Position numbers and translations under genes: made by a program | Part shown: positions 1-53,406 of the stretch, in pieces | Layout of the letters: every line of letters starts with the position of its first letter | Numbering within the stretch: position 1 is the first letter of the stretch | Notes under the pieces: generated by a model | What the model saw: the letters and a program-made list of their open reading frames with translations, nothing else | The model's database searches: none | Told to the model about the DNA's origin: nothing | From: Thermoanaerobaculales bacterium | GTDB lineage: Bacteria; Acidobacteriota; Thermoanaerobaculia; Thermoanaerobaculales; Sulfomarinibacteraceae | Assembly (NCBI GenBank): GCA_048061535.1 | Contig: JBGMRN010000001.1 | Location: forward strand, 12,703-66,108 | Reading direction: 5' to 3' | Length of the DNA stretch: 53,406 nucleotides

Positions 1-366
1 ATCTTCTCGACCGACGAACATCTCGACGCGGATGACCTGCTGGCTCGGATGAAAACAAAACGACGCAAGGTGTCGCGGGCGACGGTTTATCGGACCCTCG
101 ACCTGCTGGTGCAGTGTGGATTGGTGCGCAAGAGCCGTCTCGGGCGAGAGCACTACTTCTACGAGAAGATGGAACCAGGCGGCGGGCACCACCATATGGT
201 GTGCACCGCGACCGGGAAAATCATCGAGTTTTGGGACGCCGACCTCGATGAGCGACTCCGGCGGCTGTGCCAGGACCACAAGTTTCGAGCCACCTTCATT
301 TCGATCCAGATCCAGGGTCTGAGCGAAGAGGGGCAGAAGGTCGAACAGGAAACGTCCTTTTTCTAG
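1..366 (+). CDS. fur: Fur-family metal-uptake transcriptional regulator, 5'-truncated by the window edge
   Basis: Frame 1 is open from nt 1. Translation has a winged-helix segment (SRATVYRTLDLL) and a C-terminal metal-binding/dimerisation region (HHHMVC...IEF). TAG stop at 364-366. Confidence 0.8.
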   Translation: MFSTDEHLDADDLLARMKTKRRKVSRATVYRTLDLLVQCGLVRKSRLGREHYFYEKMEPGGGHHHMVCTATGKIIEFWDADLDERLRRLCQDHKFRATFISIQIQGLSEEGQKVEQETSFF

Positions 367-1622
367 GGAATCAAAAAACAGATCCTTGCGAACTTCCGTT
401 TCCCGACTTGAACCAGCGTGGAGTTTGAACCGTCAATGTCGAGGGTTGCCTTGATGTCGCGCACGACCTGGCCTTCCACCTTGACTCCGCCCTGGGTCAT
501 GAGCCGGCGGGCTTCAGAGTTCGACGAGGCCAATCCGGCGAGAACCAGCGCCTTGACCAACAGAATGCTCTCCGCCGCCACTTCGAGCTCGACTCTTGGA
601 ATGTCCTGCGGCAGGTTACCAGCCGAAAAGATCCTCTCGAACTCGCCCTGCGCGGCGATCGCGTCATCGGGTGAGTGAAACTCGGCAACGATGGTCCGGG
701 CGAGTTGCTTCTTGGCATCCATGGGGTGGAGTTTGCCGGCGGACACCCTTTCACATTCCGCTTCAATTTCAGCTTCTGAGCGATCCGTGAGCAGAAGCCA
801 GTACTTCCACATGAGTTCATCGGAGATCGACATCAGCTTCCCAAACATCTCGTTCGGTTCGTCCTCCACCGCCACGTAGTTCCCGAGCGACTTGGACATC
901 TTCTCGACACCGCCCAGGCCCTCGAGCAGCGGCAGGGTCATCACCACCTGAGGCTCCATCTGGTGCTCCCGCATCAGGTGGCGGCCGACCAAGAGGTTGA
1001 ATAGCTGATCGGTCCCTCCAAGCTCGACGTCCACCTCGAGAGCAACCGAGTCGTACGCCTGGGCTAAAGGATAGAGAAACTCATGCAACGCGATCGGCTG
1101 TTGGGATTCATACCGGGTCCGGAAATCATCGCGTTCGAGCATCTGAGCGACCGTGACCTTGGCGGCCAACCGAATCCACTCGGCGGATCCGAGCTGTCCG
1201 AGCCATCTCGAGTTGAAGTCGATCACCGTCGTGTCGGGGTCGAGGAGCTTGAAAATCTGACGCCGGTAGGTTGCTGCGTTGACTTCGATCTCCTCGGGAG
1301 TGAGTTGCGGCCGGGTGGACTTCTTGCCTGTCGGATCACCAATCAGCCCCGTAAAATCACCAATCAGGAAGACAACTCTGTGACCGAGCTGCTGGAAGTG
1401 ACGCATCTTGCGGATCACGACCGTGTGCCCGAGGTGAAGGTCGGGCGCCGAGGGATCGAAACCGACCTTGACCGTCAGAGGCTTCCCGGTCTTCTGACAA
1501 CGACGCAGCTTGTCCGCAAGCTGTTCATCCGGGATGACGTCAACGCAACCCTTCTTGAGGTAGCTCAGTTGTTCGTCGATGTCGCTCTGGTGCACTCCAC
1601 TCCTCCTCGTCACGTCAGGCAC
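363..1622 (-). CDS. tyrS: Tyrosyl-tRNA synthetase
   Basis: Class I signatures HLGH and KMSKSLGN plus a C-terminal S4-like domain. GTG start at 1622; an alternative in-frame GTG lies at 1595. Confidence 0.93.
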   Translation of the reverse strand: MPDVTRRSGVHQSDIDEQLSYLKKGCVDVIPDEQLADKLRRCQKTGKPLTVKVGFDPSAPDLHLGHTVVIRKMRHFQQLGHRVVFLIGDFTGLIGDPTGKKSTRPQLTPEEIEVNAATYRRQIFKLLDPDTTVIDFNSRWLGQLGSAEWIRLAAKVTVAQMLERDDFRTRYESQQPIALHEFLYPLAQAYDSVALEVDVELGGTDQLFNLLVGRHLMREHQMEPQVVMTLPLLEGLGGVEKMSKSLGNYVAVEDEPNEMFGKLMSISDELMWKYWLLLTDRSEAEIEAECERVSAGKLHPMDAKKQLARTIVAEFHSPDDAIAAQGEFERIFSAGNLPQDIPRVELEVAAESILLVKALVLAGLASSNSEARRLMTQGGVKVEGQVVRDIKATLDIDGSNSTLVQVGKRKFARICFLIP

Positions 1623-1648
1623 TTCATCCCGGATCCATCCAGTCTCCC

Positions 1649-3664
1649 TCAGGGATCGTCGAAATCAAGGATGGGCAACAATCCGGCCCCGGTCGTCTCC
1701 AGGCTCGCCCAATCGGCCAATTTGCCGAGGCCGGCGCTCACGGGCTCTGCAGAGACCAGGAGAATCTGCATCTCGAGATCGCTGGGCGCCCTCCATACCG
1801 CTGCTCCGGCCGCGATCGCCGCACATCGGCGAGACCGACCTACGACGCCGCTCCAAGCGGCGGCGCTGACCGCGGCCGCGCGCCTGCGAATCTCAACCAG
1901 TTCCTCCTCGGTTGTAGGCCGCGTGAACTCTTCCCACCGCTCGCGAAGCACGTCGCCGAGCTCGTCAACCTGAGAGGCTGCGGTAGCCACAAGGAGCAGC
2001 ACCTGCCGCCCGGGAACAAACGGCGCCAGAATCTCGGCCGAACCTTCGGGAACGAGGTTCTCCGCCCGCCGTGCAAAAAGGTCGGCCATTACCAACGCAA
2101 ATGCCTCGTCTCCGGTGGAATCCAACTCGAGCGCCACAACGAGAACCGACTCGTCTCCGGCTGCCGCCACCCTCGTCCGGGGTATCGGGGCCACCTGCAG
2201 ACCGGCGGCGTCGGCTCGGCGTTCTCCGCCTCCTATCCAGAACTTGCGCAGAGCCTCGGCGGCCGCCTCGCCATCTCCGGCCACCACACCCAGGGCAATA
2301 TTGCCCGGACGCAGGAGTTCGGCCGGCGACAACGCCGCACCTCCCGAGAGTCCCAGGATCCCTCCCATCAGAGCCAACGCCCGGCGCCGCGCCCCGCCGC
2401 CGTCACCCTCCACAGATCTGGTGTCGTCCGCCATCCGCACGAGGGCCGCGTGCAGGAGTTCGCTCAGCTCCCCGAAGTCGTCGGCCGGCGCCGCCACCTC
2501 GAGGAGAGGCGGGCGAACGTTGACGCGAACCCAGCCGGGGCGCTCTTCACCGGCCCGAAGCTCACCTGCGAGGCGTGCCAGAATGGTCGCGCTCAACTCT
2601 CCTTCCACGTCCGGTACCATCACCGGCCGAAGGCTCACTGCCGCCAATTCTGCCCCGGGGCGATCGAGAATGACCGCCGCAAGACCGTTTTCGAGATGGA
2701 TTGCTTCCGGAGGTGCGGCGAATCGAGGATTGAATGTTCGTGGAGGTAGCACGATCACAATTCGTCCCGGATGTCGGGGAAGCCACCGCTGTGCCGCATC
2801 CCGAACCCCGTCCAGGGTCACTCCCTCTCCGGCAAAGAGAAACTCGGCGATCGCTTCGACGCCTCCGAGCCTCCATAATTCCAGGAGATGTTCGGCGCCC
2901 TCCGGCACCTGCTCCAGCAGCGCTTTCCTGCGAACCTGCAGCCGCATCGAGGCGGAATCGACCTGGGCTGCCTGGAGCCTGGAATCGGTAGCGATTCGCG
3001 CCAGGCCGAGGCGTAACCGGCGAACGGTCAAATCTGCCAACTCGGGGTCACTCCGACTTTCGAGCACACCGCGTTCGCCGTCAATGCGGCTGCGAAGACC
3101 TTCAATGTCTTCGGAAAAAACGTCCGGCAAGAGTTCCCAGAGCACCTCGACGGTGCTTCTCAGGGGATCTGAGGGCGCGGGAAGATCAACCTCGAGCCGA
3201 ATCTCGGCCTCACTTCCGGGCGATCCAAGGCGCCGTATGAGGCTCCCGTCAACAAGGTTGACCCGCGGACGTTTCAGCGTTTCTCGAGGCCGCCTTCCCT
3301 CCAGAAGCCGTCCGATGTGGGCACGAAGATCGGCTGCAGAGACCCCACCCACGGCAATCACGACGGCGGGGGCGGGATCCTCGCCGCTGAGGGCCGCGTC
3401 GAGATCGGCCGCCAGCGTGAGTTCGCCGCTGATCACGAGGCCGGTCTCTCCCGCCTCGGCAGAATCCACGGCCGGCCAAGCTACGGTTGTAGCGTTCGAC
3501 AACGGCTGAGCCACGAGTACCAGCTCGGTACCATTCCCCAGGCGGGTCACGTGCAGCGCCTGGCCATCGGCCACCGGAACCACGCCGAGGATCGCGGCAA
3601 CCAACACCAGCCCGCTACCAAAACCTTGAAGGCGTGAACGTTGCACCATCATAGCGGCCGTCAT
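1649..3664 (-). CDS. Secreted two-lobed M16 (pitrilysin)-like protein with no HxxEH motif seen
   Basis: Long ORF with an N-terminal signal-like segment after the ATG at 3664 (MTAAMMVQRSRLQGFGSGLVLVAAILG). Repeated alpha/beta lobes resemble inactive M16 subunits. The product call is weak. Confidence 0.55.
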   Translation of the reverse strand: MTAAMMVQRSRLQGFGSGLVLVAAILGVVPVADGQALHVTRLGNGTELVLVAQPLSNATTVAWPAVDSAEAGETGLVISGELTLAADLDAALSGEDPAPAVVIAVGGVSAADLRAHIGRLLEGRRPRETLKRPRVNLVDGSLIRRLGSPGSEAEIRLEVDLPAPSDPLRSTVEVLWELLPDVFSEDIEGLRSRIDGERGVLESRSDPELADLTVRRLRLGLARIATDSRLQAAQVDSASMRLQVRRKALLEQVPEGAEHLLELWRLGGVEAIAEFLFAGEGVTLDGVRDAAQRWLPRHPGRIVIVLPPRTFNPRFAAPPEAIHLENGLAAVILDRPGAELAAVSLRPVMVPDVEGELSATILARLAGELRAGEERPGWVRVNVRPPLLEVAAPADDFGELSELLHAALVRMADDTRSVEGDGGGARRRALALMGGILGLSGGAALSPAELLRPGNIALGVVAGDGEAAAEALRKFWIGGGERRADAAGLQVAPIPRTRVAAAGDESVLVVALELDSTGDEAFALVMADLFARRAENLVPEGSAEILAPFVPGRQVLLLVATAASQVDELGDVLRERWEEFTRPTTEEELVEIRRRAAAVSAAAWSGVVGRSRRCAAIAAGAAVWRAPSDLEMQILLVSAEPVSAGLGKLADWASLETTGAGLLPILDFDDP

Positions 3665-3759
3665 GGTAGCATGCCGACCGCAGGCGCTATACTGAGCGAG
3701 ATGCCTCGGAGGCCGGCCGAACGTCGCCGCCGCCAATCCAACCCGAAGGAGTTACCGTG

Positions 3760-4269
3760 ATGAACAACAAGGTCGAGCAGGCTTTGAACGAACAGATCCA
3801 TGCCGAGTTTTTCTCCTTCTACCTCTACCTCTCGGTGGCGGCTTTTTTCACCGGCCGACACCTCGACGGATTCGCTCACTGGATGCGAATTCAGGCCCAG
3901 GAGGAGTTCGGCCATGCGATGAAGCTCTTCGACTATCTCAATGAACGTGGCGGGACGGTCCAGCTATTGACGCTGGAAGCGCCGCAACGCGAGTGGTCCT
4001 CGGCCTCGGACGCGATCGAGGAGGTTCTCAAACATGAGCAATACATCAGCGGACGCATCAATCGTCTGGTAGACCTCGCCACCGAAGAAAACGACCATGC
4101 GACCACGGTGATGCTGCACTGGTACGTTGCCGAGCAGGTCGAGGAGGAGGCGACGGCCGACACCCTCTTCCACCAGGTGAAGATGATCGAGGCGAGTCCT
4201 CACGGCCTGCTGATGATCGACCGCGAGCTAGCCGGTCGTGCCGCGCCGACAACGGACACCGCGACGTAG
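3760..4269 (+). CDS. ftn: Ferritin (non-heme, Ftn type)
   Basis: Ferroxidase-centre residues (NEQIHAEF, QEEFGHA, EQVEEE). AAGGAG at 3746-3751 sits 8 nt before the ATG at 3760; a GTG at 3757 is also possible. Confidence 0.9.
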   Translation: MNNKVEQALNEQIHAEFFSFYLYLSVAAFFTGRHLDGFAHWMRIQAQEEFGHAMKLFDYLNERGGTVQLLTLEAPQREWSSASDAIEEVLKHEQYISGRINRLVDLATEENDHATTVMLHWYVAEQVEEEATADTLFHQVKMIEASPHGLLMIDRELAGRAAPTTDTAT

Positions 4270-4434
4270 CCTGTTCCCCTCCGGAAACTCCGAAGGGGAC
4301 GGCGCGGTCCTCGATGCTTCACGAGCGATTTTTCTGCAAGATCAAGGAAAACAAGGGTTTCCGCGGAGACGTACTCCCGTACGTCGCACAAGGAAATTCG
4401 CAGTAGCAGAAAGATGGTGGGATATGCGGGCTAG
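4267..4434 (+). mobile_element. MITE-like element, copy B1 (subfamily B)
   Basis: About 85 bp are near-identical to the reverse complement of 14026-14107. Termini are TAGCCTG at the 5' end and GCGGGCTAG at the 3' end. The 3' module AGAAAGATGGTGGGATATGCGGGCTA is shared with the A copies. Confidence 0.75.
4276..4298 (+). terminator. Hairpin directly after the ferritin stop (CCCCTCCGG-aaact-CCGAAGGGG), inside element B1
   Basis: 8 of 9 bp stem starting 7 nt after the TAG, with no U-tract. The homologous hairpin in copy B2 shows a compensatory G-C to A-T change. Confidence 0.35.
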
Positions 4435-4453
4435 CCCGTACTGCAGCGGCTCC

Positions 4454-5341
4454 CTACTCCGGTGGGCCGTTGACACAGGCCACCAGGTGCTCGACGAGGG
4501 CGCGAGCCACATCGACCCCGGTGGCCTCTTCAAGGCAAAGGAAGCCGGGGGTGGGGTTGACCTCGAGGATCACCGGTCCATGCTCTCCTGCCACCATGTC
4601 GATTCCACAATGGCCGAGGCCCAAGATTCTTGCCGCGGAGACCGCCAGTCGTTTCTCGTCCGAATCGGGGGTTATTTTCTCGGCCGATCCACCTCGAGCT
4701 GCATTCGAACGCCACTCCCCGGCCCCCGCGCTGAAGCGAGCGGCAGCCACGACCTCGGCGCCCACTACCAACAGGCGATGACTGTTCCGACCTCCCGGAA
4801 GCCATCGCTGGACGACGACCTCGTCTCCAACCCTCCACAATGAATCAAGAACCGCCTCCAGGTGGTCTCGGGCCGTGCAGAGAATCACGCCGACGCCCAT
4901 CCTTGACTGCCGCTGTTTCACCACCACCGGCAGGCCGAGATCGCGGACGGCCGCCTCAGCGAGAGTCTCCGGGTCTGCTCCAGCCAGGGTCGACGGCACC
5001 GGCAGGTCTGCCGCTGCGAGCAAGCGGATGGTCTGCCAATGGTCCCGCCCAATGCGGATGGCGGAGGGTGAGTTGGGCGTGGCGGCACCACTGTCAACGC
5101 AGGCCTCGAGCACGGCAAGCACGCTTGCGGGTCTCCAGTTGCCCACCCGCGCCAGAACCCCGTCCGGAGGATGTTCGAGGACATCGTCAGCGACCAGCCG
5201 GGATGCGCCTCCTGCCCCGGCAATGGCTGGAACAGTGGTGGCGTCGATCAACGCCAGGTCCAGCCCGAGGTCCACGGCGGTCTCTGCCAACCGGTGATTG
5301 GTTCGGGTCTCGGGGCGGGCGGTGAGCAGCAGGAGATGCAT
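4454..5341 (-). CDS. RimK-family ATP-grasp ligase
   Basis: ATP-grasp fold similarity (ILEVNPTPG, VVKQRQSRMGVGV). ATG at 5341 (MHLLLLTA) is preferred over the TTG at 5359. Confidence 0.75.
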   Translation of the reverse strand: MHLLLLTARPETRTNHRLAETAVDLGLDLALIDATTVPAIAGAGGASRLVADDVLEHPPDGVLARVGNWRPASVLAVLEACVDSGAATPNSPSAIRIGRDHWQTIRLLAAADLPVPSTLAGADPETLAEAAVRDLGLPVVVKQRQSRMGVGVILCTARDHLEAVLDSLWRVGDEVVVQRWLPGGRNSHRLLVVGAEVVAAARFSAGAGEWRSNAARGGSAEKITPDSDEKRLAVSAARILGLGHCGIDMVAGEHGPVILEVNPTPGFLCLEEATGVDVARALVEHLVACVNGPPE

Positions 5342-5397
5342 GGCGTTATCGTAACTCAAGATGAGCCCACGTTCGGGAAACCGGTATACTCTCGAGA

Positions 5398-6777
5398 ATG
5401 ATCCAAGGCAACCTGGACCGCCTCCACTTCGGGGACCTTCTGGAATGGCTCCAGATGGGTGGAATCAGCGGACGTCTGGTGCTCTTGGATGACTTCGGCC
5501 AGCGGCGTCTCGATTTTCTCGACGGGCGGATAGTCTATGTTTCCTCGACGGTGCCTGAAGAGAGGCTTGCCACCGTTCTTGCCAGACGGAAGCTGGTCCC
5601 GACCGACGAGCTGCGCAAGATCTTGGCCCTGGCGATACTCCGCCAGACCCTGTTCACCGATCTCTTGATCGCCAGAAGTGGGTTGGCGCCTGATGAACTG
5701 CAGCGCAATCTGATCGATCTCGCCGAGGCGATCACCAGCCGAGTCCTGTTCGCACCGAACATCCGGTTCGAACTCGACCCGGCGTATCCGGTCCGGGAAC
5801 TCCTCGGCCTCAGCCTCGACGTGGAACCGCGTCATCTACTGTTGGAAGCCGCACGTCGCACTGACGAAGGCCCGCTGTCCACCGAGCAAGAGGAGCGCCA
5901 CGACCTCCCGTTCACCGGTGAGGCGTTCGAGAGCTTCTTTTGGGATTTGGTGCGAGAGGGATTCACACGAGAGGAGCCGGTCGACGGCGAAGGTATGAAC
6001 GCCCTCCACAGTTTGATACGCGACATTGTCGGCACACTCGCGCAGTGGCTCGCCTCGAGCCCCGGCTTGGTACCGCTGCCTTCCGGCCAGAGTGAGGGAA
6101 TCGCGCGCGACCTTGGCCGTGAGCAGACGATTGGGTTGTTCGGATTGCCCCACACAACCTGGAACCAGATGGTGCTGGCTTGTTCGCTGCGCAGCAGCGA
6201 GCGACGTCGGCCTTTGAAGCTCAACCACCTGGAAGCGTACGCAACCGAACTCGACCTCTGGGAAGAGATGACGGGCAGCGAGTGCTGGCGTCGGCCCCAT
6301 GCCGACAAGCTGGATCGTCTGACGCACCGCGCGGCGGTGTTGTGGTCGCGCGGCGCGGCTGCTGCCGCCGTGCCGCTCGGAGTCGATCCGGAAACCGCAT
6401 CCCTGGCCGCCCACCTGGTCACCGTTCCCACCGATCTCGTGCTGTGGGTCCTCACAACGCTACCAGTTCCCCACCGCCACCTGCGCCAAGCCCTTCTGCG
6501 ACATCTTCCACGTCGGGTCGGCTCAAGCCTGGCCCGCCTGGCAGATTTCCCCGCAGCCATCCGTTATCTGTTCGATCCTCAAACGCCGACCCCGCTCGGC
6601 GTGTGCCTCCATCTCAGCCGTGAAAACCTCCCCTCCGCGTCAGCCTGGCCGCAGACTGTTCCCCGAGACGACGACAGCTTGCTGGAAATTGCCTCACCAG
6701 CCGCCCTCGCATTTGCAGCCGAAGCCGTCCGCGAAGCTCTCGAAGAAAGTCCGGACGACCAAGCCGTCAACAGGTGA
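5398..6777 (+). CDS. PATAN/DUF4388 domain protein with a long uncharacterised C-terminal region
   Basis: N-terminus MIQGNLDRLHFGDLLEWLQMGGISGRLVLLDDFGQRRLDFLDGRIVY matches the DUF4388/PATAN signature. The remaining roughly 350 aa have no domain I recognise. Confidence 0.7.
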   Translation: MIQGNLDRLHFGDLLEWLQMGGISGRLVLLDDFGQRRLDFLDGRIVYVSSTVPEERLATVLARRKLVPTDELRKILALAILRQTLFTDLLIARSGLAPDELQRNLIDLAEAITSRVLFAPNIRFELDPAYPVRELLGLSLDVEPRHLLLEAARRTDEGPLSTEQEERHDLPFTGEAFESFFWDLVREGFTREEPVDGEGMNALHSLIRDIVGTLAQWLASSPGLVPLPSGQSEGIARDLGREQTIGLFGLPHTTWNQMVLACSLRSSERRRPLKLNHLEAYATELDLWEEMTGSECWRRPHADKLDRLTHRAAVLWSRGAAAAAVPLGVDPETASLAAHLVTVPTDLVLWVLTTLPVPHRHLRQALLRHLPRRVGSSLARLADFPAAIRYLFDPQTPTPLGVCLHLSRENLPSASAWPQTVPRDDDSLLEIASPAALAFAAEAVREALEESPDDQAVNR

Positions 6778-6780
6778 AGC

Positions 6781-8964
6781 TCACGAATTCTCCTGCGGTA
6801 GAGCCATGGTGACCTCGGTGCCCTCGGCCATCTCACTGGCGATGGAAATGGTACCACCGTGATTCTCCATCACCCGTTTGGCGATGGTGAGCCCCAGACC
6901 GACACCCCTCGGTTTTCCGGTCAGCACGTTGCCGCCCTGCCAAAAGGCCTCGCTGACGTGGGGCAACTCCTTTTTGGGAATTCCCACTCCCGTGTCGGTC
7001 ACCCTGAGGAGGAGCCATGAGTCTTCACCGCGCATGACTCGCCGTACTTCGAGCTTGACCTCACCGCCGGTCTGGTTGAATTCGATGGCATTCTTGATCA
7101 CTGCCCGCAGCGCAGCCTCGATCGTCTCAGCCTCACAGAAGATTGTCTCGAGTCCGCTGGGAATGAGGACATGAAGCTGCACCTGGCGCTCACGCGCGAG
7201 GTCGCGGAGGGGAGCGATGGCGCGCCGGAAGAGATCCTCGGCCGGTACCGCGCGACGCTCGAGGTTGCTTTCGGTCTCGGCCAAAATGGACGCCTGAACA
7301 ATGCTCTGGATAATCTCGGAGAGCTTTTCCGACTCCTCGCGAATGATGGTGACAAAGCGAGCCCCTTTTTCGGCCGGTTCATCCTTGAACCGATCGAGGA
7401 TCTTGGCAGCGGTGACCAACGATGTCACCGGGGTTCGCAACTCGCTGGATATCCGTGTGATGAGCTCGTTCTTGACCTGATCCAGGGCGGAAAGGTCCTT
7501 ATATGCGTCGTTCAGAAGGGTGTTTTTCTCCGCCAGATCACTTGCCAGTCGTCCCGCCTCGTCGAGGCTCTTGCGCAACTCGGCTGTTTGTTCGCTCACT
7601 TGGCCCTCGAGGCTGCGGTTGAACTCCTGCACCTGCCTCCAGGCAAGGGCGTTGGTATAGCCCATCGCGGCGGCGGAACCGAGAACGGTCGCCAGCTGGA
7701 GATCATCCTCGTCGAGGGCAGCGCGGTCGCCGTCTCCATACGCGGTGAGGAGACCCACGACCTTCTCCTGGGCGATGAGGGGTACGATCAGGGCAGATGC
7801 AAAACCAGCGCTTTCGATGGCTGCAATCTGAAAGTTCTCTTCCTCATCCTCGATTTCGCGCGCCAACAACACGGGTTCTTGTTCGTTGAGCAATGTGGTC
7901 GCCGTGGTCTCACCGGCTTCGTCGGCGGTGCTGAGCAGAGGATCACGCTTGAAACCATGGACCACCGCCTCCCGCAGCTGCCCCGAACCCGGCACGATCA
8001 TCACCGCAGCCCCCTGGACCTGCAACTGCCGGATGGTGGTCGTGATCAACAAACGGAGCACGTTCGCCGGATCGCGCTCGTTGCTGACGGCCTTGCCGAA
8101 CTCGCTGATACTGGCCATCACCCGCAGCTGTCGTTCGAGTTGGCGACTGAGTATGTCGAGACGAGCGTTGAGGTCGGTCATCGCCATGTTGGCGCGAACC
8201 GCTTCACCGACCAGAGCATCCTCCCCAAGTGGTTGGGTTGCATCCGCCTGCCCGGACGGAAGGGTGATCTCAACGGCGTCGCTCGCCGGCGGATTTTCGT
8301 CTCGCATCACGTATGGCTGCATCGCCAGGCGCATCTGCTGTTGGAGCCGCTGGATGGCCTGAGGATTCGTGCCCACACCGAGCTTGTCGGCGACTGCCGC
8401 CAGGGTCCGCTCACCGACCACCGCAAAGGCATCGAGCACGCCGTCTCCGGTCACCGCCACCGACGGAAACGAAGGCAGATGATCCGGGTTGAGGGTGGCA
8501 TCCATCTCAGCCACGGACTGGACAGGGTCGAGGTCCCGCTTGTTGAAGAGAAAGATGACGGGGGTCCGCTCTCGATCGAGGCCGTTGGCCGCGAGATTCT
8601 CCCAGAGGTTCTCCAGCGACGCGCGGTTCGGTTCCTCCTGGCCCACCTGGGAATCGGCCACGAACACCACGCCGTCTGCGCCGGCAAGCACTGCCCGCCG
8701 CGTCGCGTTGTACTGCACCTGGCCGGGCACGGTGTAGAGCTGGAGCGCCAACCGGTAGCCGCGAATCCGGCCGAGATTGAGGGAAAGTAGATCGAAAAAG
8801 AGGGTCCGATCCGAGGCCGTGTTGAGAGAGTAGAGTTTTGTCCTGCGTTGTGGATCGGTCACTCGATGAATATGTTGGAGACAGGTCGTCTTGCCGCCCA
8901 GGGCAGGCCCGTAGTAGACGACCTTGATCTTGATCTGGCGGTACTGGTTGTCGAACTGAACCAT
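6781..8964 (-). CDS. Fusion protein: MglA-like small GTPase + GAF + HisKA (His to Ser) + HATPase_c
   Basis: N-terminus has GPALGGKTT (P-loop), LYTVPGQ (MglA-type switch II with Thr in place of Asp) and NKRDL (G4). The middle is GAF-like. The C-terminus has ISSELRTP (H-box without His), KNAIEFN (N-box), TDTGVGI (G1) and GVGLGLTIA (G2). The ATG at 8964 has GGGGGAG 10 nt upstream; the 56 codons up to 9132 look non-coding. Confidence 0.85.
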   Translation of the reverse strand: MVQFDNQYRQIKIKVVYYGPALGGKTTCLQHIHRVTDPQRRTKLYSLNTASDRTLFFDLLSLNLGRIRGYRLALQLYTVPGQVQYNATRRAVLAGADGVVFVADSQVGQEEPNRASLENLWENLAANGLDRERTPVIFLFNKRDLDPVQSVAEMDATLNPDHLPSFPSVAVTGDGVLDAFAVVGERTLAAVADKLGVGTNPQAIQRLQQQMRLAMQPYVMRDENPPASDAVEITLPSGQADATQPLGEDALVGEAVRANMAMTDLNARLDILSRQLERQLRVMASISEFGKAVSNERDPANVLRLLITTTIRQLQVQGAAVMIVPGSGQLREAVVHGFKRDPLLSTADEAGETTATTLLNEQEPVLLAREIEDEEENFQIAAIESAGFASALIVPLIAQEKVVGLLTAYGDGDRAALDEDDLQLATVLGSAAAMGYTNALAWRQVQEFNRSLEGQVSEQTAELRKSLDEAGRLASDLAEKNTLLNDAYKDLSALDQVKNELITRISSELRTPVTSLVTAAKILDRFKDEPAEKGARFVTIIREESEKLSEIIQSIVQASILAETESNLERRAVPAEDLFRRAIAPLRDLARERQVQLHVLIPSGLETIFCEAETIEAALRAVIKNAIEFNQTGGEVKLEVRRVMRGEDSWLLLRVTDTGVGIPKKELPHVSEAFWQGGNVLTGKPRGVGLGLTIAKRVMENHGGTISIASEMAEGTEVTMALPQENS

Positions 8965-9320
8965 CGCCCTGTCACTCCCCCGCGCGCCGCCAAGGCAGCG
9001 TCTCGTTGTCCCGGCACGCGCTGCGTTCCGCGTGTCGTTTTCCCCCGGGGGATGTCCTGCTGGATTCACTCCCAGGCATACCTCAGCCGGCTGCGTATCG
9101 GCTGAAGAAATCTGCTCGCCAGCGCTTCTCAATTCTAACCCGAAACGGCGCCGTGTGCAGGGTTGTGAAACGCTCGATCGGCGACCAAACCAACGACCAT
9201 ATTCGACACACCTCGGGAAAAGCTCTTTTGTAAAGACGAATCAGGTGCGGGCGCCATCCCTCGCCACGGAACACTGGAGAGAACTGCGGATTCATCTATA
9301 CTTCCAAATGGGGGTGGCTC

Positions 9321-9854
9321 ATGCGGATCGGCGGAATCCTGATGATCGGTTTACTGTTCGCGGCCGCAATCGTGCTCTATCTCAGCAGCCGCGACGCCAC
9401 CTCGAGCCTCGATGCGGTTGCAGCCGTGGCCGTCGATCTTCGCGAGGAAAACGTCGAGGGTCGTTCGCTGGACCGAGCAGCGGCGCGCACGATGGTGTCG
9501 GCCTTACAAACACTGCTCGATGAACCGGAGACCATAGCCGATCACCTCGACAGTTTGAAGGCCTTTTCGGCGACCGCCGCATCGTGGGCACAGGCCGCCG
9601 AATCGCCGAGCCCGGAACTGCATGCCGCGGTCTCCTTGAGGAGTGCCGCCGGGGAACTCCGGCAACACGCCCTCAGCCCCTCTCCAGTCCACCTCACCCG
9701 AGCCCGGCACTCTCTGGAACAGGCCAGAAACGCTCTCGCCGTCGAAGCTCCGGCTCCGGGGCTCGCCACAGACGCCGTCCGCGACCGCCTCGAGAACCTC
9801 CAGCGCTCACAGCAGGAGCGCTACCAGGAGGTCGCCGAGGAAATCAATCAGTAA
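9321..9854 (+). CDS. Hypothetical membrane-anchored protein
   Basis: ATG with an upstream GGGGGTGG. N-terminal TM helix (GGILMIGLLFAAAIVLYL) followed by an Ala/Leu-rich helical region. Confidence 0.5.
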   Translation: MRIGGILMIGLLFAAAIVLYLSSRDATSSLDAVAAVAVDLREENVEGRSLDRAAARTMVSALQTLLDEPETIADHLDSLKAFSATAASWAQAAESPSPELHAAVSLRSAAGELRQHALSPSPVHLTRARHSLEQARNALAVEAPAPGLATDAVRDRLENLQRSQQERYQEVAEEINQ

Positions 9855-10215
9855 GCTGCAGATCCTGCCAGAGATCGCGAGGGATATTGGTGTTCAATAG
9901 AGCGCCCGCGCCCAGGCGCTGAAGATCCGCAGCCACCATCGCAACCCACCGCTGAACCGCAGGGGTCCGCTCGACCGGGACCAGGGACCACAGGCGGACA
10001 ATTGTGCCCTCGTGGTGGGGTGCGATCTGGATCACGGGATGCTGCGGTCGAGCAAACTCCACCACGACACCTTCAACAAGGACCGCCTGTCCGTCCCGGC
10101 GCCGCCAGACCTGGTCCGTCTTGAGGACCGCCCGCCCCCAGCGGTGGACTCCCGCCGGCAATCCGTCGGCCACGCGTTCGAGATCGACACATTCCTCGAA
10201 GACCATGTGCGGCAT
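9844..10215 (-). CDS. Hypothetical protein, translationally coupled to yjbQ
   Basis: The ATG at 10215 overlaps the yjbQ TGA (TGATG). No domain recognised. Confidence 0.45.
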   Translation of the reverse strand: MPHMVFEECVDLERVADGLPAGVHRWGRAVLKTDQVWRRRDGQAVLVEGVVVEFARPQHPVIQIAPHHEGTIVRLWSLVPVERTPAVQRWVAMVAADLQRLGAGALLNTNIPRDLWQDLQLTD

Positions 10216-10649
10216 CAATCGGCCCCGCTGCTGTTACCAACGAACGAGAACACGACCCGGCGCTTCCGCGGACGCACGTCGCACTCGACGAGGACAATTT
10301 GCTGCCACGTGCCCAGGACGCAAACGCCGGCGAGGACCGGCAAGCTGAGCGATGGCCCGAGAATGGCCGCGCGAAGGTGTGAGAACCCATTCCCGTCGCC
10401 CCAACGAAGGTCGTGGTGATATGAGCGATCCGATGGCGCCAGGCGTTCGAGAGCTTCGTCGAAGTCGCGGACTGCGCCCGGCTCGTACTCTATAGTTGTG
10501 ATCGCCGCTGTGGAACCGGGAACAAAAACGGTGATCTGGCCGTCGATCGCCTCAATCCAAGTGAGCCATGCGCTGACCTCGGGCGTGAGATCGATGATAT
10601 GGCCATGGCCCTCGGTGGCGAGCTGGATTTCCCTGTGAATCACCTGCAT
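10215..10649 (-). CDS. yjbQ: YjbQ/UPF0047 family protein (secondary thiamine-phosphate synthase-like)
   Basis: MQVIHREIQLATEGHGHIIDLT...TTIEYEPG...HLRAAILGPSLSLPV is typical of YjbQ. The start is the internal ATG at 10649. Confidence 0.8.
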   Translation of the reverse strand: MQVIHREIQLATEGHGHIIDLTPEVSAWLTWIEAIDGQITVFVPGSTAAITTIEYEPGAVRDFDEALERLAPSDRSYHHDLRWGDGNGFSHLRAAILGPSLSLPVLAGVCVLGTWQQIVLVECDVRPRKRRVVFSFVGNSSGAD

Positions 10650-10698
10650 GGGCACAGTATAACGATGCTGCCCCAAACGATCTCCCCGCCTCTTTGAT

Positions 10699-11457
10699 AT
10701 GCAGCCGTGGGTCGGCTTTGGTAGGATGTCCGCCGTGTATCTGGGGGGCGTGTTGGCCGCCGTCACTGAGGCGCTGCTTCCCGGCCTGTGTCCGCACTGC
10801 GGAGCGCTGTTGCCGGGGAAGGACCGCGGGTTGTGCCGCGGCTGTTGGTCGAAGATGGTGCCCCTGGCGGGCGCTGCGTGCCCCCGTTGCGGGGTGCCCT
10901 CGGACGATCCATCGCTGCCCTGCCTGGACTGCGTTCGAACCCCCCCTCCTCAGGGGGCGACCGTGATTTGGGGAGAACATGACGGCTCGCTCCGCACCGC
11001 CGTTCTGTCGCTGAAGTACGGCGGCCGCGACGATTTCTCGCCCAGGCTCGGCGCCAGGCTGGCAGCGGTTGTGGCGGCTCAGCCGTGGGGCGGGACCATC
11101 GACACGGTCAGCTTCGTTCCGTCCCATCCGCTGCGGCGCATTCGGCGGCCGTGGGCAGCCGCGGAGCTTCTCGGTCGGGAGATCGCGAAATGTCTTGAAC
11201 GGCCATTCGTTCCGCTCCTCCGCCGTCACGGCCTGCGACGCCAATCGGGTCACAGCCGGGCGCAGCGTCTCGAACTGCCCAGCCGTAGTTTTTCACCTTC
11301 CACCGCCGCAGACGGCCGGTATATCCTTCTGGTCGATGACGTCACGACGACCGGAACCACCCTGCGAAGAGCCGCCGCCACGCTCAAGAGGGCCGGCGCC
11401 GAGGCTGTCTTCGGCGCCATCCTCGCCCTGGCCCTCGATCCAAGGAGAATGCCATGA
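10699..11457 (+). CDS. comF: ComF-family phosphoribosyltransferase
   Basis: N-terminal CxxC...CxxC zinc ribbon and a C-terminal PRTase motif (ILLVDDVTTTGTT). Confidence 0.8.
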   Translation: MQPWVGFGRMSAVYLGGVLAAVTEALLPGLCPHCGALLPGKDRGLCRGCWSKMVPLAGAACPRCGVPSDDPSLPCLDCVRTPPPQGATVIWGEHDGSLRTAVLSLKYGGRDDFSPRLGARLAAVVAAQPWGGTIDTVSFVPSHPLRRIRRPWAAAELLGREIAKCLERPFVPLLRRHGLRRQSGHSRAQRLELPSRSFSPSTAADGRYILLVDDVTTTGTTLRRAAATLKRAGAEAVFGAILALALDPRRMP

Positions 11458-12362
11458 GTGTATTCGACGGTCTCATTAGATTCGGGATGCCACTCGTGCC
11501 CAGGTCGATCGTCGGCCTGGTCGCCCGTCGCTACGTTGCCGGTGAGACCATCGACGATGCCGCCGACGCCATCCGCACCATCAATGACGAGGGAGCGATG
11601 GCTACAGTCGACGTTCTGGGCGAAGAAGTCAGCGAGCCTGCCAACGCCGAGGCCGCAGTGGCCGAATACCTCGGCCTCTTCGACCGGATCCGGGTCGAGG
11701 GACTGGACGCCAACATTTCTGTCAAGCCCACGATGCTCGGCCTCAAGATCAACGAAGAGCTCTGTTTAAAGAACATCGCTGCGATCGTTTCCAGGGCGGT
11801 CGAACTGGACAATTTCGTTCGTATCGACATGGAGGATCACACCTGCACCGACGCCACGCTTCGGATTTACCGGAGAGTACTCGCGGACTTTCCGTCATCG
11901 GTAGGGGTTGTCCTGCAGTCGTATCTCCACCGAACCACATCGGATATCAATGATCTCCTCCCGCTCGATCCGAATGTCAGAATGTGTAAAGGTATCTACC
12001 GCGAACCGCGCGCCATCGCATGGAAGGATTTCGATACCGTTCGCGCCAACTTCATTTACAACGTCGAAAAGCTCCTGGAGCATGGCGCCTACGTGGGCAT
12101 CGCGACCCACGACACACATCTGGTGTGGGCCGGGATGAGTGCTGTGGACCGTCTTGGGCTGACTCCCGATCGTTACGAGTTCCAAATGTTGTATGGGGTG
12201 GACCACGAGCTGCGCCGGGTCATCCTGGAGCGGGGCCATCGGCTCAGAGTATATGTTCCCTACGGCCGCGATTGGTACCCCTATTCGATCCGTCGTCTCC
12301 GTGAGAACCCCTCCGTCGCTCGACACGTGATACGCGCGATGTTCGGCGGCGCTCCACGTTGA
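11454..12362 (+). CDS. Proline dehydrogenase family protein
   Basis: PRODH TIM-barrel similarity (VDVLGEEV, ISVKPTMLG, VRIDMED, QMLYGV). ATGA overlap with comF. Confidence 0.8.
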   Translation: MSVFDGLIRFGMPLVPRSIVGLVARRYVAGETIDDAADAIRTINDEGAMATVDVLGEEVSEPANAEAAVAEYLGLFDRIRVEGLDANISVKPTMLGLKINEELCLKNIAAIVSRAVELDNFVRIDMEDHTCTDATLRIYRRVLADFPSSVGVVLQSYLHRTTSDINDLLPLDPNVRMCKGIYREPRAIAWKDFDTVRANFIYNVEKLLEHGAYVGIATHDTHLVWAGMSAVDRLGLTPDRYEFQMLYGVDHELRRVILERGHRLRVYVPYGRDWYPYSIRRLRENPSVARHVIRAMFGGAPR

Positions 12363-12421
12363 GACGAGTCCTGAAAAGGAGTATGCTGAGGGGTGCAGAG
12401 AGTCCAAATTGGAGGCATTCG

Positions 12422-13360
12422 ATGCACATGCGCTGTGTGACCCTCAGCTTCTGTTCCTTCCTTGTGCTCGCGGCTGCGAGTGTGGTGATTGCGGTAGGCC
12501 AGGCCCGGTTTGGAGGCGTCGTCACGGACACCGGCGGCAATCCTTTGCCGGACGCGATCATTACGATCACCTCGGATGAGGTTTCGTCCTTCCACAAGGA
12601 AATCAAGGTTGGCAAGGACGGCACGTTCAAGGCGTTGATCCTCGACGCGACTCGGGTCTACCTCCTGCACGTCGAGGCGCCCGGTTACCAGCCCGCTGAA
12701 CGCGTGCTGGACATCGACATCGGCACCTCCGACAGCTTTTTCGAGTTCGCCCTCAAGAGCCACGAAGAGCTGGCGGTATCCCAGGAACAGGACATTCGGG
12801 AGCAGCCGGGTTACAAGGAGTTTCTCGAGGGCCGAGAGCTGCTCGCGACCGACAAGAACGAGGAGGCGCGCGCCAAGTTCGCGGCCGCCGTCGAAGCGTT
12901 GCCGAAATTCGTTCCTGCCCTCGCCGCGCTTGCCGAGCTCGATCAACAGGCGGGCCTCCACGAGGAGGCGCTGGCTGCCGCCCACCGGTGTCTCGAGGAG
13001 GATGAGGAAGCCATCGACTGCCTGGCCATCGCTGCCAACGCCTGTCAGAGCCTCGGCGACGAGGAAGGTCGGGCGGCCTTCCTTGCGCGTTACAAGGAGC
13101 TCAACCCCGAGGACCCCACGATCCTCTTCAACAGCGCTGTCGCGTTCCTCAACAAGATGGACGACGAGGGCGCCCGGCCGCTCCTCGAGCGGTGCCTGCA
13201 GGCCAATCCGGACTTCCCGGAGTGTCTCTTCGAGTATGGAATGCTCCAGCTACGCAGCGGCGACATGGAAGGGGCAAAAACCAGTCTTGAGCACTATGTC
13301 GAGGTCGCCCCCGACGCGCCGGATGCTGCCACCGCCGTGGAGACCATCAAGTACCTCTGA
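12422..13360 (+). CDS. Secreted carboxypeptidase-regulatory-like domain + TPR repeat protein
   Basis: GGAGG lies 6 nt before the ATG at 12422. Signal peptide MHMRCVTLSFCSFLVLAAASVV, then GVVTDTGGNPLPDA and TPR-like repeats. Confidence 0.7.
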   Translation: MHMRCVTLSFCSFLVLAAASVVIAVGQARFGGVVTDTGGNPLPDAIITITSDEVSSFHKEIKVGKDGTFKALILDATRVYLLHVEAPGYQPAERVLDIDIGTSDSFFEFALKSHEELAVSQEQDIREQPGYKEFLEGRELLATDKNEEARAKFAAAVEALPKFVPALAALAELDQQAGLHEEALAAAHRCLEEDEEAIDCLAIAANACQSLGDEEGRAAFLARYKELNPEDPTILFNSAVAFLNKMDDEGARPLLERCLQANPDFPECLFEYGMLQLRSGDMEGAKTSLEHYVEVAPDAPDAATAVETIKYL

Positions 13361-13367
13361 CGGTACG

Positions 13368-13979
13368 ATGGCCACCTTGTGCATCGGCGTTGCGGGCGGA
13401 ACCGGCTCTGGCAAGACCACGATCGCCGAGGAAATCGTGCGCCGGGTCGGTCGCGACCGGATCGTCATCGTCAACCAGGACCGCTACTACCACGATCTCG
13501 CTCACCTCGACGAGCTGCAACGTGCTCAGCACAATTTCGACCACCCCGCCGCTGTCGAGGAAGGCCTTCTGGTCGAACACCTCTGTCTTCTCAAAGAGGG
13601 CCGGCCGGCGCCGCTCCCGGTTTACGACTTCGCTCATCACGTTCGATCCGCAGCCGAGGAATGGGTTGATCCCCGCTCAGTCATTCTCCTCGAAGGCATC
13701 CTGATCCTCGCGATACCCGCCATCAGGGAGCTTCTCGACGTGAAGATCTTCATCGACACCGACCCCGACCTTCGCTTCATTCGGCGACTGCAACGTGACA
13801 TCGCCGAGCGCGAGCGCTCGGTCGGAAGCGTCGTGGACCAGTACCTCACCTCGGTACGTCCGATGCACCTGGAGTTCGTCGAGCCCTCCAAGCGATGGGC
13901 CGACGTGATCATCCCCGAGGGCGGCTTCAACACCGTCGCCCTCGACATGGTCATCAGCCGCATTCTGCAGATGATCTAG
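13368..13979 (+). CDS. udk: Uridine kinase
   Basis: MATLCIGVAGGTGSGKTT P-loop and DHP/IILEGIL motifs. The TAG stop at 13977-13979 lies in the CTAG that flanks element B2. Confidence 0.9.
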   Translation: MATLCIGVAGGTGSGKTTIAEEIVRRVGRDRIVIVNQDRYYHDLAHLDELQRAQHNFDHPAAVEEGLLVEHLCLLKEGRPAPLPVYDFAHHVRSAAEEWVDPRSVILLEGILILAIPAIRELLDVKIFIDTDPDLRFIRRLQRDIAERERSVGSVVDQYLTSVRPMHLEFVEPSKRWADVIIPEGGFNTVALDMVISRILQMI

Positions 13980-13987
13980 CCCGTTCT

Positions 13988-14009
13988 CGTCCGGAAACGG
14001 CGCATTTTT
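13988..14009 (+). terminator. Intrinsic-terminator-like hairpin plus T-run after udk, inside B2
   Basis: CG(T)CCG-GAAA-CGGCG followed by CATTTTT, starting 9 nt after the udk stop. Confidence 0.45.
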
Positions 14010-14132
14010 GCAATCTCTGCGTCAAACTGCGAATTTCCTTGTGCGATGTACAGGAGTACGTCTCCGCGGAAATTCTTGTTTTCCTTGATCTTGCAGAAAA
14101 ATCGCTCGCTGCCGCATCGAAAACCGCGTTGT

Positions 14133-14157
14133 CCCTTCCAGAGTTTCTGGACGGAGG
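14133..14157 (-). terminator. Hairpin directly after the Hfq-like gene stop, inside B2
   Basis: The minus strand reads CCTCCGTCCAG-aaact-CTGGAAGGG. It is homologous to the B1 hairpin at 4276-4298 and has no U-tract. Confidence 0.3.
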
Positions 14158-14161
14158 CGGG

Positions 14162-14500
14162 CTAGCGAGTGGTGGGGGTGGAACGCCGGCGACGGCGAGT
14201 GCGCAGCTCCTCCTCCTTGAACATGAACTTGACCGTGTGCTTGAAAAGGAGCAGATTGGGGGCGTCTGTTCGGTTCAGCTTGATGCAATTCTTGTCATAC
14301 CACTCGATCCATCCACTGAGCTCGGTCCCGTCGGTCAGCACCACGACCATCGTGGTGCGATTCTGCATCTGTTTGAGGTAATAAAAGCTCTCCGCATTCG
14401 TCTGCTCAGCGGGCACCTGTTTGCGTCGACCCGTGGCTCGGGTCGGAAACCTCTCCATCATTTCGTTCATCGATGGCCGGATCAGCTTACGATCGGACAT
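14162..14500 (-). CDS. hfq: Hfq-like (Sm-fold) RNA-binding protein with an N-terminal extension and Arg-rich tail
   Basis: Sm1-like VVVLTDGTELSGWIEWYDKNCIKL and Sm2-like LLLFKHTVKFM. GAGGAGAG sits 5-6 nt before the ATG at 14500. C-terminus is RTRRRRRSTPTTR. Confidence 0.65.
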   Translation of the reverse strand: MSDRKLIRPSMNEMMERFPTRATGRRKQVPAEQTNAESFYYLKQMQNRTTMVVVLTDGTELSGWIEWYDKNCIKLNRTDAPNLLLFKHTVKFMFKEEELRTRRRRRSTPTTR

Positions 14501-14638
14501 TTCGTCTCTCCTCAAGCCCCATGCTGTGCCGCGCCGGGGACTGAAAGCGTGAAGTCTGTAGGTTCTGCGATCAGATTAACAGATTCCCCAACGGGTGTCG
14601 CCTCTGCGTCGACCTCGTGTTCACCTCCGCCAGAGGCA

Positions 14639-14838
14639 TACCCGGCGCCGAACCCACAAAATCAAACCAACCCACCAGATTTCGTCGCCAGAGGCGCATG
14701 GGGTTGTACGTGTCTGCGCTCTCGATGTTTTGGGAGCGAAGTCGTACTCGCGGTGCTTCGAGCGAGCAAATCGAGAAAGCGCAGACCTGCACCGTGCATT
14801 GTGCCCTGCATTAGAAAGATGGTGATTGGCTGGGGCTG
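14639..14838 (+). mobile_element. MITE-like element, copy A1 (subfamily A, degenerate ends)
   Basis: The core 14671-14825 aligns with 19441-19600 and 32462-32620. The 5' end carries a roughly 22-bp insertion and the 3' terminus has decayed to GGGGCTG. Confidence 0.7.
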
Positions 14839-14844
14839 GACAGG

Positions 14845-15540
14845 TTAACGTCGGTTGCGTGGAGATTCCGGATACTGGTCCACTTCGTGCGAAAGGCAGC
14901 ACATCAGACGACCGCAGAGGCCGGAAATCTTGGTCGGGTTGAGGCTCAGGTTTTGCCGTTTGGCCATGCGAACCGTCACCGAATGGAAGCGGTCCATGAA
15001 GGTAGCGCAACACAGGCAACGGCCACAAGGCCCAAGGCCGCCGCATAGCCGCGCCCCGTCGCGAACTCCCAACGAACGCATCTCGATCCGCCGGCGAAAG
15101 CGACGGCTCAGATCGCGCAGGAGGGGTCGGTAGTCAACCCGTTTCTCGGCCGAGAAGTAGATCACCGCCTTACCGCCGGAGAGAGGAACCCGCACCTTGA
15201 ATGGATGGAGCTCGAGACCGAGATCGCGGATCCGGAGGCGAAGGTACCGTTTGATGTCCATCTCGATGCGGGTGGTATCCTCGTGGCGTTTCTTGTCCTC
15301 GGAGGTTGCCCTGCGAACAATCCTTGCCGACGCCGCGCGAGGGCGCTTGAAAACCGGCGGCGCGAATGCGGTCACCGTACCCAGGAACGGTCCGTCCGGC
15401 GTATCGACGACACACGGGTCACCATGATCGAACTCCAGCTCGCCCAGCCGACATGCCATCGGCGGAAGATCGGGGTCGATCAAGACCGGAACCCAGTCCT
15501 CGACCCGAGGCGTGATCGTACACAGAACAGCCTCTGACAT
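14845..15540 (-). CDS. PSP1 domain protein (YaaT-like)
   Basis: PSP1 C-terminal signature (GGLGPCGRCLCCATF...GLCGRLMCCL). The ATG at 15540 overlaps the purE stop (ATGA). The longer ORF reaching 15885 overlaps purE and is rejected. Confidence 0.85.
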   Translation of the reverse strand: MSEAVLCTITPRVEDWVPVLIDPDLPPMACRLGELEFDHGDPCVVDTPDGPFLGTVTAFAPPVFKRPRAASARIVRRATSEDKKRHEDTTRIEMDIKRYLRLRIRDLGLELHPFKVRVPLSGGKAVIYFSAEKRVDYRPLLRDLSRRFRRRIEMRSLGVRDGARLCGGLGPCGRCLCCATFMDRFHSVTVRMAKRQNLSLNPTKISGLCGRLMCCLSHEVDQYPESPRNRR

Positions 15541-16058
15541 CAGGTATTGCCGTCCCCATTGATAGATTTTGCGATCTCGTCGTCGGCTGCGACGACCATG
15601 TCCCCGCCCTCGCGCCGGACCTCCGCCAGCGCGGCGGCCACCTGCGGCTGGTGTTCGGCCACGATCTGGGCTGCGAAATACGCCGCGTTCCGAGCGCCGG
15701 CTGGACCCACCGCAAAGGTGGCCACCGGAATTCCAGCCGGCATCTGCACGGTGGACAATAACGCGTCCACGCCGTCGAGCACGCCCCCCGGAAGCGGCAC
15801 GCCGAGGACCGGGCGCTGAGTTTGAGCAGCTACGGCGCCTGCAAGATGGGCCGCCATCCCGGCAGCGCAGATGAAGACCCGGCATCCCTCCGCCTCCGCC
15901 GAGCGGACCAGATCCGTGGTGCGCTCCGGCGTCCGGTGAGCAGACGAGACGTGGGCGCGAAAAACCAGACCCATGCGGCGGAGGACGTCGGTCGCCCCAC
16001 GCAGGTATTTCCAGTCGCTGGCCGAACCCATCAGGATCATCACATCAAGGTCTGCCAC
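15540..16058 (-). CDS. purE: 5-(carboxyamino)imidazole ribonucleotide mutase
   Basis: ILMGSASDW, SAHRTP and GVPL motifs. GTG at 16058 (VADLDVMILMGS) is preferred; ATG at 16040 is the alternative. Confidence 0.88.
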   Translation of the reverse strand: MADLDVMILMGSASDWKYLRGATDVLRRMGLVFRAHVSSAHRTPERTTDLVRSAEAEGCRVFICAAGMAAHLAGAVAAQTQRPVLGVPLPGGVLDGVDALLSTVQMPAGIPVATFAVGPAGARNAAYFAAQIVAEHQPQVAAALAEVRREGGDMVVAADDEIAKSINGDGNT

Positions 16059-17340
16059 CGGAGCTCCCGAGCGTGTCCAGGGTGTCCTTGCCGATATCGG
16101 AGCGATACCACATGCCGTCAAAGTGGATCTTCTCGACCCCGCGGTAGGCGACATCCAGTGCCTCGAGCAAGGTGCCGCCGCGGCCACAAACCGAGAGAAC
16201 TCGTCCGCCGGCGGTGAGCAGGCGGTCACCCTCCCGGCGGGTGCCCGCCTGGTATACCGTCACTCCAGGGAGAGCCAGCGCCTCGCCGATGCCCGAAATC
16301 GGGTCCCCCTTGCGCGGACTCGAAGGGTAGCCTTCGGCCGCCAGCACGACACAGGCCACCGCCTCCTTGCGCCACTGCAGGTTGTTGCCGGTGAGACGGC
16401 CGTTGGCCGCGTTGCGGGCGACCGCAGCGAGGTTGCCGTTCAGTCGGGGGAGGATGGCCTGGGTTTCGGGGTCACCGAATCGGCAGTTGAACTCAAGCAC
16501 CTTGGGTCCGTCACTGCCCATCATCAGTCCGACGTAAAGAACGCCGCGGTACTCGCGGCCCTCGGCTGCCATCCCCGCGATTGTCGGCCGAACCACCTGG
16601 TCCATGATCAGCCTGCTGGTACCGGGAGGGATAACGAGCGCGGGAGAGTGAGCTCCCATTCCACCCGTGTTGGGTCCCTGATCACCATCGTACGCCCTCT
16701 TGTAGTCGTGGGCCGTGGCAATCGGAACCGCACTGGACCCATCGCTGATCACCATGTAAGAGACCTCGTCGCCGTGAAGGTACTCTTCGATCAGTACCCG
16801 GTCACCTGCATCTCCAAACCGACGCTGGACAAAGAAGGTCTCCAGGGCCTCCTCGAGATCGTCCTTGTTGTGGACAATCACTACTCCTTTACCGGCCGCC
16901 AGACCGTCCGCCTTGAAAACGACCGGAAATTTCGTTTTCCTGACCGCGGCCGCAGCCTCATCCCGGTTTCGCACCACCGCAGCATCGGCGGTGGGAATAC
17001 TGTGTCGCCAGCAAAATTCCTTCGCAAAAACCTTGCTCGCTTCCAGCTCTGCGGCTGCCCGAAGAGGCCCGAAGAGTCGCAGGTCACGCCGGTCGAATTC
17101 GTCCCCGATGCCAAGCGCCAGCGGCACCTCCGGCCCAACGATCGTCAGGTTGACCCGCAGATCCGACGCCGCCTCTGCCACCCCCGGAAGGTCATCAGCG
17201 GCCACCGGCAGGAGATCGGCAGCCTGGGCGATCCCGGGGTTTCCGGGAGCGGCATAGACAGCGCTCACCCCCTGTGACCGACGCAAGGCGTGGACGATCG
17301 CGTGTTCGCGGGCGCCGGAACCGAGGACGAGAATTCGCAT
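16045..17340 (-). CDS. purD: Phosphoribosylamine-glycine ligase
   Basis: MRILVLGSGAREHA N-terminus and ATP-grasp motifs. ATG at 17340. Confidence 0.93.
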   Translation of the reverse strand: MRILVLGSGAREHAIVHALRRSQGVSAVYAAPGNPGIAQAADLLPVAADDLPGVAEAASDLRVNLTIVGPEVPLALGIGDEFDRRDLRLFGPLRAAAELEASKVFAKEFCWRHSIPTADAAVVRNRDEAAAAVRKTKFPVVFKADGLAAGKGVVIVHNKDDLEEALETFFVQRRFGDAGDRVLIEEYLHGDEVSYMVISDGSSAVPIATAHDYKRAYDGDQGPNTGGMGAHSPALVIPPGTSRLIMDQVVRPTIAGMAAEGREYRGVLYVGLMMGSDGPKVLEFNCRFGDPETQAILPRLNGNLAAVARNAANGRLTGNNLQWRKEAVACVVLAAEGYPSSPRKGDPISGIGEALALPGVTVYQAGTRREGDRLLTAGGRVLSVCGRGGTLLEALDVAYRGVEKIHFDGMWYRSDIGKDTLDTLGSSGGRP

Positions 17341-17345
17341 CGCCA

Positions 17346-18335
17346 CTACGCCCGCGCCTGGAGGAGGCTGAGGAGGGCCGTCTGGACGATATCCGCGGCG
17401 CCGCAGCCGCGGCTGAGATCGTTGGCCGGTCTTGCGAGGCCCTGCATCAACGGACCTAGAGCTCGCACTCCCGCCAGCCTTTCGACCGCCTTGTAGGTGA
17501 TGTTGCCGGCGTTGAGATCCGGAAAAACCAAAACGTTGGCCCGTCCGGCTATCGGGGATCCCGGCGCCTTGCTCTCACCGATATGTGGAATGACAGCGGC
17601 ATCGAACTGCAGCTCGCCATCGACCTGGAAGTCCGTGCCGCGCCGCTCGAGCTCCTCCCGCGCCGCCACCACTTTGTCAACCAGAGGGTCTTCGGCGGAG
17701 CCCTTGGTGGAGAAGGAGAGCAGGGCAACCCTGGGTTCGCCGCCGACGATGGATCGGAAGGTCGCAGCAGCCGAAATAGCGATCTCCGCGAGTTGGTCGG
17801 GTCGTGGATCCGGCAGGACCGCGCAGTCGGAAAAGACCATCACCCCGTCCGCTCCCCATCTCGAGTCCGGATGCACCATGATGAAAGCCGAGGAGACGGT
17901 TTTGAGCCCCTCCCCGGGACCGATGCAGTGGAGGGCCGCCCGGACTGTGTCCGCGGTGGTGCGCACCGCGCCGCCGATCGAAGCGTCCGCGTCACCGATG
18001 GCGACGAGCAACGAGGCAAAATAGAGAGGATCCTCCACAGCCGCTCGCGCGTCTTTCAGGGTCAGCCCCTTGTGGGCTCGCCGTTGATGGAGCAGTTCTG
18101 CTAGCCGGCCGCTGCGAGGATCCGTAGCGGGATCCGCGACCTCCACACCGCTTGCCTCGAGATCAGCGTGAGCCGGCAATCGAGCGGCGGTTGAGCACAC
18201 CAAGACCACGCCGCAAACGTTTTTCGCGGCGAGTTCCGAGGCGGCCTCGATCACCCGCGGGTCGTGACCCTCGGCGAGAACGATCCGACCACCCACCGAA
18301 GCCGCACGCTCTTCGAGCTTCTCCAGAAACTCCAC
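17346..18335 (-). CDS. pta: Phosphate acetyltransferase (short form)
   Basis: Full-length similarity to Pta/PTA_PTB proteins ([25 protein letters not shown]). Confidence 0.88.
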
Positions 18336-18452
18336 CGCTCCCCTCCGGGCTCACATTGTACCCCAAGAGGTCCGGCCGAAAACCTTCTCGCGGGAAGAAT
18401 AGGCCTTCCGAGCGTGTTGCTTCGGTCACTGCTGAAGGCCCGTGGAGGAATC

Positions 18453-19382
18453 ATGCGGATCGCATCAGACATCACTCGCCTGGTCGGCGGCACCCCGCTG
18501 GTCCGCCTCAACCGGATGACCGCAGGTCTTGGCGCCCAGGTCGTGGCAAAACTCGAGTACTTCAACCCGGCGCACTCGGTCAAGGACCGCATCGGCGTCG
18601 CCATGGTGGAGGCGATGGAACGCGAAGGACGCCTCGAACCGGGGAAATCCACCGTGGTCGAGCCCACATCCGGCAACACCGGAATCGCCCTCGCCATGGT
18701 CGCCGCCGCGCGAGGCTATCGGTGCGTTCTCACCATGCCCGATTCGATGTCATCGGAGCGGCGGCGGATGCTGGAGCTTCTCGGCGCCGAGATCCATCTC
18801 ACCCCGGCTGCTGAGGGAATGAACGGCGCCTCGGCCAGGGCCGAGGAGTTGCTCGCCGAGATCCCCGGAGCGGTGATGCCGCAGCAGTTCTCGAACCCGG
18901 CCAATCCCGACATCCACGCCGCGACGACTGCGGAGGAGTTGTGGGAGGACACCGACGGGCGCATGGACGTCTTCGTCGCGGGAGTAGGCACCGGCGGCAC
19001 CCTCACCGGCGTCGGCCGGGTCTGGCGAAAAAAACGTCCCGGCCTCCACATCGTGGCGGTCGAACCCGAAGATTCGCCGGTACTCTCGGGGGGCGAGGGA
19101 GGACCGCACAAGATTCAGGGCATCGGGGCGGGTTTCGTCCCCGACAACCTCGACCCTTCTCTGATTGACGAGGTGGTGACCGTGACCAACGAGGAAGCCT
19201 TTGCCAACGCCCGTCGTCTCGCTCGCGAGGAGGGTATTCTCGGCGGCATCTCGACCGGTGCGGCATGTGCGGCGGCCCTGCGCCTCGCCGCGCGCGACAG
19301 CATGGCCGGCAAGTTGGTGGTCTTCATCGCCCCGTCAACCGCCGAAAGATATATCTCAACGGACCTTTTTGCGAAGCTCTGA
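18453..19382 (+). CDS. cysK: Cysteine synthase A (O-acetylserine sulfhydrylase)
   Basis: PLP lysine motif [15 protein letters not shown] and GTGGT. GGAGGA lies 3 nt before the ATG at 18453. Confidence 0.92.
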
Positions 19383-19427
19383 TACCCCTCCCGGCGCCTC
19401 CTCAAAAGGTGTCGTTGCGAGGTTGGC

Positions 19428-19611
19428 AAGGCGCCATATTCCTCACCAGATTTCGTCGCGAAGGGTACAAGACGCTGTGCGTGTCTGCGCTCTCGCAAGG
19501 TTTGGGAGCGAAGTCGTACTTGCGGTACATCGAGCGAGCAAACCGAGAAAGCGCAGATACGCGCTGTGTATTGTGCCCCGTGGTAGAAAAATGGTGAGAT
19601 ATGCGGGCTAT
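19428..19611 (+). mobile_element. MITE-like element, copy A2 (subfamily A)
   Basis: Aligns over about 170 bp with A3 and A1. The 3' terminus TGGTGAGATATGCGGGCTA ends on the stop codon (19608-19610) of the convergent lipid kinase gene. Confidence 0.8.
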
Positions 19612-20495
19612 CCCGGCAGACGCACCCAAAGGGGACGCTCGTCGACTGAGATTTCGACCGGCAGACACCCGACAACATCACCGTCCACCTGGTACGGAAT
19701 ATCCCGGCCCGGGGATACCGGTTCGAGGCGAACGCGCGTTACGGTCTCGCACCGGACGTCTTCTCGCTGGAGGTGGCCGCCCCTGGGTATGCCAACGAGA
19801 AATGAAAGCGCTGCCCACCGACCAACGCTCCGCTGCAGAACGACTTCGAGGTCGTCCCGGAAGGGATCGGCGCCGGGGGTCACCTGCTGGGGGCCCGCAT
19901 AACACCGGGAATTGCCGATGACCGCCCACCCGCTCTCTTCCGACCGGCATCCGATTACGACCCGGAAGCGTGGAAGGGGGCCCCTTCCAAACGCCTCCAG
20001 GACCGCCTGCATGGCAATGCCCACCCTCCCTCCGAGTCGTTTGAGCGAAGGACGCAGGCTCGATAGAACCTGCGAGTCGGGTCCGGCCGAAACCATCAGC
20101 AAAATGAGGTCACCACGATCGCTGCACGCCACCCTCATCGCTCGATCCTCGCCGGCGATCAAAGCGGTCACGGCCCGCGCAGCCGGTCGAGGCACACCGA
20201 ACTCGTACGCGAGAACCGAAGTGGTACCACCGGGAAGCACCCCCATCGGCGTCGCGCTGCCGAGCAGGCCTCGCGCTACCTCGTTGTACGTGCCGTCACC
20301 GCCGTAGGCGAGAACCAGCGGTCGATCCTCCCGAGCCGCCCGCGAGGCCAATTCGGTCGCATGACCGGGCTCGCGGGTCAGCCACCACTCGAGCGTCACA
20401 CCCGCAGCCTCGGCGGCGGCATCGAGTCTCTTTCTCCCCCGGAGCAACCGCCCGCCGCCGGCAGCGGGGTTCAGGATCACCGGAATCGAGGTCAA
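19608..20495 (-). CDS. Diacylglycerol/lipid kinase family protein (YegS/BmrU-like)
   Basis: DAGK catalytic-domain motifs ([21 protein letters not shown]). Confidence 0.85.
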
Positions 20496-21520
20496 TCGTG
20501 ATCCTCGAAGAGGCGGGCGGCATCACCGCCCGGCTCGAGTCCAAGGTGGCGGTAGGCGCGCGCGGTCACAGCGCGCCCGCGCGGGGTCCGTTGCAGCATT
20601 CCGATCTGGAGCAGATACGGCTCGTGAATGTCTTCGAGAGTCCCGCGGTCCTCACCGATCGAGGCGGCCAGGGCCCTGAGACCCACCGGGCCCCCGTCAT
20701 AAACGTCGATGATAGTGGTCAGAAGCTGACGGTCGAGTTGTTCAAGACCAAACGCATCCACCTGCATCTGCTCCAGTCCCCACTCGGTGGCCTCGTGGGT
20801 GATGACCTCGGAACCCAGATGGTGTGCGAAGTCACGGACCCGCCGCAGGAGACGATTGGCAATTCGCGGCGTGCCGCGCGCCCGTCGTGCGATCTCCTCC
20901 GCGGCATTCTTCTCGACCTCGATGCCGAGGATGCCCGAGGAGCGATTGACGATGGTCGAGAGGTCCGAACTCGGGTAGAACTCGAGGTGGTGGACGATGC
21001 CGAACCGATCGCGCAGGGGTGCGGTGAGGAGCCCGGTGCGGGTTGTCGCGCCGACCAAAGTGAAGCGTGGCAACGTCAGTCGCACACTGCGAGCCGCCGG
21101 TCCCTGGCCGATCACGAGATCGAGCTCAAAATCCTCCATCGCCGGGTAGAGGACCTCCTCGACCGCCGGTGACATCCGGTGGATCTCGTCGACGAAGAGC
21201 ACATCCCCGGCCTCGAGGTTGGTGAGCATGGCGGCGAGATCGCCGGGGCGTTCGAGGACCGGTCCGGAGGTGATTTGAAGCTGCGCACCCATCTCTTGAG
21301 CGATTATGTGTGCGAGGGTGGTCTTTCCGAGCCCGGGAGGACCAAAGAAGAGCACGTGGTCCAGGGCCTCGGCCCGGTCCCTGGCGGCGCCAATGAACAC
21401 TCCGAGGTTGGTCTTGAGCCGGGTCTGGCCTACGAACTCATCGAGCCGGCGCGGCCGGAGAGACTCCTCGGCCGGAACTTCACCCGGCTGAACTCCCGCG
21501 GCCAGGACATCGTCTCTCAT
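20492..21520 (-). CDS. ruvB: Holliday junction branch migration helicase RuvB
   Basis: Walker [10 protein letters not shown], Walker B LFVDEIH, and a RuvB C-terminal domain. Confidence 0.95.
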
Positions 21521-21598
21521 GGTGCGACTCTACCCTATCTCGAGAGGAACGGTTGCCGGTGACACGCGCCCCCGAAGGATCACCGCCGATTTTGGCGG

Positions 21599-22177
21599 TC
21601 ACCTCATCAGCTTCTGCAGCGCCTGACGCAGCACCTCTCCGAGGCCCTCGCCGGAAACACCTTCCCACACCGCGTCAACAGCCCGTCCCGCGTCGCGGTG
21701 CGAGTAGCCGAGGTTCACCAGGGCCGAAATCGCGTCAGCGCGCCGGTCGTCGGACGCGGGTCCGGACCCGGCCTCCCCTCCGGAGAGGCGGTCCTTGAGC
21801 TCGAGCACGATCCGTTCCGCTGTCTTGCGGCCGACTCCCGGGCTCTTCTGCAGGCGGGCGAGGTCTCCCGCCTGAACGGTCCGTGCCAGTTCATCCGCGG
21901 TGAGGGCCGAAAGAACGCCGAGGGCGGTCCGCGGGCCGATGCCGGCGACTCCGATCAGTTTCTCGAAAGCCTCGAGCTCTTCGCGCGCCGGAAATCCAAA
22001 GAGCACGATTGCGTCATTGCGAACCTGGGTGTGGATCCACAACGCGGCATCTTCTCGACCCGTGAGTTCCTGGAATCCACGCAGAGTCGTCGACACCAGG
22101 TATCCGACCCCCCCTGCGTCGATGAGGACCGTGCCCGGCTCCACCCGATGGAGACGGCCTTCGAGGCGGCCGATCAT
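21599..22177 (-). CDS. ruvA: Holliday junction DNA-binding protein RuvA
   Basis: MIGRLEG N-terminus and HhH motifs (GIGPRTA, GVGRKTAERI). Confidence 0.93.
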   Translation of the reverse strand: MIGRLEGRLHRVEPGTVLIDAGGVGYLVSTTLRGFQELTGREDAALWIHTQVRNDAIVLFGFPAREELEAFEKLIGVAGIGPRTALGVLSALTADELARTVQAGDLARLQKSPGVGRKTAERIVLELKDRLSGGEAGSGPASDDRRADAISALVNLGYSHRDAGRAVDAVWEGVSGEGLGEVLRQALQKLMR

Positions 22178-24129
22178 GATTGTGCAGGCGCAAACCGCTG
22201 CATGAGCTCGTTGTTGACGGTGATTGGGGTGTCGCGCCGACGCTCATTGAGGATCGAACGGAGAAGGCGATCGGCCCTCTCCGCCATGAGGCTGGCGCGG
22301 ACGGATTCCATCTCGCGCTCGAGTTCCTCCGCGTCAATCAACGTCAGCCGGTCGACCCTGGACACCACGACGCCGCGTGCACCCACGCGGATCGGTTCGA
22401 GGACGGCGCCCTCCTCAGCCGAAAAGACGGCCTGGTCGACCGCAGACAGTACGCCGATGGTTCCGATCGGGGCGCCGTGCCGGTGATCGTTGGCCTCGGT
22501 GACCGTCGAGCCGAACTCCTCCGCCAACACCTCGGCATCCTCCCCTTGACGCCATCGCTCGGCCAGAATCCGCCCCTCTTCAACAACCAGATCCATCGCC
22601 TTGTCGCGCCGCACCCGCTGCTCGACCTCGGTGCGGACATCCTCGAATGGCGGCACCCCGGCGGGGCGCACCTCCTCGAGCTGCCAGACGATCCACCCGC
22701 GGGGCACAGGCCTCGGTCCGACGATATCGCCCACCTCGGCGGCAAAGGCCTCGTCCGCCAGCCCGGAACCCTCGTCGGTTCCCGGGACTACCTGGCCGGC
22801 CGCGAAAGGCGGGCTCTGGTTCAGGACAACCGCCTCATCCTCGTCGGCGATCGCCTGCCAGGCTTCGATAGTCTCCGGCCGTTCAGATTCGAGCCGACGG
22901 GCCAAGGCGGTGGCACGCGCCTCCGCCTCGGCCGAGGCTCTGCCCTCGAGCACCCGGAATCGCACCTGTTCCTCGACCTCTTCGAAGGGCCGTCGATGCT
23001 CCGGCCGGAATCCTTCGACCTTGATGATGTGGTATCCGAACTGACTCTTCACCGGTCCAACAAGCTCTCCAGGCTTGGCCGAAAAAACCGCGTCGGAGAA
23101 CTCCTCGACCATCCGTCCACGCGCAAACCACCCGAGATCGCCGCCGTTGTCCTTGGTCCCCGGATCGTCCGAGTGCTTGGCAGCGAGCTCGGAGAAATCA
23201 GCCCCCGATGCGGCCAGCTTCGCCACCGCATCGGCACGGAGCTTTGCCTCTGCCCGCTGATCCTCGGTAGCCGACGGCGCAACGCGGATGAGAATGTGGC
23301 GCGCATGTGCCTGCGCACTCTCCACAAAATCATCGACGTGCTCGTCGTAATAGGCCTGGAGCTCGGCGGTGTCAACCGGCAACTGCCGTCGCAACCTTGA
23401 AACCTCGACCGTGAGATAGCGGATGACTCGCTCCTCATCGCGGCGAAACTCTTCGGCGGACGCCGCATATGAAGCTCGCGCCTCCTCCTCGGAAATCGAC
23501 ACCTGATCGAGGCGACTTTCGTACCGCAACTGGATCAGGTCGAAATCAGCGAGCTCCCGTTGGCGGCGGAACGCTTCGACTGTCTCCTCATCGCTGACCC
23601 ACACGCCGCGCGCCATGAGGGCATTGAGCTTGCCGATTTTCAGGTCCTGGGCATACCTCTCTTCGTACTCCTCCGGAGTCATTCGAAAATAGGCGCGGAT
23701 GATGCGCTTGTACGTTTCGGCGCCCACGAATTCGCCGTTCTCTTGCTTGAAGCTCGGGTCCGAGAGAATGACCTCGCGCAATTCCTCGTCCGAGACCGTG
23801 ATGCCGACACGGTCGGCTTCACGCAGCTGCAGCTCACGATCGATGAGCATGCTCGCAGTCTGACCGGCGAGGTCGACCTGGGATCGGAGCTCGTTCCAGC
23901 GCTCTCCGTAGATCTGCCCGAATCGTTTTTCGAGGCGCTGCATTTCGGCAAGGAACTGCCGCTCGGAAACCTTTTGGTCACCGATGCGAATCGCCGCCTC
24001 GGTTCCACCCGCTCCACCGGAACGTCCCGCACCCCAATCGACGAATACAAGGAGCACGAAGACTCCCACTACACCCCAGAGGATGAACTTCAGATGTCGC
24101 AGATTGTCTCGCAACCATTTCAGTGCCAT
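22174..24129 (-). CDS. ppiD: Periplasmic chaperone PpiD/SurA-like peptidyl-prolyl isomerase
   Basis: N-terminal TM anchor and a parvulin domain (ARHILI...GGDLGWF...FGYHIIKV). Confidence 0.85.
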   Translation of the reverse strand: MALKWLRDNLRHLKFILWGVVGVFVLLVFVDWGAGRSGGAGGTEAAIRIGDQKVSERQFLAEMQRLEKRFGQIYGERWNELRSQVDLAGQTASMLIDRELQLREADRVGITVSDEELREVILSDPSFKQENGEFVGAETYKRIIRAYFRMTPEEYEERYAQDLKIGKLNALMARGVWVSDEETVEAFRRQRELADFDLIQLRYESRLDQVSISEEEARASYAASAEEFRRDEERVIRYLTVEVSRLRRQLPVDTAELQAYYDEHVDDFVESAQAHARHILIRVAPSATEDQRAEAKLRADAVAKLAASGADFSELAAKHSDDPGTKDNGGDLGWFARGRMVEEFSDAVFSAKPGELVGPVKSQFGYHIIKVEGFRPEHRRPFEEVEEQVRFRVLEGRASAEAEARATALARRLESERPETIEAWQAIADEDEAVVLNQSPPFAAGQVVPGTDEGSGLADEAFAAEVGDIVGPRPVPRGWIVWQLEEVRPAGVPPFEDVRTEVEQRVRRDKAMDLVVEEGRILAERWRQGEDAEVLAEEFGSTVTEANDHRHGAPIGTIGVLSAVDQAVFSAEEGAVLEPIRVGARGVVVSRVDRLTLIDAEELEREMESVRASLMAERADRLLRSILNERRRDTPITVNNELMQRFAPAQS

Positions 24130-24209
24130 CTCTGTCCTCCACTCGGCCCCCTTGGGGACAGCGAAGTCTACCCGACGTCAGGAGGTCGCGCAACTCGTGA
24201 CCACGGTCC

Positions 24210-25682
24210 TTGCTGCTTGAATTCGGGCATGTTACGGTTCCGACGGGAGGAGTGGAGAAGGTGGCGGGACGCTTTGAGGTCGACTGGGTTCTGATCCGTG
24301 TCAACACGGTGAAACGGGCGGCTGCGATCCTCGCGACCGGGGTGGTCGCGGCGGCGTTGGTCTTCCTCGCCTACAACCGTCTGAACCTGCCCCCCGAAGC
24401 GCGTACGCGCCGGGCAATCGAGGCGGCTGCGGCCGCGCGCGACGAAGCTGCGGCACAGCCACTTCCTCCCCAGTGGCAGGGAGAGCTCCAACAGGCGACC
24501 AAACAGCTCGAGAGTGCCCGTTCGGCGTATGCCGACGAGAGCTGGCAGGAGGGCGAAACACAGGCGTTGAACGCCCGCGCCCGCTTCGAAGCCCTCGCGG
24601 GTGCAAGCGACGGTGAGTTGGTGGGAGCAGGCCGGTTCTTCAGTCTCGAGGGGCGGGTCCAACTTCAGCGAGCGGGCCAGAGCGAATGGGAGACCGCCAA
24701 CCAACGCATGCCGGTGTTCAACGGCGACTTGGTCAGAACCGGCCGAGACGGCAGTGCCGAGATCCTCTTTGCCGACGGCAGTCTGTACCGAATCGGCCCG
24801 AACTCACTGCTCGAGATCCACAACCAACAATCGAAAGATTCCTCGGGAACCGTCAAGATGGTGGTCGGCCGAATCAATGTGTACACCTCGGGTTCACCGT
24901 CGACGGTCACCACCAACACCACGTCGACCGAGATTGAAGAACACAGCCGTGTCGCCGTCGACGTGGACGGCAAGAACCGCGCGACCACCATCGCCGCGTA
25001 CAAGGGGTCGGCGCGCGTCTCGAATCCTCGGGGCATTAAAGTGCTGATCAAGGAGCGCGAGGAGGTGGCGGCCTCGGCGCTGGGAGAATTCTCACAGAAA
25101 CGGTCGATCGCCAGCCCCCCCACGCCGGTGGAGCCCCAAAATAACGCAGGTTTCGATCTTTCCCGGCACCCGGTGATCCGGCTCGCATGGCGGGGGCGGC
25201 CGGCTTCGGGCACAGTGCATCTTCAGGTGGGGCGCTCCAAGCGTTTCATCGAAGATGAGCTCGACGTCAACGCCCCATCGCTCGCCAAGGACGATGCCCG
25301 TCTGCAGGCCATTGCTCCCGGCACCTACTATTGGAGAATTGCGGCTCGCGGCGAGAGTGCGGTGCAATCGGAGTGGAGTCCAGCCCGGCGGTTCCGCCTT
25401 TTCTCCTCGTCCGGTGAACGGCTCATCGAAGACCGGTCTCCGCCGGGGCTCGAAATCGGAAAACCGCAGCAACTCGGCCACATGTTCATCATCGAAGGGT
25501 CCACCGAGGTCGGCGCGAGCGTGACGATCAATGACGAACCGGTCGAGGTCGACTCCGACGGGCTATTTCGCAAAGCGGTCGAGATCACCAAGGAGGGCTG
25601 GAATGACCTGGTGGTTGTCGCCGTCGATCCCTCAGGCAACCGGGCCGAACGTCGAGAGCGGGTTTTCGTGGAGGTTTACTGA
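24210..25682 (+). CDS. FecR-domain protein with membrane anchor and Ig-like C-terminal region
   Basis: TM segment AAAILATGVVAAALVFLAY and FecR-like GDLVRTGRDGSAEILFADGSLYRIGPNSLLEI. The stop overlaps the mreB ATG. The exact start is uncertain. Confidence 0.7.
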   Translation: MLLEFGHVTVPTGGVEKVAGRFEVDWVLIRVNTVKRAAAILATGVVAAALVFLAYNRLNLPPEARTRRAIEAAAAARDEAAAQPLPPQWQGELQQATKQLESARSAYADESWQEGETQALNARARFEALAGASDGELVGAGRFFSLEGRVQLQRAGQSEWETANQRMPVFNGDLVRTGRDGSAEILFADGSLYRIGPNSLLEIHNQQSKDSSGTVKMVVGRINVYTSGSPSTVTTNTTSTEIEEHSRVAVDVDGKNRATTIAAYKGSARVSNPRGIKVLIKEREEVAASALGEFSQKRSIASPPTPVEPQNNAGFDLSRHPVIRLAWRGRPASGTVHLQVGRSKRFIEDELDVNAPSLAKDDARLQAIAPGTYYWRIAARGESAVQSEWSPARRFRLFSSSGERLIEDRSPPGLEIGKPQQLGHMFIIEGSTEVGASVTINDEPVEVDSDGLFRKAVEITKEGWNDLVVVAVDPSGNRAERRERVFVEVY

Positions 25683-26707
25683 TGCACTTTTCCAGCCTTT
25701 TGGGGCTGTTCTCTTCGGACCTTGCGATTGATCTCGGAACGGCCAATACCCTGGTCTATGTCCGCGGTCGTGGAATCACCGTGGTCGAACCCTCGATCGT
25801 CGCTGTCAACCGGATCACCAATCGGGTCGAAGCAGTCGGCGCCAGGGCCAAGGATATGCTGGGCAAGACCCCGAGCAACATCCAGGCCATTCGTCCGATG
25901 AAGGACGGCGTGATCGCCGATTTCGAGGTCACCGAGAAGATGCTCGAGCACTTCATTCGCAAGGCTCACGGCCGCTCGTTCCTGGTGCGCCCACGGATCG
26001 TCATCTCGGTTCCGTCGGAGATCACTCAGGTCGAGAAACGGGCCGTGAAGGACACCGCGTTGAAGGCCGGCGCGAGCGAGGTCTACCTGATCGAACAGGC
26101 AATGGCGGCGGCGATCGGGGCGGGGCTCCCGATCACCGAGCCCTCCGGAAACATGATCGTCGACATCGGCGGTGGAACCTCGGATGTAGCGGTGATATCG
26201 CTCGCGGGGGTTGTCTACTCGCGATCGGTGCGCGTGGCTGGAAACGAAATGGACGAGGCGATCATCCAGTACCTCAAGAAGAAGTACAACCTCCTCCTGG
26301 GTGAACGCTCCTCCGAGCGGATCAAGATCGAGGTGGGCTCCGCCTATCCTCTCGACGAACCCTTGAGCATGGAGGTCAAGGGTCGCGACCTGGTGGAGGG
26401 CGTTCCCAAGACCCTTACAATTACCGACGAAGAGATTCGCGAGGCCTTGACCGAAATCGTGTCGACGATCGTCGACGCTGTGCGAAATGCGCTCGAGCAG
26501 ACGCCTCCGGAGCTCTCGGCCGACATCATGGACAAGGGCATCATCCTCGCCGGCGGCGGGTCGTTGCTCAAGAATCTAGACAAACGCCTCCGCGAAGAAA
26601 CGGGCCTGCCGGTAGCACACTGCGAGGAGCCGAGCTCGGCGGTGGTGCGCGGCACAGGGATGATGCTGACCAACATCGACCTGCTGCGCAAGATCGCGAT
26701 CAAGTGA
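25682..26707 (+). CDS. mreB: Rod shape-determining protein MreB
   Basis: Actin-fold motifs DLAIDLGTANTLVY and DIGGGTSDVAV. Confidence 0.96.
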   Translation: MHFSSLLGLFSSDLAIDLGTANTLVYVRGRGITVVEPSIVAVNRITNRVEAVGARAKDMLGKTPSNIQAIRPMKDGVIADFEVTEKMLEHFIRKAHGRSFLVRPRIVISVPSEITQVEKRAVKDTALKAGASEVYLIEQAMAAAIGAGLPITEPSGNMIVDIGGGTSDVAVISLAGVVYSRSVRVAGNEMDEAIIQYLKKKYNLLLGERSSERIKIEVGSAYPLDEPLSMEVKGRDLVEGVPKTLTITDEEIREALTEIVSTIVDAVRNALEQTPPELSADIMDKGIILAGGGSLLKNLDKRLREETGLPVAHCEEPSSAVVRGTGMMLTNIDLLRKIAIK

Positions 26708-26744
26708 GCGAGGTGTTGAGCCCGGGTCCCTCACCGGTTACGTC

Positions 26745-27569
26745 GTGACTGATGCGCGGATCATGCTGCGGAGCACAATTCTGATTTGGTTGCTCCTCGA
26801 ACTGATCGCAGCCGCTCAGGTGTACACCAACGAAGAGACCAGCGTGCTGGTGTCGTGGCTCCGCGCAACGGTACGGCCCGCCTCCTGGTCGGCGGAACGC
26901 CTCGGCGACCTCGCGATCGACCTCAGCCTCGGTGTTCGCAACCTGCAACACGTGATCGCCGACAACCGGGACCTTCGACTCGAGTTGAGCCAGGCGCGGG
27001 CTCGCGAGTTGCTACTCCGCCAGGATCTGGCCGCAGCGCGGGAAATCGATGGCCTCTTGGCCGCCGCCGCCGAGCTGGAATCTGCCGCAGTCCTTGCTCG
27101 TTGCAGTTACCGCAACCTCTCAACGGGCCTGATGGAGGCACGGACTTCGGAACCGATCCGCATTCGACGCGACACTCCGGCGGTGACCTCGACCGGCCTT
27201 GTTGGACGGGTCGTGAGAAGCGACACCAGGCGGCACTGGTTGGAGCTGCTGACTCACCCTGCAGCCGCGGTTGCGATACAAACCGAGGACGCACGGGTAC
27301 ACGGACTCGCGGTGGGAACCGGAGGCGAGCAGTTGGAGATCCGGTTCGTCCCCCGCCGGTCGGCTCTGGTTCGCGGGACATTGCTGGTGACCAGCGGCGC
27401 CGACGGCATCTATCCTGCCGGTATCGCTGTCGCCCGAGTCACCCGCGTACGCGAGACTGAGAATGCCTTCCTCGAGGTCAGGGGGGCGCCGAGTGCCGAG
27501 ATCCGGGAGGCACGCCTCGTGCTCTTGCTGCCGGCATGGTCTCCCGGGGAACCTGGGGGCCGGCAATGA
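26745..27569 (+). CDS. mreC: Rod shape-determining protein MreC
   Basis: Position after mreB, an N-terminal TM helix with coiled coil, and GLVGRV plus YPAGIAVARV motifs. Confidence 0.85.
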   Translation: MTDARIMLRSTILIWLLLELIAAAQVYTNEETSVLVSWLRATVRPASWSAERLGDLAIDLSLGVRNLQHVIADNRDLRLELSQARARELLLRQDLAAAREIDGLLAAAAELESAAVLARCSYRNLSTGLMEARTSEPIRIRRDTPAVTSTGLVGRVVRSDTRRHWLELLTHPAAAVAIQTEDARVHGLAVGTGGEQLEIRFVPRRSALVRGTLLVTSGADGIYPAGIAVARVTRVRETENAFLEVRGAPSAEIREARLVLLLPAWSPGEPGGRQ

Positions 27570-28063
27570 TCCGGCCGGCTCTTCTGGTCGTTCTCTCCCT
27601 CGTGGTTCAGCGCGCCCTGTCGTCGCCCGGGCTGCCCTCCTGGCCATCGGAGGTCATCTTCCCGGCAGTTTGGATAGTCGCACCGCCCCTACGCCGTCAC
27701 GAACCACGCTGGCCATACCTGGCCCTTCTGATTGGCATCGGCTGGGATCTCTTGATGGAGCCGGTGGTCGGCCCGGGCGGGATCGCCTGGAGTGCTGCGG
27801 CGTTGGGTCTGTATGGCATCGCCGGCGTAGTGGCGGACCGCTCTCCGAGGGCCTGGGCCGCTCTTGGCGCGGCCGGCGCTGTGATCCTGGTTCTGGTTCG
27901 CCAGATCGCCCTCCTGCCGCTGGGGCTCGCTTCGTTCCCGACCATGGAGCTGCTCTTCCGCACCGTGGTTTTGACGGGCGCATGGTGCGGTCTCGTCGGA
28001 GGCGTCCTCGCCCTCGACCTCCCAGCGCGTTGGCGGAGCTACCGGGTGCGCACCCTACGCTGA
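27566..28063 (+). CDS. mreD: Rod shape-determining protein MreD
   Basis: Polytopic membrane protein after mreC. The ATG at 27566 forms an ATGA overlap with the mreC stop. Confidence 0.75.
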   Translation: MIRPALLVVLSLVVQRALSSPGLPSWPSEVIFPAVWIVAPPLRRHEPRWPYLALLIGIGWDLLMEPVVGPGGIAWSAAALGLYGIAGVVADRSPRAWAALGAAGAVILVLVRQIALLPLGLASFPTMELLFRTVVLTGAWCGLVGGVLALDLPARWRSYRVRTLR

Positions 28064-28068
28064 GAACG

Positions 28069-29883
28069 ATGGAGTTTCGCGAGGATATCGGTTCGCTCCG
28101 ACGCCGCGCAGCGGTGCTCGTGATCGTGTTCCTCGGGGCTCTCGGCCTGCTCCACCTCCGCCTGATCGATCTCCAGATCGTGCACGGCCGGCAATGGCAG
28201 CGACTCGCCGAGAACAACCGCCTGCGGCGACTTCCCCTTCCTGGAGCTCGCGGCTGGATCTACGATCGGCGCGGGCGGGTGCTGGCGGACAACATCCCCA
28301 CCTGGGAGCTTCTGCTGTTCCCTGACGAGGCCCGGGATCTGGGCACTACCGGGTTATTCCTCGGCCGGCTCGACATTGTGGAGGTCCGCACCTTCCATGA
28401 ACGTCTCGCCGAGCGACGCATCGGCCGCATGGCGCCGATGGTCGTTGGTGAGGACCTGAGCTGGAATCAGGTCGCCGCGATTCGCGCCCACCAGAGCGAT
28501 CATCCCGAGCTATCGGTGGTGGGCCGCTTCCGACGCCGCTACCCCTATGGACCACAGACAGCCCATGTGGTCGGGCACCTTCGCCCAATCTCGAAGGACG
28601 AGGCTGACGCTTTCCCCAGGCTCGAGCCGGACGCGCTGGTCGGGGCCAACGGGATCGAGGCCGCGGAGAACCCCTTCCTCGCTGCCGAAACCGGCGAGCG
28701 GTGGGTGATGGTCTCCGCCGTCGGTCGCCAACTCGGCGTCGTCCGTGAAATCCCGGCGACAGCAGGACGAGATCTCGGGCTTACCCTGGACCTTGGCCTT
28801 CAGCAAGCTGCAGCAGAGGCTCTCGGGGAACACGCCGGGGCGGTGGTCGCCATCGATCCGCGCAGCGGAGCGGTCCGTGCCCTCTTCTCCTCGCCGAGCT
28901 TCGATCCCGGCCTCTTCGCGGGCCGGCTGAGCCAGCGAGACTGGACGGCCCTGCAGGAGAATCCTCTCCACCCTCTTCAAAACAGGGCTATCCAGGGAGT
29001 TTATCCGCCGGGCTCTACCATCAAACCATTCCTCGCTTTGGCCGGTTTGGCGGAGGGTCTGATCACCCCGCAAACGACCGTGCGCTGCACCGGGTCGGTT
29101 GTGCTCTACGGTCACCGCTTCCGCTGTTGGCGGCGAGGCGGGCACGGGGTCGTGGATCTCCAGACCTCCCTCGAGGAATCCTGCGACACCTATTATTACC
29201 TGCTCGGACAGCAGCTCGGCATCGAGGGCATGGCGGAGTGGTTGAGCCGCTTCGGATTCGGAACACGCACCGGAATCGGTCTGGCGTCGGAGGCAAGCGG
29301 TCTCATCGGCACACCGGCGTGGAGCCGCAGGGTTCGCGGCACGCCGTGGTACCCCGGTGAGTCGGTTTCGGTGTCTATCGGCCAGGGACCGGTCCTCGCG
29401 ACCGTGATCCAGCTCGCTCGGGCCTTCGCCTTTCTCGCCAACGGCGGTCATCCGATAACCCCGTACTTGGTGCCCCAGCGCGAGTCCCCGAGGACGGAAT
29501 CTTGGATCGACGAGGCGCAACTGGCACTGGTGACGAGAGGCCTCGAGGATGTTGTCCACGGCGCCCGCGGAACGGCACGCAGTCTCGGTCGCCTGCCGGT
29601 GGCGGGCAAGACCGGCACTGCCCAGGTCATTCGGCTCCAAGAAGGGGTGGATTCAGACGAGCTCGAACGAAGATTCCGCCACCACGCGTGGTTTGTCGGC
29701 TGGACGCCTCTCGACCGGCCCGAGCTTGTAGTAGCGGTCATCGTCGAACACGGGGGAGGGGGGGGGAGCGTTGCCGCACCCGCTGCAGGAGTGATCTTCC
29801 GCGCCTTTCTTGCCAACCGTTTTGGGGCGGTCGACAGCACTGATCCTGACAGCCCTGCCACAACCGACGACGTGGAACGATAG
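28069..29883 (+). CDS. mrdA: Penicillin-binding protein 2 (elongasome transpeptidase)
   Basis: The ATG at 28069 (MEFREDIG) is followed by a TM helix. Motifs: STIKP, SCDTYY-type region, KTGTAQ. Confidence 0.92.
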   Translation: MEFREDIGSLRRRAAVLVIVFLGALGLLHLRLIDLQIVHGRQWQRLAENNRLRRLPLPGARGWIYDRRGRVLADNIPTWELLLFPDEARDLGTTGLFLGRLDIVEVRTFHERLAERRIGRMAPMVVGEDLSWNQVAAIRAHQSDHPELSVVGRFRRRYPYGPQTAHVVGHLRPISKDEADAFPRLEPDALVGANGIEAAENPFLAAETGERWVMVSAVGRQLGVVREIPATAGRDLGLTLDLGLQQAAAEALGEHAGAVVAIDPRSGAVRALFSSPSFDPGLFAGRLSQRDWTALQENPLHPLQNRAIQGVYPPGSTIKPFLALAGLAEGLITPQTTVRCTGSVVLYGHRFRCWRRGGHGVVDLQTSLEESCDTYYYLLGQQLGIEGMAEWLSRFGFGTRTGIGLASEASGLIGTPAWSRRVRGTPWYPGESVSVSIGQGPVLATVIQLARAFAFLANGGHPITPYLVPQRESPRTESWIDEAQLALVTRGLEDVVHGARGTARSLGRLPVAGKTGTAQVIRLQEGVDSDELERRFRHHAWFVGWTPLDRPELVVAVIVEHGGGGGSVAAPAAGVIFRAFLANRFGAVDSTDPDSPATTDDVER

Positions 29884-29892
29884 AATCGGCAC

Positions 29893-30969
29893 ATGGAACA
29901 TCGCCTCGACGCCTGGCTGATCCTCGCCGTCACCGGCATTCTCGGAGCCTCTCTGGTAACGCTCCACGCGGTCTCCAGGATCGCAGGAACGAATCTGCTG
30001 CTCCGTCAACTTCTCTGGGGGGCGGCCGGGATCGTCGTTCTCCTCGTCTTGTCGAGGGTGCGACTCGACCTCTACCGCCGCGCGGCGCCCCTCCTTTACG
30101 GAATGGGTCTCGCCTCCCTGGTCGCCGTCCTCGCGTTTGGGGTGGTGCGTGGTGGCAACAGGGCGTGGTTCGCCCTCGGTCCCTTGACCATCCAACCCAG
30201 CGAGTTCGCCCGCCTCGGCACCATTCTCATGGTGGCGGCGTGGCTGACGCGGCGCGAGGGAGCGCAGCTCAAGATTGTCGAGGTCGCGACGCTCACCTGC
30301 CTGGTTGGCCTGCCGACGCTGCTGATCATCGTCGAACCGGATCTCGGCGTCGGGCTCACCTACCTGCCGATTCTCGGTGCGGCTCTGTGGCTCGGCGGCC
30401 TGCCCCGGGCGAGCTGGGTGATTCTCTTCGCCCTCAGTCTTGTCGCGGCGGGAGCGGTCTGGCAGATGGCTCTCAAGCCCTATCAGCAGGAGCGAATACT
30501 CACTCTCCTCGATCCGGAACGCGATCCCTACGGAGCCGGCTACCAGGTTCGGCAGTCCAAGATTGCGGTAGGTTCGGGCGCAGTTGACGGCCAGGGCATC
30601 GGCCGCGGCACCCAGTCACAGCTTCGCTTCCTCCCGGCTCAGCACACGGACTTCGCCTTCGCCGTCTGGGCCGAGGCCACGGGATTTGTGGGGAGCACGG
30701 TCTTGCTGGCGGCCTACGGTCTGTTGTTGTGGAGGATCGGGGTGGTGGCTCTCGCCACCGAAAGTCGACACGGGCTGATTCTGACCGTGCTCATCGGCTC
30801 GTGGCTCGCCTTCCAGGTGGTCACCAATCTTGGCATGGTCCTCGGCTGGTTGCCCACCACCGGAGTCACCCTTCCTCTCTTCTCCTACGGTGGATCCTCG
30901 CTGATTTCCACCTGCGCGGGGCTAGGCATCGTGCAGTCGGTGTGGGCCTTCCGATTCGTGAACCGGTGA
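29893..30969 (+). CDS. rodA: SEDS-family peptidoglycan polymerase RodA
   Basis: FtsW/RodA/SpoVE membrane-protein similarity (QPSEFARL, LPLFSYGGSS). Confidence 0.92.
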   Translation: MEHRLDAWLILAVTGILGASLVTLHAVSRIAGTNLLLRQLLWGAAGIVVLLVLSRVRLDLYRRAAPLLYGMGLASLVAVLAFGVVRGGNRAWFALGPLTIQPSEFARLGTILMVAAWLTRREGAQLKIVEVATLTCLVGLPTLLIIVEPDLGVGLTYLPILGAALWLGGLPRASWVILFALSLVAAGAVWQMALKPYQQERILTLLDPERDPYGAGYQVRQSKIAVGSGAVDGQGIGRGTQSQLRFLPAQHTDFAFAVWAEATGFVGSTVLLAAYGLLLWRIGVVALATESRHGLILTVLIGSWLAFQVVTNLGMVLGWLPTTGVTLPLFSYGGSSLISTCAGLGIVQSVWAFRFVNR

Positions 30970-32453
30970 TGAACGCTGTTCTCTTTCTCTCCGTCAACCC
31001 CTTCGAGACCAGGGTGGCATTGCGCGAGGATTCGCGGCTGGTTTCCTACCGAGCAGATCGGCATCGCACTTCTTCGGTGGTCGGCAATATCTACAAAGGT
31101 CGCGTCAACCGCGTTCTTCCCGGAATGCAGGCGGCATTTGTCGATATCGGCCTCAACCGCGGCGCCTTCCTCTACGTGCGCGAGGCGGGCGGCATTCTCG
31201 ACGACTTTACCGACATCTTCCCCGCCTCGGACGGCGAAGATGGTGCTCCCGACCTGTCGACATCTGACATCTCCGATCTTCTCCGACAGGGGCAGGAGAT
31301 CCTCGTGCAGGTGGTAAAGGACCCGATTGGAACCAAAGGAGCGCGCCTGACCACCCACGTCAGCCTGCCCGGCCGCTTTCTGGTGTACCTGCCCAACGTT
31401 CACCAGCTCGGCGTTTCCCGCCGCATCACCGATGAAGAGGAACGGGCCAGGTTGAGGGAGGTTGTGGAGAGCTTCGACGAGTCGGGGGGCTGGATCGTTC
31501 GGACTGCTGGCGAGAACCAGGGGAGATCAGAGCTCGAGGCCGACCGGGACTATCTGCTCCGCCTCGCCGAAATCGTGCAGGCAGCCGGAGACCGGACGGG
31601 AGCGCCGAATCTCGTCCATCGTGAATTGAGCCCGATCCTGCGTGCGGTGAGAGACATGTTCACCCACAACATCCACGAGGTTTGGGTCGATGACGAAGAA
31701 AGCTTCCAGGAGGTGCTCGACTTCCTCGAACAAGCCGACCCCAGCCTGGTCCCGCGGGTCAAGCTCTTCCGCCAGGCGACCGATCTCATGAGCTCCTTTG
31801 GAATCGACCGCGAGCTCGAGAAGGCGCTGCGTCCAAAGGTGTGGCTCAAATCCGGAGGATCCCTGGTAATCAACCAGACGGAGGCCCTGGTGACGATCGA
31901 TGTCAACACGGGTAAGTTCGTCGGTTCCCACTCGCTGGAGGAAACGGTTTTCGACGTCAACCTTGAGGCGGTTGGGGAGATTGTGCGCCAGCTGCGCCTC
32001 CGCGATCTGGGTGGTATCGTGGTGATCGATTTTATCGACATGGAAGACCCCGAGCATCGTCAAACGGTCTACGAAACCCTCGCCGGGGACCTCTCCGCAG
32101 ACCCCGCCCGGACGCAGCTCCTGCCAATGAGCGACATCGGCCTGGTCCAACTCACCCGCAAACGTACCCGCCCCAGCCTCGAGCGCACCCTGAGTCGGGA
32201 GTGTCCTTACTGTTACGGGTCCGGCCGCATCAAAGCGCTGCCGACGGTATGCCTGGAAATTCGCCGTGAACTGCTGGCGGTCGCCGCCGGCGAGCTCGAC
32301 GAACAAGTTTCACTGGTTGTCCACCCGGAGGTTTCGCATTACCTCCAGGGACCGTTCCGTGAGCTGCTGCGGGAGCTCGAGGAGATCCACGGCCTGCAGA
32401 TCATCCTGCGAGAAAACCCGCTTTTTCACCTCGAACAGTTTGATGTCGGTTAG
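30969..32453 (+). CDS. rng: Ribonuclease G/E family endoribonuclease
   Basis: S1 domain (GNIYKGRVNRVLPGMQAAFVDIG) and catalytic region (LVTIDVNTGKF, VIDFIDM). The ATG at 30969 overlaps the rodA TGA. The TAG stop at 32451-32453 lies in the TTAG flank of element A3. Confidence 0.9.
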   Translation: MNAVLFLSVNPFETRVALREDSRLVSYRADRHRTSSVVGNIYKGRVNRVLPGMQAAFVDIGLNRGAFLYVREAGGILDDFTDIFPASDGEDGAPDLSTSDISDLLRQGQEILVQVVKDPIGTKGARLTTHVSLPGRFLVYLPNVHQLGVSRRITDEEERARLREVVESFDESGGWIVRTAGENQGRSELEADRDYLLRLAEIVQAAGDRTGAPNLVHRELSPILRAVRDMFTHNIHEVWVDDEESFQEVLDFLEQADPSLVPRVKLFRQATDLMSSFGIDRELEKALRPKVWLKSGGSLVINQTEALVTIDVNTGKFVGSHSLEETVFDVNLEAVGEIVRQLRLRDLGGIVVIDFIDMEDPEHRQTVYETLAGDLSADPARTQLLPMSDIGLVQLTRKRTRPSLERTLSRECPYCYGSGRIKALPTVCLEIRRELLAVAAGELDEQVSLVVHPEVSHYLQGPFRELLRELEEIHGLQIILRENPLFHLEQFDVG

Positions 32454-32632
32454 CCCGCTTTTCTCACCAGATTTCGTCGCGAGGGGTACAAGACGCAATG
32501 CGTGTCTGCGCTCTCGCAAGGTTTGGGAGCGAAGTCGTACTGGCGGTGAATCGAGCGAGCAAACCGAGAAAGCGCGGACCCGCGCTGTGTATTGTGCCCC
32601 ACAGTAGAAAGATCGTGAGATATGCGGGTTAG
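32450..32632 (+). mobile_element. MITE-like element, copy A3 (subfamily A archetype), flanked by TTAG direct repeats
   Basis: Left end TTAG|CCCGCTTTTCTCACCAGATTT and right end AAAGATCGTGAGATATGCGGG|TTAG. The terminal inverted repeats (TIRs) match at 8 of 8 and 7 of 8 positions across the two blocks. A long imperfect internal hairpin includes GTCTGCGCTCTCG/CGAGAAAGCGCGGAC. Confidence 0.85.
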
Positions 32633-32637
32633 GATTC

Positions 32638-33720
32638 CTACAGGGGCTCGTAAAGGGTGCGGCGCTGCTGCGGCTCGTACCCCGCCTCACGAATCGTACG
32701 CTCCAGTTCTCGCTGGCTCATTCGGAATCGCGCTCCGGCGGCGGCGACGACGTTTTCCTCGAGCATGATCGAACCGAGGTCATCGGCGCCGAAGAACAAC
32801 GACAGCTGGCCCATCTTGGCGCCCTGCGTCACCCACGAACCTTGCACATGGTCGATGTTGTCCAGAGCGAGGCGAGCGATGGCCAGGGTGCGCAGGTAGT
32901 CATAGCCCCCGGAGGGCTCGACCTCACCTTCGAGATCGGTGCTCTGATCCTGAAAGGTCCAGGGAATGAAGGCGGTGAACCCTCCGGCTGCATCCTGCAG
33001 ATCGCGTACGCCGAGGAAGTGCTCGATCCGGGCGGAGAAGGGCTCGCCGACCCCGAACATCATCGTCGCCGTCGTGCGCAGCCCGAGATCGTGGGCTGCG
33101 CGGTGAATTGCCAACCACTGCTCGGTCGAGGCCTTGGTTCGCGACCAGATACGCCGGCGGGTCTCGTCCTCGAGAATTTCCGCGCCGCCGCCGGGAATCG
33201 AGTCGAGTCCGGCGGCCATCAATCTCGAAATGACCTCGGCGGCCGGTTTCTTCTCGACCTTGGCCAAAAACCAGATCTCGGGGACCGAAAAAGCGTGGAG
33301 ATGGATCTGAGGAAAGCTCTCCTTGAGCCGGCGAAGCAGGTTTTCGTAGTACTCGAGCCGCAGGTCGGGGTGCACACCACCCTGGAGCAGGATGCCGGTG
33401 CCTCCGGCTGCGACGGTTTCCGCCACCTTGGCTGCGATCTCGTCGAAGGGAAGCACGTAGGCATCTGCGGCGGCGGCAGTTCGGTAGAACGCGCAGAAAC
33501 GGCAACGATAGACACAGACGTTGGTGTAGTTGATATTTCGGTCGATGATGTAGGTGGCGACCACTTCCGGGTTCTTGAGCCGCCGCACTTCATCCGCCGC
33601 TTGACCGAGCTCGAGAAGCCTACCCTGGTCGAAGAGCTCCTGGATCTCCGAGCGATCGATCCGCTCGCCCGCCACCGACTTGTCGAGAATTCGAGCCATA
33701 CTCATGCGACCGAGTCTCAC
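32638..33720 (-). CDS. Radical SAM menaquinone (futalosine pathway) enzyme, MqnC/MqnE type
   Basis: CVYRCRFCAF radical-SAM cluster motif and CofH/MqnC/MqnE-like full-length architecture. MqnC and MqnE cannot be told apart by eye. Confidence 0.8.
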   Translation of the reverse strand: MRLGRMSMARILDKSVAGERIDRSEIQELFDQGRLLELGQAADEVRRLKNPEVVATYIIDRNINYTNVCVYRCRFCAFYRTAAAADAYVLPFDEIAAKVAETVAAGGTGILLQGGVHPDLRLEYYENLLRRLKESFPQIHLHAFSVPEIWFLAKVEKKPAAEVISRLMAAGLDSIPGGGAEILEDETRRRIWSRTKASTEQWLAIHRAAHDLGLRTTATMMFGVGEPFSARIEHFLGVRDLQDAAGGFTAFIPWTFQDQSTDLEGEVEPSGGYDYLRTLAIARLALDNIDHVQGSWVTQGAKMGQLSLFFGADDLGSIMLEENVVAAAGARFRMSQRELERTIREAGYEPQQRRTLYEPL

Positions 33721-33799
33721 CCTTTGTCACTCGCCTGTCAAGTCGGGAAATCCTCTTCCTAACCGCAATTCGCGAGGCGCATTGCTGCGAAGTGAATTG

Positions 33800-35161
<1,362 letters not shown>

Positions 35162-35162
35162 T

Positions 35163-35765
35163 TTAATCACTCCGTTGTCTTTCTCTCCACATGGTCACGA
35201 TCTCGTCGATGCCCTTGAGCACCTCTCGCCGCCCCTCACCCGTACGAACGCTGACCACCATCGGCGGCACGTGCAGCGCGAGCTCGCGCTGCACTTGCTG
35301 CCGCATCCGCGCCCGATGACCGCGACGAACCTTGTCGGCCTTGGTCAGCACCACCAGACGGTCGCAACCAGCATTCAACAGCAAGTCTTGAAGATCCAGG
35401 TCCCGGGCCGTCAGGCCGTGGCGTATATCCACCAGAGCAACCACTCCCGCCAGGCGTTCCTCCGAGGCGATGTACCGGCCGAGCTCCTTGCCCCATTCCT
35501 CGCGCAGCTGGCGACCCACCTTGGCGTAGCCGTACCCGGGGAGATCGACCAGATAGAACGAACGGTTGACGAGGAAGAAGTTCAAGGTCCGCGTCTTGCC
35601 GGGCGCCTTGGCGACCCGAGCCAGCGACTGTCCGAAGAGCCAGTTGAGAAGGCTCGACTTCCCGACATTCGACCGCCCGGCGACGGCGACGTGGGGAAAC
35701 CACTCTCCCGGCCGGTCCTGGGGCCGAAGCGCCGATCCACGGAAGCTGACGTCTGTGATTTCCAC
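35163..35765 (-). CDS. engB: Ribosome biogenesis GTP-binding protein YihA/EngB
   Basis: GRSNVGKSS (G1), DLPGYG (G3), TKADK (G4). Confidence 0.9.
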
Positions 35766-35793
35766 TTTGATTCACCCGGCAGAGGCTCTTCAC

Positions 35794-35832
35794 GAGGTCC
35801 CGATCGAGGAGCCACGGCCTCGATCGGACCTC
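35794..35832 (-). terminator. Strong GC-rich hairpin between lon and engB
   Basis: GAGGTCCCGATCGAGG ... CCTCGATCGGACCTC gives about 15 bp with one bulge. It sits 35 nt downstream of the lon stop and has no U-tract. Confidence 0.35.
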
Positions 35833-35866
35833 GCGGGTGGCAGGCAGGGATCTTCCATTTCCGGTC

Positions 35867-38266
35867 TCAATGGGCCAGCGGAGGCGCGTCGATCCGGGCC
35901 TCGGCATCCTCGGGTTTCGGGGCGATTTCCGGGTTCGCCTTGCCGACAAGGGCGTGGGAGAGCACCTCGTCCATGTGTCTGACGAAGTGGTAGTCCATTT
36001 CCTTGCGGACCTCTTCGGGGATATCCTCGAGGTCTTTCTCGTTCTCCTCCGGCATAATCACCTCGCGAATGCCGGCACGATAGGCGGCGAGGACCTTTTC
36101 CTTGATCCCTCCGACCGGCAGCACCAGGCCGCGGAGCGTGATCTCCCCGGTCATGGCAACATCGACCCTCACCGGAGTGCGAGTAAACGCGGAAACCAGC
36201 GAGGCCGCGAGAGTAATGCCCGCGGAGGGTCCATCCTTGGGAATCGCGCCCTCTGGAACGTGCAGGTGGACATCCGTCTTTTCGAAGATCTCGGTGTCGA
36301 TGCCCAACACCTCGGCCTTGGATCGAACGAAGGACAGGGCTGCTCGAGCCGACTCCTGCATCACGTCGCCAAGTTGGCCGGTGAGGGTCAGGTGTCCCTT
36401 CCCGCGCATCAAAGTAACCTCGGTGAGCAAGAGCTCCCCGCCGACCTGGGTCCATGCCAGCCCCGAAGCGGCGCCAACCTCGGGCTCTTGCTCGGGCCGT
36501 TGTTTGCGGTAGCGAGGCTTGCCGAGGAGCTCGCCGATGGTCTCGGTGGAAACCTCGATGACTACCCCTCGTTTGAGCTTGTCTTTGAGGACGCGCCGCG
36601 CGAGCTTGCGGCAGACCGACGCGACCTCACGCTCGAGATTGCGAACTCCGGCTTCCCGCGTATAACGCTCGATGAGCAACAGGAGAGCATCCGAGGAGAA
36701 TCTGACGTCGTACCGTGCGAGCCCATGCTTTTCCACCTGGCGCGACACCAGGAACTGGCGTGCGATCTCCGCCTTCTCCTGGTGGGTATATCCGGAGAGC
36801 TGAATGACCTCCATGCGATCGAGCAACGCCGGGGGGATGGAGTGGGTGACGTTTCCGGTGCAAATGAAAAACACCTTCGACAGATCGTACTCGACGTCGA
36901 GGTAGTGGTCGTGAAAGGTGTGGTTCTGCTCGGGGTCGAGAACCTCCAGCAGGGCGCCGGCGGGATCACCGCGGAAATCGGCCGCCATCTTGTCCACCTC
37001 GTCGAGGAGCAGCACGGGGTTGACGGTCTCTGCCTTGCGCATCATCTGCACGATCTGACCCGGAAAGGCGCCGATGTAGGTGCGGCGATGGCCACGGATC
37101 TCGGCCTCGTCACGCACTCCACCGAGCGAGAGACGGACGAAGGAGCGCCCGGTGGCGCGGGCAATGGAACGGGCAAGCGATGTCTTGCCCACGCCCGGTG
37201 GACCAACGAAACACAAAATTGTACCGGTCGTCTTTCGCACCAGTTGGCGCACGGCCAGGTATTCCAGGATTCTGTTCTTGACCTTTTCGAGGCCGTAGTG
37301 GTCCTCGTGGAGGACCTTTTCCGCCCGGCCGATGTCGCGGATCTCCCGCGAGGCTTTGCCCCACGGCACGGCCAATAACCAGTCGACATAGTTTCGCGAA
37401 ACTCCGGCTTCAGCCGAGACCGGCGGCATGCCTTCAAGGCGACGCAGCTCGATGATAGCTTTCTCCTTCGCCTCCTTGCTCATGCTCGAATCTTCGACCT
37501 GCTTCTTGAGCTCTTCGAGCTCTTCGGTGTTGTCGTTGCGGCCCAGCTCCTCGTTGATCGCCTTGATTTTCTCCGACAGGTAGTACTCGCGCTGCGCCTT
37601 TTCCATCTGCTTCTTCACCCGGGAGGAGATGCGGCGATCGATGTTGAGCTTTTCGATCTCCATGTCGAGAAGGTCGTTGAGGCGTTGCAGGCGATCAACC
37701 GGGCTGAAAATCTCCAGCAGTTTCTGCTTCTCGGCGGTGGGCTGGGAGAGATGAGCGGCCAAGATGTCCGTAAACTGGTTGGCGTCTTCGGTCTGCAACG
37801 ACGCGAGCACTCCCTCGGCCGAGAGATGGTGGGAGAGCTTGGCGTACTCCTTGAACAGCTCCATGAGTTGGGTCATGTATTGGATGACGGCGTCGTCCGC
37901 ACAGGGCTCGGTGGGAATCGGCTCCACCGTCGCTGAGAGGCATTCGTCCTCGAGGTCGAAGGACTCTATCCGCGCGCGGCCCAGCCCCTCCACCATGACC
38001 TTGATGTTGCCGGATGCGAGCTGGAGGTGCTGCGCCACCCGCGCAATCACCCCGACGGAATAGATATCCTCGCTGCCCGGGTCGTCGATCTTGGGGTCAC
38101 GCTGCGAAGCGAGGAAGATCTGCTTGTCGCTGCGACTCAACGCCCGTTCAAGCGCGATCACCGACGGTTGGCGACCGACGACGAATGGGGCCATCATGTG
38201 CGGGAAAACCACCATGTCCCGCAAGGGAACGACCGGAAGGTGGACGGTGGAGGGATCTGGGGTCAT
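35867..38266 (-). CDS. lon: ATP-dependent Lon protease
   Basis: LON N-domain ([15 protein letters not shown]), Walker [10 protein letters not shown], and protease Ser motif DGPSAG. ATG at 38266. Confidence 0.96.
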
Positions 38267-38339
38267 GTTGTGTGCTCTGTTTCGATGATGGGTTGGTTTT
38301 TCAACTCGCGACCGGAGACTCTCTCCGGCCGAGCGGGGC

Positions 38340-39575
38340 TTAACTGACCTTGCGGACCGCGGGCAGAGGCGGAACCCGGCGTTCGACAACCTCCCGCGAG
38401 ATGAGGAGTTCCTTGAGGTCCGGGAGGGACGGAATCTGATACATGATGTCGAGCATCAGCTCTTCGAGAATGATCCGGAGACCTCGGGCGCCCACTTTTC
38501 GGGTGATCGCTTCTGCGGCTACCGAATCCAGGGCCTCGGAGGTGAAAGTGAGCTCCACGCCTTCGAAACCGAGGATGGTCTGATACTGGCGAACCAGGGA
38601 GTTCCGCGGCTCGGTGAGAATCCGCACCAGTGCCTCGTGGTCAAGTTCATGAAGGTTGGCCACCACCGGAATCCGGCCCACGAACTCAGGGATCATTCCG
38701 TACTTGATCAGGTCCTCGGGATGAACCTGCGCGAAGAGTTCGGCCGAGCCCGGATCGTTGCCCCCCAAATCGACGCCGAAACCCATCCGTTTCTGATTGA
38801 GCCGGTCGGCTATGATTTCGTCGAGCCCGACGAATGCGCCGCCGCAGATGAACAGGATGTTGGTGGTGTCGATCTGGAGAAACTCCTGGTGGGGGTGCTT
38901 GCGTCCGCCTTGGGGCGGGACGTTGGCGACGGTTCCCTCGAGGATTTTCAACAAGGCCTGCTGAACCCCCTCACCGGAAACATCGCGAGTGATCGAGGGG
39001 TTCTCCGCCTTGCGCGCCACCTTGTCGATCTCGTCGACATAAACGATGCCGCGTTCGGCCGCCTCGCGGTCTCCCCCGGCAGCCTGATAGAGACGGAGGA
39101 GGATGTTCTCCACATCTTCGCCCACGTAGCCCGCTTCGGTGAGGGTGGTGGCATCAACGATCGTGAATGGAACCTGCAGCTGACGAGCCAATGTCTGAGC
39201 CAGGAGCGTCTTGCCGGTGCCGGTGGGCCCGATGAGGAGGATGTTCGATTTGGCCAGCTCGACGTCATTCCGGTTGCGGGACGTCTGATACTCGATCCGC
39301 CGGTAGTGGTTGTAAACAGCCACCGAGAGCTTTCTTTTGGCCTCTTCCTGGCCGATCACGTACTCGTCGAGATGATCCTTGTTCTCATGCGGTTTGGGGA
39401 GGATCTGCTGGCGGGTCTTGGCCTCATGGACACGATCCTCGGCAATGATGTCGAGACAGACCTCAACGCACTCGTTGCAGATGTAGACGGTGGGCCCGGC
39501 GATCAGCTTGCGCACCTCGTGCTGGCTCTTGCCGCAGAAGCTGCAACGCAGCACATCACCATCGCGCTGGGACAT
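38340..39575 (-). CDS. clpX: ATP-dependent Clp protease ATP-binding subunit ClpX
   Basis: N-terminal zinc finger CSFCGK...CNEC and Walker A GPTGTGKT. Confidence 0.97.
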
Positions 39576-39639
39576 CAGGCCCTCCCGTCAACCATTGTAT
39601 TGTATACCATGTGCTGTTTTTCATTTCCGCGACGGCATC

Positions 39640-40224
39640 CTACTCTCTGGAAACAATGATTTTGTCGATGAGGCCATAGTCCAGCGCGCCGTCGGCCTCG
39701 AGGATGAAATCGCGCTCGGTGTCGAGGTGGATCTTGTCGATCTTCTGTCCTGTATGCTCGGCGAAAATCTCGTTGAGGCGCTGGCGAAGGCGCACGATGT
39801 CTTTGGCGTGGATGTCGATATCGCTGGCCTGGCCCTGCAGCCCCGACATCAGGGGTTGATGCAGAAGAACGCGGCTGTGGGGAAGCGCGAAACGCTTGCC
39901 TTTCGCCCCGCCGGCGAGCAGCAGCGCACCCATGGAGGCGGCTTGCCCGAGGGCGATCGTGGCCACGTCGGGCTTGACGTACTGCATGGTGTCGTAGATT
40001 GCGAGACCGGCGGTGATCGCACCGCCGGGAGAGTTGATGTACAGGTAGATGTCCTTCTCCGAGTTTTCGGCCTCCAAAAAAAGCATCTGCGCGATCACCA
40101 ACGAAGCGACCTGGTCGTCGATGGCGCTGCTCAGGAAGATGACGTTGTCCTTGAGCAGCCGCGAGTAGATATCGTAGGCTCGCTCGCCGCGGCTTGTCTG
40201 CTCGACGACGACTGGTACCAACAT
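39640..40224 (-). CDS. clpP: ATP-dependent Clp protease proteolytic subunit ClpP
   Basis: Catalytic motifs GQAASMGA and HQP. The ATG at 40224 abuts the tig stop (TGATG). Confidence 0.96.
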
Positions 40225-41507
40225 CACTCCACCTCCCCACCGGCACGACGGATCATCTCGTCGACCGTTGCCGAAACCCGTGCTGCATGACGAATCCTGT
40301 CGAGCTTGTTCTCCGACGCCAGGTTGGCCTTGTGCTCCGCCGGGGGAATTCCCTGCTGCGCCGCCTCTGAAATCAGGTAGGCGTCCACGTCGGCCTCCGG
40401 GACCGTAACCTCCCATGCTTCGGCCAGTTGCTCGAGAACAAGCGTATCGAGCACCTCCCGGCGAGCCTTGGGTTCGGCCTTGGCGGCCATCTCCTGCCAA
40501 TTGAACCGGCCATCGTCCGGCGCGATGCCCTGCATGGACATGGCATAGGCGAAGTGGTTGAGATTGTCCTGTACGGCAGCCTGGACCAGCGAGGACGGTA
40601 GATCATTGGCGTCCAGATCTCGCTGGAGATGGTCGAGAATAAACCGCCGCCACGCAGTTCGGCGATCGGAGCGCTTGCGGCCCGAAAGTGCCTCGGAAAT
40701 ACGTTCTCGCAGCTGCTCGAGAGATTCCAGGCCGATCGCCGCCGCCAGATCGTCGTCGATGTCCGGCAGGACTTTGCGTTTGAGCGTCTTGACGGTGACG
40801 GTGTAGCACAGCGTCTTCCCGGCGCGTTCGGCATCCTCGAGGTCATCGGGGAGCACCTTTTTCGCCGTCCGCACCTCTCCCACCTTGGCGCCTTGCAGCG
40901 CCGCACTGATTTCGGCCGGCGCCGCGTCGGAGCCGATGATGAACCGCGCGTCGTTCTCAGTGTACGGCTCGTCGTCACCTTCTTCGAGCGCGCCGATGAG
41001 GTCGGCCTCGACCAGCATGCCATCGGCCGCGGTCTCTTCGTCGGCAGGCTCCCAGATCGCCTGCTCTTCCTGAATCTTTTCGAGCTCGGCGTCGAGCTCT
41101 GCATCCCTGACCTCGAGGTTCACCTCTGGAAGATCGAGGGACCCCAACTCCGGGAGATCGTAGCTCGGGCGCACCTCGACCTTGGCGGTGAAACGAAAGC
41201 GACCGTCGTCGGCGAATTCAAGGTCCGAAACCTGCGGATGTGTGATGGGATGGAGACCGCTTTCCTCTTTGAGCACTTCATCCCAGAGCAGGTTGGTGAG
41301 GTGCTCCTGAAGCTCGTCCCGAATCTCGACTGCGAAGCGCGCACGAACCGCAGGCTCCGGCGCCTTCCCGGGACGAAAGCCCGGCACCCGCGCCTTGTTC
41401 CGGATACTTCGTACGATTTGCTTGCGCTCGCGATCGACCACCTCCGCGTCGAAGTGGGCGTTGACCTCGACGGTGTGATTTGCGCCTCGGTTCACGGTGT
41501 GGGGCAT
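40224..41507 (-). CDS. tig: Trigger factor
   Basis: GFRPGKAP ribosome-binding signature. ATG at 41507; the longer ORF would run into tRNA-Leu and is rejected. Confidence 0.93.
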
Positions 41508-41533
41508 GAATATGATCTCCGGTGGCTCCGGTC

Positions 41534-41620
41534 TGGTGCGAAAGGGGGGACTCGAACCCCCACGGGGCGACCCCCACGAGATCCTAAGTCTCGCGCGTCT
41601 ACCGGTTCCGCCACTTTCGC
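41534..41620 (-). tRNA. tRNA-Leu (anticodon TAG), encoded CCA
   Basis: Cloverleaf read by hand. Acceptor stem GCGAAAG/CTTTCGC, anticodon stem CGAGA/TCTCG with loop CTTAGGA, long variable arm, T-loop GGGGGTTCGAGTCCCCC. Confidence 0.9.
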
Positions 41621-41630
41621 ATGGGGGAAA

Positions 41631-41706
41631 TGGTGAGCCGTGGAGGAATCGAACCTCCAACCTAGTGATTAAGAGTCACTTGCTCTGCCAATTGAGCTAA
41701 CGGCCC
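41631..41706 (-). tRNA. tRNA-Lys (anticodon CTT), encoded CCA
   Basis: Acceptor stem GGGCCGT/ACGGCTC, anticodon stem AGTGA/TCACT with loop CTCTTAA, T-arm GGAGGTTCGATTCCTCC. Confidence 0.9.
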
Positions 41707-41719
41707 ACGGCCAACGGTC

Positions 41720-41748
41720 ACTATACGGGAAAACCCCGTGAGGGGCAA
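41720..41748 (-). promoter_or_regulatory. Putative sigma70-type promoter for the tRNA-Lys/tRNA-Leu (tig) unit
   Basis: The minus strand reads TTGCCC, then 17 nt, then TATAGT, ending 13 nt upstream of the tRNA-Lys 5' end. Confidence 0.35.
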
Positions 41749-41794
41749 CTCAAACCTGAGCGAGGGGGATAGGTGTGTTTCCGAATACCGGGCT

Positions 41795-42487
41795 CTACCT
41801 GTGAACCAGGTGTTTGATTTCGCTCTGTCCGAGCTCGGATTGGGCGGTGATGACAACCGCCGAGGTTCCACCATTGAAAGGAGGGAGCTTGGCCTGAGCG
41901 GTGAAGCTGCCGTCGTCATCGGTTTCGCCTTCGGCCAACACCAGCCGCCGCGGTTCGGCGGTCGATTTGAAGAGCACCGAAACGAGCACTCCGGGTTGAG
42001 CCTTGTGGGCGTGGGAATCGACAGCCGTGATGCTGACAGTCGCGGAATCATCGTACACGAAGTCATGGTCACCGGTGGCTCGCAGGATGAGATGCGCACG
42101 GCCCCGCTGAGCCTCGAGGTAGTCGAGAATCACCTGGTCGAGAGACGGTTCTTCGGCTTCGGCGTCCCCTTCTTCCTCCGGGGCGTGGGTGAGGGTGGTG
42201 TCGTCGTCGAGGACCTCGTCGTCGTCGCTTGTGAGGCGATCGAGGCCTCCCCTTCCAACTGCGTCGACGATCGAACGGTGCTGTCGCTCCATCATGGCGG
42301 CGACGGTTTCCCTGTCGACCTCCTGTTCAACGAGATCGTGGTATGACGTCCGTCGCGAGTACAGGATTTCTCCACGTGCATAGACCAAAGACTCGATAAA
42401 GGGGTTGGATCGCCCCTTGTCTTCGGTCTGCACGTGATAGGTCGTGCCCGAATGCTCGATATCCGTGTTGAACCCGGTAAGAACCAC
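41795..42487 (-). CDS. Conserved-looking hypothetical protein
   Basis: The N-terminal module GFNTDIEHSGTTYHVQTEDKGRSNPFIESLVYARGEILY is followed by an acidic linker and a beta-rich C-terminal domain. No function recognised. Confidence 0.55.
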   Translation of the reverse strand: MVLTGFNTDIEHSGTTYHVQTEDKGRSNPFIESLVYARGEILYSRRTSYHDLVEQEVDRETVAAMMERQHRSIVDAVGRGGLDRLTSDDDEVLDDDTTLTHAPEEEGDAEAEEPSLDQVILDYLEAQRGRAHLILRATGDHDFVYDDSATVSITAVDSHAHKAQPGVLVSVLFKSTAEPRRLVLAEGETDDDGSFTAQAKLPPFNGGTSAVVITAQSELGQSEIKHLVHR

Positions 42488-42647
42488 GGTTGGTCAGTGC
42501 GCCTCCAAACGATAGGCTAACGTGAAGCCAGCCAACGGTCAATCGCGATCCCCCGACAATCCTCTCCGTGGCGGTGAGATCTCTCGACGTTTCCGGTCGC
42601 TAACCCTCCTCCTGGTCTCCCGCTGCGGGCCGATCTACAATCGGTGG

Positions 42648-43073
42648 GTGACGTCGCTGAGGGTGCTCTTCGTCTGTATCGGCAACAGCTGTCGGTCGCC
42701 GATGGCGGAGGCCATCGCCAACGCGCTGGGCGGTGGTCGGATCGAAGCGCAATCAGCCGGCCTCGCCCCTGCTGGATGGGTCGCAGAAACCACCCTCAAA
42801 ACGCTGGAAAGAATGGGCTACTCGGGCGTCGGCCTTTGGTCCAAGGGGCTTGAGAGCATCAAGGCCGAGGATGTCGATGTCGCGATTTCCCTGCTCGGAT
42901 CCAGAGGAATCGACCTGCTTCCTCCCGGTTTCGGCACTCGGCGCGAGGCATGGCCCATCCCGGATCCCATCGGAGAGGATGAGGCGTTCTACACCGCCGT
43001 CGCCCAACAGATCGAGCAGAGGATCCGCGGGTTTCTGGCCGACGAGGCTGAGGGGGAACTTCTTCTGACCTGA
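42648..43073 (+). CDS. Low-molecular-weight protein-tyrosine phosphatase / ArsC-like
   Basis: CX5R(S/T) P-loop VLFVCIGNSCRSPMAE and the downstream DP motif. GTG start at 42648. Confidence 0.8.
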   Translation: MTSLRVLFVCIGNSCRSPMAEAIANALGGGRIEAQSAGLAPAGWVAETTLKTLERMGYSGVGLWSKGLESIKAEDVDVAISLLGSRGIDLLPPGFGTRREAWPIPDPIGEDEAFYTAVAQQIEQRIRGFLADEAEGELLLT

Positions 43074-43123
43074 GCACTCATACTTGGAGGAGCGCGGGGA
43101 GAGGACGATCGTGGCACACTGTA

Positions 43124-43633
43124 TTGGTGACCTTCAACGAGGTGTACGACCGCTATCGCCGACCGGTGTGGAGGCTGGCTCGCCGGCTTACAGCGAGTGA
43201 GGAGGAAGCGCTCGACGCAACCCAGGAAGTTTTTCTTCGCGTGTGGCGGGGTCTCGGCGGATTTCGTGGCGAGGCCAAGTTGAGTACCTGGGTGTTTCAG
43301 ATAGCATGGAACTATCTGCGGGCGCATCGACGACGCATGGGAAGACAACTTCAATTTATCAGCGAGGGGACCGAGGGTACCCAGGAATTGGTGGAGGTGG
43401 CTCGCGATCCGGGCGCGGATCCTGAACGCAGGGCATCGGCAGCGGATCAATTGACCAGAGTCGAATCCGCTCTCCGCCGCTTGCCCGAACACTTCCGGGT
43501 TGTCGTGTGGCTGCGTGACGGCGAGAATCTGAGCTACCAGGAGATCGCCGACGCCCTCGACCTTCCGATAGGAACCGTGCGCTCGCGCCTGGCACGCGCA
43601 CGGACTGCGCTCCGCCGGGCAGTGGAGACATGA
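43124..43633 (+). CDS. ECF-type RNA polymerase sigma-70 factor
   Basis: Region 2 (EEALDATQEVFLRVWRGLGGFRGEAKLSTWVFQIAWN) and region 4 (LSYQEIADALDLPIGTVRSRLARAR). The start is a TTG or GTG at 43124/43127. Confidence 0.85.
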   Translation: MVTFNEVYDRYRRPVWRLARRLTASEEEALDATQEVFLRVWRGLGGFRGEAKLSTWVFQIAWNYLRAHRRRMGRQLQFISEGTEGTQELVEVARDPGADPERRASAADQLTRVESALRRLPEHFRVVVWLRDGENLSYQEIADALDLPIGTVRSRLARARTALRRAVET

Positions 43634-44667
43634 TGGACGACGCCCGCACGGAATTGCTCAGCAGGTATTTGGACGGCGACCTCAAGCCCTCCGAAGCCAG
43701 GGCGGTCGAGGAGCGGTTGAAGAATGACTCCGAGCTGGCCGCAGAGTTGCACGACCTCGAGGGTGTGCGTTCGTCTCTGGCCTCCCTGGCTCGGCAAGAT
43801 CAGCCGCCGGCAAAACTCGACGCGATGATGGAGCCGCTGTGTCGTAGCGCACCGTTTCGCCCTGGAGTGCGCCCGGCAGTCAGATGGCTGGGCATCGCTG
43901 CGGCCCTGGTTCTCGGCTTCTCCGTCGTGCTGGAGGTCCGGCGACAAAGCCCATCACCGGCCAATGATCCGCGAACGCGGCGCGTGGCTCAAGAGCTCCC
44001 GACAGAACCCGGCGACAGGTTCTCCTTGGCGCCGCTGCCAACAAGCTCAATTCCGGAGGAAGATCGGCCGCTGGGGGCTGTAGAACGTCTGCTCGCGAGT
44101 CCACTGCCCGGGCCGATTCTCGAGGAACCACCGGCCCTCGAGGTCCTCGGCCCGCTGGAGGCCGGCGAGGTCGGCTTCTTCGTCGAACCGGTGACGGACA
44201 CTACGGCGGAGCTGTCGAGCCATCCGAGGGACCGGCGTGAATCGCTTGACAAAAATAGAATCGAAACTGACGCGACGCCCCTCCCGGGCTCAGTAAGCGG
44301 TACCGTTCCCGGGCCTCAAGCGGAAGATGAACTGACGGCCGGATCCCTCTCGCCGGGAACCGGGAACCGCGGGGCCAACGCCCCCTGGGAGGAGGAAGCA
44401 TCCCCCGGAATTTCCCGCCTCTACGTTTTTGTCAACGGCGAGACCGCATGGAAAGAGTTTCGGCCGGCGACCGGTTGTCCGATCGGCCGCTACTCAGTTC
44501 GCGTTCTGATTTCAGAGGGTGCGGTGGCCTCGGCCTGGAGCCTGGGTGTCAACCCCTCGACTCCGACCGCTCGCCGGTTCTGTGCGGGTGAGGCGGTCCG
44601 GGGAATCGAGTTGGAAAAGGTGCCCGACGGCGAGTATCTGGCCGAGTTGGTTGTTGAAAAGAGGTAA
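43630..44667 (+). CDS. Anti-sigma factor (single TM helix, Pro-rich extracytoplasmic region)
   Basis: ATGA overlap with the sigma gene. Anti-sigma N-terminal helix LLSRYLDGDLKPSEARAVEERL and TM segment WLGIAAALVLGFSVVL. Confidence 0.75.
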   Translation: MMDDARTELLSRYLDGDLKPSEARAVEERLKNDSELAAELHDLEGVRSSLASLARQDQPPAKLDAMMEPLCRSAPFRPGVRPAVRWLGIAAALVLGFSVVLEVRRQSPSPANDPRTRRVAQELPTEPGDRFSLAPLPTSSIPEEDRPLGAVERLLASPLPGPILEEPPALEVLGPLEAGEVGFFVEPVTDTTAELSSHPRDRRESLDKNRIETDATPLPGSVSGTVPGPQAEDELTAGSLSPGTGNRGANAPWEEEASPGISRLYVFVNGETAWKEFRPATGCPIGRYSVRVLISEGAVASAWSLGVNPSTPTARRFCAGEAVRGIELEKVPDGEYLAELVVEKR

Positions 44668-44696
44668 CGCTTGTTGCAGGGGCGGTGGGGCCCTCG

Positions 44697-45032
44697 TCAG
44701 AAGCTCCCGACTGCCTCCTGCTCGTTTTCAAAAACATCGAAAACAGTGATCAACTGGGTGACTTGGAGAATGTCGTTGATCTTCGGTGACAGATGCAACA
44801 ACTTGAGTTGACCGTCACGCTTGGTCACAGTGGTGTAGCAGGCGACCATTTCGCCGATGCCGGAGGAGTCGATCGCGGTCACCTTGCCGAGATCGAGGAG
44901 AATCTTCTTTTTACCTTCCTCCAAGGCGTCCGAAATCAGTTCACGGAACTTTACGTCGCCGCTACCAATGGTGATCTTACCGCCGAGCTCGATGATGCGT
45001 ACCTCGCCGAGATCACGAATCTTGCTCTTCAT
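44697..45032 (-). CDS. STAS-domain anti-sigma-factor antagonist (RsbV/SpoIIAA-like)
   Basis: STAS motif with the phosphorylatable Ser context (IDSSGIGEMV). AAGGAG lies 8 nt before the ATG at 45032. Confidence 0.85.
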   Translation of the reverse strand: MKSKIRDLGEVRIIELGGKITIGSGDVKFRELISDALEEGKKKILLDLGKVTAIDSSGIGEMVACYTTVTKRDGQLKLLHLSPKINDILQVTQLITVFDVFENEQEAVGSF

Positions 45033-45477
45033 TTTTCTCACTCCTTGTCGTAGGTGATAACTCCCGAACCATCTCGACCACCGTACCTCCTGCGGGCGTT
45101 CGGCTGAAATCGACGCGGTTCATGAACTGTCGCATGTAGAAGATACCGCGACCGTTTGGGCGCAGCAAATTTTCGGGGTTTGTGGGGTCGGGAATGCTTT
45201 CGGGATCGAAACCTTTGCCGTCGTCTTCGATTCTGATGGTGACAGTGGAATCTTCGATGGTGAAAGCGATGCGAACCCAGCGAGTGGGATCCTGTTGATT
45301 GCCGTGCCGGACGGCGTTGGCCAGGGCCTCTCTGAGGGCGGTAACCAGCCAGTACTCGTCTTCGCCGTCACGCCCGGCCTGGTGGCAGAGATCGAGAAGC
45401 GCGCGTTCTGCAACCTCAATATTTTCGAAGCGGCTTGCCAAGATGAGATCGGTCTTCAGGCTGGTGCTCGCCGGCAT
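45013..45477 (-). CDS. Anti-sigma regulatory Ser/Thr kinase (RsbW/SpoIIAB-like, HATPase_c)
   Basis: N-box ALANAVRHGN and G-box DDGKGFD...GRGI. Overlaps the STAS gene. Confidence 0.8.
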   Translation of the reverse strand: MPASTSLKTDLILASRFENIEVAERALLDLCHQAGRDGEDEYWLVTALREALANAVRHGNQQDPTRWVRIAFTIEDSTVTIRIEDDGKGFDPESIPDPTNPENLLRPNGRGIFYMRQFMNRVDFSRTPAGGTVVEMVRELSPTTRSEKNEEQDS

Positions 45478-45601
45478 TTCTCGTCAGCTCCCCGCTGCGG
45501 CCGGCGATGTTCCATGCCCCTCGGAATCTCGTAAATCTTGCGGCCCAACGTTCATACGAGCGGAGAGTATAGCAGCAGGGTCATGAGTCGATCGCCGCCG
45601 C

Positions 45602-45973
45602 TCACTCGATTTCGGGGAGGTCGTCGGTTTCGGTCTCTTCTGCTCCAGGCTCGACCATCGTCAATACCCAGCGGTGAAAGCTCTCCTCAGCGGCATCGAT
45701 CGGCAGGCTCAGGATCTCTGGCAACTCATATGAGTGGAACTCTCTGATCGCCTGTGAAACCTGCTCGAAGAGGCGCTTTGGCGTCTTGACCAGAAGAAGA
45801 TACTCGGTGTCTTCACAGATCTTACCCTTCCATCGATAGATGGAGCGCAGACATGGAACGATGTTGACGCACGTTGCAAGCTGCCGGGTGATGAGTTCCT
45901 CGGAGATCTCCACGGCCTGCTGCTCGGTCCCCACCGATGTCATCACAAGCGTGATCGCTTCAAGCTGACTCAT
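45602..45973 (-). CDS. cutA: Divalent-cation tolerance protein CutA
   Basis: CutA1 signature (LATCVNIVPCLRSIYRWKGKI...HSYELPEI). Confidence 0.88.
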   Translation of the reverse strand: MSQLEAITLVMTSVGTEQQAVEISEELITRQLATCVNIVPCLRSIYRWKGKICEDTEYLLLVKTPKRLFEQVSQAIREFHSYELPEILSLPIDAAEESFHRWVLTMVEPGAEETETDDLPEIE

Positions 45974-46026
45974 GATCGCACGCTATCGGAGAACGGCGGG
46001 TGAGTCAAGATTCCGGGTCCCGGTCT

Positions 46027-46635
46027 TCAGTAGCGCCGCAGCAGCCCAGCCACCACCCCCTGAACCTGTACCGAGTCCACCGGCAGTCTGACGGCGTCGA
46101 GGGTCGGGTTGGCGGGCTGCAGTCGAACGGTCGCCGCCCCCTCGCGGTAGAGACGCTTGAGCGTCACCTCTCCCTCCACCAGCGCAACCACCATCTCGCC
46201 GTCGGCGGCTGTCGTCGTACGCTGAACCACGACGAGGTCTCCGTCGTGGACGCCGTCACCGATCATCGAGTCCCCACGTACGCGGAGGACATAGTGATCT
46301 CCAGACCTCAGGAGGTCCGCGGGGACAAACACCCTCTCGTCTCCCGGAATCGACTCGATAGGAGCGCCCGCCGCGATCGTGCCGAAGAGAGGCACTTCGT
46401 TTGCCGCGCCGGGGCCCTCCGGCGGGTCGGGCAGGACCAACCCTCGTTTCTGGTGTTTTTCCCGGTGGAGAAAACCCTTGCGCTCGAGTTGAGCCACGTG
46501 CTTTTGGGCGCTTGCGGTGCTGCGGAAACCGAAGGCGTCCGAGATCTCCTGTAAGGTCGGGGCCACCTCGTCGGCAGCGATGTGTTTTTCGATGAATCGA
46601 AGAACATCTCGTTGGCGCTTCGTGAGGTAGTTCAT
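46027..46635 (-). CDS. lexA: SOS repressor LexA
   Basis: N-terminal wHTH (LTKRQRDVLRFI...PTLQEI), the Ala-Gly cleavage region and the S24 peptidase Ser/Lys motifs (GDSM...VALV). ATG at 46635. Confidence 0.93.
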   Translation of the reverse strand: MNYLTKRQRDVLRFIEKHIAADEVAPTLQEISDAFGFRSTASAQKHVAQLERKGFLHREKHQKRGLVLPDPPEGPGAANEVPLFGTIAAGAPIESIPGDERVFVPADLLRSGDHYVLRVRGDSMIGDGVHDGDLVVVQRTTTAADGEMVVALVEGEVTLKRLYREGAATVRLQPANPTLDAVRLPVDSVQVQGVVAGLLRRY

Positions 46636-46651
46636 GTTGATCTCCACCATC

Positions 46652-46680
46652 AGCCTAGGTGAAAACGCGGCATAAATCAA
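46652..46680 (-). promoter_or_regulatory. Putative lexA promoter
   Basis: The minus strand reads TTGATT, then 17 nt, then TAGGCT, about 16 nt upstream of the ATG. I found no recognisable LexA box. Confidence 0.25.
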
Positions 46681-46684
46681 CCCC

Positions 46685-46890
46685 CGGCCCACTTTTCTCA
46701 CCGCCCCCCGATTTCAGCGTTTTCGGGAACCGGTAGGGCGAAAGATCGGGGAGCGGAGAGAAAACCGGCCGGTCTTTTTGGTCTGACCCCTGCCGCCTGG
46801 TTATTCCCTGGTCAGGGCGGGATTCCCCGATCCCTTTCACGAACTCTGTCTTTCCAATAGATTCTTGGGGGCGAGGAGAAAAGCGGGAAA
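46685..46890 (+). mobile_element. MITE-like element, copy D1 (divergent core), filling the lexA to tRNA-Pro spacer
   Basis: The 5' end GGCCCACTTTTCTCACC..GATTTCAGCG resembles the A3 5' end GCCCGCTTTTCTCACCAGATTTCGTCG. The 3' end AATAGATTCTTGGGGGCGAGGAGAAAAGCGGG resembles GGTAGAAAAATGGTGAGATATGCGGG. It also has a long internal hairpin (GATCGGGGA/TCCCCGATC). Confidence 0.55.
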
Positions 46891-46892
46891 AA

Positions 46893-46969
46893 TGGTCGGG
46901 GCGAGTGGATTTGAACCACCGGCCTCACGGTCCCGAACCGTGCGCTCTGCCAAGCTGAGCTACGCCCCG
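46893..46969 (-). tRNA. tRNA-Pro (anticodon CGG), encoded CCA
   Basis: Acceptor stem CGGGGCG/CGCCCCG, anticodon stem CACGG/CCGTG with loop TTCGGGA, T-arm GGTGGTTCAAATCCACT. Confidence 0.9.
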
Positions 46970-46984
46970 ACGGGGGCGACATTC

Positions 46985-47002
46985 TAGCCCGCTTTCCTCG
47001 CC
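46985..47002 (+). repeat. Solo terminal-repeat-like sequence TAGCCCGCTTTCCTCGCC
   Basis: Resembles the 5' terminus of the MITE family. It is also the inverted partner of 46870-46887, matching 15 of 15 positions with one 3-nt indel. Confidence 0.5.
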
Positions 47003-47016
47003 TTGGCAACAACTAC

Positions 47017-48357
47017 TCACAACGATGCGAACTGGCTGATCAGGATCACGGTGATGAAGAGTGGACAAACCCACCGCACAAAGAAACGCCACGGTCCAGC
47101 GAACATCGCGAATCCAGGAGACGAAGAGAGGATCTCGGCTACCGCGGCGTCGAGTCCCCAAACATAGGTGCCGAAGAGGCACAACATGAGGGCGCCGAAG
47201 GGGAGAGAAAAGCTCACCCACGCGAAGTCCATCAGTGAGAAAAAGCCTTCGAACCCGAGGATGTTGGCGGTCGCCCACGGCTCGGTCCCGACCCACGCCA
47301 GCGCCGACGGCACTCCGATGACCAGGGTGACGACGCCTCCGATCCAGACCGTTCGCGTTCGCGACCAACCGCGTTCGTCGATACAGTAAGCGGAGATCAC
47401 CTCGAGCAGCGAAACCGTGGAGGTCAACGCCGCTACGCCGAGGAGGAAGAAGAAAACCGCCCCGACCAAGGTGCCTCCGGCCATGACGCCAAAGACGGCG
47501 GGAAGTACCTTGAAAATGAGGTCCGGCCCGCCATCCGGTTGTTGTCCGAGCGCGAAGAGCGCCGGGAAGATCATCAGTCCGGCAAGAACGGCGATCATGG
47601 TGTCGAAGAGGACAACCCAAGAACCACAGCGGAGGATGTCCTGCTTCTTCGAGAGATAGGATCCATAGGTGAGCATGGCCCCCATGCCGAGCGAAAGCGA
47701 AAAGAAGGCTTGCGCCATGGCGTCGAGTACGACCCGCAGGTTGAGCTTGCTGAAATCGGGCCTCAGGAACCAACGCAGACCCTCGCCCGCGCCCGGCAAC
47801 ATCAGACCTCGGATGATGATGCCGATCATCAGAACCAGCAGCAACGGCATGAGAATTTTTGCCCATCGCTCGATACCGCGTTGGACTCCGCCCAAGACCA
47901 CCAGAACCGTGAGAACGAGAAAAATACCAAAGAAAAGCAGGGCCGATCCGGGGCCATAGGAAGTGATGAGCGCCGTACCCGTCACGACGCGCTGACTGTA
48001 GTCTATGAAGAGCGCCAGCACCTGGCCGGCAATCACCGCGTAGAAAGAAAGAATCCCGAGACCGGTGAGGATCGCCAGGTAGCCCAGGTACTTCCATTGC
48101 CCGTGCGGGCGGATCGCCCTAATTGCCCCCACCGGATTCTTCTGGGTGGCTCGCCCGAGCGAAATTTCGAGCAACATGACCGGCAGGCCGAGACCGAGCA
48201 CGCACAGTAGATAGACGAGGACGAAAGCGCCGCCCCCGTTCTCGCCTGCGGAATACGGAAATCGCCAGATGTTGCCAAGGCCGATGGCCGACCCCGCAGC
48301 CGCGAGGATGAAGCCGGCCTGCGAACTCCACTGCCCGCGATCCGAATTGGCCCGCAT
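47017..48357 (-). CDS. Sodium-dependent transporter, SNF (neurotransmitter:sodium symporter) family
   Basis: GFILAAAGSAIGLGNIWRFPY signature and about 11-12 TM helices. The ATG at 48357 lies inside the terminal repeat of element C1. Confidence 0.9.
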   Translation of the reverse strand: MRANSDRGQWSSQAGFILAAAGSAIGLGNIWRFPYSAGENGGGAFVLVYLLCVLGLGLPVMLLEISLGRATQKNPVGAIRAIRPHGQWKYLGYLAILTGLGILSFYAVIAGQVLALFIDYSQRVVTGTALITSYGPGSALLFFGIFLVLTVLVVLGGVQRGIERWAKILMPLLLVLMIGIIIRGLMLPGAGEGLRWFLRPDFSKLNLRVVLDAMAQAFFSLSLGMGAMLTYGSYLSKKQDILRCGSWVVLFDTMIAVLAGLMIFPALFALGQQPDGGPDLIFKVLPAVFGVMAGGTLVGAVFFFLLGVAALTSTVSLLEVISAYCIDERGWSRTRTVWIGGVVTLVIGVPSALAWVGTEPWATANILGFEGFFSLMDFAWVSFSLPFGALMLCLFGTYVWGLDAAVAEILSSSPGFAMFAGPWRFFVRWVCPLFITVILISQFASL

Positions 48358-48531
48358 ATCTCACCAGCTTCCTGCTGCGTTCGGCGACCCGCCGCACCCA
48401 GCGAATTTTCTCGCCCCGGAGCCCTCACCCAGCCGACAACAGCGCCCGGAGACCAAAGTCTCGCCTCGAGGCGAGGCCGTCGGACACGTGCTGGTGACGA
48501 TGAGACCTCAGCACCGAAAGCGCGCGGGAAC
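48349..48531 (-). mobile_element. MITE-like element, copy C1 (third core type), in the SNF transporter 5' region
   Basis: The minus-strand 3' end GCAGCAGGAAGCTGGTGAGATATGCGGGC matches the B1 tail at 25 of 29 positions, and GAAAATTCGC is shared. The 5' end is TTCCCGCGCGCTTTC..TCACCAGC. A closing inverted repeat TCACCAGC/GCTGGTGA is present. Overall length is about 183 bp. Confidence 0.6.
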
Positions 48532-48546
48532 TTTCCGTCGAGTACG

Positions 48547-48575
48547 CCACCGCACAATCTGTCATTTCGCGGTGG
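48547..48575 (-). terminator. Hairpin after atpC (CCACCGC...GCGGTGG)
   Basis: A 7-bp stem 6 nt downstream of the atpC stop, with a 15-nt loop and no U-tract. Confidence 0.25.
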
Positions 48576-48581
48576 AGGCGG

Positions 48582-48989
48582 TCAAACAACATCGCCACCC
48601 GCGACCTGAATCCTGGTCTCGGCCAGGCGAACGGCTGCGGTCAGGTCGTCGAATTCCTCTGCGGAAGCCGTCTTGAGCGCCTCCTCCGTCTCGGCGAGAG
48701 CGACTCGCGCCGCCTCGACGTCGATCTCATCGGGAAGCTCGGCGATCATCGCGAGCACCGTCACCTTGCTCGACAGAACCTCGGCGAAACCGCCCTGCAG
48801 TGCCAGTCCGCCGGTTTCGGAACCGTTGAGCCAGCTCAGCTGCCCGGTCCCGAGCGAGGTGAGCAACGGCGTATGGCCGGGAAGCACACCGAGTTCGCCC
48901 ACCACCCCGGGGATACGCACTTCATCGGCCTCCTGGACAAGGACGCGACGCCCCGGGGTAACCACCTCGAGACTCAGGCGCTCGGCCAT
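48582..48989 (-). CDS. atpC: F0F1 ATP synthase subunit epsilon
   Basis: Position after atpD and the typical N-terminal beta-sandwich sequence (LEVVTPGRRV...GVLPGHTPLLT). Confidence 0.92.
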   Translation of the reverse strand: MAERLSLEVVTPGRRVLVQEADEVRIPGVVGELGVLPGHTPLLTSLGTGQLSWLNGSETGGLALQGGFAEVLSSKVTVLAMIAELPDEIDVEAARVALAETEEALKTASAEEFDDLTAAVRLAETRIQVAGGDVV

Positions 48990-48990
48990 C

Positions 48991-50451
<1,461 letters not shown>

Positions 50452-51318
50452 CTATCCCTCAAGCGCCTGTGCGCCGGAGACGATCTCGATCAATTCCTTC
50501 GTGATGGCGGCCTGGCGAGTACGGTTGAACAGCATGGTCAGGCTGTCGATCATCTCGCCGGCGTTGCGGGTGGCCGCCTCCATCGACGTCATGCGCGAAG
50601 CCTGCTCGGCAGCCGCCGAATCGTACATGGCGCGCAGCACCTGGGTCTGAACGTGCCGCGGAAGAAGTTCGGCAAGAAGTGTCTCCGCGTTCGGTTCGTA
50701 AATGTAGTCGACCGGGGGGGCGCCCTCTTCTCCGTCGATCGGCGGTGGTTCGATCGGCAGCAACCTCTCGGTCGTGATTTCGTGCCGAATCAGGTTGACG
50801 AACCGGTTGAATATCAAGAAAACCGAATCGACCTGACCGGAGGTGAATGCCTTGACGAACATCTCCCCGAGCCGGTGTCCATCCTCGGCAGTTAGCTTCG
50901 ACATCGTTTCGCGCTCGTCATGTGCAACAGCCCAGCCTCGCGAGGCAAAATGATCCGAGGCCTTGCGGCCGAGGAGGACCAACTCGACGTCCGCCCACCG
51001 CCCCGAGCCGAGCTCGGTTTCAACCTGGCGCAGCAGATTGGCGTTGAAGGACCCGCACAGCCCCTTGTCCGAGGAGATAACCACCACCCACGAACGGTCT
51101 CCGTCGCGTCGCTCCAGCAGCGGATGGCTGAACTCGGTGCGCGATGCGAGACTGGCCAGGACCCGTGACAGGGTGTCCGCCCATGGCCGGGCGTCGGTGA
51201 TCGCCGCCTGCGCGCGGCGCAACTTGGCCGCCGCCACCATCTTCATGGCCTTGGTGATCTGCTGGGTGCTCTTGACCGAGCGGATCCGGCGCTTGAGGTC
51301 GTTAGTGTTTGGCAACAC
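50452..51318 (-). CDS. atpG: F0F1 ATP synthase subunit gamma
   Basis: [30 protein letters not shown] signature. GTG at 51318 or TTG at 51315, overlapping the end of atpA. Confidence 0.92.
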
Positions 51319-52840
51319 TCGCCTCCGGGTGCTCCTTGAGGAAGCTGTCGGCGGCGCCTGAGATAAGCGTGGACAACTCCTGGGCGGTTTGGTCGTCGAT
51401 GACACCCGAGCTTACGATGCGTTTGAGGGTGTCGTCGCCCTCCTCGCGGGCAACCCGATGCAGGCGGGGCTCGAAGGCGCCGATGGCGGAGACCTTCAGC
51501 CGGTCGAGGAATCCTTTCGCGCCCGCGAAGATCGAGACGATCTGCAGCTCCACGGGCACCGGTGCGTGCTGCCCCTGTTTGAGGATCTCCATCAACCGTT
51601 CGCCACGGGCGAGCTGGTGTTGGGTGGTCTTGTCGAGGTCGGAACCGAACTGTGCAAACGCGGCGAGCTCACGATACTGCGCGAGATCGAGCCGCAGCGA
51701 GCCCGCAATCGACTTCATCGCCTTGATCTGGGCGTTACCTCCGACCCGACTCACCGACAGTCCGACGTTGACCGCCGGCCGCTGGCCGGCGTAGAAGAGG
51801 TCGGTTTCGAGGTAAATCTGACCATCGGTGATCGAAATAACGTTGGTGGGAATGTAGGCAGAGACATCACCCATCTGGGTCTCGATCACCGGCAGGGCGG
51901 TGAGACTGCCTCCTCCTTCGTCATCGTTGAGCTTCGCCGCCCGCTCGAGGAGCCGCGAGTGCAAATAGAACACGTCTCCAGGGTACGCTTCGCGCCCGGG
52001 CGGCCGGCGCAGCAGGAGCGAGATCTCCCGGTAGGCCTGGGCATGTTTGGTGAGATCGTCATAAAAACACACCGCATGGCCGCTGTTGTAAAGGAAGTAC
52101 TCGCCGAGGGCGCAGCCCGCATAGGGGGCCAGATACTGGAGGGGGGCGGGCTCGGACGCGGTCGCTGCAACCACAATCGTGTGGTCCATGGCGCCATACT
52201 TATCGAGGGTCGTCACCACCTGCGCCACAGTCGAGGCCTTCTGGCCGATGGCGACGTAGATGCAGATATTTCCGGTCCCTTTTTGGTTGATGATCGTATC
52301 GAGGATCACCGCGGTCTTGCCGGTCTGGCGGTCACCGATGATCAGCTCGCGTTGTCCGCGACCGATGGGAATCATGGCGTCGATGGCCATGATCCCGGTT
52401 TGCATCGGTTCTTTCACCGGCTGCCTCGCCACCACACCGGGGGCAATTCGTTCGAGAGGATACCGTTCGCTGGAATCGACCGGGCCCTTGCCGTCGAGAG
52501 GACGACCCAACGGATCCACGACCCGGCCCACGAGCCCGGGACCGGCCGGTATGTCGAGGATGCGCTTTGTTCGCCGCACCTCGTCACCCTCTTGGACCAG
52601 ATGGACCTCACCCATGAGAACACAACCCACGTTGTCGTCCTCGAGGTTGAGGGCGAGTCCGTAGACCTCGCGGGGAAACTCCAGGAGCTCACCCGCCATC
52701 ACACCGTCAAGCCCGTAGACTCGCGCGATGCCGTCGCCCACGGAGATCACAGTTCCTACCTCGGACATGTCGATCGTGATTTCTACGTCTTCGATTTGGC
52801 GGCGGATGATGTCCGCGATTTCAGCGGCTTTGATTTGCAT
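51302..52840 (-). CDS. atpA: F0F1 ATP synthase subunit alpha
   Basis: Walker A GDRQTGKT and full-length alpha-subunit similarity. Confidence 0.98.
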
Positions 52841-52843
52841 GTT

Positions 52844-53395
52844 CTACCCCTGTTCGATATCGATCCGGCGGCTCAAACGATCGAGCTCGCCGGCCAGCGA
52901 TCCGTCAAAGACCCTCGAGCCCACCTGAAAGCGAAAGCCGGCGATAAGCTCCGGTTTGGTAACAAAATCGGCCACGATCACGAAGTCTTCCACCGCCGAG
53001 ATCGCTTGAATCAGCTGTTGCCTTGGCTGATCGTCAAGAACGGCGGCGGTCTCCACCTTGGCTCGGGTGCGGCCGAGAAGCTGATCAACCAACTGCCGGT
53101 ATGTGGCGGCTATGTCCGCCATGTGCTGCATGCGGTAGTGGTGCTGCACGACGTGCAGGAAGCGGCGAACCGGCTCACGTATTTCGAGAGCGTCCATCAC
53201 TCGGTCGAGGATTTCAGTCTTTGTCTCGACGGCTACCGTCGGCATGACCAGCACACGATGCAGCTCGGGAACCGATCCCAGGGCGGAAGCCATCTTCTCC
53301 AGGTCCGCCACCACCGCCTCGGATCGGTCGGTGTCTTGGTTATTTATGACCTGAAAGAGAGCTTTGGCATATGGGCGGGCTCGAAACCGGGCCAT
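52844..53395 (-). CDS. atpH: F0F1 ATP synthase subunit delta (OSCP)
   Basis: YAKALFQV N-terminus. AAGGAG lies 5 nt before the ATG at 53395. Confidence 0.88.
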   Translation of the reverse strand: MARFRARPYAKALFQVINNQDTDRSEAVVADLEKMASALGSVPELHRVLVMPTVAVETKTEILDRVMDALEIREPVRRFLHVVQHHYRMQHMADIAATYRQLVDQLLGRTRAKVETAAVLDDQPRQQLIQAISAVEDFVIVADFVTKPELIAGFRFQVGSRVFDGSLAGELDRLSRRIDIEQG

Positions 53396-53406
53396 TTTCA
53401 CTCCTT

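What the first reader, a model, noticed from the sequence alone, without database searches (positions are those of the whole stretch)
7420..7470. The kinase H-box lacks its phospho-acceptor histidine (ISSELRTP instead of SHELRTP)
The minus-strand codons read ATC TCC AGC GAG TTG CGA ACC CCG. The AGC at 7444-7446 encodes Ser exactly where HisKA domains carry the autophosphorylated His. The N, G1 and G2 boxes of the ATP-binding domain are intact. The transmitter is therefore probably not a canonical histidine kinase. It may be a pseudo-kinase scaffold, an ATP-dependent switch or a Ser-directed kinase, controlled by the fused GTPase and GAF domains.
Basis: seen in the sequence. Interest (0 to 1): 0.6.

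Follow-up and report, generated by a model that had tools for sequence, protein, structure and literature searches.

The report
MglA-fused sensor kinase lacking its histidine
A conserved acidobacterial protein joins a Ras-like MglA switch to a sensor-kinase body whose phosphorylatable histidine is replaced by serine; relatives show that this histidine was lost at least three times, only in genomes where the neighbouring partner genes are gone, while the ATP-binding pocket stayed intact.

Summary
Codon AGC at 7444-7446 (minus strand) encodes Ser507 of a 727-aa protein (6781..8964, minus strand). It lies in the column of the autophosphorylated His of HisKA kinases: ISSELRTP aligns without gaps to ISHELRTP of HK853. 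Contigs from two separate studies carry the same codon.

The protein is MglA-type GTPase + GAF + DHp + ATP-binding domain. It is a positional orthologue across the class Thermoanaerobaculia. Among 80 species-level orthologues the site is H 40, L 15, A 7, S 6, G 3, T 3, E 2, N 2, R 1, D 1. His was lost at least three times, and the site kept changing afterwards.

His-bearing genes usually sit in an operon with a receiver-kinase, a GAF-PP2C phosphatase and a single-domain receiver (36 of 40). No His-less locus has a receiver domain nearby (0 of 40), and the 53-kb window has none.

The N, G1, F and G2 boxes are kept in all members, and their core residues are invariant. The DHp and ATP-binding domains remain under purifying selection.

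Best reading: a kinase-dead histidine pseudokinase that still binds ATP and is coupled to a GTPase switch. A Ser507 phospho-acceptor is unlikely. A phosphatase-only role is not excluded, because the ExxT motif is kept in this clade. This is a new variant of a known kind.

The parts
6781..8964 (-). Whole gene: 727-aa MglA-GAF-DHp-CA fusion protein. The ATG is at 8964 and the stop codon at 6781-6783.
   Evidence: Translation. All 79 orthologues start MVQFDNQ. Pfam domains. PDB matches.
8380..8964 (-). MglA-type small GTPase domain (aa 1-195). It carries the P-loop GPALGGKTT, Arg53, the switch II motif TVPGQ and NKRD.
   Evidence: phmmer to M. xanthus MglA gives E=1.7e-51. Foldseek TM 0.86-0.91 to MglA structures. 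The motifs are kept in nearly all orthologue clusters and their core residues are invariant in 79 species. dN/dS is 0.03-0.22.
8071..8379 (-). Linker (aa 196-298): a short helix, a disordered stretch (220-247) and a long helix leading into the GAF domain.
   Evidence: AlphaFold2 secondary structure and pLDDT. This part has the highest dN/dS in the protein.
7711..8070 (-). GAF domain (aa 299-418).
   Evidence: Pfam GAF and GAF_2, E about 3e-11. Model.
7486..7710 (-). Signalling helix (aa 419-493), continuous with DHp helix alpha-1.
   Evidence: The AlphaFold2 model has a single helix over residues 419-525.
7279..7485 (-). DHp / HisKA domain (aa 494-562).
   Evidence: Pfam HisKA, 32.6 bits. Alignment to HK853. 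dN/dS is 0.11 between the window and L001.
7429..7452 (-). H box ISSELRTP (aa 505-512). Ser507 (AGC, 7444-7446) sits at the phospho-His column. Glu508 (+1), Thr511 (+4) and Pro512 (+5) are retained.
6784..7254 (-). Catalytic ATP-binding (HATPase_c) domain (aa 571-727). N box at 7072-7101, G1 at 6976-7002, F at 6928-6951 and G2 at 6880-6909.
   Evidence: Pfam HATPase_c, E=1.2e-22. N625, D657, G659, G661, G687, G689, G691 and L692 are invariant in 79 orthologues. dN/dS is 0.11-0.30 in His-less pairs.
5398..6777 (+). Convergent neighbour: a 459-aa protein with an N-terminal PATAN/DUF4388 domain. Its stop lies 3 nt from the fusion gene's stop. It is a possible but unproven partner.
   Evidence: Pfam DUF4388, E=4e-15. 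It is adjacent and convergent in 27 of 39 His-less loci. In His-bearing loci it lies beyond an intervening PP2C-REC-epimerase block.

Best explanation
The gene encodes a histidine pseudokinase fused to a GTPase switch.

The ancestor was a working MglA-GAF histidine kinase. It sat in an operon with a receiver-kinase upstream and a GAF-PP2C phosphatase plus a single-domain receiver downstream. In the window's lineage those partner genes were deleted. The phospho-acceptor His then became dispensable and was replaced, here by Ser507. The protein therefore can no longer autophosphorylate on the canonical site or feed a phosphorelay.

The rest of the transmitter is kept by selection. This includes the dimerising DHp hairpin and a catalytic domain with a complete ATP-binding pocket. 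So it still does something.

My inference is that it serves as a dimeric, ATP-binding and GAF-ligand-binding regulatory body. That body would set, or read, the GTP/GDP state of the fused MglA domain, which would then be the real output.

Shown: the missing His, its recurrent loss, the association with partner loss, the retained ATP-binding motifs and purifying selection. Inferred: no autokinase activity, ATP binding, and coupling to the GTPase.
For: 1. Ser507 is in the phospho-His column.
2. Among 80 positional orthologues the site is H 40, L 15, A 7, S 6, G 3, T 3, E 2, N 2, R 1, D 1. The tree needs at least 3 losses of His and 17 state changes, and sister species differ (A/S, D/N, T/G, E/A).
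3. His-bearing loci carry REC-HisKA-HATPase, GAF-SpoIIE and REC genes overlapping or abutting the fusion gene.
4. A REC profile hits 36 of 40 His-bearing loci, 0 of 39 His-less loci and nothing in the 53-kb window.
5. Intermediate states exist. L003 has the window's gene order but still has His. L018 has His plus truncated PP2C and REC remnants.
6. Column entropy rises in His-less members mainly in DHp (0.97 to 1.57). The rise is strongest at H507, E508, T511 and T514. It is unchanged in MglA (0.71/0.76) and GAF (1.63/1.54).
7. The N, G1 and G2 core residues are invariant in all 79 orthologues. dN/dS in His-less pairs is 0.11-0.30 for CA and 0.07-0.43 for DHp.
8. The model matches HK853, DivL and MglA folds.
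Against: - No biochemistry exists. ATP binding and the lack of autokinase activity are inferred from sequence.
- The association of His loss with partner loss rests on only three phylogenetically independent contrasts. All three go the same way, but the sign test cannot reach significance.
- In the window's own 18-species clade the +1 acid (18/18) and the +4 Thr (17/18) are kept. This could mean a catalytic phosphatase role survives, rather than a purely non-catalytic one.
- The whole genome could not be searched for orphan receivers or MglB.
- The AlphaFold model has pTM 0.37, so it says nothing about contacts between the GTPase and the kinase body.
Confidence: 0.6

Rival explanations
1. Phosphatase-only transmitter. 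The protein has lost kinase activity but still docks and dephosphorylates a phosphorylated response regulator encoded elsewhere in the genome. It would use the retained E508-x-x-T511 motif of HisKA phosphatases.
For: - In the window's 18-species clade the +1 residue stays acidic, with E-to-D exchanges (18/18), and the +4 residue stays Thr (17/18). In 103 His-less clusters the figures are 103/103 and 100/103, although the His site itself varies among S, L and G.
- Helix alpha-1 after the H box (PVTSLxTAAKI) is highly conserved.
- From my own knowledge, unverified here: some His-substituted HisKA kinases (EnvZ H243V) are reported to keep phosphatase activity.
- PMC12963549 cites the D/ExxT/N motif as crucial for HisKA phosphatase activity.
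Against: - No receiver domain lies within 53 kb in the window or within about 8 kb in any of the 39 His-less loci.
- In the other 22 His-less species the motif decays (acid 8/22, Thr 3/22), yet the protein and its ATP pocket are still conserved. Phosphatase activity therefore cannot be the function that keeps the family.
- A phosphatase would not need an invariant ATP pocket.
Confidence: 0.22
2. Re-targeted kinase. The intact ATP-binding domain phosphorylates Ser507 itself, or a Ser/Thr on another protein or on the fused GTPase. This would resemble GHKL-fold serine kinases (SpoIIAB/RsbW, PDK/BCKDK) and plant phytochrome or ethylene-receptor kinase-like domains.
For: - The ATP-binding motifs are invariant and the domain is under purifying selection despite loss of His.
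- Ser recurs at the site in four separate lineages. The sister species L024 and L029 use the two unconnected Ser codon families, AGC and TCG.
- The ancestral operon contains a PP2C-type Ser/Thr phosphatase.
Against: - The site is Leu in the sister clade (15 species, 96 clusters) and Ala or Gly elsewhere. None of these can accept phosphate, yet the rest of the protein is equally conserved.
- The site flips between sister species.
- The PP2C gene is absent from all His-less loci.
- No conserved alternative acceptor was identified.
Confidence: 0.1
3. Artefact or decaying gene. The Ser would be a sequencing or assembly error, or the transmitter a relic drifting towards a pseudogene.
For: Only one point speaks for it: the DHp domain is more variable in His-less members.
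Against: - The same codon appears in contigs from two studies.
- Ser is present in the six closest orthologue clusters.
- The 727-aa frame is open and the gene length is conserved in 79 species.
- dN/dS is 0.07-0.43 in DHp and 0.11-0.30 in CA.
- The ATP-pocket residues are invariant.
Confidence: 0.02

Closest known systems
DivL of Caulobacter crescentus (histidine pseudokinase; PDB 4q20; PMC4211667)
   Same: - A HisKA-type DHp plus CA fold with the phospho-acceptor His replaced (Tyr550 in DivL).
- Conserved in a whole lineage.
- An N-terminal sensor-type domain joined through a helix.
- The model superposes on DivL with TM 0.74-0.80, and phmmer finds DivL at E=2.7e-18.
   Different: - DivL keeps one replacement residue (Tyr) almost throughout. 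Here the site is hypervariable.
- DivL binds ATP weakly and its pocket is occluded. Here every ATP-binding motif is intact and its core residues are invariant.
- DivL senses the phosphorylated receiver DivK. No receiver is near any His-less member here.
- DivL has PAS domains and no GTPase.
PsmA of Streptomyces (hybrid histidine pseudokinase; PMC12963549)
   Same: The H-box His is replaced by a residue that varies between species (E, D, Q, V, Y), while the following residues stay conserved. Its function does not depend on phosphorelay.
   Different: - PsmA's ATP-binding motifs are degenerate.
[quoted passage not shown] Here the ATP motifs are intact, and the window's clade keeps ExxT.
- PsmA has no GTPase domain.
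MglA of Myxococcus xanthus / Thermus thermophilus (polarity GTPase)
   Same: The N-terminal 195 aa match at E=1.7e-51, with about 45-50% identity by Foldseek. The P-loop, Arg53, TVPGQ (Thr in place of the Ras Asp) and NKRD are all present.
   Different: - MglA is a stand-alone protein of about 195 aa, governed by the Roadblock GAP MglB and by RomR/RomX.
- Here the domain is the N-terminus of a 727-aa kinase-like protein.
- No Roadblock gene was found among the scanned neighbours.
Conservons / actinobacterial G protein systems (CvnA kinase, CvnB roadblock, CvnC, CvnD GTPase, plus or minus CvnF GAF protein; PMC4316618, PMC13343842)
   Same: They combine an MglA-family GTPase with a histidine-kinase-like protein and, in some systems, a GAF protein that stimulates the kinase's ATPase. 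No response regulator is part of the conservon.
   Different: - The components there are separate proteins and include a Roadblock GAP and a CvnC GEF.
- CvnA autophosphorylates.
- Conservons are restricted to Actinomycetota.
- Here GTPase, GAF and kinase body are one polypeptide, the His is lost, and the host is an acidobacterium.
ROCO proteins (Roc GTPase, COR dimeriser, kinase; for example LRRK2). This is a functional analogy from my own knowledge.
   Same: The order is a Ras-like G domain, then a dimerisation device, then a kinase-fold domain, all in one chain. This suggests cross-talk between the nucleotide switch and the kinase fold within a dimer. There is a weak Pfam Roc hit (E=0.071).
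   Different: The dimeriser and the kinase fold are unrelated (DHp and GHKL rather than COR and eukaryotic protein kinase). The analogy was not tested.

Membership tests
Functional HisKA-type sensor histidine kinase | DHp (HisKA) four-helix-bundle domain | tested here: met
   Pfam PF00512 scores 32.6 bits against a cut-off of 26.9. The model has a helical hairpin over residues 419-525 and 531-562. Foldseek TM to HK853 is 0.76.
Functional HisKA-type sensor histidine kinase | Phospho-acceptor His in the H box | tested here: not met
   Ser507 aligns to His260 of HK853. The same column is His in 40 orthologues. No His lies nearby.
Functional HisKA-type sensor histidine kinase | ATP-binding HATPase_c domain with N, G1, F and G2 boxes | tested here: met
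   PF02518, E=1.2e-22. The motifs are present, and their core residues are invariant.
Functional HisKA-type sensor histidine kinase | Cognate receiver-domain partner | tested here: inconclusive
   The 53-kb window has no REC domain and none of the 39 His-less loci has one. The rest of the genome could not be searched.
Functional HisKA-type sensor histidine kinase | Autophosphorylation and phosphotransfer activity | not testable with these tools
   This needs a gamma-32P-ATP assay.
Histidine pseudokinases (the DivL / PsmA kind) | Histidine-kinase fold retained while the acceptor His is substituted | tested here: met
Histidine pseudokinases (the DivL / PsmA kind) | Conserved under purifying selection, not a decaying gene | tested here: met
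   dN/dS in His-less pairs is 0.07-0.43 for DHp and 0.11-0.30 for CA. The full-length frame is open in 79 species.
Histidine pseudokinases (the DivL / PsmA kind) | No autokinase activity; function independent of phosphorelay | not testable with these tools
   This is inferred from the loss of His, the relaxation of the +1 and +4 columns and the absence of receivers.
MglA family of Ras-superfamily GTPases | G1 P-loop, intrinsic Arg in switch I, G3 TxPGQ with Thr in place of Asp, and G4 NKxD | tested here: met
   GPALGGKTT, DRTLFFD, YTVPGQ and NKRD are present. The alignment to MglA structures gives E=1.7e-51. The motifs are kept in nearly all clusters and their core residues are invariant in 79 species.
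MglA family of Ras-superfamily GTPases | Stand-alone single-domain protein of about 195 aa | tested here: not met
   The domain is the N-terminus of a 727-aa fusion protein.
MglA family of Ras-superfamily GTPases | Cognate MglB (Roadblock/LC7) GAP | tested here: inconclusive
   About 25 neighbouring ORFs between 363 and 20495 gave no Robl_LC7 hit. The rest of the window and the genome were not searched.
Conservon / actinobacterial G protein system | Four-gene operon cvnA-D with a Roadblock (CvnB) and a CvnC protein | tested here: not met
   The neighbours are housekeeping genes plus a PATAN protein. No Roadblock gene is among them. The host is Acidobacteriota.

The most novel reading that the evidence does not exclude
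The kinase-dead but ATP-binding DHp-CA dimer, together with the GAF domain, acts as a built-in regulator of the fused MglA domain. It would work as a GAP- or GEF-like device, or by nucleotide-dependent dimerisation. This would replace the MglB and RomR/RomX logic of known bacterial polarity GTPases. The family would then be a bacterial counterpart of ROCO/LRRK-type proteins (G domain, dimeriser, kinase fold). It would also have been caught in the transition from a phosphorelay kinase to a pure G-protein switch, with living intermediates.
Probability: 0.25. Interest if true: 0.75.

Novelty: new variant of a known kind. Interest (0 to 1): 0.55.

Why it matters
Histidine pseudokinases are known from only a few studied cases, such as DivL and PsmA, and those have weak or degenerate ATP sites.

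This family offers three new things:
- A pseudokinase whose ATP pocket is fully preserved.
- A covalent link between that pseudokinase and a Ras-like MglA switch.
- A natural series within one set of positional orthologues. It runs from a working kinase with its partner genes, to a kinase whose partners are lost or reduced to fragments, to His-less forms that either keep or have lost the phosphatase motif.

This makes two questions directly testable by comparing orthologues. What does a kinase body do once phosphotransfer is gone? How does a bacterial G domain talk to a two-component core?

The paper library I searched held no study of this fusion.

Tried and rejected
- **Stand-alone mglA upstream.** I suspected one because matches began about 700 nt upstream in many loci. 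tblastn showed that the extra match is the kinase half of a separate REC-HisKA-HATPase gene, not a second MglA.
- **ORFs opposite the PATAN gene.** The ORFs at 5832..6560 and 5356..5835 (minus strand) are spurious. The real gene there is 5398..6777 (plus strand), the PATAN protein.
- **PATAN as a specific partner.** Its adjacency in His-less loci results from deletion of the PP2C-REC-epimerase block. In His-bearing loci it lies further downstream, and the whole region is syntenic. Adjacency alone is therefore weak evidence.
- **MglB/Roadblock.** None was found among the scanned neighbours. orf124 (9844..10218, minus strand) is conserved upstream but has no family.
- **Whole-genome search.** A search for orphan receivers, MglB or a His-bearing paralogue was not possible because the genome search tool was shut.
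- **Statistics of the association.** Fisher's test on His against partner genes gives p = 2.5e-18, but it ignores phylogeny. Independent contrasts give only 3 pairs, so I do not claim statistical proof.
- **Inter-domain contacts.** The AlphaFold2 monomer has pTM 0.37, so the domain arrangement is not interpretable.
- **Literature.** Searches for a described MglA-kinase fusion found nothing relevant.
Full report
**The observation**

The minus strand of 7429..7452 reads ATC TCC AGC GAG TTG CGA ACC CCG, which is ISSELRTP. The gene is 6781..8964 on the minus strand. The long ORF can be extended to a TTG at 9132, but all 79 orthologues begin MVQFDNQ at the ATG at 8964. This gives a 727-aa product in which AGC 7444-7446 is Ser507.

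Pfam finds HisKA above its cut-off (32.6 against 26.9 bits), HATPase_c (E=1.2e-22) and GAF. phmmer aligns the H box without gaps to HK853: ISSELRTP to ISHELRTP, whose His is the phospho-acceptor His260. The N, G1, F and G2 boxes are present.

Assembled contigs from two runs of different studies carry the same codon with no differences. One of those runs may be the sample the window was assembled from. The six closest orthologue clusters also have Ser.

**What the protein is**

The N-terminal 195 residues are a full MglA-type GTPase. The match to M. xanthus MglA structures is E=1.7e-51, and the P-loop, Arg53, TVPGQ and NKRD are all present.

An AlphaFold2 model built on 79 orthologues has mean pLDDT 81 and pTM 0.37. 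It shows the following parts:
- the G domain;
- a partly disordered linker;
- a long helix leading into the GAF domain;
- the GAF domain (residues 299-418);
- one continuous helix over 419-525 (signalling helix plus DHp alpha-1, which carries Ser507);
- DHp alpha-2;
- the catalytic domain.

Foldseek matches the parts to HK853 (TM 0.76), to MglA (0.86-0.91) and to the pseudokinase DivL (0.74-0.80). The low pTM means the arrangement of the domains relative to each other cannot be read from the model.

**The family**

A word-indexed search gave 120 full-length clusters at 63% identity or more. A scan of one genome per species found relatives in 321 species, and 80 loci were kept. Almost all are Thermoanaerobaculia (Acidobacteriota) from sediment, marine and groundwater metagenomes.

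The gene sits in conserved synteny: ProDH, ComF, UPF0047, orf124, orf177, the fusion gene, PATAN, RimK, ferritin, a 695-aa protein and TyrRS. The sequences compared are therefore positional orthologues.

More distant MglA-x-kinase fusions (28-36% identity) also exist, and most of them keep the His.

**The histidine column**

In the 120 clusters the site is L 96, H 17, S 6 and G 1. In 80 species-level orthologues it is H 40, L 15, A 7, S 6, G 3, T 3, E 2, N 2, R 1 and D 1.

On a maximum-likelihood tree rooted with four His-bearing outgroup fusions, His was lost at least three times, and the site needs 17 state changes in all. Sister species differ: A/S in L077/L079, D/N in L040/L047, T/G in L041/L044 and E/A in L022/L025.

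The window and L001 (Ser) form the sister group of a Leu clade plus one Gly species. Together they make one well-supported His-less clade of 18 species (support 100).

Once His is gone, the column is largely free to vary. This argues against Ser507 being a dedicated phospho-acceptor.

One detail points the other way. L024 and L029 are sisters that use the two unconnected Ser codon families, AGC and TCG. This single case hints at a local preference for Ser.

**Loss of the partner genes**

In His-bearing loci the fusion gene lies inside a signalling operon:
- REC-HisKA-HATPase (about 374 aa) ends about 25 nt upstream or overlaps the fusion gene's start.
- GAF-SpoIIE/PP2C (about 502 aa) follows the fusion gene in many of these loci.
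- A single-domain receiver (about 124 aa) comes after that.

tblastn with these partners found them beside 36 of 40 His-bearing genes and beside none of the 40 His-less genes. A receiver profile built from 44 of these sequences gave the same split: 36 of 40 His-bearing loci, 0 of 39 His-less loci, and no hit at E up to 10 anywhere in the 53-kb window.

Intermediate states exist. L003 has exactly the window's gene order (fusion gene and PATAN gene convergent) but keeps ISHELKTP. L018 keeps His and has a 119-aa PP2C fragment and a 66-aa receiver C-terminal fragment downstream. The likely order is therefore partner loss first and His loss later.

A caveat applies. The raw association (Fisher p=2.5e-18) ignores shared ancestry. 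Only three phylogenetically independent contrasts exist. All three agree, but they are too few for significance.

**What is relaxed and what is kept**

| Domain | Column entropy, His-bearing | Column entropy, His-less |
|---|---|---|
| MglA | 0.71 | 0.76 |
| GAF | 1.63 | 1.54 |
| DHp | 0.97 | 1.57 |
| CA | 1.17 | 1.40 |

The DHp domain therefore loosens clearly and the CA domain only slightly. The columns that loosen most are H507, E508 (+1), T511 (+4), T514, I522 and F537. These include the kinase acid (+1) and the phosphatase Thr (+4); the others are, from my own knowledge, likely receiver-contact positions, which I did not test.

The ATP-pocket residues N625, D657, G659, G661, G687, G689, G691 and L692 are invariant in all 79 orthologues. 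Pairwise dN/dS in close His-less pairs is 0.03-0.22 for MglA, 0.07-0.43 for DHp and 0.11-0.30 for CA. For the window against L001 it is 0.07, 0.11 and 0.11. The transmitter is thus not decaying. It has lost phosphotransfer constraints but keeps a selected function that involves ATP binding.

The window's own clade has a nuance. The +1 residue stays acidic, with E-to-D exchanges (18/18 species, 103/103 clusters). The +4 residue stays Thr (17/18 species, 100/103 clusters). In the other 22 His-less species both decay: acid in 8/22 and Thr in 3/22. A residual phosphatase activity, or a structural role for these residues, therefore cannot be excluded for this protein.

**Mechanism**

I commit to this reading: the protein is a kinase-dead histidine pseudokinase, and it cannot autophosphorylate at the canonical site. 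Its DHp-CA dimer still binds ATP. Together with the GAF domain, it serves as the regulatory body of a GTPase switch whose output is the MglA domain.

The missing His, the recurrent loss, the partner loss and the retained pocket are shown. ATP binding, the lack of autokinase activity and the coupling to the GTPase are inferred.

The rivals are:
- a phosphatase-only transmitter for a distant receiver (0.22);
- a re-targeted Ser/Thr kinase or Ser507 autophosphorylation (0.10);
- an artefact or decaying gene (0.02, effectively refuted).

**Comparison with known systems**

- **DivL** (Tyr in place of His) and **PsmA** (a variable residue in place of His) are the closest known kind. Both have weak or degenerate ATP sites and no GTPase.
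- **Conservons** of Actinomycetota pair an MglA-family GTPase with a kinase-like protein, sometimes with a GAF accessory protein, and have no response regulator. There the components are separate proteins, they include Roadblock and CvnC partners, and the kinase is active.
- **The study of prokaryotic Ras-like GTPases I consulted** (PMC4316618) concentrated on small single-domain GTPases and does not mention fusions of this kind.
- **The held paper library** contained no description of this fusion.

I file this as a new variant of a known kind: a histidine pseudokinase with an intact ATP pocket, fused to an MglA switch.

**The PATAN neighbour**

The convergent 459-aa PATAN/DUF4388 gene (5398..6777) is adjacent in 27 of 39 His-less loci. 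In His-bearing loci it lies beyond the PP2C-REC-epimerase block or is absent from the flank. The adjacency therefore arose by deletion within a syntenic region. PATAN-MglB genomic links are reported in the literature (PMC4316618). A functional link here is only a lead.

**Earlier notes of this scan**

Earlier notes on relatives in other genomes reached similar conclusions: a His-less family whose older members are ordinary kinases, with receivers replaced by PATAN neighbours. I used them only as leads. The counts, the tree, the partner analysis and the selection tests reported here were all made here.

**Limits**

- The genome-wide search tools were shut. Orphan receivers, MglB or paralogues elsewhere in the genome could therefore not be checked.
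- Only 80 of the 321 species with a relative were analysed.

Noticed in passing
L018:10278-10828: Downstream of a His-bearing orthologue lie a 119-aa fragment of the GAF-PP2C gene and a 66-aa C-terminal fragment of the receiver gene. The receiver fragment lacks the N-terminal part that would hold the phospho-Asp region. These look like partner genes caught in decay.
   Followed up: partly
L024 and L029, codon aligned to window 7444-7446: These two sister species both have Ser at the former His site but use the unconnected codon families AGC and TCG. This hints at some local preference for Ser, or at passage through Thr, Ala or Cys.
   Followed up: no
window 8965-9320, compared with L001:2897-3868 and L004:7000-7905: Relatives carry a gene for a protein of about 300-330 aa with a hydrophobic N-terminus, possibly a signal peptide (...AQLSADWMIPAAAH...), between orf177 and the fusion gene. 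The window lacks it and has only about 356 nt there.
   Followed up: no
window 7171-8790 (+) and 5832-6560 / 5356-5835 (-): Long open frames lie opposite real genes (539, 242 and 159 aa). They are by-products of the high G+C content and have no family hits. The real genes are the fusion gene (minus strand) and the PATAN gene (plus strand).
   Followed up: yes
window 9844-10218 (-): A 124-aa ORF with no family match is conserved just upstream of the fusion gene, on the same strand, in 65 of 80 related loci. Its size is in the range of Roadblock proteins, but no Robl_LC7 similarity was detected.
   Followed up: partly
P0123, P0128, P0141, P0146, P0155, P0182 (distant MglA-x-kinase fusions): Outside the Thermoanaerobaculia orthologue group, some fusions at 28-53% identity also lack the His (D, E, Q, T, E and S respectively). 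His loss therefore seems to recur in the wider superfamily.
   Followed up: no

Follow-up and report, generated by a model that had tools for sequence, protein, structure and literature searches.

How a short repeat came to fill the space between two convergent genes exactly, and to supply the stop codons of both, is the question raised by the udk-hfq locus of the Thermoanaerobaculales DNA analysed here (a stretch of 53,406 bp, referred to below as the window). The gap between the two genes is exactly 182 bp long (13980-14161), starting with CCCG and ending with CGGG. As an earlier note on this DNA had stated, the locus reads CTAG-CCCG...CGGG-CTAG with both stop codons inside the CTAGs, the udk reading frame ending ...ATG ATC TAG, and the TAG-bearing borders of the repeat, which we call B2, now serve as the stops of udk and hfq. 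The same udk protein is carried by Logan contig L001, and Hfq of the window is 100% identical to a protein annotated by NCBI as "RNA chaperone Hfq" (P0001) in a Thermoanaerobaculales MAG. Since CTAG is found 12 times in the window, against ~183 occurrences expected from base composition (a ~15-fold depletion), its presence at both borders of B2 is not due to chance; three of the 12 CTAGs border B2 or a related repeat, B1. The earlier note had also placed a hairpin after each stop. Small hairpins are indeed present, CCG-GAAA-CGG followed by T5 next to udk and CCAGA-AAC-TCTGG next to hfq, but no terminator-like site (a GC-rich stem of at least 5 bp, then a T-run) was found on either strand between 13800 and 14400, and these hairpins are therefore not to be called terminators. 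Features of the locus and of other repeats in the window are listed in Table 1.

Table 1. Features of the udk-hfq locus and related repeats, in window coordinates
Feature	Position	Strand	Remarks
B1, chimera	4270-4430	+	B-type left part ~4273-4409, A-type right terminus ~4405-4430; nhmmer E=3.7e-21
udk (uridine kinase)	13368-13979	+	stop TAG 13977-79; Pfam PF00485, E=4.7e-39; from the ORF list
udk-side CTAG border	13976-13979	.	contains udk stop codon
Outer CCC	13980-13982	.	outside the family model; probably the last 3 nt of an A-type (CCCGC...) terminus
B2 body, homologous to metagenome family 1 (B-type) repeat	13983-14158	-	nhmmer E=2.4e-35, profile positions 4-174
Right terminal repeat R1 (GCCGTTTCCGGACGAGAAC)	13983-14001	-	pairs with L2
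Helix 2, 3' strand (TTGCAAAAATGC)	14002-14013	-	C-G to U-A compensatory change relative to most copies
Central stem (GAATTTCC/GGAAATTC) around apical hairpin GCGGAGACGTAC-TCCT-GTACATCGC	14031-14075	-	helices 4 and 5
Helix 2, 5' strand (GATTTTTCTGCAA)	14091-14103	-	
L2, internal direct copy of terminal repeat	14105-14125	-	
Left terminal repeat L1	14131-14158	-	with its own hairpin CCAGA-AAC-TCTGG
Outer GGG (CCC on minus strand)	14159-14161	.	beyond the family model
hfq-side CTAG border	14162-14165	.	contains Hfq stop, minus strand 14162-64 (read as cta)
hfq (RNA chaperone Hfq)	14162-14515	-	annotated 112-aa form starts at 14500; Pfam PF17209 and PF21979
A19, A-type repeat	19425-19607	+	left end degenerate; right flank CTA (19608-10) is the minus-strand stop of a DAGK-like gene
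A32, A-type repeat	32454-32628	+	intact ends CCCGC...GCGGG; non-palindromic direct flanks TTAG/TTAG; left TAG is the RNase E/G stop

B2 had been proposed to be a non-autonomous mobile element, a proposal borne out by ~80 homologous copies and by site polymorphism among relatives. A two-block pattern search of metagenomes retrieved 114 stretches, ~80 of which are true homologues with a constant spacing of 78-79 nt (the two invariant blocks of the resulting alignment are ascertainment artefacts of the search pattern). These copies define the B-type family, a ~175-nt repeat present in metagenome contigs of 37-62% GC, with further copies in the Thermoanaerobaculales lineage and one in a MAG labelled "delta proteobacterium"; a scan of genome contigs with a 20-mer from the B-type core gave one true homologue and two chance matches. 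A profile built without B2 matches the window at 13985-14155 (nhmmer, envelope 13983-14158), that is, up to 3 nt inside each of the CCCG/CGGG ends, and the copy closest in lineage, on contig L134, was matched by the nhmmer profile with E=5.2e-32. Identity within the family is ~75-80% across hosts of different GC content. Copies are bounded by imperfect terminal inverted repeats, GTGYCCATCC...GGATGGAMAC (GTTCYCRTCCGGAAAC in the Thermoanaerobaculales lineage; CCCGYYCTCSGTCCRGAAAC at both ends of B2), and the terminal repeat is present once more in their interior. Variants range in size from 70 to 225 nt, and some copies are nested or in tandem, such as the tandem L080. The repeat has no coding capacity: indels are not multiples of three and covarying variants (e.g., L049) contain stops, so there is no conserved frame. 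Coding readings of the arms (MALFRNLCV..., QIDAEIAEKGHFWMET) were rejected, their ATG being unconserved and stops appearing in the covarying variants. A search of the whole window with Rfam 15 at the gathering threshold returned three tRNAs and nothing at B2, permissive Rfam searches of B2 and of the L002 copy gave only E values above 2, and a full-text literature search for the core sequence found nothing; the family thus appears to be undescribed.

The earlier note had read the two CTAGs as a 4-bp YTAG target duplication. The homologues follow another rule: their GT...AC ends are abutted by a 6-bp duplication of a TARYTA-like target, and only A32 and the outer CCCG shell of B2 conform to a 4-bp pattern. 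Direct-repeat flanks, which the note expected at other copies, are present. Of 55 copies, 23 have 7-nt flanks that agree at 6 or more positions, where shuffled pairing would give 2.8, and flank positions 1-6 co-vary between left and right (e.g., TAGCTT, CAGGTA, TGGTTA, TAGATG). A MITE of the IS630/Tc1 type, with a TA-only duplication inside CTAG, was rejected on account of this covariation. The L134 copy has a perfect pair, TAGCCC-GTTCCC...GGGAAC-TAGCCC, without GGG at its right end; the L080 copy is flanked by TAGTTA/TAGTTA, and all three lineage B copies have TAGCC(C/T) on the left. B2 itself carries no direct 6-bp duplication: its own 6-mers, TAGCCC and GGGCTA, are inverted, so its own insertion event is unreadable. 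The palindromic CTAG, furthermore, makes a direct duplication and an inverted repeat indistinguishable at its borders, where GCTAG forms a 5-nt direct repeat. Inversion between B1 and B2 as the source of the inverted 6-mers was rejected, since hfq and udk are syntenic neighbours in every relative.

Border TAGs acting as stop codons recur, in line with what the earlier note had suspected. They were found at 32 of 127 family boundaries in metagenomes versus 18 of 227 unoccupied TARYTA sites (Fisher p=2e-5), at the ferritin gene beside B1, the RNase E/G and DAGK-like genes beside A32 and A19, and at udk in the related contig L119. B1 is flanked by GTAG (4266-69, containing the ferritin stop) and CTAG (4431-34); its orientation is opposite to that of B2, and the cores of the two are 95% identical over 83 nt. 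The A-type repeats form a separate family with CCCGC...GCGGG ends (CCCGCWTWTCTCACC) and YTAG flanks, the termini reading NTAG-CCCGC. Both ends are intact in A32 only, the 4-bp A-type duplication is seen there (n=1) and in one 3-of-4 case, and three A-type ends within the window have no TAG flanks. A solo A-type end at 48351 adjoins SNF symporter and ATP synthase genes, with no transposase.

We compared the locus with its counterparts in related contigs. B2 is absent from the hfq-udk site of close relatives, namely from nine contigs: L121-123 (Hfq 97% identical), L119 and L120 (96%) and L124-127 (92%). In these, hfq ends ...CGC TGA and is followed by a spacer of 68-74 nt (or 32 nt) before the udk CTAG, and hfq and udk never overlap. 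Thus, there was no ancestral shared CTAG, and reaching the state seen in the window required loss or replacement of the spacer as well as a change from TGA to TAG. The suggestion that the element inserts into stop codons without disrupting genes fails on these grounds and also at A19, whose site is empty in L134 (a 6-nt gap) and where insertion altered the C-terminus from LPMS-stop to LPG-stop. L119 and L121, like the window, have the udk stop inside CTAG, and the sequence of L121 parts from that of the window exactly after CGCT, matching it again at CTAGA. In L119, an A-type terminus, ...AAGCGGG-CTAGAGC, is found at the same udk stop (z=11 against A32), giving the same GGG-CTAGA junction as in the window. 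Between ruvA and ruvB, L134 has a B copy together with a mini A-type element, both of which are missing from the window at that site. The L121 spacer was also considered as a decayed B2 copy; the similarity is marginal (z ~2.5; 5 of 200 shuffles score equally), and the site was taken as empty. None of the four sites compared provides a clean filled-versus-empty pair; the spacers differ wholesale, and the nested and deletion history given below is therefore a reconstruction.

Taken together, B2 is probably a copy, dead in place, of a DNA transposon that is non-coding and non-autonomous (a MITE), and of nested, multi-step origin. The family to which it belongs is small (under ~300 bp) and non-coding, has terminal inverted repeats and a target duplication that varies between copies, and its copies are dispersed and polymorphic. 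We infer the following history. A transposase supplied in trans would cut with a 6-bp stagger at a palindromic, stop-codon-like target, TARYTA or, in the Thermoanaerobaculales lineage, TAGCCC. All three B copies seen in the lineage sit on a TAG-CCC junction, made up of the flank and the first bases of an A-type MITE, so that the CCC/GGG and CTAG shell of B2 is most simply seen as the remnant of an A-type element with its flanks. Later deletion or recombination would have removed the interior of the A-type element as well as the ancestral hfq-udk spacer of 68-74 nt, the hfq TAG replacing the ancestral TGA at the same codon. Since the borders read TAG inward, a gene running into the element is closed at once in that frame, and at B2 the two convergent genes both use border TAGs. 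The B2 site is a tidy yet fairly ordinary case that took more than one step, not one clean insertion.

The simplest alternative, which we consider quite unlikely, is a single insertion of B2, with CCCG...CGGG ends, into a CTAG shared by overlapping udk and hfq stops, with a 4-bp IS5-type duplication, both genes remaining intact and the empty site expected to read ...CGCTAGATC... The CTAG/CTAG flanks and CCCG/CGGG ends it relies on are real, CTAG is rare in the window, and the TTAG/TTAG flanks of A32 are non-palindromic. Against it speak the TGA and the spacers of the relatives, in which the genes do not overlap, the family profile, which stops 3 nt short of the outer ends, and the 6-bp duplication of the homologues at GT...AC ends, including a copy in a relative with 96% Hfq identity; the palindromic CTAG can equally be part of the inverted repeat. 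In addition, IS5-group ends start with GG or GA (ISfinder), which those of B2 do not, and no IS5-like partner was found in the sequences searched. A variant that accommodates the relatives, and that we regard as unlikely, has B2 with lineage-specific CCCG termini inserting at the udk CTAG of an L121-like ancestor with a 4-5-bp duplication, (G)CTAG, after which a 76-nt deletion, running from the CT in CGCT-GA to the CT in TTCCT-AG, took out the spacer and fused hfq to the left duplicate. This would fit the udk stop shared with L119 and L121, the exact breakpoints relative to L121 and the GCTAG direct repeat at both B2 borders. The L134 B copy, however, shows a 6-bp duplication and no right-end GGG, the TAGCC(C/T) to the left of all three copies is expected of an A-type target and not of a CCC within B, and the deletion step is hypothetical.

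B2 could also be primarily a structured RNA (a 3'-UTR element, a terminator or an Hfq-linked sRNA), or its fold could be needed for its own movement, B2 then being a mobile module of structured RNA or single-stranded DNA and no passive filler; we hold this to be very improbable, although the fold itself is well supported. The structured strand of B2 is the minus, hfq-sense strand, which has a minimum free energy of -74.6 kcal/mol (z=-5.0) and adopts the same fold as the family consensus: five helices with 46 pairs, 96.9% paired in the B-type alignment. Double changes occur at 18 pairs, more than in shuffled (9.7±1.8) or slid (4-7) controls; they affect 5 of 6 pairs in helix 4 and 4 of 8 in helix 5, and co-evolving terminal repeats offer no explanation for this central hairpin. 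On one strand, G·U cells outnumber A·C cells (~63 versus 18), some copies have swapped-in hairpins or extra hairpins at fixed points, and B2 and the L134 copy are 77% identical with pairs kept. With no Rfam match, such an RNA would be undescribed. On the other hand, B-type copies duplicate their target, occur nested and in tandem, vary in size and are polymorphic by site, all of which is characteristic of DNA transposons; long inverted repeats can account for helices 1-3, and adjacency to hfq is confined to the B2 copy. Where genes read into a copy, neither orientation of the structured strand is favoured (left boundary, 20 of 66; right boundary, 29 of 61), and promoter and terminator scans were negative or at background level, with no consensus of either kind. 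As a point against the MITE reading, conservation at this level (~75-80% identity across hosts of 37-62% GC, with compensatory changes and the G·U excess) exceeds what a passive MITE would need. There is a slim chance that the B-type core is a functional structured RNA or single-stranded DNA borne by the transposon, which may act in its own mobilisation or as a portable 3'-end RNA module; such a function would explain both five compensated helices across hosts of 37-62% GC and the missing Rfam match.

For the MITE of nested origin, a source of transposase was sought. The earlier note expected a transposase gene bounded by the same ends; searches of the window, of 720 kb of fetched loci, of PLSDB plasmids and of IMG/VR viral contigs revealed no such gene and no other autonomous partner. 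A typical B-type copy had no blastn match in PLSDB, and two scans of viral contigs gave only chance matches within phage genes. Matches of the terminal-repeat profile away from known copies were examined as candidate autonomous elements and proved to be small variants (70-160 nt) or solo ends beside ordinary genes.

The affiliation with the IS5 group put forward previously is unsupported, given the 6-bp rule and the lack of a transposase in the searches above. IS5-group elements duplicate 4 bp, YTAR (ISfinder), and IS1380 gives 4-5-bp duplications. The YTAG/CTAG flanks beside the CCCG(C) ends of A32, B1 and B2 resemble those of the IS5 group, from which the B-type differs in its duplication and apparently in its ends. 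Exactly 4-bp duplications are also given by IS701 (PMC2266710), and a 4-bp duplication is thus not diagnostic of IS5. IS200/IS605 derivatives (PATE, TnpB omega-RNA) and IS110 bridge-RNA elements were rejected as relatives, since the B-type has terminal inverted repeats and duplications and no IS605-orfB or HEARO match was found in Rfam. The IS481 family makes 6-bp duplications at NCTAGN and has TGT ends; the ISDol1 group of ISNCY duplicates 6-7 bp. By these descriptions, both share with the B-type a 6-bp TAG-containing palindromic target and TGT-containing ends (G-TGTCC...GGACA-C), and we treat them as leads only. The B-type target is TARYTA and not the NCTAGN of IS481.

According to reviews, MITEs have direct repeats and terminal inverted repeats, give rise to stable stem-loop transcripts and insert into one another (PMC10969869). 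The B-type is like Correia/NEMIS of Neisseria and other prokaryotic MITEs in being ~100-200 bp long and non-coding, in its terminal inverted repeats, short TA-containing target duplication and many dispersed, mostly intergenic copies near gene ends, and in (predicted) stem-loop transcripts, size variants and chimeras (PMC10969869, PMC2229807). It differs from Correia, which duplicates TA and is unrelated in sequence, by its 6-bp TARYTA duplication, and from Correia/NEMIS by a third, internal copy of the terminal repeat, a multi-helix core supported by covariation, hosts that are sediment bacteria and the Thermoanaerobaculales lineage, and the fact that no partner IS is known for it. Pneumococcal BOX, RUP and SPRITE are clustered and nested repeats that insert into one another (PMC10969869). 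The A- and B-type are, in a similar way, two small families, unrelated but with shared target sites, that occur nested (a B copy within A-type termini in L134), in tandem (L080) or as a chimera (B1); the pneumococcal repeats differ from them in sequence and host. Nothing at B2 requires a new kind of system.

For annotation, repeat borders are the source of the udk and hfq stops and, elsewhere in the window, of those of three or more further genes; wherever A- and B-type repeats land, gene calling and comparative work should therefore reckon with TGA-to-TAG switches and minor changes at the C-terminus. The B-type, which is widespread among sediment metagenomes, has an unusual target, effectively two back-to-back stops (TAR/YTA), which together with the G...C terminal bases of the element yields an inward-reading TAG at each border. 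Insertion at the 3' ends of genes is for this reason nearly harmless, and the repeated nesting of A- and B-type elements is explained in the same way, since the border of each recreates the TAG-containing target of the other.

Re-reading of the window bore out the coordinates and sequence that the earlier note had given for B2, the 182-bp repeat between the convergent udk and hfq genes, and for the two stop codons held in CTAG: the udk TAG falls within the CTAG at 13976-79, the Hfq stop falls within the CTAG at 14162-65, and the 182-bp intergenic gap between them begins with CCCG and ends with CGGG. The Hfq protein matches the "RNA chaperone Hfq" from a Thermoanaerobaculales MAG at 100% identity. 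CTAG is ca. 15-fold under-represented across the whole window (12 occurrences versus an expectation of ~183), with 3 of these adjoining B1, the second B-type copy, or B2; the udk/hfq arrangement is not due to chance. TTAG (7) and CTAA (10) are likewise rare in the window. As to the claim that a hairpin follows each stop, small hairpins are indeed present, but a terminator scan found no match to the terminator consensus anywhere in 13800-14400.

Genes and repeats of the window
Feature	Position	Strand or orientation	Description
udk	13368-13979	+	PF00485; ends ATC TAG
hfq	14162-14515	minus	PF17209; TAG stop = cta at 14162-64
B2	182 bp between udk and hfq		B-type
B1	4270-4430	opposite to B2	B-type; core 95% identical
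A32	32454-32628		A-type; flanks TTAG/TTAG, non-palindromic
A19	19425-19607		A-type
A-type copy	about 14640-14830		A-type
Degenerate piece	46688-46888		A-type
Degenerate piece	48351		A-type

Two repeat families are present in the window, the B-type and a second MITE family, the A-type, whose termini are CCCGCWTWTCTCACC...GGTGAGATATGCGGG (ends also given as CCCGCWTWTCTCACC...GCGGG); three A-type ends in the window have no TAG flank. B1 is a chimera in which the left part of a B-type copy passes, through a CAGT microhomology, into the final 26 nt of an A-type element, and its flanks are unlike (GTAG/CTAG). Logan contig L001 (SRR30158470, 9665 bp), from a separate assembly of this organism, has one end within B1 and the other within B2; both assembly breaks are repeat-induced, as would be expected here.

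Representative genomes were scanned with a 20-mer from the B2 core, which retrieved one homologue, located directly upstream of a tRNA in a MAG titled "delta proteobacterium". A two-block pattern made from sequence common to this copy and B2 retrieved 114 metagenome stretches, some 80 of them true homologues in which the block spacing is constant (78-79 nt). Their host contigs range from 37 to 62% GC, and several large ones hold more than one copy. A family profile built without B2 matches the window at 13985-14155 (E=2.4e-35; envelope 13983-14158) and also matches B1 (E=3.7e-21), the outer CCC and GGG of B2 falling beyond the model. With borders marked by carets, a typical member reads TARYTA^G-TG(C/T)CCATCC, followed by a hairpin, the internal repeat GTTTCCAATTCAGAAATGAG, the core and a right end CCATTTCTGGATGGAAAC^TARYTA. 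Related variants of 70-160 nt have perfect ends GTGTCCATCC...GGATGGACAC, and tandem copies with one duplicated target in common were found, as were mini variants of ~70-85 nt, barely more than two terminal repeats (L080 8390-8600; L087 4400-4475; L076 7170-7255); the 5' hairpin module of the family may itself be such a mini element captured in tandem. Extra GC-rich hairpins of 30-50 nt occur at two fixed right-arm points (L015, L025, L047, L099, L106, L111), the apical hairpin is swapped for an unrelated one in L020, L030 and L108, and copies lie directly upstream of tRNA genes in L002 (7414-7700) and L086 (about 980-1200).

In the 55 copies having both ends defined, the 7-nt outer flanks agree at at least 6 of 7 positions in 23, versus 2.8 by shuffled pairing. 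Positions 1-6 co-vary between left and right (e.g., TAGCTT, CAGGTA, TGGTTA, TAGATG, TAGGCT, TAACTC), whereas at position 7 the left flank has G in 45 of 55 copies and the right flank mostly A. The duplication thus spans 6 bp, and the element itself begins with the G. The consensus of the target, TARYTA, is palindromic, in effect one stop codon per strand. IS5-group membership of the B body fails on this length, and the inverted repeats together with the co-varying 6-mers rule out IS630-type duplication of TA alone as well as derivatives of IS200/IS605 or IS110. Possible leads are IS481 (6 bp, NCTAGN) and ISDol1 (6-7 bp). IS1380 duplicates 4-5 bp, so the 4-bp flanks of the shell (the outer CCC/GGG and CTAG around the B2 body) cannot settle IS5-group membership. 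The same follows from IS701, whose duplication is also exactly 4 bp (PMC2266710). The B-type shows all defining MITE features open to testing save an autonomous partner, which was not found in the window, 720 kb of fetched loci, PLSDB plasmids or IMG/VR. We conclude that B2 is a MITE of a widespread, apparently undescribed family.

Stop-codon-bearing borders are a trait of this family. The terminus-adjoining TAG in the window is the stop of ferritin (left flank of B1), RNase E/G (A32), a DAGK-like gene (A19), udk and hfq. Among metagenome copies, an ORF of 80 codons or more has its stop in the duplication or terminal base at 11/66 left and 21/61 right boundaries, versus 18/227 unoccupied TARYTA sites on the same contigs (Fisher's test, p=2e-5; p=0.005 with only offsets -6 and -2). 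The excess is due partly to the motif itself and partly to survival of harmless insertions. The terminal G...C bases and the adjoining TA of the target yield an inward-reading TAG at each border.

Relatives' loci, reached through Hfq homologues, keep the order PSP1, hfq, then convergent udk, TPR and ProDH, and B2 is absent at hfq-udk in every one of them (L119-L127). In L121-123 (Hfq 97% identical), hfq ends CGC TGA and is followed by a 74-nt unique spacer, without significant similarity to the A-type or B-type family, and a CTAG with the udk stop. L119/L120 (96%) have TGA and a 68-nt spacer ending on the udk side in an A-type terminus, ...GGTGAGATAAGCGGG^CTAG (z=11 versus A32). In L124-127 (92%) a 32-nt hairpin spacer separates two TGA stops. 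The site has been struck by different elements. These TGA and spacer states show that hfq and udk did not ancestrally have a CTAG in common, and the B body duplicates 6 bp; the single IS5-type insertion into a common CTAG proposed in the earlier note is not supported.

Two further sites can be compared in L134 (same contig as L119; 13.5 kb). The A19 site is empty there (DAGK ...ATG TCC TGA GGGGAA CTA (PALP); 6-nt gap), whereas the window gene reads ...CCG GGA TAG^CCCGCATATC, with a new stop and altered C-terminus. A 7-nt direct repeat, GCCGGGA, brackets A19 plus 47 extra nt (window 19383-19620 versus L134 4860-4895); without the insert, the DAGK-like gene does not regain a stop. The ruvA-ruvB spacer of L134 (2680-2959) carries a B-type copy whose duplication is perfect, TAGCCC^GTTCCCATCC...GGACGGGAAC^TAGCCC, and which is inserted at the left terminus of a mini A-type element 83 nt long. 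The window ruvA-ruvB region (21500-21620) has a 75-nt spacer with neither; the two spacers differ wholesale, and there is no clean insertion. Such nesting of small repeats that are unrelated to one another resembles that of the pneumococcal BOX, RUP and SPRITE elements (PMC10969869).

By homology, the B2 body terminates toward hfq in GCCTCCGTCC... and toward udk in ...GGACGAGAAC, and the adjacent 6-mers, TAGCCC and GGGCTA, form an inverted pair and not a direct repeat. Each of the three B copies in the lineage has TAGCC(C/T) to its left, B1 and the copy in L134 are physically fused to A-type sequence, and L119 has an A-type terminus, GGG^CTAGA, at the same udk stop. The simplest reading of these sequences is that TAG^CCC (A-type flank plus first bases) would be the preferred target of B in the lineage and that the B2 shell would be the remnant of an A-type element. 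Its interior could have been lost by recombination between two B insertions, one per A terminus, or by deletion. The ancestral hfq-udk spacer would have been lost too: the window diverges from L121 right after CGCT and rejoins it at CTAGA, breakpoints that a CT-microhomology deletion could produce. Synteny rules out an inversion between B1 and B2.

RNAalifold analysis of 34 copies predicted 46 pairs in five helices, with 96.9% of cells paired. Double-sided changes occur in 18 pairs, versus 9.7±1.8 in column shuffles (0/500 reach 18) and 4-7 in slid controls; the two invariant alignment blocks were the search pattern and are invariant by construction. Helices 1-3 join one arm to the other and could thus reflect co-evolving inverted repeats; helices 4 and 5, the central stem-loop, cannot be accounted for in this way, still covary, and in some copies are exchanged for unrelated hairpins. 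G·U cells exceed A·C cells (~63 versus ~18) on the strand equivalent to the hfq-sense strand of the window, the B2 minus strand folds to the consensus structure (-74.6 kcal/mol, z=-5.0), and B2 and the L134 copy (77% identical) show compensatory differences. Against an RNA role for this fold, the structured strand has no orientation preference toward genes reading in, scans found no promoter or terminator signals, and no Rfam family matches. The strongly conserved fold is the sole feature that could raise the interest of B2.

Follow-up and report, generated by a model that had tools for sequence, protein, structure and literature searches.

The short repeats dispersed over the window, the whole 53-kb stretch of a Thermoanaerobaculales (Acidobacteriota) MAG analysed here, are very probably non-autonomous MITEs that use the ends of IS1380-family elements. 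Mobilisation in trans by a transposase encoded outside the window had been proposed in a preliminary description, and this is supported by the finding that IS1380-family elements carry the same ends. The repeats are 160-200 bp long without a transposase gene, have inverted ends, are flanked by a duplication of fixed length and occur as dispersed copies. Moreover, the four orthologous sites compared in relatives differ in occupancy, and two of them carry end relics.

These repeats belong to a kind of element that is well known and apparently constitute a member not described so far. In agreement with their earlier description as an uncharacterised family, no Rfam match was obtained: at the gathering score, the window showed only tRNAs, and four loci with complete elements were blank on the elements at E-values up to 1. 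The terminus sequence was found in no paper, and the literature search returned nothing relevant on IS1380-derived MITEs or on a CTAG target of IS1380.

Copies of the repeat in the window

The intact copy A3 is bounded, as first described, by inverted ends and a direct repeat of TTAG (TTAG-CCCGCTTTTCTCACCAGATTT...AAAGATCGTGAGATATGCGGG-TTAG, 32450-32632). Its terminal inverted repeats are imperfect, with 16 of 21 positions matching between the two ends, and the left TTAG indeed contains the stop codon of the RNase G gene (rng, 30729-32453). A3 was predicted to fold into one long hairpin (z = -4.75 on the plus strand and -4.2 on the minus strand). When A3 was scanned for promoters and terminators, no signal above chance and no T-tract terminator was detected; a blastn search against plasmids gave no match.

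An nhmmer profile built solely from 17 foreign copies was run on the window (Table 1). Seven copies in the 53 kb are supported by homology, including A1, A2, B1, B2 and C1, all of which had been listed as related copies, and a half copy whose neighbours are cutA and the gene of an anti-sigma-type kinase; D1 and a solo end are weak candidates besides.

Table 1. Position and characteristics of the repeat copies and candidate copies in the window
Feature	Position	Strand	Profile E-value	Characteristics
B1, B-type core	4270..4430	+		left end CCTGTTCCCCTCCGGAAAC after the ftn TAG stop
B2, B-type MITE	13980..14161	-		CTAG/CTAG flanks; ends CCCGTTCTCGTCCGGAAAC and CCCGCCTCCGTCCAGAAAC
A1, old 176-bp-subfamily copy	14654..14835	+	1e-11	core identity 85-87%
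A2, 176-bp subfamily	19432..19607	+	1.4e-23	91% identical to A3 over 172 nt
A3, left target-site duplication TTAG	32450..32453	.		includes the TAG stop of rng
A3, intact 175-bp MITE, 176-bp subfamily	32454..32628	+	3.3e-23	left end CCCGCTTTTCTCACCA, right end TCGTGAGATATGCGGG
A3, right target-site duplication TTAG	32629..32632	.		seen in the sequence
Decayed half copy, 176-bp subfamily	45471..45569	-	1.1e-4	absent from the preliminary list
D1, candidate MITE	46688..46887	+		ends CCCACTTTTCTCACCGCCCCC and CCCGCTTTTCTCCTCGCCCCC, 17/21 inverted
Possible solo end	46984..47002	+		CTAG + CCCGCTTTCCTCGCC, weak 3-mismatch match
C1, decayed 176-bp-subfamily member	48351..48528	-	1.7e-10 (left ~90 nt)	blastn 80-89% to 12 foreign loci (13 alignments)

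Pairwise identity between A1, A2 and A3 ranged from 85 to 91% over 97-172 nt. According to blastn, alignment and profile, the A and C copies form one 176-bp family in opposite orientations, with the homology of C1 confined to its first ~90 nt (48351-48442). In inverted orientation, B1 and B2 have an 83-nt stretch of 95% identity in common, and a deltaproteobacterial MAG contains a copy with 80% identity to B2. The terminus of CCCGTTCTCGTCCGGAAAC type, present at both ends of B2 and at the left end of B1, differs from the canonical terminus after CCCG. The initial division into four subfamilies, alike in their termini but unrelated in their cores, is thus only partly correct, as A and C belong together and B has its own ends. 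The right end of B1 is of the canonical A type (GGTGGGATATGCGGG-CTAG; profile E-value 0.006), which, combined with its B-type left end and core, makes this copy a B/A chimera.

Among the window copies, both ends and the duplication are still present in A3 and B2, the inverted ends of the latter matching at 15 of 19 positions. The right end of A2 is canonical (GGTGAGATATGCGGG-CTAT), but its left end is decayed and it has no duplication; A1 is decayed at both ends, and the TTGG flank of C1 leaves no clean duplication. A1, A2, C1, the 45.5-kb fragment, and D1 if it is an element, are decaying fossils. As the A copies are 9-15% divergent and most of the copies are damaged at their ends, recent activity is argued against. 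The whole-length fold was not significant for B2, C1 or D1.

For D1, which had been counted as a copy, inverted ends were confirmed; however, its core is unique, no relatives and no YTAR flanks were found, and only its ends pair (z = -1.7). Similarly, the proposed solo end does exist as a sequence, but 34 terminus matches with three mismatches were seen in the window versus 29 expected, so that by itself it is at chance level. Matches with zero or one mismatch, on the other hand, were precisely the five termini originally claimed, and YTAGCCCG occurred six times versus 2.0 expected (none of 100 shuffles reached six).

Distribution in public genomes and target site

Public genomes were scanned with the 19-nt terminus. 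The matches listed amounted to over 110 loci, distributed over at least six phyla and far above the approximately eight matches to the pattern estimated by chance; the phyla named were uncultured Acidobacteriota, Gemmatimonadota, Proteobacteria, Myxococcota and Chloroflexota. OZ244830.1, OZ242179.1 and OX638343.1 are complete chromosomes rich in copies. Together with A3, the matches listed gave 79 complete short elements (78 of them foreign), each bounded by the terminus on both sides and 68-370 bp long. Identical 4-bp flanks were found in 47 of these 79 elements (41 CTAG, 3 TTAG, 2 CTAA and 1 TTAA), statistics that are biased towards CTAG and TTAG because the query demanded TAG and a perfect end. 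Since the identical flanks include CTAA/CTAA, TTAA/TTAA and TTAG/TTAG, the target is YTAR and the duplication a true one of 4 bp; the length first proposed for the duplication is retained, and its sequence is widened from YTAG.

Metagenomes were also searched with TTTGGGAGCGAAGTCGTACT, the invariant core of A; the two matches obtained were both due to chance in unrelated sequence. One locus with three termini 2267 bp apart (L008) was rejected as an IS, as it corresponds to an AAA-ATPase gene that is triplicated in tandem and whose TAG stop abuts the terminus.

Stop codons and scarcity of the target

All five coincidences of termini with stop codons reported earlier (ftn, udk, hfq-like, lipid kinase and rng) were correct: the CTAGs flanking B2 contain the udk and hfq-like stops, and the reverse-strand TAG at the right end of A2 is that of the lipid kinase. 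Among the matches listed, 49 of 135 TAG or TAA flanks terminated a reading frame that was open for 80 codons or more, versus 52 of 270 out-of-frame controls (Fisher p = 2.5e-4), and 45 of the 79 elements touched such a stop. CTAG is approximately 15-fold depleted in the window (12 versus 183 expected), and gene stops account for 9 of the 36 YTAR sites. The suggestion that scarcity of targets outside stop codons accounts for this pattern is therefore right in direction; the pattern itself may reflect either insertion preference or retention.

Based on these data, the 16-17-bp terminal repeat (consensus CCCGCATATCTCACCA) would be bound by a DDE transposase of the IS1380 family, whose gene either lies in another part of the genome or has since been lost, and the element would insert at YTAR, mainly CTAG, with duplication of those 4 bp. 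Because the duplicated YTAR includes TAG or TAA, insertion at the stop of a gene would restore the stop and be harmless. Given the depletion of CTAG and the quarter of YTAR sites that are stops, copies would accumulate just after genes, often between convergent genes. Such mobilisation in trans probably took place in the Thermoanaerobaculales lineage.

IS1380-family partner elements

No transposase was detected in the 53-kb window (best tblastn E-value 0.15), as had been stated. The loci of the genome scan, on the other hand, included full-length elements of 1.64-1.78 kb that have the 16-17-bp ends of the short elements and are flanked by CTAG. On a single Arenicellales chromosome, a 1784-bp element was present in two identical copies at separate sites (L041 and L099); a 1641-bp copy, flanked by CTAG and TTAG, was found in an alphaproteobacterium (L051), and a 1693-bp copy with a frameshifted transposase gene in a member of the Bryobacterales (L094). 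At L068, an unclassified ORF of 474 aa lay within a pair of ends delimiting 1769 bp. All five had ends of the CCCGCATATCTCACCA type.

The partner proteins matched NF033539 above its curated cut-off (E-values 5.6e-117 and 4.9e-123) and PF13701 (6e-152 and 1e-154), and the frameshifted Bryobacterales gene matched the same two models (2.9e-65 and 1.4e-42, respectively). An annotated IS1380-family element of the Pseudomonas putida plasmid pKF715A has the layout CTAG-CCCGCATTTCTCACAG...CTGTGAGAAATGCGGG-CTAG. Judging from these matches, the autonomous partners of these MITEs are elements with an IS1380-family DDE transposase. The Arenicellales transposase reaches no more than 50-55% identity with its nearest relatives on plasmids, and a search for relatives of the transposase pointed to a very high abundance of the family in metagenomes. 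For the B-type ends, no matching IS was found. The 2604-4257 region of the deltaproteobacterial locus (L067) was rejected as a full-length IS, the ORF between its termini being a cytochrome c gene.

Occupancy of the sites in relatives

The four occupied sites were compared with those of relatives (81-85% protein identity), among them L119, L120 and L121. At three of the four, close relatives had short gaps or a different element. The gap between cysK and the lipid kinase gene measured 38 bp in the relatives versus 225 bp here, with A2, and that between ricT and hfq 147 bp versus 329 bp, with A1. Between hfq and udk, occupied here by B2, L119 had an element of the 176-bp type, and L120 and L121 had a 10-bp relic. 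Between rng and mqnC, the site of A3, the relatives had end-only relics of 17-18 bp; when more YTAR-flanked relics of this kind were sought, this was the sole site to yield them. The comparison of filled and empty sites proposed earlier thus showed that occupancy differs at all four sites, but no clean empty YTAR site was seen among the relatives compared: rng-mqnC and hfq-udk carry end relics, and the 38-bp gap has a terminus-like stretch and no YTAR at the junction.

Alternative explanations

The MITEs might have been moved by another TA-centred transposase family, the IS5 group or IS630/Tc1-mariner. IS5-group elements make a 4-bp YTAR duplication, equal to the target observed here, and for IS630 a TA duplication next to a G/C-extended repeat would mimic palindromic CTAG flanks. 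However, the non-palindromic CTAA and TTAG pairs, together with TTAA/TTAA, are incompatible with a duplication of TA only, which rules out IS630/Tc1-mariner. Every full-length product scanned between these ends was of the IS1380 family and not of IS5 or IS630, and the annotated pKF715A element has the same ends and flanks. No IS5-group derivation was encountered in the search, which covered the transposases identified between these ends, all of the IS1380 family. Movement by another family is therefore very improbable and already largely refuted. It is hardly credible that the elements are non-mobile palindromic repeats of the REP/BIME type, or similar by chance, even though they are intergenic, palindromic and GC-rich and 3-mismatch terminus matches are at chance level: the direct 4-bp flank duplications and the existence of partner elements with these ends refute such readings, which also conflict with the differences in occupancy and with a 19-nt terminus present in so many phyla.

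A further question is whether the hairpin of the 176-bp (A) subfamily is itself selected, either as a DNA cruciform or in RNA, where co-transcription with the gene upstream would place it at the 3' end as a stabiliser, terminator or processing site. The arms of this subfamily co-vary over ~50% sequence divergence, at a length of 174-177 bp that is constant across Acidobacteriota, Gemmatimonadota and Gammaproteobacteria. Pairing was found in 93.5% of cells versus 31-51% with partners slid, and both sides had changed in 14 of 16 stem pairs beyond the transposase-binding ends, although relatedness of the sequences inflates such counts. The stable fold of A3 and the location of copies directly after stop codons point in the same direction. 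Nevertheless, a host function seems quite unlikely, considering the blank Rfam result, the lack of terminator or promoter signals in A3, the occurrence of copies in both orientations and the non-significant folds of B2, C1 and D1; selection for transposition itself can preserve a hairpin, and host-level selection fits badly with the decay of the window copies. It is unlikely, but conceivable, that the 176-bp subfamily is a structure-constrained element shared across phyla and not a decaying parasite, either as a hairpin co-opted at stops or through a piggyBac-like transposition of the IS1380 clade. Transposition of the latter kind would prefer the foldback as substrate and would account for the 17-18-bp YTAR-flanked relics as products of excision or deletion.

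Comparison with known systems

The repeat family can now be named by its partner (IS1380), its target (YTAR) and its ends (CCCGCATATCTCACCA). In ISfinder, IS1380-family ends begin with CC and duplications are 4-5 bp long; ISEcp1, a member of the family, makes 5-bp duplications, versus 4 bp here. Duplications of 5 bp have likewise been reported for IS1247 (PMC3281130). The full-length elements from MAGs share the 16-17-bp repeat with the window MITEs, that of pKF715A being nearly the same (CCCGCATTTCTCACAG), and they are flanked by direct CTAG repeats (CTAG/TTAG in the alphaproteobacterial copy), the target duplication being the same as in the MITEs. The founder, IS1380 of Acetobacter, has a related end (CGCGGAAATCTCACA) and TCGA/TCGA flanks. 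Unlike these IS, the window elements are 160-200 bp long, have no coding capacity and have only the terminal repeat in common with them.

Correia/NEMIS of Neisseria, ERIC/IRU of enterobacteria, RUP, Nezha and MITEPye1 are likewise small, with inverted ends and a target duplication, and such classical bacterial MITEs also have many intergenic copies, a whole-length hairpin and a presumed mobilisation in trans by a matching IS. The same line of argument was followed for MITEPye1, with IS1182 as partner (PMC11578231). Classical MITEs differ in their partner family and in their targets, TA or longer AT-rich sequences versus the 4-bp YTAR here; they are confined to one genus or family, whereas here the terminus and one 176-bp subfamily extend across at least six phyla. 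Current concepts are unchanged by these MITEs. They are of use for the annotation of gene ends and for MAG assembly, as these repeats break contigs, and they provide a clean example of a rare, stop-containing target that steers mobile DNA to exact gene 3' ends without harm. The co-varying hairpin occurs in cultured Thioalkalivibrio, which offers a test case for foldback in transposition or host RNA function.

The eukaryotic transposon piggyBac makes a 4-bp TTAA duplication and has CCC...GGG termini. The repeats described here resemble it in their TA-centred 4-bp duplication, which includes TTAA/TTAA, and in their CCC...GGG termini, and differ from it in their bacterial hosts and in their preference for CTAG over TTAA. 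This relation, in target and ends, is one of resemblance and not of membership. IS1380 transposases have been described as distant prokaryotic relatives of piggyBac, serving as its outgroup (PMC10140906), and a bacterial clade with a TA-centred 4-bp target and CCC/GGG ends constitutes a tractable comparison for piggyBac.

Repeat copies in the window

The most intact copy, A3 (32450-32632 with its flanks), reads TTAG-CCCGCTTTTCTCACCAGATTT...AAAGATCGTGAGATATGCGGG-TTAG, with identical 4-bp flanks; its left and right ends agree at 16 of 21 positions. The left TTAG contains the TAG stop of the RNase G gene (rng). These features, reported in the preliminary description, were read directly in the sequence; the genes flanking all listed copies were also as named there, and five termini indeed adjoined TAG stops.

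Repeat finding in the window gave 85-91% identity among the three A copies, and 83 nt in common (95%), in inverted orientation, between B1 and B2. Within the window, the five claimed ends were the sole matches to the terminus pattern at 0-1 mismatch, whereas matching at 3 mismatches was at chance level (34 observed versus 29 expected). The motif YTAGCCCG was counted 6 times, versus 2.0 expected. D1 had no relatives among the fetched loci. A tRNA gene separates its right end from a possible solo end, both being of type CCCGCTTT(T/C)CTC.

Table. Location of repeat copies and related features (L, loci from public genomes or from contigs of relatives)
Feature	Location	Left gene	Right gene
B1	4270-4430	ftn	rimK-like
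B2	13980-14161	udk	hfq-like
A1	14654-14835	hfq-like	ricT
A2	19432-19607	cysK	lipid kinase
A3	32454-32628	rng	mqnC
Decayed half copy, 176-bp subfamily	45471-45569	HATPase_c_2 kinase	cutA
D1	46688-46887	lexA	tRNA
tRNA gene	46896-46969 (-)		
Possible solo end	46984-47002	tRNA	Na+ transporter
C1	48351-48528	Na+ transporter	atpC
End-only relic	L111/L112 5490-5515	rng	mqnC
End-only relic	L114 4172-4196	rng	mqnC
End-only relic	L115-L117 5485-5509	rng	mqnC
38-bp gap at A2 site	L119 7932-7969 (also L120, L121)	cysK	lipid kinase
Head-to-tail elements	L019 6898-7093		
Head-to-tail elements	L069 1-199		
Head-to-tail elements	L067 4200-4470		
Tandem triplication	L008 1230-7230		

When 17 copies of the 176-bp type from outside the window were made into a profile and searched against it, A2, A3, A1, and the left ~90 nt of C1 were recovered, together with a fragment (CCGGCATTTCTCGTCAGCTCCCCGCTGCGGCCGGCGATG...), a half copy absent from the preliminary list. 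Since this profile recovers both, A and C belong to one subfamily, in opposite orientations. Its length was constant across phyla (174-177 bp, loci listed) and the subterminal motifs TTTCGTCGCGAGG ... CCGCAGCAGAAAG were kept, with only 50-64% identity between A3 and foreign members. The subfamily forms a single long hairpin (A3 fold z -4.75): 93.5% of the alignment cells were paired, versus 31-51% with partners slid, and 14 of the 16 pairs past the terminal repeat were changed on both sides. B2, C1, and D1, each folded, gave no significant whole-length fold. B-type ends differ from the canonical ones, as in a deltaproteobacterial MAG copy (CTAG-TTCCCGTCCGAAAAC...GTTTCCGGATGGGAA-CTAG), and B1, whose right end is canonical, is a chimera.

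Spread and target duplication

Public genomes, one per species, were scanned with TAGCCCGCATATCYCACCA, which demanded TAG at one end. More than 110 loci among the matches listed carried it, versus ~8 estimated by chance. According to record titles, hosts among these matches included Gammaproteobacteria, including cultured Thioalkalivibrio; Alphaproteobacteria; Gemmatimonadota; Acidobacteriota (Thermoanaerobaculia, Holophagae, Bryobacterales, Terriglobia); Myxococcales; one deltaproteobacterium; Dehalococcoidales; and Balneolaceae.

The inverted ends and 4-bp duplication proposed from the window recurred in this census, with at least 79 complete short elements (68-370 bp, loci listed) having the terminus at both ends (≤3 mismatches). 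Flanks were CTAG/CTAG in 41, TTAG/TTAG in 3, CTAA/CTAA in 2, TTAA/TTAA in 1, and unequal, mostly by one base, in 32; the share of CTAG and TTAG is inflated because of the TAG in the query. The target is thus YTAR, with a 4-bp duplication. An IS630-style TA duplication, raised since CTAG is palindromic, was ruled out by the non-palindromic direct flank pairs.

At three loci, head-to-tail elements share one CTAG, which suggests that the duplicated target is re-used by later insertions; the L067 row comprises a mini element (55 bp), a B-type element, and one further terminus. Elsewhere (L008), a 2267-bp unit with a 500-aa AAA-ATPase gene is tandemly triplicated (95% identical), each unit ending in a TAG stop joined directly to an element terminus; this could be genuine amplification or a long-read assembly artefact.

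Relationship with IS1380-family elements

The unpaired termini included several inverted pairs 1.64-1.78 kb apart (loci listed). On one Arenicellales chromosome, two sites (L041 and L099) carry identical copies of a 1784-bp element; others were found in an alphaproteobacterium (L051), a Bryobacterales member (L094), and L068. Ends of the CCCGCATATCTCACCA type and flanking CTAGs are common to all five. In L041/L099 and L051, the ORFs (475-483 aa) matched the IS1380-family model NF033539 (E 5.6e-117 and 4.9e-123) and Pfam DDE_Tnp_1_4 (~1e-152). The same gene is frameshifted in L094, and L068 has a 474-aa ORF between its ends. Among plasmid-borne proteins, the closest relatives of the L041 transposase had only 50-55% identity to it; they include that of an annotated IS1380-family element of Pseudomonas putida pKF715A (CTAG-CCCGCATTTCTCACAG...CTGTGAGAAATGCGGG-CTAG).

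Because transposase-encoding ISs have the same ends and CTAG flanks, the window elements are very probably MITEs using IS1380-family ends. As previously stated, no transposase was found in the window. Of the four subfamilies with common termini described earlier, A and C merge and B differs at its ends. Past the terminal 16-17 bp, the MITE cores have nothing in common with these ISs.

Occupancy of orthologous sites and stop codons

Relatives were compared using contigs with RNase G and PurD 81-85% identical and gene order kept. At the hfq/udk site, B2 fills a 182-bp gap in the window, L119 has a 176-bp-type element, and L120 and L121 have 10 bp (CCCGCAGATC), an end relic. The gaps with A2 (cysK/lipid kinase) and A1 (ricT/hfq) are 225 and 329 bp, versus 38 and 147 bp in relatives. 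At the rng/mqnC site, a 184-bp gap with A3 corresponds to TTAA-CCCGGTTTTCTCACCGGG-TTAA or CTAA-CCCGGTGACTGTGCGGG-TTAA, or to 13 bp with no clear relic (L118). These end-only relics (17-18 bp, YTAR flanks intact) may be products of internal deletion or excision; a regex search of the fetched loci gave no more of them. The relatives' 38-bp gap contains CGGCCCATTTCTCGAC, like the left end of D1 (CGGCCCACTTTTCTCACC), and may hold another relic. The comparison, suggested in the preliminary description, shows gain, loss, and replacement of elements at the same stop-codon sites, with no clean empty site at the four sites compared.

The scarcity of TA-containing targets, put forward earlier, was borne out in the window (62.6% G+C): CTAG occurred 12 times versus 183 expected from base composition (~15-fold under-represented), and TTAG, CTAA, and TTAA were likewise 9-15-fold low. 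Among the 36 YTAR sites, 9 lay on stops of the gene list used and 6 flanked termini. For the 79 elements, TAG/TAA flanks closed an open frame of ≥80 codons in 49 of 135 cases versus 52 of 270 out-of-frame controls (p = 2.5e-4), and 45 elements touched such a stop. Insertions on stops would be harmless, since the 4-bp duplication rebuilds the codon, and the pattern may reflect either the choice of insertion site or differential survival of the elements. One unoccupied CTAG (363-366), forming the overlapping stops of convergent ORFs 49-366 (+) and 363-1622 (-), is exactly the kind of site used.

Comparison with known systems

MITEs hitch-hiking on an IS family are well known. Rfam, where a described RNA family had been a concern, gave no match; the terminus was not found in the published literature searched, and literature searches returned nothing relevant on IS1380-derived MITEs or a CTAG target for IS1380. 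The partner family, target, and cross-phylum spread therefore appear undescribed so far. In Acetobacter IS1380, a related end has TCGA/TCGA flanks. The transposases of IS1380 are regarded as distantly related to piggyBac (PMC10140906). Both piggyBac and the present elements have a TA-centred 4-bp target and CCC/GGG ends, a suggestive parallel.
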